Translations under genes and position numbers: made by a program
Part shown: in pieces, positions 1 to 32,000 of the stretch
Layout: the number at the start of each line of letters is the position of its first letter
Position numbering within the stretch: the stretch's first letter is position 1
Assembly: GCA_964595665.1 (NCBI GenBank)
Contig: CAZQQS010000004.1
Span: forward strand, 10,719-42,718
Origin: an uncultured archaeon
GTDB taxonomy: Archaea > Iainarchaeota > Iainarchaeia > Iainarchaeales > 0-14-0-20-30-16
Length of the DNA stretch: 32,000 bases
Reading direction: 5' to 3'
Notes under the pieces: generated by a model
Told to the model about the DNA's origin: nothing
The model's input: only the letters and a program-made list of their open reading frames with translations
Database searches by the model: none

Positions 1-1526
1 CCATTTTTATATAAAACTGATAAATAATTATCAAAAATATTCTTTTTAACAATTCCATCTTCAATGTGTTTGTACATATATCTTAAAATAAAAGTAACAT
101 TGATGGTGTCAAATTTATCATAATAATCTTGAAAAGAATAATCAGACTTTGACTCCAAATATAGTGCATTAGCTTTTACAGGTTTATTCTCAGCATCTCT
201 GAAAGGAAATGATACTATAAAACTCATATCTATAACTCCTGAACCTTCTACAAAAATTTTTTCAGTATCTAAAGGAGTATCAACAACATATGCTGAAGAA
301 TTATTTGCACTAATTGCTTTAGAATTACATTTACCTTTCAAATTAGAATAAGTTATATTTAATTTAGAATTATCTTTCAAATCAAAACAAATATCTGCAA
401 GTCCATCTATATTTAAATTTGATAGTAATAACTCAGCATTATTTGAAGTATAAAATTTATAATCAGGCTTGATAGATTTTATATTTAATTTAGAAATATT
501 GAATTTAGAATCTAAACCATAAATTCCTGTTGCATTATTTACTAAATCATTAGATATAAAATCATTAAATAAAACTTCCTTAGATTTAAACTCAGAATTA
601 ACAAAAAACAAATCAAAACTATCTTCTGCACTTGATTTTGTTTTTGTGGATAAAAATTTATCTATATCTACTTTACTATAATCTATAGCATTTAATGCAA
701 TAGCTCTTTTTTTATCTGCAACCACATATCCCATACTTAATAAATCTGATTCTAAAGTAGTATTTTCTAATATAATCCCAAAAGCACTTGAACCATATAC
801 TCTTATAATTTCAGAATTGTTTAAAATTAATTGAGAATTTTTTACAACTAATCCCTTAGCAGGATATAAATTACCTTCAGTTCCAATCATATATACCAAT
901 AAATTATTAGAATTGAAAGTACTTGAATCTATATTAAAAGCAATAGTATCTTTTTTTCCAACAACATTTTTTATATCTAGATTTTCTGCATTAATTTCAG
1001 AATTATAAATACTTATTCCCTTAGGGGTATTTCCTTTAACACCATCTATTAATACATTTTCAAAATCAACATTTTTAGAATCTACTAACATAATCCCTGC
1101 AACAGAATCAGAAATATTTGTTATAATTAAATTTTTTAATTCAAAATTAGTTAAATTTGAAGCATAAATACCTATATTTTTAGTATTAACAATATTTAAC
1201 CCTTCTAAACGAACATTTCCACCTAATAAGTAAATTCCTTGGGTACTTCCTGTAATATTAACAACACCCTTACCAATTATTTGGATTCCTTGAGTATTTG
1301 GAATTAAAATATCTTCATTATAACTACCTTCACAAACATAAATTCTTGAACAAACAGAATCATTAGCTAAAGCCTCAGAAATAGTATAATGAGTAAATCC
1401 TCTACAATCAGAAGTATATCCATCATCATGAACATAATAATCTTGCCATTCTAAACAAGCAGAAACAAAAGAACTAAAAAATAAGATAAAAAATACTATA
1501 TTTAAAGTTTTAAAAATAAAATTCAA
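1..1526 (-). CDS. Secreted or lipid-anchored parallel beta-helix repeat surface protein (N-terminus in window, C-terminal part runs off the left edge)
   Basis: Absent from the supplied track because it is open at the window edge. My translation of the minus strand from TTG 1526-1524 stays open to position 1. It begins (M)NFIFKTLNIVFFILFFSSFVSACLEWQDYYVHDDGYTSDCRGF..., a hydrophobic signal peptide ending in Cys (lipobox-like). Degenerate G/N/I-rich repeats follow (GIYLLGGNVRLEGLNIVNTKNIGIYASNLTNFELKNLIITN...), typical of right-handed beta-helix (PbH1/NosD-like) proteins. A GAGGGTGG SD-like motif lies at 1538-1531. An in-frame TAG at 1553-1551 closes the frame and there is no in-frame ATG upstream. 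Confidence 0.6.
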   Translation of the reverse strand, partial: MNFIFKTLNIVFFILFFSSFVSACLEWQDYYVHDDGYTSDCRGFTHYTISEALANDSVCSRIYVCEGSYNEDILIPNTQGIQIIGKGVVNITGSTQGIYLLGGNVRLEGLNIVNTKNIGIYASNLTNFELKNLIITNISDSVAGIMLVDSKNVDFENVLIDGVKGNTPKGISIYNSEINAENLDIKNVVGKKDTIAFNIDSSTFNSNNLLVYMIGTEGNLYPAKGLVVKNSQLILNNSEIIRVYGSSAFGIILENTTLESDLLSMGYVVADKKRAIALNAIDYSKVDIDKFLSTKTKSSAEDSFDLFFVNSEFKSKEVLFNDFISNDLVNNATGIYGLDSKFNISKLNIKSIKPDYKFYTSNNAELLLSNLNIDGLADICFDLKDNSKLNITYSNLKGKCNSKAISANNSSAYVVDTPLDTEKIFVEGSGVIDMSFIVSFPFRDAENKPVKANALYLESKSDYSFQDYYDKFDTINVTFILRYMYKHIEDGIVKKNIFDNYLSVLYKN

Positions 1527-1589
1527 AAAACCACCCTCATAAAAACTACACTAAAATAATATCTAGTCTTTTATAAAGGTTTCTCTTAT

Positions 1590-2300
1590 TTAAGGCATAT
1601 TCCACAAAGTATCAAAATGGCCTTTAACCATGTTCTTTAAAGTTTCTTGATTATGCAATAAACCTAAATTATACATTTTAGTACTTTCGCCCAATCCCAA
1701 AATTAATTTAGAATCATCTATAACATAAGCACACATATCGTGATGCTTAGATTTTGCAAAAGTTAAATCAACATCGTAGTCTGGATGAGATATCAATTTA
1801 ACATCAATTTTATTAGATAATAATTTTAAAGAATCTTGTAATTTTTTTTGTTCTAACTCTTTATGACCAAAACCAATAATTTCTTTTTTAGCTTTACCTA
1901 ATTCTTCAATTAAAATATTAACCAAATCTTTGTTTTTATCTACGTTTACTAATTTATTTTCTTCAATATAATTATCATCAAATTTAAAGTATTCTTTTAT
2001 CATGCCAACATCTTCAGTAATACTTTGCATTTCCTTATGTTTACTATCTAATAAAGTATCTAAAACTTGATCTACATTTCTTATTCTATAAGTTTTTGGT
2101 CTATCTGAAATTTTTATAACAAATTTCATATCTATTAATTGAGAAACAACATCATAAATTCGAGTATTTGGAACATTTGAATGTGAAGCAATATCTGAGA
2201 TCTTACAAGACTTCTTTTTCAATAAAGCATATAAAACCCTTGATTGATAATCAGTTAAGCCCAATTGCTTAAATCTTGAAATAGCTCTTTCCACATCCAT
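1590..2300 (-). CDS. TrmB-family transcriptional regulator
   Basis: The N-terminal wHTH pattern FKQLGLTDYQSRVLYALLKKKSCKISDIASHSNVPNTRIYDVVSQLIDMKFV is typical of TrmB. An AGGTGAT SD lies 3 nt before the ATG. Confidence 0.8.
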   Translation of the reverse strand: MDVERAISRFKQLGLTDYQSRVLYALLKKKSCKISDIASHSNVPNTRIYDVVSQLIDMKFVIKISDRPKTYRIRNVDQVLDTLLDSKHKEMQSITEDVGMIKEYFKFDDNYIEENKLVNVDKNKDLVNILIEELGKAKKEIIGFGHKELEQKKLQDSLKLLSNKIDVKLISHPDYDVDLTFAKSKHHDMCAYVIDDSKLILGLGESTKMYNLGLLHNQETLKNMVKGHFDTLWNMP

Positions 2301-2461
2301 TTAATCACCTAAACTATATATTATATAATACAGAAACATTTATATATTCTTTGAGTTAAATACTAAAAATGCATATATTTTTAAAAAAAAGTTAAATATA
2401 AAAAAAACAAAAAAAATATAAATGCATACCCGGTATTTATTTATGTTTAAACGGTGATGTA

Positions 2462-3046
2462 ATGTTTTTATTTATGGGATTATATGATAATGAAGAAAGT
2501 TCGGAAGAACCACAAGAAGATAATTATGAAGAGCCTGAAGAAAATGAACCTGTAAAAAAGGTTATTAAAGTAAAAAATACAAAAGGAAAGGAAACTAAGT
2601 TATCTAAAGGATTTGAATTACCAGAAATATTGCCTAAAATTGGAATGTATTTAGGAATTGCAATATTAGCAATAGCTTTAATTTTTATAATTTACTTATT
2701 AGTTCAACCAAATATCTTAAAATTAAAATTAAGCCCAGATCCATCATATTTAATTTATGGATATGCGGAAACTACTTTAAATGTTGAAATAAAAAATAGC
2801 TTTGATTATAGCTTACAAGATTTAACTTTAAAAATAGTGCCAAATGACTCTGAAGCAATTGTAATTATGCCTTCAGAAGATATTAAGATTGCAATAATTG
2901 GTGAAGATGAAATTCGTAAATTAAGTTATAAAATAGGCACCGTAGGAAATGTTAATCCCGGAAAATATAGAATAGATGTTGAATTATTAACACCTCAAGA
3001 AATTATAACAGAAAAAGTATTCTGGGAAATTACAGATAGGAAATGA
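2462..3046 (+). CDS. Hypothetical single-pass membrane protein with an acidic N-terminus and a beta-rich C-terminal domain
   Basis: GGTGAT SD before the ATG. It has an acidic stretch (EESSEEPQEDNYEEPEENEP), one TM helix (IGMYLGIAILAIALIFIIYLLV), then a roughly 110-aa beta-strand-like region. No recognisable catalytic motif. Confidence 0.55.
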   Translation: MFLFMGLYDNEESSEEPQEDNYEEPEENEPVKKVIKVKNTKGKETKLSKGFELPEILPKIGMYLGIAILAIALIFIIYLLVQPNILKLKLSPDPSYLIYGYAETTLNVEIKNSFDYSLQDLTLKIVPNDSEAIVIMPSEDIKIAIIGEDEIRKLSYKIGTVGNVNPGKYRIDVELLTPQEIITEKVFWEITDRK

Positions 3047-3050
3047 GATT

Positions 3051-3506
3051 ATGGAAGATATTATTGAAAAAGAAAATAGATTTAAATTTCTTTTATCTAA
3101 AATTGATGGAGAAATATCTAAATTTAAAATTAAACAAACTACATTAGATCAAAAATTACAAGATATAAAACAAGTTACTAAAAGTTTTAATGAACAAATT
3201 CCTATAGCATTAAATGCAGATAATCAAGAAAACGTTTATGAATTATTAAAAGCGCATATTTTGGAATTAGAAAATTTAAAAGCATATATTTCTCAAGAAT
3301 TAAATAAAATAGACAAACAAAAGAAAATAGAAAATGAATTAAAAACACAATTTCAAGAAAATATTAAAGTTGAACAAAATCAATTAGGTGGCTTTAAAAT
3401 AAATTATAAAGATGAAGACATAAATAAAATCGCAGATGAAGCAATAATGAGCAAGAAATTAATTAGCACATTAAAGGAAAGCATATTTAATAAAAAAATG
3501 ATTTAA
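3051..3506 (+). CDS. Hypothetical coiled-coil protein
   Basis: K/E/Q-rich with heptad-like composition throughout. It lies 4 nt after the previous ORF, and its stop directly abuts the next ATG (TAAATG). Confidence 0.5.
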   Translation: MEDIIEKENRFKFLLSKIDGEISKFKIKQTTLDQKLQDIKQVTKSFNEQIPIALNADNQENVYELLKAHILELENLKAYISQELNKIDKQKKIENELKTQFQENIKVEQNQLGGFKINYKDEDINKIADEAIMSKKLISTLKESIFNKKMI

Positions 3507-4208
3507 ATGGTAAAAAAACAATTCTCAGAAGAAGAAATTGAAACACTAAAAAGAGAAATTGCTGGAGAAATAATTATTTCAAATAATTTAGGAAACACTT
3601 TGAAAAAATGGCAGAATATATTTGAAGTAAATCAAAAAACTCTTGCAAAAAATATGGCTATTTCTAACACAATGTTATCAGATTATCAAAATGGTAGAAG
3701 AACTAACCCTAGTATAAAATTTATTTTAAACTTTATAAATTCATTAATAAATCACGATATAAAACATAAAGAAAAAATATTAAAAAAATTAATTGAACAA
3801 AAAACCGAATTAATTTTTGAAACTAAAGAATTTAAAAAAGGAATAAAAATAAAAGTATTAGAAAAATCAGAAAAAATAAAACAAACAAACATAAAAAATA
3901 ATAATGATATTGTATATGGTATAACATATATAGATGTTCATGACATTCCAGATTTTGATAATAATGACTTACAAAAAATATTTGGAAAAACTAACAAAAG
4001 AATATTTTATATTTCAAATATAACCGATATAACTATAATTCAAATGTTTTTAAATACATTAAAAATAATAACTAATCAAAATCCTAGCGCAATAATCTTA
4101 GAATGTAGTTTAAATGAAACTGAAATCAACAAACTAGATTTTAATAATGCAATTTATTTGACAAAAGCAAATAAAACAGAAATAAAAGAAATATTAAAAG
4201 AATATTAA
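3507..4208 (+). CDS. XRE-family helix-turn-helix domain protein with an uncharacterised C-terminal domain
   Basis: HTH_3-like segment LKKWQNIFEVNQKTLAKNMAISNTMLSDYQNGRRTNPSIKFILNFINSL. The C-terminal ~130 aa are unassigned. Confidence 0.65.
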   Translation: MVKKQFSEEEIETLKREIAGEIIISNNLGNTLKKWQNIFEVNQKTLAKNMAISNTMLSDYQNGRRTNPSIKFILNFINSLINHDIKHKEKILKKLIEQKTELIFETKEFKKGIKIKVLEKSEKIKQTNIKNNNDIVYGITYIDVHDIPDFDNNDLQKIFGKTNKRIFYISNITDITIIQMFLNTLKIITNQNPSAIILECSLNETEINKLDFNNAIYLTKANKTEIKEILKEY

Positions 4209-4937
4209 TTATTTTTGATATTCAGTATTTTCTTTTGGTTTAGGTTCTTTTTTTCTTACTAAAAATGTGTTTCTAATCTTTTCTTTTCCACCAGGAAGCA
4301 TTCCTACTAACTTAAAACTTAATTTTACTTCTACATCGTGTCTTGCTTTTATTTCTTTAATAAATGCTTGTCCTACGCCCTTAGAACCAAAAAAATAATC
4401 TTTACCATTATTTACTTTTTCACTTTTTTGCAAATAAGAACCAAAATTACCCTTTTTTATTTCTTCTTTTTCAGCTAATTTTTGATATCTCTTAAATTCC
4501 TTGTCAGTTGCTAAATCAAAATTAAATCCTCTAACCTGAACAGTTGTTTGAAAATAATCACTTATTTTTTTATAACAATCTGAACAATATTGATATTTTG
4601 GACTAATCATTACGCTATCTTGAAAATTTTCTTTATCAATTGTAAAATCTAAATCTATTTGCATTTTCTTTTTAAAATAAGTTATATCAAATTTATTTAA
4701 TTTTAATTCATAATCCGATTTTAATTTATCTAAAATTAATTTTTCCAAAGTATCTTCAGAAAATGGATGCCAAAAAAAATCAGTTTTTAATCTTCCACAA
4801 GATTTACAAACAAAAACATCTTTCAGTTTTATATCAAATAACTTTTTATCTACGTAATAACAAGTTTTACACATGTTATCTACAAAATCAGATTTCTTTG
4901 TTTCTTTACCACAATTAGGGCATATTAAAGTTTGCAT
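4209..4937 (-). CDS. NMD3-family protein (archaeal homolog of the 60S export/maturation factor)
   Basis: Successive Cys pairs CPNCG...CKTCY...CKSCG...W, then CSDCY followed by TTVQVRG, match the NMD3 N-terminal zinc-binding pattern. I moved the start to ATG 4937 (MQTLICPNCG), which has a GTGAT SD 4 nt upstream. This removes the 23-nt overlap implied by the track start at 4964. Confidence 0.65.
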   Translation of the reverse strand: MQTLICPNCGKETKKSDFVDNMCKTCYYVDKKLFDIKLKDVFVCKSCGRLKTDFFWHPFSEDTLEKLILDKLKSDYELKLNKFDITYFKKKMQIDLDFTIDKENFQDSVMISPKYQYCSDCYKKISDYFQTTVQVRGFNFDLATDKEFKRYQKLAEKEEIKKGNFGSYLQKSEKVNNGKDYFFGSKGVGQAFIKEIKARHDVEVKLSFKLVGMLPGGKEKIRNTFLVRKKEPKPKENTEYQK

Positions 4938-4941
4938 AGTA

Positions 4942-6039
4942 TCACTTTTTATCTTTTTTATCATTCATTAATTTCTTTATTAAATTAGAATTTTGTTCTT
5001 TATAAAGCATCAATTCATCTAATTTATTATTTATATCATCTAAATTATTTGCTTTATTAGATTTTAAACTATTTTCTAAATCCATAAATCTTTTATTTAA
5101 ATCCATAATAGAATCATCATATTTACTAAATTCTAAAGAATTTTTCAATTCTATTATTTTTGTTCCCACAATAGCATTTATTTTACCTTCTAAATCTTTT
5201 ATAGTATTTAATTTATCTAAAGCTAATTTTATATCCTCAACATTTAATTTAGTTTTAAAATCCTTCATAAAGTCATTTATTTTAGACTCTAAAGTATCAT
5301 CTATTTTGTTTTTTGCAGAATTAACTAAATTATCTAATATTTTTGCAGAAATATTTAATGTACTATTAGTTTTTGCAATAATCTCATCAGCTTTAACTTT
5401 ATATTGGTTATAAAAATTATCTAAATCTCTATTACTTTTATTTTTTAATTCTTCAATTGTATTAGATGCCGTTTGTTTAATATTTTGAATTGCATCCATT
5501 TGTGTTTGCAAAGTATTTTTTAAATCTTCTAAATTTGTAACTATTTTATCAAAATCATCTAATTTCTTTTGAGTGTTTAAATTTACATCTTGTAATACTT
5601 TTAAAGTATTTTCTACTTCAGTTTTAATTTCTTTAATTCTTGATGCTAAAGACATATCCATTTTAGAAACTAATAATGTTCTTTGTGAATCAATTATAGT
5701 TTTCATTTTAGCAATTTCTGTTGAAGTAATTTGTTTAACACTTTCTTTGATTTGTGAATCTAACTCCAATTGTTTCTTATTAATTTCATCTAATTTTTGA
5801 TTTACTAAAGTTACCATTCCTTCAGACCAAACATCATTTTGAGAAGAATCTTCAATTAATAAGTCTTGTTTCTTTGGTTTTTTATCTTTATCATTGGATT
5901 TTTTATTCTTAAAAGATTCTAAAGTCTTTTTTGCATAATCGTAATCTACGCCAGCATCAACTAAACTTGCGACAATATCTTCATCTTCCATACCTAAAGA
6001 AATCATCTTCTGAATACTTTCGATAATAATCTCATCCAT
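4942..6039 (-). CDS. Long coiled-coil protein with an N-terminal UBA-like three-helix module
   Basis: The N-terminus IQKMISLGMEDEDIVASLVDAGVDYDYAKKTLESF resembles the UBA consensus. A Lys-rich linker (KKSNDKDKKPKKQ) follows, then about 290 aa of uninterrupted coiled-coil-like sequence. Confidence 0.55.
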   Translation of the reverse strand: MDEIIIESIQKMISLGMEDEDIVASLVDAGVDYDYAKKTLESFKNKKSNDKDKKPKKQDLLIEDSSQNDVWSEGMVTLVNQKLDEINKKQLELDSQIKESVKQITSTEIAKMKTIIDSQRTLLVSKMDMSLASRIKEIKTEVENTLKVLQDVNLNTQKKLDDFDKIVTNLEDLKNTLQTQMDAIQNIKQTASNTIEELKNKSNRDLDNFYNQYKVKADEIIAKTNSTLNISAKILDNLVNSAKNKIDDTLESKINDFMKDFKTKLNVEDIKLALDKLNTIKDLEGKINAIVGTKIIELKNSLEFSKYDDSIMDLNKRFMDLENSLKSNKANNLDDINNKLDELMLYKEQNSNLIKKLMNDKKDKK

Positions 6040-6089
6040 ATTATATATAATAAGTATAGCTTTATATTTTTAATCTTTATTAATTTTTA

Positions 6090-6590
6090 ATGGATTCTTT
6101 AATATTTGTAGAAAAATGCGCCCTTTTGTTTAATAATACACATTTTTTAAATCTTTTTTGGGAAATAATTACAAATTTATTTCCAATTATTTTAATTATT
6201 ACATTAATATTTTTAGTGCATAAAAAAAAGAATTATATTTATTTAGCAATATTTGCTTTAAATTTAACTTTGGGATTATTATTAAAAAAAATAATTACTT
6301 TATTTTATTTTAGTCCGAGACCTTATGAGCTATTAAATTTAGTTAAAACAAATATTATGGACAATTCGTTTTTTAGTAATCATACTTTTTTAGTATTTGT
6401 TACAGCTTTTTTTATAATTCAAATAACTGATAATAAAATAATAAAATATTCTGCAATAATTTTAGCAATAATTACTGCATTTTCGAGAATAGTTTTAGCT
6501 CAACATTATTTAATAGATATTGTATTTGGGCTAATATTTGCCCAAATATTTTATATAATAAGCATTAAAGTGTATAAAAAATATTTTTAA
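6090..6590 (+). CDS. PAP2-superfamily membrane phosphatase
   Basis: The three PAP2 motifs occur in order: KKIITLFYFSPRP (KxxxxxxRP), SNH (PSGH-like) and SRIVLAQHYLIDIV (SRxxxxxHxxxD). The protein is multi-TM. Confidence 0.7.
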   Translation: MDSLIFVEKCALLFNNTHFLNLFWEIITNLFPIILIITLIFLVHKKKNYIYLAIFALNLTLGLLLKKIITLFYFSPRPYELLNLVKTNIMDNSFFSNHTFLVFVTAFFIIQITDNKIIKYSAIILAIITAFSRIVLAQHYLIDIVFGLIFAQIFYIISIKVYKKYF

Positions 6591-7153
6591 TCCTTATCAT
6601 CATCTGCAAATGTTTCAGCATAAAAATAATATATGTCTAAAAGTTTTCTATTCCAAGTAGATTCTTGTAATCCAGCTTCCAAACATAATCTATCTAAAAA
6701 TTCATATTTATCAGGATACATTTTCCACATAGTAGGTAAGAAAACTGTTTTTTGTAAACCTTCTTTAATTACTAAACCCATTCTTGAATCTATTTTAGAT
6801 AATAAATCATCTTTAGTATTATATTCTAATTTTTTAACTTCTGTTAATAAAGAAATTTCAATAGTTAATCTTGGCAAATCTAATTTTGTTATAGGTTTAT
6901 GTTTTTTTGAATAAAACCCAGCATTAATTGCATTTTCAATTACTCCTTGATAAATATATTTCAAAGGTTCAACATATCCTGAAACGGCTCTTAAATAATT
7001 GTCTTCGATAAAAACAACATATACACCTTTTTTCTCAAAACAATCATCTTTTAATGATGTAAAATCAGGAACAAATTCTTTATTCATTAATTTTGTCTCT
7101 AATGCTGTTCTAGCAAACTCTAATAATTGTTTTTGCACTGCTTTTGAAGTCAT
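6587..7153 (-). CDS. AMMECR1-domain protein
   Basis: AMMECR1-like layout: LLEFARTALE...GVYVVFIEDNYLRAVSGYVEP...ENAINAGF...DLPRLTIEISLL...GLVIKEGLQKTVFLPTMW. I moved the start to ATG 7153, which follows a GGTGGG SD; the track start at 7168 is TTG. The canonical LRGCIG motif reads LRAVSG here. Confidence 0.75.
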   Translation of the reverse strand: MTSKAVQKQLLEFARTALETKLMNKEFVPDFTSLKDDCFEKKGVYVVFIEDNYLRAVSGYVEPLKYIYQGVIENAINAGFYSKKHKPITKLDLPRLTIEISLLTEVKKLEYNTKDDLLSKIDSRMGLVIKEGLQKTVFLPTMWKMYPDKYEFLDRLCLEAGLQESTWNRKLLDIYYFYAETFADDDKD

Positions 7154-7180
7154 AATCCCACCAACCAAATTTATATTTAT

Positions 7181-7288
7181 TCACTCTTTTTCAACATTTT
7201 TATTATTTTTCTTATCTCTATAATTAAATATTAATATGAATATAATTAAAAGCACTATCATAATTAACAAAGTTATTGTTATAATCAT
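7181..7288 (-). CDS. Possible 35-aa single-TM micro-protein
   Basis: Not in the track. It reads MIITITLLIMIVLLIIFILIFNYRDKKNNKNVEKE followed by TGA (7183-7181). Its ATG (7288-7286) overlaps the TAA of the upstream M50 gene (TAATG coupling). It fills an otherwise unexplained gap in the operon. Confidence 0.3.
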   Translation of the reverse strand: MIITITLLIMIVLLIIFILIFNYRDKKNNKNVEKE

Positions 7289-8406
7289 TACAACACCCTA
7301 TGTATTTTAATATAATCTGCAAAATCTGTTCTTTTAATTACCCCTATAATCCCTTTTTCTTTACCTTCTACTACAGGCATAATCTCCAAATCTTTGGCAA
7401 CCATATATTGTGCAACAAAAGCTAAATTCTCTCGAACATTTATCGCATCAACAACTCTCGCAATTTTAACTACCTTAGTTCCAGGCCACAAATCTTTACT
7501 TAATTTAGAAATATCTTCTACACTAATTACCCCATAACCTTCATTTAACTCTACAACTGCATCTGGAATTCTTAAATCTTTCATTTTAGAAAAACAATCC
7601 ATTACACTTGTATCACTTTTAAACAATAAATCAGGCTTGACCATAAAAGTCTTAATAGATTTACCCTCTAAAACGCGCAAAATCTCATATTCTCTAAATT
7701 CTCTCATTGTAGCATAATAAATAAATAAACCAATTAAAACAATCAAAATATCCCAAAAGAATAATCCAGTTAAAACAACAATTAATGCCACAACCTTACT
7801 CAAATATGGAACAATCTTATTTGCAGTAGTTTCTCCAAAGATTATAGTTAATAATGCTTTTATTAATCGTCCACCATCCATAGGCATAGCAAATATAAAT
7901 GCATTAAATGAAAATAATAAAAATGCAATCCAAAACACAAAAAACAATGGAAAACTAACTAAACTAAAATCTATTGTTTGTGCCGTTAATGTATTTTTTA
8001 ATAATATTTCAGCAGGCCATAATTGAGGCAATAATAAAGTACCAATTAATGCAGCACCAAGCATTATTAAAAAATAAACTAATAAACCCACAAACCCATA
8101 AATTAATTCTTGTTTTGGATTATCAAAATCTTTACCAAAAAATTTCTTTGTGCCAAAAGGATAAACAATATATTTTCTTAATTTCAAAGAAAACCTTTTA
8201 GCCAATAATAATTGAAAACCATCATGAATTAAATTAAAAACAATAAACGTAACAAAAAGTAAAAAAACAAATAAAGCTTTTAGATTATGAAAAATTATTA
8301 AACCTAAAAGCAAACCTATAAAGAAAAATATAAAAGTAGTATCGATCTCAAAGATACCAATAGTCAAAGTAAATTTAGATTTTGACTTAAAGGTATCCAA
8401 GATCAT
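7288..8406 (-). CDS. M50 (site-2 protease) family membrane protein with a C-terminal CBS pair and a degenerate HExxH motif
   Basis: It has a multi-TM core, the second M50 motif NAFIFAMPMDGGRL (NxxPxxxLDG) and two CBS-like modules at the C-terminus. The zinc motif position reads HDGFQ (8226-8212) instead of HExxH. A GAGTGAT SD precedes the ATG. Confidence 0.8.
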   Translation of the reverse strand: MILDTFKSKSKFTLTIGIFEIDTTFIFFFIGLLLGLIIFHNLKALFVFLLFVTFIVFNLIHDGFQLLLAKRFSLKLRKYIVYPFGTKKFFGKDFDNPKQELIYGFVGLLVYFLIMLGAALIGTLLLPQLWPAEILLKNTLTAQTIDFSLVSFPLFFVFWIAFLLFSFNAFIFAMPMDGGRLIKALLTIIFGETTANKIVPYLSKVVALIVVLTGLFFWDILIVLIGLFIYYATMREFREYEILRVLEGKSIKTFMVKPDLLFKSDTSVMDCFSKMKDLRIPDAVVELNEGYGVISVEDISKLSKDLWPGTKVVKIARVVDAINVRENLAFVAQYMVAKDLEIMPVVEGKEKGIIGVIKRTDFADYIKIHRVL

Positions 8407-8415
8407 TTAAATCAC

Positions 8416-8712
8416 TCATAATGTTTCTAATTCTAAACCTTTTGACCATTTTAAAACCAAATTTATTATAAAAGCCATAATATATGCTATTAAAAAAGCC
8501 ATTATAGGTGTAGCGATCAAAACTACAATAGAATATAAAACCCATGAACCCCAACTAGATGCTCCATAAAAGAAACTATTTTGAGATAAAAGTTTATAAA
8601 ACAAATCAAATATTGTGTATATTGTTGTTAAAAACAAAGTATAAATCCCCATTACCTTTGCAAAGGAAAAATACTTTATTTTAGATATTATAATACCTGC
8701 CAAAGAAACCAC
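8416..8712 (-). CDS. Small hypothetical membrane protein (about 3 TM)
   Basis: Hydrophobic ORF directly upstream of the M50 gene in the same orientation. The start is uncertain: GTG 8712, or TTG 8703 after a GAGGTGG SD. Confidence 0.5.
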   Translation of the reverse strand: MVSLAGIIISKIKYFSFAKVMGIYTLFLTTIYTIFDLFYKLLSQNSFFYGASSWGSWVLYSIVVLIATPIMAFLIAYIMAFIINLVLKWSKGLELETL

Positions 8713-8796
8713 CTCTTTTTATTAGCAATTATAATATAATAATAAGGTATTTAAATATGTTACCCTTAAATATATAAGATAAAAGAAGGTGTTAAA

Positions 8797-9297
8797 ATGT
8801 TTTTCATAAAAAAATTATTAAATAAAAGTAAGAATATTGCAGTTTTTGTTGACGGCCCAAATATGTTAAGAAAAGAATTAAATATTGATTTGAGACAAAT
8901 CAAAGATATATTAAAAGATTATGGGAAAATAAAAATTGGAAAAGTATTCTTGAATCAATTTGCTCCTACAAAATTATCTGAAGCAGTTGTAAATCAAGGT
9001 TTTCAAGTAGAAACATCTGTTGGAGATGTTGATGTTATGATGGCTGTTGAAGCAACATATACTGCATTTAACAAAAATATAGATATTATTTGTATGGTTA
9101 CTCGAGATTCTGATTTTATACCAGCAATACAAAAAGCAAAAATTATGGGTAAAGAAACTATGGCAATATTAGTTGATGAATCGAGTGCTGCTGCATTAAA
9201 AAATACTGTAGATTATATAATCATATTAAACAAAATGCCTCAAAACCCACAAAACAATAATAGAAATAATAATTACAACAGAAATAACAGAAGGTAA
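8797..9297 (+). CDS. NYN-domain (LabA/DUF88-like) putative ribonuclease with an Asn/Arg-rich tail
   Basis: IAVFVDGPNM...GDVDVMMAVEA...VTRDSDFIPAIQKAKIMGKE matches the NYN/LabA acidic-residue pattern. The C-terminal tail is PQNPQNNNRNNNYNRNNRR. A GAAGGTG SD precedes the start. Confidence 0.8.
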   Translation: MFFIKKLLNKSKNIAVFVDGPNMLRKELNIDLRQIKDILKDYGKIKIGKVFLNQFAPTKLSEAVVNQGFQVETSVGDVDVMMAVEATYTAFNKNIDIICMVTRDSDFIPAIQKAKIMGKETMAILVDESSAAALKNTVDYIIILNKMPQNPQNNNRNNNYNRNNRR

Positions 9298-9301
9298 GAT
9301 A

Positions 9302-9778
9302 ATGAACATCCCTCAAGGCAAACCGATTATTAAAAACGTAAGTACATTAAAATTAAATTATGAATCTATGTTAAACGATTTAATAATTAAGAAATTTAAT
9401 GGATATGTTTGCTTAACTTTAAATGATAAATTAGGTTATGAAGATGGGTTCATAGTATTTCAAAATGGAATCATATTAGGAGCATATTATAATTTACTAG
9501 ATAAAAACAAAGAATTTTATAGTGAAAATGCTATTAGATTTTTTGTTAAGGGTTTAAAAAGCAACTTTGGTGCTTTAGATGTATACACTTTAACCAAAGA
9601 ACAAACCGAATTATTATTAACTTTTAATGAAAAAATACGAAATAAGCCCATAAATAGCATTAAATATTTAAATGAATTTACCCCTAATAATAGTAATGAA
9701 GAGCTATTTGTAGAAGAAAAAGAAGAAAATAAATATGATTTGTTTAAAAAAATCGGTTTAGGGAATATAAAAATTTAG
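9302..9778 (+). CDS. Hypothetical protein (operon partner of MinD)
   Basis: It starts 4 nt after the NYN gene. By eye, the core FNGYVCLTLNDKLGYEDGFIVFQNGIILGAYY...ENAIRFF...GALDVYTL recalls PATAN/DUF4388-type domains. This is unverified. Confidence 0.5.
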   Translation: MNIPQGKPIIKNVSTLKLNYESMLNDLIIKKFNGYVCLTLNDKLGYEDGFIVFQNGIILGAYYNLLDKNKEFYSENAIRFFVKGLKSNFGALDVYTLTKEQTELLLTFNEKIRNKPINSIKYLNEFTPNNSNEELFVEEKEENKYDLFKKIGLGNIKI

Positions 9779-9786
9779 GTGAAAAT

Positions 9787-10287
9787 ATGGGTATAATAAA
9801 AAAAATCTCAAGATATCTTTTAGGAATAGATGATACTGAGATGTCAAACCAAGAAAAATTTATTAAAAATTTTTATAATTCTCAAAAAATAACTTTTAGA
9901 GATATAGACAAAACACATATAGCTAGTTTTATTGATACTTTATTGAAAAAGCATGATTTAATTTATTTTGGATTAGTTTCAAATAGAAAAATATTATTAA
10001 GTTCAGAGGAAAAAGTAAATAAAGAAATTTTGAATTATTTTGATGTTTTTGAAAACATTAGGGGAAATTTAAAAGATAAAATTGTTTTAATTAAAGGAAG
10101 TCCTTGGATAGGTATATTTGAAAAAGAAGATTATATTTTTGTAACTAAACGAGAAGTAAAATTAAGTGAGATGGAAATTAATGCAATCGCACATGATGTT
10201 TTGAATTGCAAAGAAATGTATGATACTAATGAACCAATTAAAAGTTTAAACATACAAAAAGCAATTATAAAAAAAACAGCTGGGTAA
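9787..10287 (+). CDS. Hypothetical protein (operon partner of MinD)
   Basis: AGGTGA SD before the ATG. It is a ~166-aa soluble protein. Any Roadblock/LC7-like alpha-beta pattern is only suggestive. Confidence 0.5.
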   Translation: MGIIKKISRYLLGIDDTEMSNQEKFIKNFYNSQKITFRDIDKTHIASFIDTLLKKHDLIYFGLVSNRKILLSSEEKVNKEILNYFDVFENIRGNLKDKIVLIKGSPWIGIFEKEDYIFVTKREVKLSEMEINAIAHDVLNCKEMYDTNEPIKSLNIQKAIIKKTAG

Positions 10288-10309
10288 ATAAATTTAAATG
10301 GGGATATTT

Positions 10310-11089
10310 ATGGTTAGAATAATTACTTTTGCCTCTGGAAAAGGAGGAGTTGGAAAAACAACAATTACTGCTAATTTAGGTATAGCATTAAAACAAATAG
10401 GTAAAAAAGTTTTGTTAATTGATGCCGATGTTACAATGGCAAACTTAAGTTTAATATTAGGTATGGAATCTTCACCTATTACAATTAATGATGTTTTGAG
10501 AGGAGAAGCAAATATTGAAGATGTAATTTACAAAGGTCCAGCAGGAATAGATATTATACCTTCATCATTATCTTTACAAAACTTTCAAGCATTAGATTTG
10601 TCTAAAATTCCTCAAATTGTAAAAAAAGTTTCTTATAATTATGATTTTATTTTATTAGATTGTTCTGCTGGAGTTGGAGAAGATACTTTAGCAGCAATGG
10701 CTGCAGCAACAGAAGTAATGTTAGTGATAAATCCATTTTCATTATCAATAGCTGATGCTTTAAAAGCAAAAATTATGGCACAAAAAATAAATGCAAAACC
10801 AGTAGGAATTATATTAAACATGGTTGGAAAATATAAAGGTGAAATAAAAGAAGAAGAAATTATTAAAATGATGGAATTGCCAAGTTATGGTAAAGTTCCT
10901 TTTGATGAAATAGTTAGACAAAACTTTTATTACAAACAAATTGTTCCAATAATGGTTAAACATCCTAATAATGGAGCAAGTATTGCAATAAAAAATATTG
11001 CTTTAAGATTATTAGGAAATAAAGTAGAAGATCAAGAAGTTAAAAAAGGATTTTTTTCTTGGTTAAAAAATATATTTGGAAAAAAATAA
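10310..11089 (+). CDS. minD: MinD/ParA-family septum-site/positioning ATPase
   Basis: Deviant Walker A SGKGGVGKTT, LLIDADV, and Walker B ILLDCSAG. The C-terminal amphipathic KKGFFSWLKNIFGKK (11042-11086) resembles the bacterial MinD membrane-targeting sequence. I placed the start at ATG 10310 after GGGGA; the track start is 10298. Confidence 0.9.
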   Translation: MVRIITFASGKGGVGKTTITANLGIALKQIGKKVLLIDADVTMANLSLILGMESSPITINDVLRGEANIEDVIYKGPAGIDIIPSSLSLQNFQALDLSKIPQIVKKVSYNYDFILLDCSAGVGEDTLAAMAAATEVMLVINPFSLSIADALKAKIMAQKINAKPVGIILNMVGKYKGEIKEEEIIKMMELPSYGKVPFDEIVRQNFYYKQIVPIMVKHPNNGASIAIKNIALRLLGNKVEDQEVKKGFFSWLKNIFGKK

Positions 11090-11113
11090 ATTAATATTTA
11101 AGGGGTGTAAATT

Positions 11114-11338
11114 ATGGTAGAAACAAAACCGTTTGATTTTTTAAATTCAAGCATTAACAAAAATGTTTTAGTATTATTAAAAGGAAATACTAGAATTAGA
11201 GGTATATTAAGAGCATTTGATATCCATATGAATATTGTATTAGATGATGCTGAAAGATTAAATGAAGATAATACTGTAGATATAAAGATAGGTAAAACTA
11301 TTATTAGAGGAGATACAGTAATATTATTATCATTATAG
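11114..11338 (+). CDS. Sm-like archaeal protein (SmAP/LSm)
   Basis: Sm1/Sm2 pattern VLVLLKGNTRIRGILRAFDIHMNIVLDDAE...IIRGDTVILLS. A GGGGTG SD precedes the start. Confidence 0.9.
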   Translation: MVETKPFDFLNSSINKNVLVLLKGNTRIRGILRAFDIHMNIVLDDAERLNEDNTVDIKIGKTIIRGDTVILLSL

Positions 11339-11344
11339 TATTAT

Positions 11345-11369
11345 AAGTAGGATATTCCTACTTCTTTTT
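11345..11369 (+). terminator. Hairpin plus T-tract after the Sm gene
   Basis: Perfect 8-bp stem AAGTAGGA / TCCTACTT (11345-11352 and 11356-11363) with a 3-nt loop, followed by CTTTTT. Confidence 0.45.
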
Positions 11370-11443
11370 ATATTTTAATTAAAAATATTTATATAGTGGG
11401 AATAATGTAATTATTATATCTCAAATATAAATATGTGATTGTT

Positions 11444-12745
11444 ATGGAGTTTCAAGAATTAAAAGGCATTAAAGAATATTTACCTGAAGAACAAGAAGTT
11501 CGAGAGTATATTACTGATATATTAAAAACTAATTTTAAAAAATATGGTTTCAAGCCTTTAGAAACAAGTATATTAGAAGACTTTGCTATTGCTTCTAGCA
11601 AATATGCTGGTGGAGAAGAAATCTTAAAAGAAACTTATAAATTAACAGATCAAGGGGAAAGAAAACTTTGTTTGAGATATGAATTGACTTTCAAATTAGG
11701 TAAATTAATTGCATTAAATCCAACATTAAGAATGCCATTAAAAAGATATGAAATTGGAAAAGTATTTAGAGATGGTCCAGTAAAAACTGGAAGACTAAGA
11801 GAATTTACTCAATGTGATGTTGATGTTGTTGGTGTAAAAAATCTAGCTTTAGAAGCAGAATTTATTGCAATGTCTTTTGATATTTTTAATAATTTAAATT
11901 TGCCTATAAACATCCAAATCAATAATAGAAAATTATTGTTTGGTTTATTTGAAGCTTGTAATATCCCTGAAAAAGAATTTATTAACACAGCTTTATCTTT
12001 AGATAAATTAGAAAAAATAGGCGAAAAAGATGTTAGAAAAGAATTAAATGAAATTCTAAATGAGGATTCTATTGACGCTTTATTTGAATTATTAAATGCC
12101 TGTAATTCTTTAAATAATAACTCAAAAAAATTAGAATTTTTAAAAACAAAATGCCAAAACAAATTATTTTTAGAAGGTTATAATGAATTAAATGAAATCT
12201 TTTCTTATGCTAAAGATTTGGGCATAAAAGAAAATTTTTATTTTATACCAACATTATCTAGAGGATTAGGTTATTATACTGGTCCAATGTGGGAAGTATA
12301 TTTACAAAAATCAAAAATAAAATCAAGTGTTGCTGCTGGAGGTCGTTGGGATTCAATGATTCAAAAATTCTTAGAAAGCGATAGAGAATATCCTGCATCA
12401 GGAATGACTTTTGGATTAGATGTTATTTATACAGCATTAAAAGAAGATAATATAAAATTAAATGATTTTCAAAAAACTCCCAAAGTATTAATTATACCTT
12501 TAGATAAATTAAATACTTGTTTAGAATTAGCTACAGAATTAAGAAATAATAATATTAGCGCAAGTATAGCATATGATGATAAATTAAGTAAAGCTTTAGA
12601 TTATGCAAACAAAGAATTAATTGAATATATTATTGTTGTAGGTAAAAAAGAAATCGAAACTAAATTATTTGGTTTAAAAAATATGCTTTCTGGTGAAACT
12701 AAAAATCTAAACTTAAAAGAAATGATTAATGAATTAAATCATTAA
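11444..12745 (+). CDS. hisS: Histidine--tRNA ligase
   Basis: Class II motifs: LRYELTFKL, KRYEIGKVFRDGPVKTGRLREFTQCDVDVVG, RGLGYYTGPMWEVY, AAGGRWDSMI and GMTFGLDVI. I placed the start at ATG 11444 after a GTGAT SD; the track start at 11435 is GTG. Confidence 0.9.
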   Translation: MEFQELKGIKEYLPEEQEVREYITDILKTNFKKYGFKPLETSILEDFAIASSKYAGGEEILKETYKLTDQGERKLCLRYELTFKLGKLIALNPTLRMPLKRYEIGKVFRDGPVKTGRLREFTQCDVDVVGVKNLALEAEFIAMSFDIFNNLNLPINIQINNRKLLFGLFEACNIPEKEFINTALSLDKLEKIGEKDVRKELNEILNEDSIDALFELLNACNSLNNNSKKLEFLKTKCQNKLFLEGYNELNEIFSYAKDLGIKENFYFIPTLSRGLGYYTGPMWEVYLQKSKIKSSVAAGGRWDSMIQKFLESDREYPASGMTFGLDVIYTALKEDNIKLNDFQKTPKVLIIPLDKLNTCLELATELRNNNISASIAYDDKLSKALDYANKELIEYIIVVGKKEIETKLFGLKNMLSGETKNLNLKEMINELNH

Positions 12746-12753
12746 TTATATAA
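12746..12753 (+). promoter_or_regulatory. TATA-box-like element upstream of the hydrogenase gene (possible leaderless transcript)
   Basis: TTATATAA sits immediately after the hisS stop, with its centre about 25 nt upstream of ATG 12775. No SD motif lies between them. Confidence 0.35.
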
Positions 12754-12774
12754 ATCCTTGCGGCTTTTTCTATT

Positions 12775-13917
12775 ATGGCTGAAGAAATTTATATTAATAA
12801 GTTTGATGATCTAATTAAAACTATTGAAAATGAGAGAAAAAAAGGCAAAATTCTAATAGCACAATTAGCTCCTGCTGTTCGAATTACTATTGGTGAAGAA
12901 TTCGGATATATTGCCGGAGAAAATTTAACTAAAAAATGTTTTAGTGTTTTAAAACAATTAGGATTTGATTATATTTTTGATACCCCTTTAGGTGCTGATT
13001 TAGCAGTATATGAAGAAGTTCATATATTAAAACAATTATTAGATTCTAAAGATGAAAGCTTTTTTCCATTATACAATTCTTGTTGTATTGGGTGGAAAAG
13101 ATATGCTGAGCGAATGCATTCTTATTTAATGCCTCATGTTTCTTCAATAGCTTCACCTAACCAAATTGTTGGAAGTATAGCTAAAAACTATTTAAGCAAA
13201 AAAATTAATAAAAAAGTTTCTGATATTGTTGTAGTTGGAATAATGCCTTGCACTTTAAAAAAGTTTGAAACTTTAGATACTTTTGATTATTTTGAGAATA
13301 ATAAAAAGAAAAATGCAAAATTTGTTGATTATGTTGTTACTACTTTAGAATTAACACAATGGATTAAAAATAAAAATATAAACTTTCACGAAATAAAAGA
13401 TATAGATGTAATAAATACAGCATCAAAAGAAGGAACTATTTTTGGAGTAACAGGTGGTGTAACAGAATCTTTTTTAACTGCTTTTGCAAAATATTTAGGA
13501 GAAAAAAAAGAAATCTTAGATTTTAGAGAAAATGAAGAATTACGAACATATAAAGTTAAAATTGGGGAATATGAATTAAAAGTTGCAATTGTTTTTGGTA
13601 TAGGAAATATAAATAAAATCTTAGAACAAATTGCTGAAGGTGAATTTTATCACTTTGTTGAAATGATGTTTTGTACTAATGGCTGTGTTGGAGGTCCTGG
13701 ACAACCAAAGTGTTCAGAAAGTGTTCTAGAAGAAAGAGCAAAAGCTATGCGAAATACAGCAGATAAAATCCCTAAAATAACTTGTTTTGATAATAGTGCA
13801 TTATTAAAAATTTATTCTGAATTAAATATTACTCCCAATTCAGAAAAATCAAAAAAATTATTCTTTTTAAAACAAGAAAATAAAAAAGAATCTAAAAAAA
13901 TATTATCTTGGAATTAA
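12775..13917 (+). CDS. hydA: [FeFe]-hydrogenase catalytic subunit, H-cluster domain only
   Basis: Motifs in order: QLAPAVR, FDTPLGADLAVYEE, L1 NSCCIGW (TGTTGT at 13081-13086), SSIASPNQ, L2 IMPCTLKKFE, VTGGVTE and L3 EMMFCTNGCVGGPGQP. The C-terminal FDNSALLKIYSELNITPNSEKSKKLF resembles the small-subunit-like tail. About 25 aa precede the H domain and there are no ferredoxin-like Cys clusters. Confidence 0.85.
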   Translation: MAEEIYINKFDDLIKTIENERKKGKILIAQLAPAVRITIGEEFGYIAGENLTKKCFSVLKQLGFDYIFDTPLGADLAVYEEVHILKQLLDSKDESFFPLYNSCCIGWKRYAERMHSYLMPHVSSIASPNQIVGSIAKNYLSKKINKKVSDIVVVGIMPCTLKKFETLDTFDYFENNKKKNAKFVDYVVTTLELTQWIKNKNINFHEIKDIDVINTASKEGTIFGVTGGVTESFLTAFAKYLGEKKEILDFRENEELRTYKVKIGEYELKVAIVFGIGNINKILEQIAEGEFYHFVEMMFCTNGCVGGPGQPKCSESVLEERAKAMRNTADKIPKITCFDNSALLKIYSELNITPNSEKSKKLFFLKQENKKESKKILSWN

Positions 13918-13920
13918 GTA

Positions 13921-14193
13921 TTAAACTTTATCATTCATTAGCTTTTTAACATCCTTACTTATTTTCAAACCCAAATTAGTTATTTTATATACTTTATAAT
14001 TTCTATCATTAGGATTTTCACAAACAATTAATTTTTCATCCCGCAAATATTTTAAAGTTCTACTTAAATGAGACGCATATAAAAAAGTTATTTTTACTAA
14101 TTGAGACTGCAAGATTTGTTTTTTTTCGGAAATATAAAATAATACATCTCGTTTATTTTTAGAACGAATTAAATCTAAAACCAACTTATCCAT
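13921..14193 (-). CDS. Small winged-helix (ArsR/MarR-like) transcriptional regulator
   Basis: The 90-aa ORF has the pattern KRDVLFYISEKKQILQSQLVKITFLYASHLSRTLKYLRDEKLIVCE...RNYKVYKITNLGLKI, which reads as HTH plus wing. No SD is present, and a T/A-rich box lies about 24 nt upstream, so the transcript may be leaderless. Confidence 0.6.
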   Translation of the reverse strand: MDKLVLDLIRSKNKRDVLFYISEKKQILQSQLVKITFLYASHLSRTLKYLRDEKLIVCENPNDRNYKVYKITNLGLKISKDVKKLMNDKV

Positions 14194-14227
14194 AATGAAA
14201 AATAGGTTCGATTAATAAAAACTAGAT

Positions 14228-14256
14228 TTACCAACATTTTACCAATATATTACCAA
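14228..14256. repeat. Three direct TTACCAA boxes at exact 11-bp spacing (candidate operator)
   Basis: TTACCAA occurs at 14228-14234, 14239-14245 and 14250-14256. They lie in the divergent intergenic region between the wHTH gene (ATG 14193) and the ORF starting at 14313. Confidence 0.5.
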
Positions 14257-14312
14257 AAGTAATATAAAGGTTAATAAAACAATATATTTATACTTTTTTA
14301 AGGAGGAATATT

Positions 14313-14999
14313 ATGATTTCTAAAAAGTCTAAAAATTATTTATTGCCCATTATGGCCATTATCTCATTTATTTTAATAATACTTATTATAGTATTTGGAG
14401 TTTTCAATAACAATCTAACTAAACAAATAAACGAATTAAGCTTAAAAAATATAGATTTAAATAAACAACTAAATCTAAATAATGAATTATATTCAAAGAC
14501 GATAATTGATTATGATAATAATTTGTTAAAAGAAATTAATTTAAATGATGCATTTAAAAATTATTTATATGATAATTCGGAATTAACAAAAAAAGAGTTT
14601 ATATTATCAGAAGATCTTGAAGACATTAATACAATATTAAATTATAATACTTGTAAAGCATATTCTGAAAAATTAGAGGATTATTATAATATTATTAATC
14701 AAAAAGAAGAATTATACTTGAATTTTATAAATAACTATCAAGAATATTCTAAAAATAAAGTGTGTAGTGATAAATTAAATAATTTAAAAATACAATCTGA
14801 AGAAATCATAAAACTTAGGTCAGAATATTTAGATGCCATTACTAATTGGTGTTATGGATATCATAAAATAGATTGGTCTAATACTTGGGAAGAAAAATAT
14901 TTGATGCCAGAAAATAAGGCTGCAGATAAATTAAATAAAAAAATATCTGAAAATACAGAATTTGGTATAGAATTAACAAAAACATGCTTCTCAAATTGA
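14313..14999 (+). CDS. Hypothetical N-terminally membrane-anchored protein
   Basis: A strong AAGGAGG SD precedes the start. It has one N-terminal TM helix (LLPIMAIISFILIILIIVFGVF), then an N/K/E-rich domain with four Cys, presumably external. Confidence 0.55.
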   Translation: MISKKSKNYLLPIMAIISFILIILIIVFGVFNNNLTKQINELSLKNIDLNKQLNLNNELYSKTIIDYDNNLLKEINLNDAFKNYLYDNSELTKKEFILSEDLEDINTILNYNTCKAYSEKLEDYYNIINQKEELYLNFINNYQEYSKNKVCSDKLNNLKIQSEEIIKLRSEYLDAITNWCYGYHKIDWSNTWEEKYLMPENKAADKLNKKISENTEFGIELTKTCFSN

Positions 15000-15008
15000 G
15001 GATAAAAT

Positions 15009-15944
15009 ATGAAATCTAATGTAATATGCCCTTATTGTAAAACAGAAGTAGAAATTAATTGGGAATCTGAAGATGCAAATAAGCAAGAAGAATATAAATG
15101 CTATAAATGTAAAAAGAATTTCTATTTTACTCCAGAAATATCTGATAGTTGGTTTGATGCAATATTGGGTTTTATTATAATATTAGGCATTATTATAGGT
15201 TCGATTTGGATTATATATTTTGGAATATCAAAAACTATTTCTTTTTTTTCAAATAATGATACTTCAGATTATCAAAAGCAACAAGATTTAATTGCACAAC
15301 AACAATATGACTTGCAAAAAGCACAATTAGATGCTGAAAGAGCTAAAATTCAAGCAGAAACTGATAGATTAAAAAAAGAAATTGCCAAAATACAAGCAGA
15401 ACAAAAAGCAGAAATAAACACAATAAAACAATACACATCTAAAGTATTATTTGATGATAGCCAATTTAGAACTATTGCAAAACAAATATCCCAAGGATGT
15501 AATGGTGAACAAGAATGTCAATTATATAAAATATATAGATTTGTAGTTACTTATTTTGAATACTATTCAGATCCGAGAAATAGCGAATATATACAATCAC
15601 CAACAGAAACTTGGAATTCAAAGGGAGGCGATTGTGAAGATTTAGGAATAATATTACAAACATTACTTGAAAGTGTTGGAATTAAAACCTATTCTGTATT
15701 TACAACAAATCATTATTATGTTTTAGGATGTATTTCAGATTCAGGTAAAATTTTAGAATATACAAATAATGAACTAAATAAATATGATAAGTATTATGAT
15801 AAAATTCATTATTATTCTATTAATAATTTAGAATGTGTGCCATTAGAACCTACTGCAGGAGACTTTGGATATCCTGGACACTTTACTACATCATATAGTG
15901 AAGCTTATGATCCGTTAACCTTGAATAAAGTTATATTAACTTAA
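15009..15944 (+). CDS. Zinc-ribbon / TM / coiled-coil / transglutaminase-like cysteine-protease-fold protein
   Basis: Domains in order: N-terminal CPYC...CYKC ribbon, TM helix (ILGFIIILGIIIGSIWIIYFGI), Q/A/K-rich coiled coil, then KGGDCEDLGIILQTLLESVGIKTYSVFTTNHYYVLG...SD. This matches the transglutaminase-like Cys-His-Asp core pattern. A TGAGGAT SD precedes the start. Confidence 0.6.
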   Translation: MKSNVICPYCKTEVEINWESEDANKQEEYKCYKCKKNFYFTPEISDSWFDAILGFIIILGIIIGSIWIIYFGISKTISFFSNNDTSDYQKQQDLIAQQQYDLQKAQLDAERAKIQAETDRLKKEIAKIQAEQKAEINTIKQYTSKVLFDDSQFRTIAKQISQGCNGEQECQLYKIYRFVVTYFEYYSDPRNSEYIQSPTETWNSKGGDCEDLGIILQTLLESVGIKTYSVFTTNHYYVLGCISDSGKILEYTNNELNKYDKYYDKIHYYSINNLECVPLEPTAGDFGYPGHFTTSYSEAYDPLTLNKVILT

Positions 15945-15949
15945 ATTAA

Positions 15950-16597
15950 TTATTTCCAACCATATGTAACTCTATGTTCTAAAAATCCAGTAATTGTTTT
16001 ATAATTTAATTTTTGTAAAAATTTTTCAACATCACTATCAGTTGTTTTGTCATTAATAATATGATATGTTGCAATTGCTAAATTTATTTCATTATTTTTT
16101 AATAAATTCTTTGCACTTTTTAAAACATATAATTCAGAACCTTCAACATCCATTTTAATAAAATTAGGAATTAATTTTAATTCTTTTGAAATAGTATCTA
16201 ATTTTATTACGTCTATGGCTTTACTTTTTAACACCTCATTTTCAAATATAAAAGATGAACCTCTTGAAGTTCTTTCATAAAAATCTTTTTTGCCATCAAT
16301 ATCAAAAACACCTTTATTAATTGCCACAACATTTTTTAATTTGTTTAACTCTAAATTAGCCAACAATTTTCTATAAGATATTTTATCGGGTTCAAAAGCA
16401 ATTACTTTTCCTTTTGGGCCAACTAATTTAGAAGCAATAATAGTAAAACAGCCAACATAAGAACCCAAATCAAAAACCACATCTCCTTTTTTCAAGTTAT
16501 ATTTACCAAAATACCCTTGCATTATGTTTAGATCTTTATCCAAATTATTGTGGCTTTTAAACTTAATTCCTTGAAAAGAGTAGTCTTTAATATCCAT
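15950..16597 (-). CDS. FkbM-family SAM-dependent methyltransferase
   Basis: VVFDLGSYVGCFTIIASKLVGPKGKVIAFEPDKISYRKLLANLELNKLKNV...IKMDVEGSELYVLKSAKNLL is the typical FkbM pattern. Confidence 0.8.
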   Translation of the reverse strand: MDIKDYSFQGIKFKSHNNLDKDLNIMQGYFGKYNLKKGDVVFDLGSYVGCFTIIASKLVGPKGKVIAFEPDKISYRKLLANLELNKLKNVVAINKGVFDIDGKKDFYERTSRGSSFIFENEVLKSKAIDVIKLDTISKELKLIPNFIKMDVEGSELYVLKSAKNLLKNNEINLAIATYHIINDKTTDSDVEKFLQKLNYKTITGFLEHRVTYGWK

Positions 16598-16648
16598 AGA
16601 ATTAGAAAATAGGGAGAGCTTTTTAAATCCTTCTTTTTTACTATTTAT

Positions 16649-17251
16649 ATGTTTAAACTTATTGTTTTTAATCTTTGGGATACTTTAGCAAAAATTAATG
16701 GTAAACAAACATTAGACTTACTAATTAAAGAATTTAAAATTAAAGATAAGAAAGTATTCAAAAGAAAATTTAATGAAATTTATTTAACAAAACATTGGAA
16801 TTCTAAATTTGAAGCTTACAGAGAAATCTGTAGAGAGTTGAATTTGGGAACAGATGAAAATACAATTAATAAAGCAATAAATATTTCTAATAAAAATCTA
16901 ATTACTATAGAAGTCTTTCCTGAGACATTAAAACTATTACAAAGTTTAAAGAAAAAATACAAATTAGGGATATTATCTAATACAAGTATATTTTTAAAAA
17001 ACATTTTAGAAAAAGAAACTAAAATTTTAAAATATATTGATTATCCTTTGTTCTCATATGATTTAGGTGCAATTAAACCAGAAATAAAAGTATTTAAAAA
17101 TTTATTAAATATTACAAATTTAAAACCTGAAGAAATACTCTATATTAGTAATGATAACACAAAAGATTTAAAACCCGCAAAATCTTTAGGTATGAAAACG
17201 CTTTTATTTAAAGATTTAGAGCAATTAAAAAAAGATTTAGAGGAATTATAA
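16649..17251 (+). CDS. HAD-superfamily hydrolase-like protein with a non-canonical motif I
   Basis: HAD motifs II-IV are recognisable: LGILSNTS, GAIKPE and ISNDNTKDLKPAKSLGM. Motif I reads FNLWDT (16667-16684), with Asn at the nucleophile position. Confidence 0.7.
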   Translation: MFKLIVFNLWDTLAKINGKQTLDLLIKEFKIKDKKVFKRKFNEIYLTKHWNSKFEAYREICRELNLGTDENTINKAINISNKNLITIEVFPETLKLLQSLKKKYKLGILSNTSIFLKNILEKETKILKYIDYPLFSYDLGAIKPEIKVFKNLLNITNLKPEEILYISNDNTKDLKPAKSLGMKTLLFKDLEQLKKDLEEL

Positions 17252-17649
17252 TGGATTGTGTGTTTTGTAAAATAGTTAAAGGAGAAATACCTTGTCATAA
17301 AATATATGAAAGTAATAATTATTTATGCTTCTTAGATATAAATCCAATAACTGAAGGGCACGTATTATTAATACCTAAAAAACACATTGATTATGTTTTT
17401 GATATGCATAGAAATGAATATTCTAGATTGTTCTTAGAAGCAAAAATGATTGCTGAAAAATTAAAAAAGGCAACAAATGTAAAACGAATTGGCATAACAA
17501 TAGAAGGTTTTGCAGTTCCTCATGTTCATATACATTTGGTGCCGTTAACAAAAGGAAATCAATTAAATCCAGAAAATGCAAAACCTTTAAGCCATGATAA
17601 ATTAATAACAATAGCTGATAAAATTAAAAAACAATTTTTGGAGGAATAA
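17251..17649 (+). CDS. HIT-family (histidine triad) nucleotide hydrolase
   Basis: CVFCKI...GHVLLIPKKH...PHVHIHLVP carries the HxHxHxx triad. Its ATG overlaps the TAA of the upstream HAD gene (TAATG), and a GAGGA SD precedes it. Confidence 0.9.
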   Translation: MDCVFCKIVKGEIPCHKIYESNNYLCFLDINPITEGHVLLIPKKHIDYVFDMHRNEYSRLFLEAKMIAEKLKKATNVKRIGITIEGFAVPHVHIHLVPLTKGNQLNPENAKPLSHDKLITIADKIKKQFLEE

Positions 17650-17651
17650 AA

Positions 17652-17777
17652 ATGAAAAAGTTAATTAATAAAATAAAAGGTATTTTTGGTAAAAAAAAGG
17701 AAATTAAAGAGAAAAAAGAACTAAAACCAAAGGAAAAACCTAAAAAAAAGAAAGTTTCAAAAAAAGCTAAAAAATGA
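17652..17777 (+). CDS. Possible 41-aa lysine-rich micro-protein
   Basis: Not in the track. A GGAGG SD (17640-17644) lies 7 nt before ATG 17652. The ORF reads MKKLINKIKGIFGKKKEIKEKKELKPKEKPKKKKVSKKAKK, then TGA at 17775-17777. A hairpin follows. Confidence 0.35.
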   Translation: MKKLINKIKGIFGKKKEIKEKKELKPKEKPKKKKVSKKAKK

Positions 17778-17791
17778 TTAAAACTAAAAAC

Positions 17792-17820
17792 TGCTAAAGC
17801 AAAAAACCTAAGCTTTAGCA
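17792..17820 (+). terminator. Hairpin followed by a T-run downstream of the HAD-HIT-microORF unit
   Basis: A 9-bp stem TGCTAAAGC / GCTTTAGCA (17792-17800 and 17812-17820) with an 11-nt loop, then AGTCTAATTTTT. Confidence 0.35.
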
Positions 17821-17941
17821 AGTCTAATTTTTAAAACCACGAGATTCCTTTTTAAACTGAATTAACTTAATATATTTAGTTTTTGGAAAGGGTGATAATT
17901 TGAATTTCAATGTTAATGGAGTAAGAGGCAATACGCCTAAA

Positions 17942-18049
17942 ATGGGATATACCTGTATGAATTGTAGAAAAGAAATCGAGAATCCAGAAGGCCCTTTTGG
18001 AAAAAGATTTTGCTCTGAAGAATGTAGAAGAGAATATATGGGAAAGTAG
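17942..18049 (+). CDS. Small zinc-ribbon protein (DUF2116-like CxxC...FCSxxC)
   Basis: Not in the track, whose ORF 17997..18242 is in another frame. It reads MGYTCMNCRKEIENPEGPFGKRFCSEECRREYMGK, with TAG at 18047-18049. An in-frame TTG at 17900 preceded by GGTGAT (17891-17896) is an alternative start that would add 14 aa. Confidence 0.5.
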   Translation: MGYTCMNCRKEIENPEGPFGKRFCSEECRREYMGK

Positions 18050-18064
18050 TTTTTTAAATTACTT

Positions 18065-18685
18065 TTATTTTATTACTTTACCAGTTTCAATATACCATAA
18101 ATATAAATCTAATTCTGCCAAGTTTAAATTGGCTTTTTTTCCTATTTTTTCTAGTATTCTTTCTGCGTCTAAATATACTTTTGGAGTAATCGTTTTTGGT
18201 TTTATAATTAATTTATTTTTAACTAATAGATCTAAAATATGAAAATCAATAATTGCTAAATTTTCATAACCTATATTTCTTAAAAAATGACTTGACTCTT
18301 TTAAACCTAAACCTTTAACATTTTTTGCTAAATAATCTCTTAATTCAAATTCATCTTTAATATCATCTAAAATATTTCTTAAATTATGTTTTCTTGCTTC
18401 AACAATATATTTTGCCCTAGTATTAGGAAATCTATGACCCAATTCTTTTAATTTTTCAGCTAACTTATTTTCATCTAATGTAAATAATTTATCTTGTAAA
18501 GTATTTTGAATCTTTAATGATTTTTCTGCATTAAAATTTGCTGCCATTAAACAAAAACATAATTCTTGAAATAATAAATTATTAGATGTTTTCTTCAAAG
18601 ATTTAAAGTCTTTTATTTTATTATCAATTATATTTTTTATTTCTGTTTTCTGTAAAATTTTTATTTTATTTATTAAATCAATCAT
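18065..18685 (-). CDS. ogg: 8-oxoguanine DNA glycosylase/AP lyase, archaeal Ogg2 type
   Basis: It appears co-linear over its whole length with what I recall of archaeal Ogg2 proteins: ELCFCLMAANFNAE, LGHRFPNTRAKYIVEAR, VKGLGLKESSHFLRNIGYENLAIIDFHIL and LDLYLWYIETGKVIK. I placed the start at ATG 18685 after GTGA; the track start at 18709 is TTG. Confidence 0.9.
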   Translation of the reverse strand: MIDLINKIKILQKTEIKNIIDNKIKDFKSLKKTSNNLLFQELCFCLMAANFNAEKSLKIQNTLQDKLFTLDENKLAEKLKELGHRFPNTRAKYIVEARKHNLRNILDDIKDEFELRDYLAKNVKGLGLKESSHFLRNIGYENLAIIDFHILDLLVKNKLIIKPKTITPKVYLDAERILEKIGKKANLNLAELDLYLWYIETGKVIK

Positions 18686-18689
18686 AATT

Positions 18690-19256
18690 TCACATAAATC
18701 TTTTTTCAACTATCTTCCAATCAATTGAATTAAAAATTGTGTTAACATAATCTACTTTTTTTAAACCATAATCTAACATATATGCGTGTTCAAAAACATC
18801 TATTACCAACAATATATCTAATCCAGCTAATAATCCTAAATCATGTTCATTTACCCAAATATTAAATAATTTATTTTCTAAAGAATCATATGCTAATACT
18901 ACCCAACCTATGCCTCTCATAGCTGTTAAAGATTTAAATTCTTTCTCGAAATTATCAAAAGAGTTATATTGTTCAAGAATTAATTTCCCTATATTTGATT
19001 CCGCATTAAATTTTATTGGATTTAAAGACAAATTTTCAAAATATAATTCATGTAATCTCATTCCATTAAATTCCCAACCAAATCTTCTATGTAATTCCGC
19101 ATATTCTGGACTTGCTTTATCTAAAGTACTTAACAAAGTTAATAATTTATTTGTATTATTTACATATCCCTGATACAAAGTAAAATGATTTTTTAATAAA
19201 TCATTTGATAAACCATTTATTCCCAATAAAAAATCATAATTTTTTATTTCATACAT
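18690..19256 (-). CDS. sod: Fe/Mn-family superoxide dismutase (divergent)
   Basis: Residues at the four metal-ligand positions are visible: NHFTLYQGYV (His), RLHELYFENL (His) and DVFEHAYMLDY (Asp and His). I placed the start at ATG 19256 after a GGTGA SD; the track start at 19277 is GTG. Confidence 0.85.
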   Translation of the reverse strand: MYEIKNYDFLLGINGLSNDLLKNHFTLYQGYVNNTNKLLTLLSTLDKASPEYAELHRRFGWEFNGMRLHELYFENLSLNPIKFNAESNIGKLILEQYNSFDNFEKEFKSLTAMRGIGWVVLAYDSLENKLFNIWVNEHDLGLLAGLDILLVIDVFEHAYMLDYGLKKVDYVNTIFNSIDWKIVEKRFM

Positions 19257-19323
19257 ATTTTCACCTATAAAAGACACCCAAAACCCTTTTTAAACATTAT
19301 TATTTTCCAAAATAAAACATACA

Positions 19324-19331
19324 TTTATATA
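19324..19331 (+). promoter_or_regulatory. TATA-box-like element for the zinc-ribbon gene
   Basis: TTTATATA lies about 62 nt upstream of ATG 19393. The predicted transcription start falls at the foot of the hairpin at 19354-19371. Confidence 0.35.
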
Positions 19332-19392
19332 CTTTTAAGGCCCAATTACATAATACCAAACCGTTTTGGTAAGTATAGGAGAATGAAAATAG

Positions 19393-19608
19393 ATGTATAA
19401 TAGAGATGATAGAAATAATAACAGAAGTAGCTTTGGAGGCAATTACCAAAGACAAATGCACGATGCTACATGTAGTGAATGCGGTAAAAAAACACAAGTT
19501 CCATTTAAACCAAAAGAAGGATTACCAGTTTTTTGTAAAGAATGTTATTTCAAAAACAAAAATGGTGGAAAAACTTACACTAAAAAAGAAGACGAAGAAG
19601 AATATTAA
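19393..19608 (+). CDS. CxxC-x17-CxxC zinc-ribbon protein with disordered Asn/Arg-rich N-terminus and acidic tail
   Basis: CSEC, then GKKTQVPFKPKEGLPVF (17 aa), then CKEC. The VPFKP...PV.C..C pattern matches the widespread CxxC-x17-CxxC domain. An AGGAG SD lies upstream. Confidence 0.7.
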   Translation: MYNRDDRNNNRSSFGGNYQRQMHDATCSECGKKTQVPFKPKEGLPVFCKECYFKNKNGGKTYTKKEDEEEY

Positions 19609-19631
19609 TTAATTTATTAATGACTATTTAT

Positions 19632-19672
19632 AGAGTATTTTTTTAAATTTACTCTTTCTTTTTTTTATTTTT
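19632..19672 (+). terminator. Weak hairpin plus long oligo-T tract between convergent genes
   Basis: A 6-bp stem AGAGTA (19632-19637) / TACTCT (19650-19655) is followed by TTCTTTTTTTTTATTTTT, an oligo-T signal of the archaeal terminator type. Confidence 0.35.
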
Positions 19673-20536
19673 CTAATTAGTCCTAATTATTCTTAAAGTA
19701 AATAATTCTGGTGCCAAATGAGTATTTACGATTTCAAAATCAAAATCTAAATTAAGATTATAATCTTTATTATATCTTTTTACAGCCAACTTCAAATATT
19801 TTAAAAAATATTCTCTAGCATATTCATTACTTAACCTAGGAATATTAGTATTTTCTAAATAATAAGATAATTTCCCTATGGCATTATGATCTTTAATAAT
19901 TTTCTTAGACATGATTAAATTTCTTAACCTACTTTGCAATTGCAAAACATTTATAGTTAAATATGCTTCACCACCTTTTGCCAACATTAACGCGGTAAAA
20001 AAAGATGTTTTTTCAGGATAATTTGTATGATATCCTACAGAATACACACCCTCAATAAAATCATATCTACCAAGAATTTCTTTTAATAAATATCGATTAT
20101 ATTCTGGATTTGTCCACAGCTCTTCAAAAGTAAAATTATCTGAAAAATCTTTTCGAACTATTTTTCTAGCACTTCTAACTATTGATTTAGTTAAACCAAA
20201 TACATCAATTTCAGGAGATTTACCTACAATTTCAAAACTTCGTTTTATTTTAGGGATATTTTCTCCTAATGATGGGCCTAAAATCATTATTTTAGGTTTT
20301 TTAATATTAGATGTAAGAATAGAATCATAAAACTGAGGATATTTTATATCTTGACCATTTACATTCCAATCAGTATCTCTAGATTTTGATTTTTTAGATT
20401 CGAAAATATAATCTATAAAAAAACTATTATTTATTTTCTTTCTATTTGCTCTAACCTGGTCTTTAAACTCAGGAGTTAAAAATACTTTTCCGTCTTTTAT
20501 GTAAGTTCTTTTTGGTTTTAGCAAAGGTTTAAACAT
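19673..20536 (-). CDS. Hypothetical protein, possibly a divergent Rossmann-fold methyltransferase-like protein
   Basis: A 287-aa ORF. IMILGPSLGE, EIDVFGL, YDFIEGVYSVGYH and LAKGGEAYLTI loosely follow class I SAM-methyltransferase motifs I, II, IV and post-motif order. The assignment is weak. Confidence 0.45.
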   Translation of the reverse strand: MFKPLLKPKRTYIKDGKVFLTPEFKDQVRANRKKINNSFFIDYIFESKKSKSRDTDWNVNGQDIKYPQFYDSILTSNIKKPKIMILGPSLGENIPKIKRSFEIVGKSPEIDVFGLTKSIVRSARKIVRKDFSDNFTFEELWTNPEYNRYLLKEILGRYDFIEGVYSVGYHTNYPEKTSFFTALMLAKGGEAYLTINVLQLQSRLRNLIMSKKIIKDHNAIGKLSYYLENTNIPRLSNEYAREYFLKYLKLAVKRYNKDYNLNLDFDFEIVNTHLAPELFTLRIIRTN

Positions 20537-20614
20537 ATTAATTTAATATAAAGATTATTATTTAAACAGTATTCTTTTGCAAAGTTATTTATAATCTAAT
20601 AATATTATAATATT

Positions 20615-21412
20615 ATGTTTGCAGAATTTGTTTTAGGATTTATTCAAGGAATTGCAGAATGGATTCCAATAAGCTCAGAAGCTATGATTGTATTAGTTGC
20701 AAAAAACTTCTTCTTTACAACATTTAATTTAGAGAACTTAATTAAATTAGCTTTATTTTTACATTTGGGAACTTTCTTTTCAGCATTAATATATTTTTGG
20801 AAAGATATTGTAATCTACTTAAAAGGCATTTTAAATTATAAAACACAAACTTTAGAAACAAAAAATATTATTAAATTCTTAATTATAACAACTTTAATTT
20901 CTGGGATGTTGGGATTCTTAATATTAAAATTATTAATTAACTTAACAGAAAATTTTGAATTTACTGGGAAATTAATAACTTTTATTATTGGATTGCTATT
21001 AATTATCACAGGAATATTATTGTTATTGCAAAAAAAGATTTCTGGAATCCGAACAGCAAAGAACTTAAATTATTTTGATGCAATTATTTTAGGATTAGTT
21101 CAAGGATTTGCAGTTTTACCAGGATTATCTAGATCTGGACTAACTATTTCAGCACTATTATTTAGAAAAATAGATAAAACCTTAGCATTAAAATTAAGTT
21201 TCTTAATGAGCTTACCAATAGTATTAGCAGGAAATATTATATTAAACTTGGAATATTTTGCGTTTACTTTAGCAAACTTTATTGCACTATTTACAGCATT
21301 TATAGTTGGATTATTAACTATACATTTATTAATTAAATTCTCTGAGAAAGTTAATTTCGGAATATTTGTTATTGTTTTTGGACTAATTTCAATAATAACT
21401 TTTTTTATTTAA
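20615..21412 (+). CDS. uppP: Undecaprenyl/polyprenyl-diphosphate phosphatase (UppP/BacA family)
   Basis: LGFIQGIAEWIPISSEAM and GLVQGFAVLPGLSRSGLTISA match the two BacA signature regions. The protein has about 8 TM helices. Confidence 0.9.
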   Translation: MFAEFVLGFIQGIAEWIPISSEAMIVLVAKNFFFTTFNLENLIKLALFLHLGTFFSALIYFWKDIVIYLKGILNYKTQTLETKNIIKFLIITTLISGMLGFLILKLLINLTENFEFTGKLITFIIGLLLIITGILLLLQKKISGIRTAKNLNYFDAIILGLVQGFAVLPGLSRSGLTISALLFRKIDKTLALKLSFLMSLPIVLAGNIILNLEYFAFTLANFIALFTAFIVGLLTIHLLIKFSEKVNFGIFVIVFGLISIITFFI

Positions 21413-21414
21413 AT

Positions 21415-22350
21415 TTAATTCTTATGTAAAAATTTATAAGCAGTTTCAGAAGCTAAAGCTCCAGTTGCAACTGCAGAAACAATTTGTTTCATACCATTTA
21501 ATGCATTAGCACAATCACCAGCAGCATATAATCCTTGAACATTTGTAGACATATCAGCATTTACTTTAATATAACCACTATCATCTAATTCTAAATTTAA
21601 TTTTTGTGTTAGATTTAATACTGGAATACTTCCAGCTTCAATAAAAACACCATCTAATTGCAATTCTTTTGTTTCATTAGTTTTTACATTTTCTAAAACT
21701 ATATTTGCAACTTTCATTGTGCCAGTAATCTTATTTACAACAGTATTTAAAATAAATTCTACTTTTTCACATTTCCTTGCTAAATCAATCTCAGTAGCAT
21801 CCGCTCTAAATTCTTCTCTTCTATGTATTAAATAAACTTTATTTGCAAATTTTGATAAATGTAATACTGCTCCAAAAGCAGAATTCCCTCCACCAACAAC
21901 TGCAACAGTTTTATTCTTAAAAAACGGAGCATCACAAGTGGCACAATAGCTTACCCCTCGCCCTAAGAACTTATCTTCGCCTTCAATATTCAATTTTTTT
22001 CTTTTTGTTCCGGTTGCAATAATTACAGTTTTAGATCTTATTATCTCATTACCATCTGTTAACAACTCAAACACTTCTTTTTTATTAATTTCAACAACAT
22101 TTTTTGTATATAATTCACCATTTAATGATAAATAATGTTCTTGCATTTTATTACTCAAATCCATTCCTGTAATGCTACTAAACCCAGGATAATTCTCTAT
22201 TAAATGTGTTTGAGAAACATATCCTCCGGGCACATCTCCAATTAATAAAACATCTAAATTATATCTTTTAGCATAAATTCCCGCACTATAAGATGCTGGC
22301 CCCAATCCTATTACTATTAAATCATAAATCTTATTTTCATAATTACTCAT
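21415..22350 (-). CDS. trxB: Thioredoxin-disulfide reductase
   Basis: FAD motif DLIVIGLGPASYSAG, redox centre CATCDA, NADPH motif VVGGGNSAFGAVLHL...HRREEFRA, and YAAGDC. I placed the start at ATG 22350 after a GTGAT SD. Confidence 0.9.
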   Translation of the reverse strand: MSNYENKIYDLIVIGLGPASYSAGIYAKRYNLDVLLIGDVPGGYVSQTHLIENYPGFSSITGMDLSNKMQEHYLSLNGELYTKNVVEINKKEVFELLTDGNEIIRSKTVIIATGTKRKKLNIEGEDKFLGRGVSYCATCDAPFFKNKTVAVVGGGNSAFGAVLHLSKFANKVYLIHRREEFRADATEIDLARKCEKVEFILNTVVNKITGTMKVANIVLENVKTNETKELQLDGVFIEAGSIPVLNLTQKLNLELDDSGYIKVNADMSTNVQGLYAAGDCANALNGMKQIVSAVATGALASETAYKFLHKN

Positions 22351-22383
22351 AAACATCACTTCAATTAATTCTACAAATATAAA

Positions 22384-23013
22384 CTATAAATATTTTAATA
22401 AATCATTATGATTTTTTATTCTTAAAACCTCTTTAGGCATTTCCTTATAAGCATCTTCCAAATCATAATAAACAAAATCCATATTAATTGCTTTACAAGC
22501 CAAATAATCTGTATATGCATCTCCTATGTAAACACAATCTTTTACTTTTAATTCCAACATAGAAATTGCTTTTAATAATGGTTCTGGATTTGGTTTGCCT
22601 AAAATAGTATCATCTCTAGTAATAATCACTTTAAACTCATTAAATATAGGTAATTGTTTTTTTAATAAATTCATTAAACGAGAAGAACTTGAAGTACATA
22701 TACTTAAAACATATTTTTTCTCTAATTTAGTTTTAACTTCTAAAAAATCTTTAAACACCTTAACTTTATTTAAATTTAAATAAAAATATTCTCGCTTTAA
22801 ATTAATAAATTCTTCTATTTTATTAGAATTTTTCCCCAAAGCAAAAATTGCGGCTTCTAAATTACCTACACCTCTTTGATAATCTAAAAACTTTTTATCT
22901 ATTTTTAATTTTAATTTATTAATTGCATAATTCCAAGAATCTTCATTTAGTTTAATAGTATCTATAATTGTGCCATCCAAATCAAAAATAATTGCTTTTT
23001 TATTTTTTAACAT
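22384..23013 (-). CDS. HAD-superfamily hydrolase, subfamily IA (beta-phosphoglucomutase/phosphatase-like)
   Basis: It carries the canonical motif I IIFDLDGTIIDT, plus SICTSSS, GKPNPE and YIGDAYTDYLACKA. Confidence 0.85.
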   Translation of the reverse strand: MLKNKKAIIFDLDGTIIDTIKLNEDSWNYAINKLKLKIDKKFLDYQRGVGNLEAAIFALGKNSNKIEEFINLKREYFYLNLNKVKVFKDFLEVKTKLEKKYVLSICTSSSSRLMNLLKKQLPIFNEFKVIITRDDTILGKPNPEPLLKAISMLELKVKDCVYIGDAYTDYLACKAINMDFVYYDLEDAYKEMPKEVLRIKNHNDLLKYL

Positions 23014-23015
23014 AT

Positions 23016-24203
23016 TTATAACTCTCTTTGTTTTGCTAAATAAATTTTTTTAGTTATTTTCTTCTCAATATACGGAGAAATCTTATCAATTAAATCTTTA
23101 TCAATTAAATTACCTAAAACATATTTCCCTAACCAATACGCATCAATATTAAATAATTGTTCTAAAGAATTTTCTTTTAATATCTTTTTTAGTTCTTCAT
23201 ATTTCAAAGTATTTTTAGTAGGTAAATTTAAAGAATCAAATTCCATAACTCTAATGTTTGTTAATGCCCCCGAGATAGTTTGTAAATTTTCTCTTTTTGC
23301 ATAATCAAATATCTTTTCTTTTGTTTCTTCCAATTCTAAATTTATTTTATCTTTTTCTAATTCTAATTCATAATATTTATTTACTAAATTTACGCCATCA
23401 TCTTTTTTAAATTCTTCAATAGTTAATTGTTTTGTTTTAAACAAATGTTTTTTTATTGGACAATAAGATGCATATGCACACCACTCACATAAAATACTTT
23501 CTTTGGGTTTAAAATCCTCTTTTAATAAATTTTCTATATGAATTATTCTTTCCAAAATATTTGTTTTTAATTTTTCATAATCTTCTTCGGTTTTTGTTAA
23601 AATTATATCTGTATCAAAAGCCAAAAAATGCCAAACCAATTTTACTTCTTTTACATCAGTATATTTTTCTTTTATCGCTATAGCATATAATGCTAACTGC
23701 TTATTTTTAGTTATTTCTTCATTTGTTGGCAAGCTTCCAGAGGTTTTATAATCATGAATATAATAAACCCCATCTTTAATTGCCAATCGATCAATATACC
23801 CTATGATACTATAATCATCAGTTAATTGCAAATTAACTTCTTGTTCCAAACCAATAGTATAATCTTGATCAAAAGGATAAAATCTTTTATAATAATCAGT
23901 TAAGTATCTTACGCCCAAATCAAAATAATGTTTATCATTAACTTCTTTTTTAACAATTTTAATTTCCTCATTAAAATCTTTTTCCCATTCTTTTTTATAA
24001 ATATCTAAAACTTGTTCCAAAGTTAATATTTCGCCTAACTTTTGTTTTTTATATAACTCTTCCAAAGCATCATGCACTTTAGAACCCATAAAAGATTCAA
24101 TTGAATTATCAAAATCTTTTTCTAATTTATCTAAATAATTGAATTTATATTGCAAAGCACAATTATCAAAACTACTTAATCTAGAATATGAATATTTTGG
24201 CAT
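23016..24203 (-). CDS. PD-(D/E)XK nuclease, Cas4/AddB-like with a 4-Cys Fe-S signature and a C-terminal extension
   Basis: YSYSRLSSFDNCALQYKF (N-terminal Cys), GYIDRL, IHDYKTS (D...DxK), QLALYAI (QxxxY) and CEWCAYASYC (CxxCx5C). About 140 further residues have coiled-coil-like character. I placed the start at ATG 24203, after a GGAGTGAT SD embedded in the alaS 3' end. Confidence 0.8.
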   Translation of the reverse strand: MPKYSYSRLSSFDNCALQYKFNYLDKLEKDFDNSIESFMGSKVHDALEELYKKQKLGEILTLEQVLDIYKKEWEKDFNEEIKIVKKEVNDKHYFDLGVRYLTDYYKRFYPFDQDYTIGLEQEVNLQLTDDYSIIGYIDRLAIKDGVYYIHDYKTSGSLPTNEEITKNKQLALYAIAIKEKYTDVKEVKLVWHFLAFDTDIILTKTEEDYEKLKTNILERIIHIENLLKEDFKPKESILCEWCAYASYCPIKKHLFKTKQLTIEEFKKDDGVNLVNKYYELELEKDKINLELEETKEKIFDYAKRENLQTISGALTNIRVMEFDSLNLPTKNTLKYEELKKILKENSLEQLFNIDAYWLGKYVLGNLIDKDLIDKISPYIEKKITKKIYLAKQREL

Positions 24204-24208
24204 TTTAA

Positions 24209-25960
24209 TCACTCCAAAATTGCTTTAATTCTTCTTATTCCAGATGCTGAAGATTCTTCTTTAATGATTTTAAACTGTCCCAACTCTTTTACATTATTAA
24301 CATGAGGCCCCATACAAATTTCTTTAGAATAATTTCCAACACTATAAACAGATACTTTTTCAGGATATTTTAATCCAAATTCGCTTTGAGCACCGGATTT
24401 CATTGCTTGTTCTAAAGACAATTCTTCTTTTTTAATTTCTAACCCTAAAGATATAACTCTATTTACTTCATCTTCTATTTTTAATAACTCTTCTTTAGTT
24501 AATGCTCTATCAAAATTAAAATCAAATCTTAGTCTTTCTGATGTAATATTAGAGCCTTTTTGTTTAATATCTTTACTTATAATTTTTCTCAATGCTTCAT
24601 TTAATAAATGTGTAGCTGTATGTAACTTTATTGTCATTTCACTCGAATCAGACATACCGCCTTTAAACTTTTGCTCAGAACCTTTTTTAGATAATTCTTG
24701 ATGTTTCTTAAATTCTTCTTGTATTGAACCAACATCTAATTTAATGTTTTTTTCTTTTGCTAATTCAATAGTCATCTCAATTGGAAAACCAAAACTTTGA
24801 TAAAGTAAAAATGCATCTTCACCATTAATTTCTTTCCATTTCAAAACTATTTTCTCAAATTCTTTTAATCCTTGTAATAAAGTATTTCTAAATTTTAATT
24901 CCTCTTTATTCAATTCATCAATTATTATTTTTTTATTTAGTTCTAATTCAGGATACCATTCTTTGTAAATAGAAATATATTCTCTTGCTATACTTTCAAC
25001 AAAATTTTCTTTTATTCCTATTTTATTTGCAAATACAATTGCTCTTCTAATTAATCTTCGCAATATATAGCCTCGATCCTTATTGCTTGGTAAACAACCA
25101 TCGCCAATTAAAAATGTAGACGCTCTTAAATGATCAGCAACAACTCTAAATTCTTTTTTATAATTCTCATATTTCTTACCACTTAATTTTGCAATTTGTT
25201 GTATTACTGGTAAAAACAAATCTGTTTCATATGCACTTTCTTTTCCAGAAATTATTGCCAATGTTCTTTCAAAACCCATTCCAGTATCAACATTCTTTTT
25301 AGGCAATTCTTCTATCTCTCCAGAAGGTAATCTATTGTACATCATGAAAACATTATTCCAAATCTCAACCCATTTATTATCATTTGGATCAAACACTTTT
25401 GGTGTTGGATTTGCACCAGTCCAATAAAATATTTCTGAATCAGGACCACAAGGACCTGTTTCTCCTGCTTGCCAAAAATTATTTTCAGCATCTAAAAAAG
25501 CAATTCTATCTTTGCTAACTCCCTGTTCTTCCCAAAATTTTGCAGAGTCTAAATCCTTAGGAACTTTAGAATCTCCTTGATAAACAGTAAAAGCCAATTT
25601 CTCTTTATTAATGCCCAACCATTTAGGATTAGTTAAAAACTCATAACTAAAAGCAATTGATTCTTTTTTAAAATAATCACCTAAAGACCAATTTCCCAAC
25701 ATTTGGAAAAAAGTATGATGAGTATTATCTCCAATATTATCAAAATCAACAGTTCTTAAACATTTTTGAATATTTACTAGCCTTACGCCTAAAGGATGTT
25801 TCTGGCCCATCAAATAAGGCACTAAAGGTTGCATTCCAGCAGTATTAAACAAAACAGTAGGATCATTATTAGGAACTAAAGAAGCAGAAGGTATTTCTAC
25901 ATGTTTTTTTGTAATAAAAAAGTCAATATATTTCTTTCGCAATTCATTACCAGTAATCAT
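24209..25960 (-). CDS. alaS: Alanine--tRNA ligase, bacterial-type, lacking the C-Ala domain
   Basis: FFITKKHVEIPSASLVPNNDPTVLFNTAGMQPLVPY...IQKCLRT...HHTFFQMLGNWSLGDYFKKESI is the bacterial-type catalytic core. The editing-domain motifs HTATHLLNEAL and CMGPHV are present. The ORF ends right after ASGIRRIKAILE, giving about 583 aa. I placed the start at ATG 25960; the track start at 25978 is TTG. Confidence 0.9.
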   Translation of the reverse strand: MITGNELRKKYIDFFITKKHVEIPSASLVPNNDPTVLFNTAGMQPLVPYLMGQKHPLGVRLVNIQKCLRTVDFDNIGDNTHHTFFQMLGNWSLGDYFKKESIAFSYEFLTNPKWLGINKEKLAFTVYQGDSKVPKDLDSAKFWEEQGVSKDRIAFLDAENNFWQAGETGPCGPDSEIFYWTGANPTPKVFDPNDNKWVEIWNNVFMMYNRLPSGEIEELPKKNVDTGMGFERTLAIISGKESAYETDLFLPVIQQIAKLSGKKYENYKKEFRVVADHLRASTFLIGDGCLPSNKDRGYILRRLIRRAIVFANKIGIKENFVESIAREYISIYKEWYPELELNKKIIIDELNKEELKFRNTLLQGLKEFEKIVLKWKEINGEDAFLLYQSFGFPIEMTIELAKEKNIKLDVGSIQEEFKKHQELSKKGSEQKFKGGMSDSSEMTIKLHTATHLLNEALRKIISKDIKQKGSNITSERLRFDFNFDRALTKEELLKIEDEVNRVISLGLEIKKEELSLEQAMKSGAQSEFGLKYPEKVSVYSVGNYSKEICMGPHVNNVKELGQFKIIKEESSASGIRRIKAILE

Positions 25961-26013
25961 AAATCTCACTAAATTCAATATAATAGATATATAATAAGTA
26001 TAATATATTTAAA

Positions 26014-27033
26014 ATGCTTGCCAATAAGTTTATTATGGTCGAATTAATTCTAAAAGAAAATCCAGAAAGCTTTTATGTAGAAGAACTCTTACCTAAAGAC
26101 TATTTTGTTAATGTTGATTCAAATATTAATTTATATAAAATTTCAAAGAAGAATTTATCGAATACAGATTTAGAGAAAATATTAAAAGAAAAATTAGGTT
26201 ATTTCAATTCTGCTGGTATAAAAGATAAACTTGCAAATACTATTCAATACATTACTTCAAATAGAAAAATACCTGATTTTGAAATAACTAATGAAGATTA
26301 TTATTTAAAAGTAGAATTTTTAAATACTACAAAAAAACAATTATTTATTGGAGCGCATATAGGAAATAAATTTAAAATCAAAACAAATTATTTTAAGATT
26401 TACAAAGAATTAGGACATTTAGGAACTCCAAACTATTTTGATGAACAAAGATTTGGTAACTCATATTATTATGAATTTATAGCTAATTTATTAAATGAAA
26501 ATTATGAAGAAGTTTTAAAGATTTATTTAACACGAAATCATGAAACAAAAGAATCACATAAAAACTTATTAGATAATTGGAAAAATCTAGAAAATATAAG
26601 TAATGAAACAAAAAAAGAAATCTTTGAAGTAAACGATTTTAAAAAGGAAATCTATTCATTAATGTTAAAAAAGGAATTTAAGAAAGCTATAAAACAATTA
26701 AACATTAATGATTTGAAAAAGATTTACAAACAATATCAAAGTCAAGTATTTAATAACGAATTAATAACAGAATTTACTAAGGACAACATTTCTTATGAAA
26801 AACTAATCTTTTCTAAAACAAGACTTAAAAAGAAAGAAATAATAATCAAATTTGATTTAAAATTAAAGGAATTTTTTATTGCAAACAATTTAGAAAGGGA
26901 AAACATTTTTTTTGCAAAAAATATAAAACAAACTAAACTAAATTCCCAAGAAGCAATACTAGAATTTGAATTACCAAAAGGTTGCTATGCAACTGTTTTT
27001 ATAAAACATCTATTTGCAATAAACTATATATAA
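26014..27033 (+). CDS. truD: tRNA pseudouridine synthase TruD/Pus7 family
   Basis: FYVEELLP, the catalytic-Asp motif AGIKDKLANTIQYIT, and PNYFDEQRFGN. The start could instead be ATG 26035. Confidence 0.8.
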   Translation: MLANKFIMVELILKENPESFYVEELLPKDYFVNVDSNINLYKISKKNLSNTDLEKILKEKLGYFNSAGIKDKLANTIQYITSNRKIPDFEITNEDYYLKVEFLNTTKKQLFIGAHIGNKFKIKTNYFKIYKELGHLGTPNYFDEQRFGNSYYYEFIANLLNENYEEVLKIYLTRNHETKESHKNLLDNWKNLENISNETKKEIFEVNDFKKEIYSLMLKKEFKKAIKQLNINDLKKIYKQYQSQVFNNELITEFTKDNISYEKLIFSKTRLKKKEIIIKFDLKLKEFFIANNLERENIFFAKNIKQTKLNSQEAILEFELPKGCYATVFIKHLFAINYI

Positions 27034-27075
27034 GTTTGTATTATTATTTCTATTAAATATTGTTTTGGTGAAAAT

Positions 27076-27696
27076 ATGATTATAGTTATGTTTGGTGCTC
27101 CTGGTGTGGGAAAAGGAACTATTGCTGATTTATTGGCAAAAGAATACAAATTTGTACATTTATCTGCCGGAGATATTTTAAGAACTGAAGCTAAGAAAAA
27201 AACAAAAACTGCCAAAATTATAGAGGAATATACTTCTAAAGGGTTATTATTACCTTCAGAAATAACAATCCCATTAATGGTTAAAGCCGTTAACAAAAAT
27301 AAAAAGAAAAATATAATCTTAGATGGTTTTCCAAGAAATGTGCCCCAAGCAAAAGATTTTTTAAAACATCATAAAATAGATTTAGTTATAGATTTAAAAG
27401 CACCAGAAAAAGTAATCTTAGAAAGATTATCTGGAAGAAGAATTTGTCCAACTTGTAGAACAATTTACCACATAAAAAATCAAAAACCTAAGATAAATGG
27501 TATTTGTGACCTAGATAAAAATAAATTAATTCAAAGAAAAGACGATAATCCAAAAGTTGTAAAAGATAGATTAAAGATTTACAAAAAAGAAACTTTTCCT
27601 TTAGAAGAATTCTTTACTAAAAAGAAAATCTTAAAAAAAATAAATGCTTCTGATAATCCTGAGAAAATAATTAAAAGAATTGAAAAAATATTTTAA
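27076..27696 (+). CDS. adk: Adenylate kinase (long, bacterial/eukaryal type with a Cys-containing lid)
   Basis: P-loop FGAPGVGKGT, ILDGFPRN, and lid CPTCRTIYH...GICDLD. A GGTGA SD precedes the start. Confidence 0.9.
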   Translation: MIIVMFGAPGVGKGTIADLLAKEYKFVHLSAGDILRTEAKKKTKTAKIIEEYTSKGLLLPSEITIPLMVKAVNKNKKKNIILDGFPRNVPQAKDFLKHHKIDLVIDLKAPEKVILERLSGRRICPTCRTIYHIKNQKPKINGICDLDKNKLIQRKDDNPKVVKDRLKIYKKETFPLEEFFTKKKILKKINASDNPEKIIKRIEKIF

Positions 27697-27776
27697 ATTG
27701 AAAAAAAATGTAGTATTTATAAAATCTATCTTATATTATATATCTGGAGTAAATTCTATTTTTTGTAGTGATTTTT

Positions 27777-28763
27777 ATGTCTGTTCCTATTATTAGTTTA
27801 AATAAAGTAAATAAAATATTCAAAGTTCCAAAAGAGATTAAAGGTAAATTTAATAAATTTAAAAACTTTTTTGTAAAAGCTGAAAAAGAAAAAAAAGTTA
27901 TTACAAATATGTCTTTTGAAATAAATGAAGGAGAAAAAATTGGATATATTGGAGAAAACGGTTCTGGAAAAAGTACAACAATAAAAATGTTAACTGGAAT
28001 CTTAATTCCAACATCTGGAAAAATTAAATGTTTAAACAAAGATCCTTTTAATGAACGAGCTGAATATGTTAAAGATATTGGCGTAGTATTTGGAAACAGA
28101 AGTTTATTAGATGAAGATATTCCTCCAAAATATTCTTTAGAAATTCAAGGTGCAATATATGATTTACCTGATAAATATGTAAAAGAAAGAATTGAAGAAT
28201 TTGCAAAAGAATTAGATGTAACTCATTTATTAAATACACAAGTAAGAAAATTATCTTTGGGAGAAAGAATGAGATTTGAAATTATTGCTTCTTTATTACA
28301 CAAACCAAAAATAGTTTTTTTAGATGAACCAACCATAGGTTTAGATTTAATTGCAAGAGAAAAAATTATTAAATTCTTAGATACTATTAATAAAAAATAT
28401 AATACTACAATTATCTTAACCACACATAATATGGATGATATTGAAGAATTGTGTGATAGAATAATAATGATAGATGAAGGTAAGAAAGTTTATGATGGTG
28501 ACTTAAAAACATTAAAAAGCAAATATGCTAACTGGAAAAGAATTACAATTTATTATAAAAACAAATTAAAAAATATTGATTTAAAAAATCTAGAAATTCT
28601 TGAAGAAAGTAACAATTATATAATATTAAAAGCACCAGCAATTAGAATTGATTTAATTACAAAAGAATTATTAAATACATACGAAGTAATTGATTTAAAA
28701 ATTGAAGAACCAAATTTAAAAGAAATTGTTAAAAAAATATATGTTGATGGCTATGTTAAATAA
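27777..28763 (+). CDS. ABC transporter ATP-binding protein
   Basis: Walker A GENGSGKST, signature LSLGERMR, Walker B VFLDEPTIGLD, and the H-loop TTHN. I placed the start at ATG 27777 after a GTGAT SD. Confidence 0.9.
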   Translation: MSVPIISLNKVNKIFKVPKEIKGKFNKFKNFFVKAEKEKKVITNMSFEINEGEKIGYIGENGSGKSTTIKMLTGILIPTSGKIKCLNKDPFNERAEYVKDIGVVFGNRSLLDEDIPPKYSLEIQGAIYDLPDKYVKERIEEFAKELDVTHLLNTQVRKLSLGERMRFEIIASLLHKPKIVFLDEPTIGLDLIAREKIIKFLDTINKKYNTTIILTTHNMDDIEELCDRIIMIDEGKKVYDGDLKTLKSKYANWKRITIYYKNKLKNIDLKNLEILEESNNYIILKAPAIRIDLITKELLNTYEVIDLKIEEPNLKEIVKKIYVDGYVK

Positions 28764-29523
28764 ATACAAATTTAACTACTTTAAAAAATTATTGGGTTTT
28801 TATTGGCAAGAATTAAATGCATATCCATTCAGAAGAATAGCCTATATTTTAGACCCAATATTAGAATTCATCCCAATTATGTTCTTAATGAGTATAGTAT
28901 CGCAAAGCCCATTATTTGTTTATTCAACAAAAGAAATTTATTTATACTATTTTTTTGTATGGGGTTTATTTTATAACTTAAGTCAAGATTCGAAATTATT
29001 TCAGGAATTTTATTATGGTCAAATCGCAAATAGATTAACTAAACCATTAACACTAACAAAAAATTATTTTTACGAAATAATTGCAAATAAAATAATCTCA
29101 TTAATGTTTTTAGGATTATTGGTTATAATATTAGGATTAATTTTCATTGGCCCTATTTCATTATTTGGAATATTATTTTATATTTTAGGAATAATAATGA
29201 TAAGCTTCTTAGTTATCAGTTTATTATTTGCAAGTTTTTGGCTAGGCAAAAATTATGGAATAATGATGCTTATAGGAATAATTATAAATTTTACCTCTGG
29301 TAGAATTCTTCCTTTAGATTTATTTCCAGAAATTATTCAAAAAATATTTTTAATATTGCCATTTAATTTAATGGTTTATACCCCTGCAAAAATCTATTTG
29401 GGACAACTTACCCCAAGTATATGGATTGTTTTGCAATATTTTGTTTGGATATTTGTATTTTATACATTGGCCAGATTCTTAGAAAAAAAAGGTTTGAAAA
29501 AATATGAAGGCTATGGTGGTTAA
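28726..29523 (+). CDS. ABC-2-type transporter permease
   Basis: A roughly 6-TM protein directly following and overlapping the ATPase gene. The start is ambiguous: TTG 28726, or ATG at 28741, 28747 or 28753. Confidence 0.7.
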   Translation: MLKKYMLMAMLNKYKFNYFKKLLGFYWQELNAYPFRRIAYILDPILEFIPIMFLMSIVSQSPLFVYSTKEIYLYYFFVWGLFYNLSQDSKLFQEFYYGQIANRLTKPLTLTKNYFYEIIANKIISLMFLGLLVIILGLIFIGPISLFGILFYILGIIMISFLVISLLFASFWLGKNYGIMMLIGIIINFTSGRILPLDLFPEIIQKIFLILPFNLMVYTPAKIYLGQLTPSIWIVLQYFVWIFVFYTLARFLEKKGLKKYEGYGG

Positions 29524-30315
29524 ATGTCTTATTGGAATTTAATTAAAAAAATAATTATTTCTCGATTTAAAGCAATGAATGAATTTAGAAAAGATAGTCT
29601 AATATTCTTATTAGTACAAATCATACATTATTCTATTATATTTATATTCTTTAAAACAATATTTAGTTTCACGAATACAATAGTTGGTTGGAATCTTAAT
29701 GAGATTTTATTTTTATTTTTTTTAAACCAAATACCTTTTGAAACACTATGGACTTTAGGATTATATTCTATAAATAATTTAATCACTTCTGGCGAGTTAA
29801 ACATCTACTTAATAAAACCAAAAGATACAATTACTTTATTTACATTTTTAAAAATAAATTATTATAATTTAATATTTTTAATTTTAGAAATAATTTGTAT
29901 GATACTAGCATTTTTTATATTAAATATAAATTTAACCGCTATATCTTTTATTTTAGGATTAATTGCATATCTTTTTGGATTAATTGCATTCTTATTTATT
30001 AATTCCACAATAAAAATATTGAGTTTCAAATATGGCGATGTTGAAGATATATTTGAATTACCAAATACTATCCAAAATAAATTTGCAGAATACCCCTTAG
30101 CAATTTTATCTAAACCTTATTTTATTTTAATTTCTTTTTTATTTCCTCCAACAATAGTAACTTTATTTGTTCCAGCATTAATATTTTTAAATAAAATTAA
30201 TTTGTTTTGGAGCATAATATTAACTATTTTATTAGGACTATATGCATTAATTTGTTTAATATTATTTAGAAGATTATTTTATAAACAATTAAAAAATTAT
30301 GAAGGATATAGTTAA
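29524..30315 (+). CDS. ABC-2-type transporter permease (second subunit)
   Basis: A multi-TM protein whose ATG directly follows GGTGGTTAA of the previous gene. Both permeases end in KxYEGY(G/S). Confidence 0.7.
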   Translation: MSYWNLIKKIIISRFKAMNEFRKDSLIFLLVQIIHYSIIFIFFKTIFSFTNTIVGWNLNEILFLFFLNQIPFETLWTLGLYSINNLITSGELNIYLIKPKDTITLFTFLKINYYNLIFLILEIICMILAFFILNINLTAISFILGLIAYLFGLIAFLFINSTIKILSFKYGDVEDIFELPNTIQNKFAEYPLAILSKPYFILISFLFPPTIVTLFVPALIFLNKINLFWSIILTILLGLYALICLILFRRLFYKQLKNYEGYS

Positions 30316-30704
30316 ATTAAATTTATTTCCAAAAGATCATTTTTCTTTACTAAAATAGTTTTATTATTTACTATTTCTGAAAAATCGCAATCTAAATCTA
30401 TTGGTAAGAATAATTCTTTTTCTAAATTATTTGCAGAAATTATAAATTTGACCTCATAATCTTTACATTCTAATATAATTGGGTATAAGAAATCAAATGC
30501 CATTTCAAAGCTAGAGTTATTTTCTAAAGTATTTAAAAGAGACACATTAGCTTGAAACTCATGAATGTTTTTGCTAACATTATAAACATCAATCATTAAT
30601 AAAGAAGAATTAAATAATTTTGCAAAAACAGGCATAAATATTACCAAAATGGCAACCATTGCAAATAATACTACTAAAAATTCTAAGGATATTTGCGCTT
30701 TCAT
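30312..30704 (-). CDS. Class III signal-peptide protein (archaeal type IV pilin-like)
   Basis: The N-terminus MKAQISLEFLVVLFAMVAILVIF has the (K/R)(G/A)-Q-I-S prepilin-peptidase motif followed by a hydrophobic helix. It lies 6 nt downstream of a second pilin-like gene. Confidence 0.65.
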   Translation of the reverse strand: MKAQISLEFLVVLFAMVAILVIFMPVFAKLFNSSLLMIDVYNVSKNIHEFQANVSLLNTLENNSSFEMAFDFLYPIILECKDYEVKFIISANNLEKELFLPIDLDCDFSEIVNNKTILVKKNDLLEINLI

Positions 30705-30710
30705 TGTAAT

Positions 30711-30893
30711 CTAATTATTTATATCATCAATTTGCGTTAATAACTCATTAGTTTTTTCATCAATTTTTTCCGATGCTTGTTTACTTGTGCTTGATAATCT
30801 TGTAATTAAAACTATCGCCACAGCTAATAAAGCAGCTAAAACAATAATCATTTCTGCAGATATTTGTGCCCTAGATTCCTTAAGAAAAGACAT
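30711..30893 (-). CDS. Small class III signal-peptide pilin-like protein
   Basis: MSFLKESRAQISAEMIIVLAALLAVAIVLI is a typical archaeal prepilin leader plus hydrophobic helix. A GGGGGT SD lies 5 nt before the ATG. Confidence 0.7.
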   Translation of the reverse strand: MSFLKESRAQISAEMIIVLAALLAVAIVLITRLSSTSKQASEKIDEKTNELLTQIDDINN

Positions 30894-31051
30894 ATTAAAC
30901 CCCCAAATAAAAATACAAAAAAAGTCAGTGCATAATTTGAATAAAAACGCACAATAGAATATAATTAAGTAATATAAATAGCTTTCTGTTAAGTAAATAG
31001 TTTAAAAAGCCTTTCTAACATAATATAATATATTATATTAAAGTGATGCCT

Positions 31052-32000
31052 ATGTTAGATATTAATTTATTTAGAAACGATGTTGAGTTTAAAAGAATAT
31101 TAGAAAGTGAACAAAAAAGAAATAAAAATTTAGAAAATGCAGAAAATACTAAAAAATATGATGATTTGTGGAAAAAAGCTAAATCTGATTGCGAGTTAAA
31201 AAAAGCAGAAAAAAACAAATTAATAAAAGAAACTGCTGAAAAAGCAAAACTGAAAAAACCCATTGATGATTTAAAAATTAAATCTAAGGAACTAGATGCA
31301 GAAATAAAAAATTTAGAAACAAAACAAATAGAATATTTAGAATTAAGAGAACTTAATAGAAAAAAAGTAGGAAATATATTATGGCACGACGTTCCAATAG
31401 GCAAAACAGAAGAAGAAAGTATAACTATAAAAACTTGGGGAAAAGCTAAGGTTCAAAAACAACACTTAGAAAATTTTAAAAAATTATCAAATAATAATAT
31501 GGATTCTGAGATTATTAATTATGAACCTAAAAGCCATGTTGATTTTGCTGAAAAGGATTTATTTGATTTAGAAAGAGCTGCAAAAGTTTCTGGTGCAAGA
31601 GCATATTACTTGAAAAACAAATTAGCTATTTTGCATTTATCAGTTTTAAGATTTGCTATTGATAAATTAATTGAAAAAGGTTATAATTTCATGTACACTC
31701 CATTTTATGTAAATAGAAATACAATAGAAAAAACTGCTGAATTAGCTGACTTTGAAGAAACTTTGTATAAATTAGATAATGACCAATTTTTAATTGCAAC
31801 TGCAGAACAAACATTAGCAGCATTTCATATGGATGAAATATTAGATAAAAATTTATTACCATTAAAATATGTTGGATTCTCAAGTTGTTTTAGAAAAGAA
31901 GCTGGAAGTACAAATAAAGATACTCGAGGAATATTCAGAGTTCACCAATTTGATAAAGTTGAACAATATATATTTTGTTTACCAGAAGATTCTGAAAGAA
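31052..32000 (+). CDS. serS: Serine--tRNA ligase (N-terminal about 316 aa; continues beyond the right edge)
   Basis: Not in the track because it is open at the edge. My translation reads MLDINLFRNDVEFKRILESEQKR, a coiled-coil arm, then SGARAYYLKN, ATAEQTLAAFH and FSSCFRKEAGSTNKDTRGIFRVHQFDKVEQYIF (class II motif 2). An in-frame ATG at 31046 is an alternative start. Confidence 0.9.
   Translation, partial: MLDINLFRNDVEFKRILESEQKRNKNLENAENTKKYDDLWKKAKSDCELKKAEKNKLIKETAEKAKLKKPIDDLKIKSKELDAEIKNLETKQIEYLELRELNRKKVGNILWHDVPIGKTEEESITIKTWGKAKVQKQHLENFKKLSNNNMDSEIINYEPKSHVDFAEKDLFDLERAAKVSGARAYYLKNKLAILHLSVLRFAIDKLIEKGYNFMYTPFYVNRNTIEKTAELADFEETLYKLDNDQFLIATAEQTLAAFHMDEILDKNLLPLKYVGFSSCFRKEAGSTNKDTRGIFRVHQFDKVEQYIFCLPEDSER

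Follow-up and report, generated by a model that had tools for sequence, protein, structure and literature searches.

A solitary gene for a predicted H-domain-only [FeFe]-hydrogenase in DPANN archaeal DNA

The window analyzed here, the whole 32 kb stretch of DNA presented above, contains at positions 12775..13917 of the plus strand (stop codon included) an ORF of 380 aa that begins with ATG and is designated hydA. An earlier note, made from the letters alone, had proposed that this ORF encodes a stand-alone H-domain [FeFe]-hydrogenase in a DPANN-type host, and the ORF itself and all of the motifs quoted for it were found as given. The ATG at 12775 is supported as the start codon because the N-terminus M(A/P)EEIY is kept in orthologues. 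Immediately upstream lies the gene for HisRS (hisS), and 3 nt downstream lies a convergent gene for a wHTH protein of 90 aa, which shows weak matches to MarR_2 and HTH_45; these are the two neighbors described previously. The wHTH protein was considered as a dedicated regulator of hydA and rejected, as its gene is not conserved in locus L002 (89% identical), in which different genes occupy the downstream side. The wider surroundings bear out the archaeal context that had been claimed, with genes for LSM, NMD3, TrmB and Ogg-HhH and a weak match to the class III signal peptide. A DUF2226 gene is also present, and scans of the window for tRNAs and Rfam families were empty.

With respect to transcription, a TATA-like box (TTATATAA, 12746..12753, plus strand) directly follows the hisS stop codon (12743-12745) and represents a putative hydA promoter, with its first base 29 nt and its end 21 nt ahead of the ATG. 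The same element is found at the same position in the orthologous loci L002 and L004, and L001 carries a different TATA-like box, TATTTATAA, at about -30. Across the window, the pattern TTAWAWA was observed 11 times at -35 to -26 relative to start codons, versus approximately 1.6 occurrences expected from its window-wide frequency. No GGTG/GGAG-type sequence lies between TTATATAA and the ATG, in agreement with the reported absence of a Shine-Dalgarno element. These features are consistent with a putative leaderless or near-leaderless hydA mRNA.

In terms of potential partner genes, hydA is solitary. Neither hydB, hydC nor small-subunit genes were found in the window or in loci L001-L009, L012 and L013, and the previous statement that there is no partner-subunit ORF thus holds. 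The ferredoxin motif CxxCxxCxxxC is absent from all six frames of the window, and six-frame scans of the window and the minimal-type loci for ferredoxin and radical-SAM (CxxxCxxC) motifs returned spurious out-of-frame matches only. More broadly, no ferredoxin, PFOR or maturase genes were found in the window or in the flanking DNA of related loci, which reached up to 10 kb on each side and far less where contigs were short, so that neither an electron donor nor a maturation route receives support from the immediate neighborhood. The absence of hydE, hydF, hydG and ferredoxin genes from these 32 kb had been pointed out before and stands; its reading as an oddity does not in the case of hydEFG, as this absence is the published rule for archaeal genomes with [FeFe]-hydrogenases, Greening et al. 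having found no HydEFG in the majority of their 130 archaeal genomes (PMC11216029).

The encoded protein is accounted for largely by a single catalytic domain. Pfam model PF02906 (Fe_hyd_lg_C) matches it with 224.3 bits (cut-off 22.1; E = 2.4e-66) over the full length of the model (positions 1-245/245). The catalytic H-domain proper so defined spans 12847..13698 of the plus strand (residues 25-308), and its beginning at residue 25 agrees with the estimate of about 25 residues ahead of the first H-domain motif. In order, the protein carries QLAPAVR (residues 30-36), FDTPLGADLAVYEE (68-81), NSCCIGW (101-107), SSIASPNQ (123-130), IMPCTLKKFE (156-165), VTGGVTE (225-231) and EMMFCTNGCVGGPGQP (296-311). 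Following the H-domain is a small-subunit-like helical wrap (residues 316-363; 13720..13863, plus strand), which corresponds in alignments to the C-terminal ends of CpI and HDCR HydA2 and is modeled as helices at 315-330, 341-349 and 357-363, with an Fe_hyd_SSU match (E = 7e-4, 20 bits) that falls under the cut-off of 24. Beyond the H-domain no further domain was matched by Pfam, and a ferredoxin-like Cys-rich module is indeed lacking, given that the protein contains 8 Cys and no CxxCxxCxxxC.

Comparisons at the level of fold and subgroup place this protein with group A enzymes. Group A enzymes are its best PDB matches (E 1.3e-60 to 1e-48), and the Pfam and PDB E values put the resemblance to [FeFe]-hydrogenases far beyond chance. 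The AlphaFold (AF2) model (pLDDT 92.3, pTM 0.91), obtained along the lines of the structural comparison suggested earlier, matched HydABC HydA, CbA5H and CpI in Foldseek with TMq values of 0.82-0.85 over approximately 365 columns at a probability of 1.00. NCBIfam group A models scored 265-290 bits versus 116 bits for group B1, and the two group A models remained under their curated cut-offs (TIGR02512, 265 bits versus 406; NF040763, 290 versus 765) because the protein lacks the N-terminal cluster domains and matches the H-domain part alone (68-374/375). The L1 loop combines two Cys with an upstream Pro (P98, corresponding to CpI P294) and has Asn for T297 and Ile for P301; the two Cys and P98 point to the group A form of the loop, as opposed to TSCCCP in group B (bioRxiv 10.1101/2025.03.17.643706). 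Judged by profile and fold, the ORF is thus an [FeFe]-hydrogenase reduced to its catalytic domain, and H2 production is predicted for it.

The individual active-site motifs are consistent with this assignment. Within L1 (NSCCIGW; 13075..13095, plus strand), the TGTTGT noted at 13081-13086 codes for C103-C104, of which C103 corresponds to the proton-relay Cys (CpI C299) and C104 to a [4Fe-4S]H ligand (C300), followed by I105 in place of P301. The L2 motif (MPCTLKKFE; 13243..13269, plus strand), which is invariant at its key positions in a 108-member clade described below, supplies M157 (M353), the ligand C159 (C355), K162 (K358) and E165 (E361). In L3 (EMMFCTNGCVGGPGQP; 13660..13707, plus strand) are found M298 (M497), the ligand C300 (C499), the bridging ligand C304 (C503) and, in place of G507, P308. 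The four H-cluster Cys ligands (C104, C159, C300 and C304) are invariant in 108/108 clade members, and C103, K162, M157, M298 and E165 are likewise invariant across the clade.

This conservation bears directly on readings in which the protein is something other than a hydrogenase. Nar1/NARF-like proteins are eukaryotic, carry an N-terminal Cys cluster and have lost the 2Fe-subsite residues. Such an identity was rejected for hydA in view of its archaeal host, the absence of an N-terminal Cys motif and the invariance of the 2Fe-subsite residues; membership in the sensory groups C and D was also rejected, as no PAS or signaling domain is present and C299 is kept. A related alternative is that the product, never matured in vivo without HydEFG, persists in apo form or with the [4Fe-4S] cluster alone and has a role unrelated to H2 catalysis, for example as a Nar1/NARF-like Fe-S protein. 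This would fit the failure to find hydE, hydF or hydG in the window or related flanks, where no CxxxCxxC radical-SAM ORF occurs, as well as the lack of maturases in most archaeal genomes with such hydrogenases. We nonetheless consider it very improbable, since residues required solely at the 2Fe subsite and in the proton relay (C299, K358, M353, M497, E279 and S319) are invariant with dN/dS values of 0.11-0.27, and the Cys cluster typical of Nar1 is missing. Moreover, in vitro binding of the H-cluster has been shown for archaeal enzymes whose genomes carry no maturase genes, and H2 is made by Asgard archaea in culture that likewise lack maturases.

Building from these assignments, a neighbor-joining tree with Kimura-corrected distances placed the ORF among roughly 108 H-domain-only proteins that form a clade (bootstrap 83%) and, inside it, within a 13-member subclade (100%) that is at most 50% identical to the rest of the clade. 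Internal nodes of the minimal clade are weak (7-29%), and relations among DPANN phyla therefore cannot be read from this tree. The roughly 100 nearest homologues are all minimal forms, the named ones (NCBI names) belonging to Micrarchaeota and Iainarchaeota and thus to DPANN archaea, with bacterial proteins at no more than 42% identity; collection scans contributed one locus from GTDB genomes and eight from metagenomes, one of which is a bacterial M3-type. By description and by its NCBI-named members, this clade appears to match the "minimal group A1" of Greening et al. (2024, Cell 187:3357, PMC11216029), as exemplified by the Micrarchaeota enzyme 'Mu' (UBA95) and 'Ia' of 'Ca. Iainarchaeum andersonii'. 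The mention in the earlier note of recently reported minimal archaeal enzymes was accordingly correct, and the ORF falls in a clade of that kind. The Pro-to-Ile exchange in L1, which had been singled out as an oddity of this ORF, is present and yet not peculiar to it: the position is I/V/T in 107/108 members of the minimal clade, versus Pro in 146/154 long group-A-like proteins. The clade also carries GGPGQP in its L3 motif and a Leu in L2 as signatures, and the combination of NSCC(I/V/T)GW (L1), MPCxLKK (L2) and GC(V)GGPGQP (L3) can be used for recognizing such enzymes.

With regard to the origin of the gene, the possibility was weighed that hydA is bacterial DNA placed in an archaeal contig by mis-binning or chimeric assembly, or that it was acquired horizontally in the very recent past. 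This would be in line with the classical view of [FeFe]-hydrogenases as bacterial and eukaryotic, and the closest structures are bacterial, at 31-35% identity. However, the same gene with the same archaeal neighbors was recovered in assemblies made independently (NCBI, JGI and Logan), and the gene order NMD3...LSM-HisRS-hydA is kept in full by L002 and L003 and in part by L005. The base composition of hydA (GC 25.8%, GC3 10%) matches that of flanking housekeeping genes (hisS GC3 10.8%), and the distance to bacterial homologues given above stands in contrast to the DPANN affiliation of the nearest named relatives. A bacterial or chimeric contig, the outcome that would have undone the original proposal, is contradicted by this synteny, GC3 and set of archaeal neighbors, and the alternative is effectively refuted. 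The gene is also under purifying selection, as seen in the dN/dS of 0.11-0.27 against four orthologues. An AlaRS encoded on the same contig is 61-66% identical to its nearest named matches, which are proteins named Nanoarchaeota or Woesearchaeota, and by this marker the tiny DPANN archaeon to which hydA is native is of Nanoarchaeota/Woesearchaeota type. A further DPANN lineage is thus confirmed to maintain H-domain-only [FeFe]-hydrogenase genes by vertical descent and under selection, and the earlier core reading is upheld by the profile, fold, clade and native-gene evidence together.

Comparison with characterized systems sharpens this placement. The minimal group A1 enzymes resemble the ORF in consisting of the H-domain only (about 363 aa on average, versus 380 aa here), in being monomeric without accessory Fe-S clusters, in occurring as solitary genes of DPANN hosts in which HydEFG is usually absent, and in retaining all H-cluster cysteines with varying proton-transfer residues. 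Those from Micrarchaeota and Iainarchaeota evolved H2 after maturation with [2Fe]adt, and a role in ferredoxin-dependent fermentation has been proposed for them (PMC11216029). As this type was published and shown to be active in 2024, the present ORF is a further member and not a discovery; relative to Mu and Ia, as described, it differs in its Nanoarchaeota/Woesearchaeota-type host and in belonging to a separate 13-member subclade without an acidic residue at position 282. HydA1 of Chlamydomonas reinhardtii (M1-type, PDB 3LX4; E = 4.6e-50) is also restricted to the H-domain, with the same fold and motifs and with direct reduction of [4Fe-4S]H by ferredoxin, as proposed below for the ORF; unlike the ORF, it has 457 aa with algal insertions, a canonical TSCCP loop, HydEFG maturation and a complete proton pathway, in which E144, R148 and the double-His motif are all present. 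The best matches to the H-domain plus wrap are CpI of Clostridium pasteurianum and the HydABC HydA of Thermoanaerobacter kivui (group A, M3-type), which differ in their approximately 200 N-terminal residues with F-clusters, their outer proton pathway, the Pro in L1, GGGGQP in L3 and Ala/Ser in L2.

Two further archaeal types come from DPANN hosts. The ultraminimal group E enzymes ('Ca. Forterrea multitransposorum' Fm and Nanoarchaeota Na) are likewise monomeric, H-domain-only DPANN proteins with a proposed fermentative role, whereas they are shorter (286 aa on average), with additional deletions in loops, branch as the sister group of sensory group C and show about 28% identity to their nearest characterized relative. 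Assignment of the ORF to group E was rejected on the basis of its 380 aa, its retained small-subunit-like C-terminus and its best scores to group A models. Nanoarchaeota/Woesearchaeota-type [FeFe]-hydrogenases have been described, in papers on that group, as mostly or entirely trimeric A3 enzymes. The Woesearchaeota group A3 HydABC (Huang et al. 2021, PMC8421398; PMC11606122) shares the host phylum and catalytic family with the ORF, which in contrast is without N-terminal cluster domains and without partner-subunit genes in the window.

Taken together, these observations support, with a probability that we place at roughly 85%, a monomeric and catalytically competent enzyme composed of H-domain and C-terminal wrap, native to its host and belonging to the minimal group A1-type DPANN clade, its activity being predicted from conserved residues. 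In such an enzyme, C104, C159, C300 and C304 would hold the [4Fe-4S] part of the H-cluster, with C304 bridging to the 2Fe subsite, and the 2Fe pocket would be formed by K162, M157, M298, A32-P33 and P128. The lack of accessory Fe-S clusters implies that a soluble low-potential carrier would deliver electrons by docking directly at the [4Fe-4S]H face, the likeliest candidate being ferredoxin reduced by 2-oxoacid:ferredoxin oxidoreductase and acting as it does on algal HydA1. Ferredoxin-driven fermentative H2 evolution is the most likely function, with reductant from fermentation presumably disposed of as H2. Maturation would proceed independently of local HydEFG, by the route inferred for most archaeal [FeFe]-hydrogenases; the question of HydEFG-independent maturation also extends to this ORF, and the picture established in 2024 is unchanged.

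With respect to proton transfer, a feature that sets the ORF apart from canonical group A enzymes, and that the earlier note had not remarked on, is found in the outer part of the pathway, and it is these outer residues, as judged from the alignments, and not L1 that constitute the true departure. The proton-pathway helix EEVHILKQL (residues 80-88; 13012..13038, plus strand) was assigned from HMMER alignments to 8a6t and CbA5H and from a MAFFT census, with E80 equivalent to CpI E278, E81 to E279, I84 to E282 and L88 to R286. The inner serines are retained as S123-S124 (CpI S319 and S320; 13141..13146, plus strand), and the group A double-histidine motif (H565...H569) is replaced by KKLFF (residues 360-364; 13852..13866, plus strand), which contributes K360 and F364. 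Accordingly, of the group A pathway C299-E279-S319-E282(-R286), C103, E81 and S123 are kept with E282 and R286 replaced, and of the 'SHE' motif S320-H569-E278, described together with H565 at the proton entrance (bioRxiv 10.64898/2026.09.22.753672), S124 and E80 are kept with Phe at H569 and Lys at H565. The loss of these outer residues (E282 to Ile, R286 to Leu, H565 to Lys and H569 to Phe) is observed in the context of the 13-member subclade, in which the cluster ligands, C299, K358, M353, M497, E361, E279 and S319 are invariant. Position 282 is acidic in 0/13 subclade members (I/V/A/N), compared with E or D in 77/95 other clade members and E in 149/154 long group-A-like proteins (MAFFT census), 141/154 of which have His at position 569.

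On this basis, protons would reach the azadithiolate amine via C103, E81 and S123, and the absence of the outer entrance (E282, R286, H565 and H569) suggests that they enter near S123/S124, from solvent or by another route. Such an altered entry would probably result in lower turnover or in a pH and Zn2+ response changed from that of CpI. In CpI, E282Q retains 8% activity, E282L is described as inherently low and E282A retains approximately 50% via water rescue (PMC6226526; bioRxiv 10.64898/2026.09.22.753672), and the bulky Ile at position 282 could make the enzyme slow. In its stronger form, this argument leads to a rival explanation, according to which the protein belongs to the same family yet is a slow catalyst, because its entrance is replaced by hydrophobic residues and S320-H569-E278 is incomplete, and could serve to take up H2, to poise the redox state or to exchange H2 at low flux in both directions with a pool supplied by a host. 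The strong impairment of the E282Q, E282L and H569A variants of CpI points the same way as the substitutions I84, L88, K360 and F364, as do the 2-10% of CpI activity found in group B enzymes without the motif, the 100-fold lower activity of the published Ia enzyme relative to Mu despite high similarity, and the presence of oxidative-stress genes (SOD, Ogg and TrxR-like) in the same conserved neighborhood. Nonetheless, neither a sensory or output domain nor an uptake-type partner is present, and the inner pathway and C299 are preserved, in contrast to the sensors of groups C and D. The E282A variant of CpI is about half-active, surface positions tolerate change, the condensed loops of the minimal scaffold may already leave S123/S124 facing solvent, and characterized minimal archaeal enzymes are biased toward H+ reduction. 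We therefore regard the slow-catalyst explanation as unlikely, though less so than an unmatured protein, and retain fermentative H2 evolution as the preferred function.

Residues of the subclade that might compensate for the lost ones were considered. H83 was rejected as it varies within the subclade (H/C/K/P/Y), and K86, which is invariant, was rejected as it lies on a different helix face by simple i+2 geometry. More tentatively, and with considerable doubt, the subclade (called Nanoarchaeota-type here) might represent a natural [FeFe]-hydrogenase that operates without the outer half of the group A proton pathway, using another, shorter proton entry and HydEFG-free maturation. If true, it would be a natural case on which to test the histidine 'pendulum' model, and it would also provide a minimal chassis for engineering. 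Enzymes of this subclade, if active, would also place a constraint on models of proton delivery and would be attractive as single-cluster scaffolds of approximately 43 kDa.

Overall, the proposal in the earlier note that hydA, an ATG-initiated ORF of 380 aa at 12775–13917 (+), is a stand-alone H-domain [FeFe]-hydrogenase in an archaeal, DPANN-like context is supported by its family, its fold, and the evidence that the gene is native. Each motif quoted for it was found in place, specifically QLAPAVR (residues 30–36), L1 NSCCIGW (residues 101–107; TGTTGT at 13081–13086), L2 IMPCTLKKFE (residues 156–165), and L3 EMMFCTNGCVGGPGQP (residues 296–311). The protein contains 8 Cys in total, and a ferredoxin-type CxxCxxCxxxC motif was found neither in it nor in the six frames of the window. 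Pfam Fe_hyd_lg_C aligned over its full model (1–245) to residues 25–308 (2.4e-66), and Fe_hyd_SSU matched residues 316–363 weakly (20 bits, under the cut-off of 24); profile coverage, on which the proposal had been staked, extends over residues 25–363 of 380 and leaves it standing. NCBIfam group A models scored 265–290 bits as compared with 116 bits for group B1, with all of these scores falling under the curated cut-offs because the models were matched in their H-domain part only. The top relatives of solved structure are group A enzymes, with HydA of T. kivui HydABC at 1.3e-60, and further relatives include HDCR HydA2, CbA5H, CpI, DdH, and CrHydA1. An AlphaFold2 model built from an 85-sequence alignment (pLDDT 92.3, pTM 0.91) confined disorder to the last ~12 residues, and Foldseek matched it to HydABC HydA, CbA5H, and CpI with query TM values of 0.82–0.85 (~365 columns, 31–35% identity).

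With respect to host, the window (GC 23.8%) encodes a series of archaeal-type proteins (TrmB, NMD3, DUF2226, Sm/LSM, Ogg-HhH, HisRS, a short AlaRS, TruD, and adenylate kinase), as well as a protein weakly matching the class III signal peptide family. A protein identical to that encoded by hydA (P0121) is recorded together with the AlaRS (P0126) on a single NCBI contig of 42,718 bp. An orthologue with 89% identity, P0002, which was seen in both an NCBI MAG and a 103-kb JGI contig, shares the gene order of the window (NMD3, PAP2, AMMECR1, CBS protein, NYN, DUF2226, MinD/ParA, LSM, HisRS, hydA), and the neighbourhood is partly kept around P0007 (66% identical to the window ORF) on a 94-kb contig. 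The composition of hydA resembles that of its neighbours (GC 25.8%; GC3 10% vs 10.8% for hisS), and the gene is under purifying selection, with dN/dS values of 0.14, 0.11, 0.27, and 0.21 against four orthologues. Taken together, the archaeal neighbours, conserved synteny, composition, and selection exclude contamination, chimerism, and recent transfer of hydA.

Two further features were also observed. The window AlaRS (P0126; 24209–25978 (-)) is only 589 aa long, consisting of the catalytic core and a tRNA_SAD domain. Typical archaeal AlaRS proteins are much longer, and the ~120 closest homologues all share the short length (578–620 aa); its closest named relatives, 61–66% identical, are all labelled Nanoarchaeota or Woesearchaeota. 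In addition, a cluster of oxidative-damage genes (18065–19277 (-) and 21415–22359 (-) in the window; 16090–17858 in L002, the locus of the 89%-identical orthologue) lies within the conserved surroundings of hydA, a hydrogenase of an O2-sensitive kind. It comprises an Ogg-HhH glycosylase gene that overlaps one for an Fe/Mn superoxide dismutase, together with a gene for a thioredoxin-reductase-like flavoprotein, and L002 also carries a peroxiredoxin and an AsnC-type regulator, neither of which is in the window.

In a search of 5.8 billion proteins, ~100 H-domain-only homologues of 291–394 aa ranked ahead of the first long bacterial proteins, and those that are named belong to Micrarchaeota (including Bilamarchaeaceae and Anstonellales) and Iainarchaeota. 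When 1.84 billion representatives were scanned exhaustively with phmmer, 3,444 relatives were obtained, of which 330 reached E <= 1e-30. In a neighbour-joining tree (262 sequences, 329 columns, 200 bootstraps), the window ORF and P0001–P0012 form a 13-member subclade (100% bootstrap) enclosed by a 108-member minimal clade (83%), which is separate from 154 group-A-like proteins, most of them long; this tree gives poor support to the deeper branching inside the minimal clade. Within the subclade, a Lys-rich C-terminal tail of ~13–20 residues with (I)L(S/N)W at its end is found in the five closest relatives (the window protein and P0001–P0004) and is missing from the remaining members; in hydA it lies at 13879–13914 (residues 369–380), where pLDDT is below 50 and disorder is predicted. 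The top phmmer match, P0246, is an Ala/Gly-rich protein of 4,122 aa with seven H-domains and L1 TSCCASW; six of the domains follow one another at intervals of exactly 444 aa and share the L3 string CEGGCMNGAGQ, and the seventh is divergent. Possible explanations are a tandem array fused during gene calling, an artefact of assembly, and a genuine poly-hydrogenase.

In architecture, host, and gene context, the window ORF matches the published description of minimal group A1 (average 363 aa; Iainarchaeota, Micrarchaeota, and Nanoarchaeota), the same study having also defined an ultraminimal group E averaging 286 aa (Greening et al. 2024, PMC11216029). It does not fit groups E, C/D, or B or Nar1, and it differs from prototypical group A in having neither the SHE motif nor the full proton pathway. 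A minimal form in a Nanoarchaeota/Woesearchaeota-type lineage represents a modest extension, as mainly or only trimeric A3 hydrogenases have been reported from Woesearchaeota (PMC8421398; PMC11606122). The enzyme is probably of an already published type, and the sole notable twist is the predicted loss, specific to its subclade, of the canonical entrance for protons.

The replacement of the L1 Pro by Ile, previously regarded as an oddity of this ORF, is instead a clade signature: position 301 (CpI numbering) is I/V/T in 107 of 108 minimal-clade members and Pro in 146 of the 154 long proteins. Pro at the position of CpI G507 (GGPGQP) is a further signature, as is Leu at that of CpI 357 (MPCxLKK). 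The H-cluster ligands, C299, K358, M353, M497, and E361, residues of the 2Fe pocket among them, are invariant throughout the 108 members, as are E279 and S319 in the subclade. Judged from these alignments, the true oddity is the altered outer proton-transfer pathway. Specifically, CpI E282 corresponds to Ile84 (I/V/A/N in the 13 subclade members, none acidic), this position being E or D in 77 of the 95 other minimal-clade members and E in 149/154 long proteins. CpI R286 corresponds to Leu88, with no Arg in the subclade (R in 9/95 and 132/154, respectively). CpI H565 is Lys360 (mostly K in the subclade, mixed E, K, and R in the other 95, and H in 81/154), and CpI H569 is Phe364 (F5, H4, Y2, C2 in the subclade; H in 9/95 and 141/154). 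This assignment is robust: of four HMMER alignments with proteins of solved structure, three paired Ile84 with E282 and one placed a gap opposite E282. Three basal members (P0109, P0111, and P0260) keep the full canonical set, which argues that the entrance was lost within the minimal clade. In CpI, E282A retains ~50% activity (water rescue) and E282Q 8%, the activity of E282L is called inherently low, R286A is mild, and strong impairment is seen in variants at H569 and S320 (PMC6226526; bioRxiv 10.64898/2026.09.22.753672). That proton-transferring residues differ in archaeal enzymes has been stated only generally (Greening et al. 2024, PMC11216029). Separately, P0027, P0050, and P0079, from an Iainarchaeota-type branch of the minimal clade, have Asp-Gly at CpI E278–E279, although the alignment is possibly off by one; they appear to have lost the inner, normally essential glutamate. 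This might be related to the reported activity of the Iainarchaeum enzyme, which is 100-fold below that of the Micrarchaeota one (PMC11216029).

In terms of mechanism, the H-cluster would be bound by C104, C159, C300, and C304, and protons would be delivered via C103, E81, and S123 from an entry point that could not be the canonical one. As the protein is without F-clusters, a soluble ferredoxin would have to dock at the [4Fe-4S]H cluster itself, in the manner of algal HydA1, and the enzyme would dispose of fermentative reductant as H2. The same role has been proposed for the Micrarchaeota and 'Ca. Iainarchaeum andersonii' enzymes, with H2-evolution assays in support (PMC11216029). As had been noted, the window offers no maturase, ferredoxin, or partner-subunit gene: genes for radical-SAM proteins, a HydF-like GTPase, a ferredoxin, NuoE/F-like proteins, or a small subunit do not occur in its 32,000 nt, nor were any found flanking the homologues at loci L001–L009, L012, and L013 (<=10 kb per side, much less on short contigs). 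The absence of maturases agrees with the published archaeal pattern, in which a maturase of any kind is present in just 8 of the 130 archaeal genomes with a hydrogenase and a closed genome is without them (PMC11216029).

Just past the hisS stop codon, a TATA-like box (TTATATAA, 12746–12753) starts 29 nt before the hydA ATG, with no SD between the two. The same arrangement precedes the orthologues at L002 and L004; at L001, the TATA-like box near -30 is a different one. Across 39 window genes, TTAWAWA is concentrated at -35 to -26, with 11 occurrences vs ~1.6 expected from the window-wide rate, a generous comparison since intergenic DNA is AT-richer than that background. These observations make a leaderless hydA transcript plausible. 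Conservation of the N-terminus M(A/P)EEIY points to the ATG at 12775 as the likely start. For several orthologues, database starts five residues upstream of this N-terminus (MAFLV... and MYIII...; P0005, P0006, and P0008; 10001–10015 in L002/L003) are probably mis-calls, made at an ATG that lies in frame within the AT-rich promoter. Initiation signals in the window are mixed: ~12 of 39 genes have a GGTG/GGAG-type SD 5–10 nt upstream, and many first genes have no SD and a TATA-like box at about -30. Finally, the 50-nt intergenic region at 6040–6089, between divergent genes at 4942–6039 (-) and 6090–6590 (+), is nearly all TATA-like when read in either direction (ttatatataataagtatagctttatattttt) and looks like a compact bidirectional promoter of two leaderless genes.
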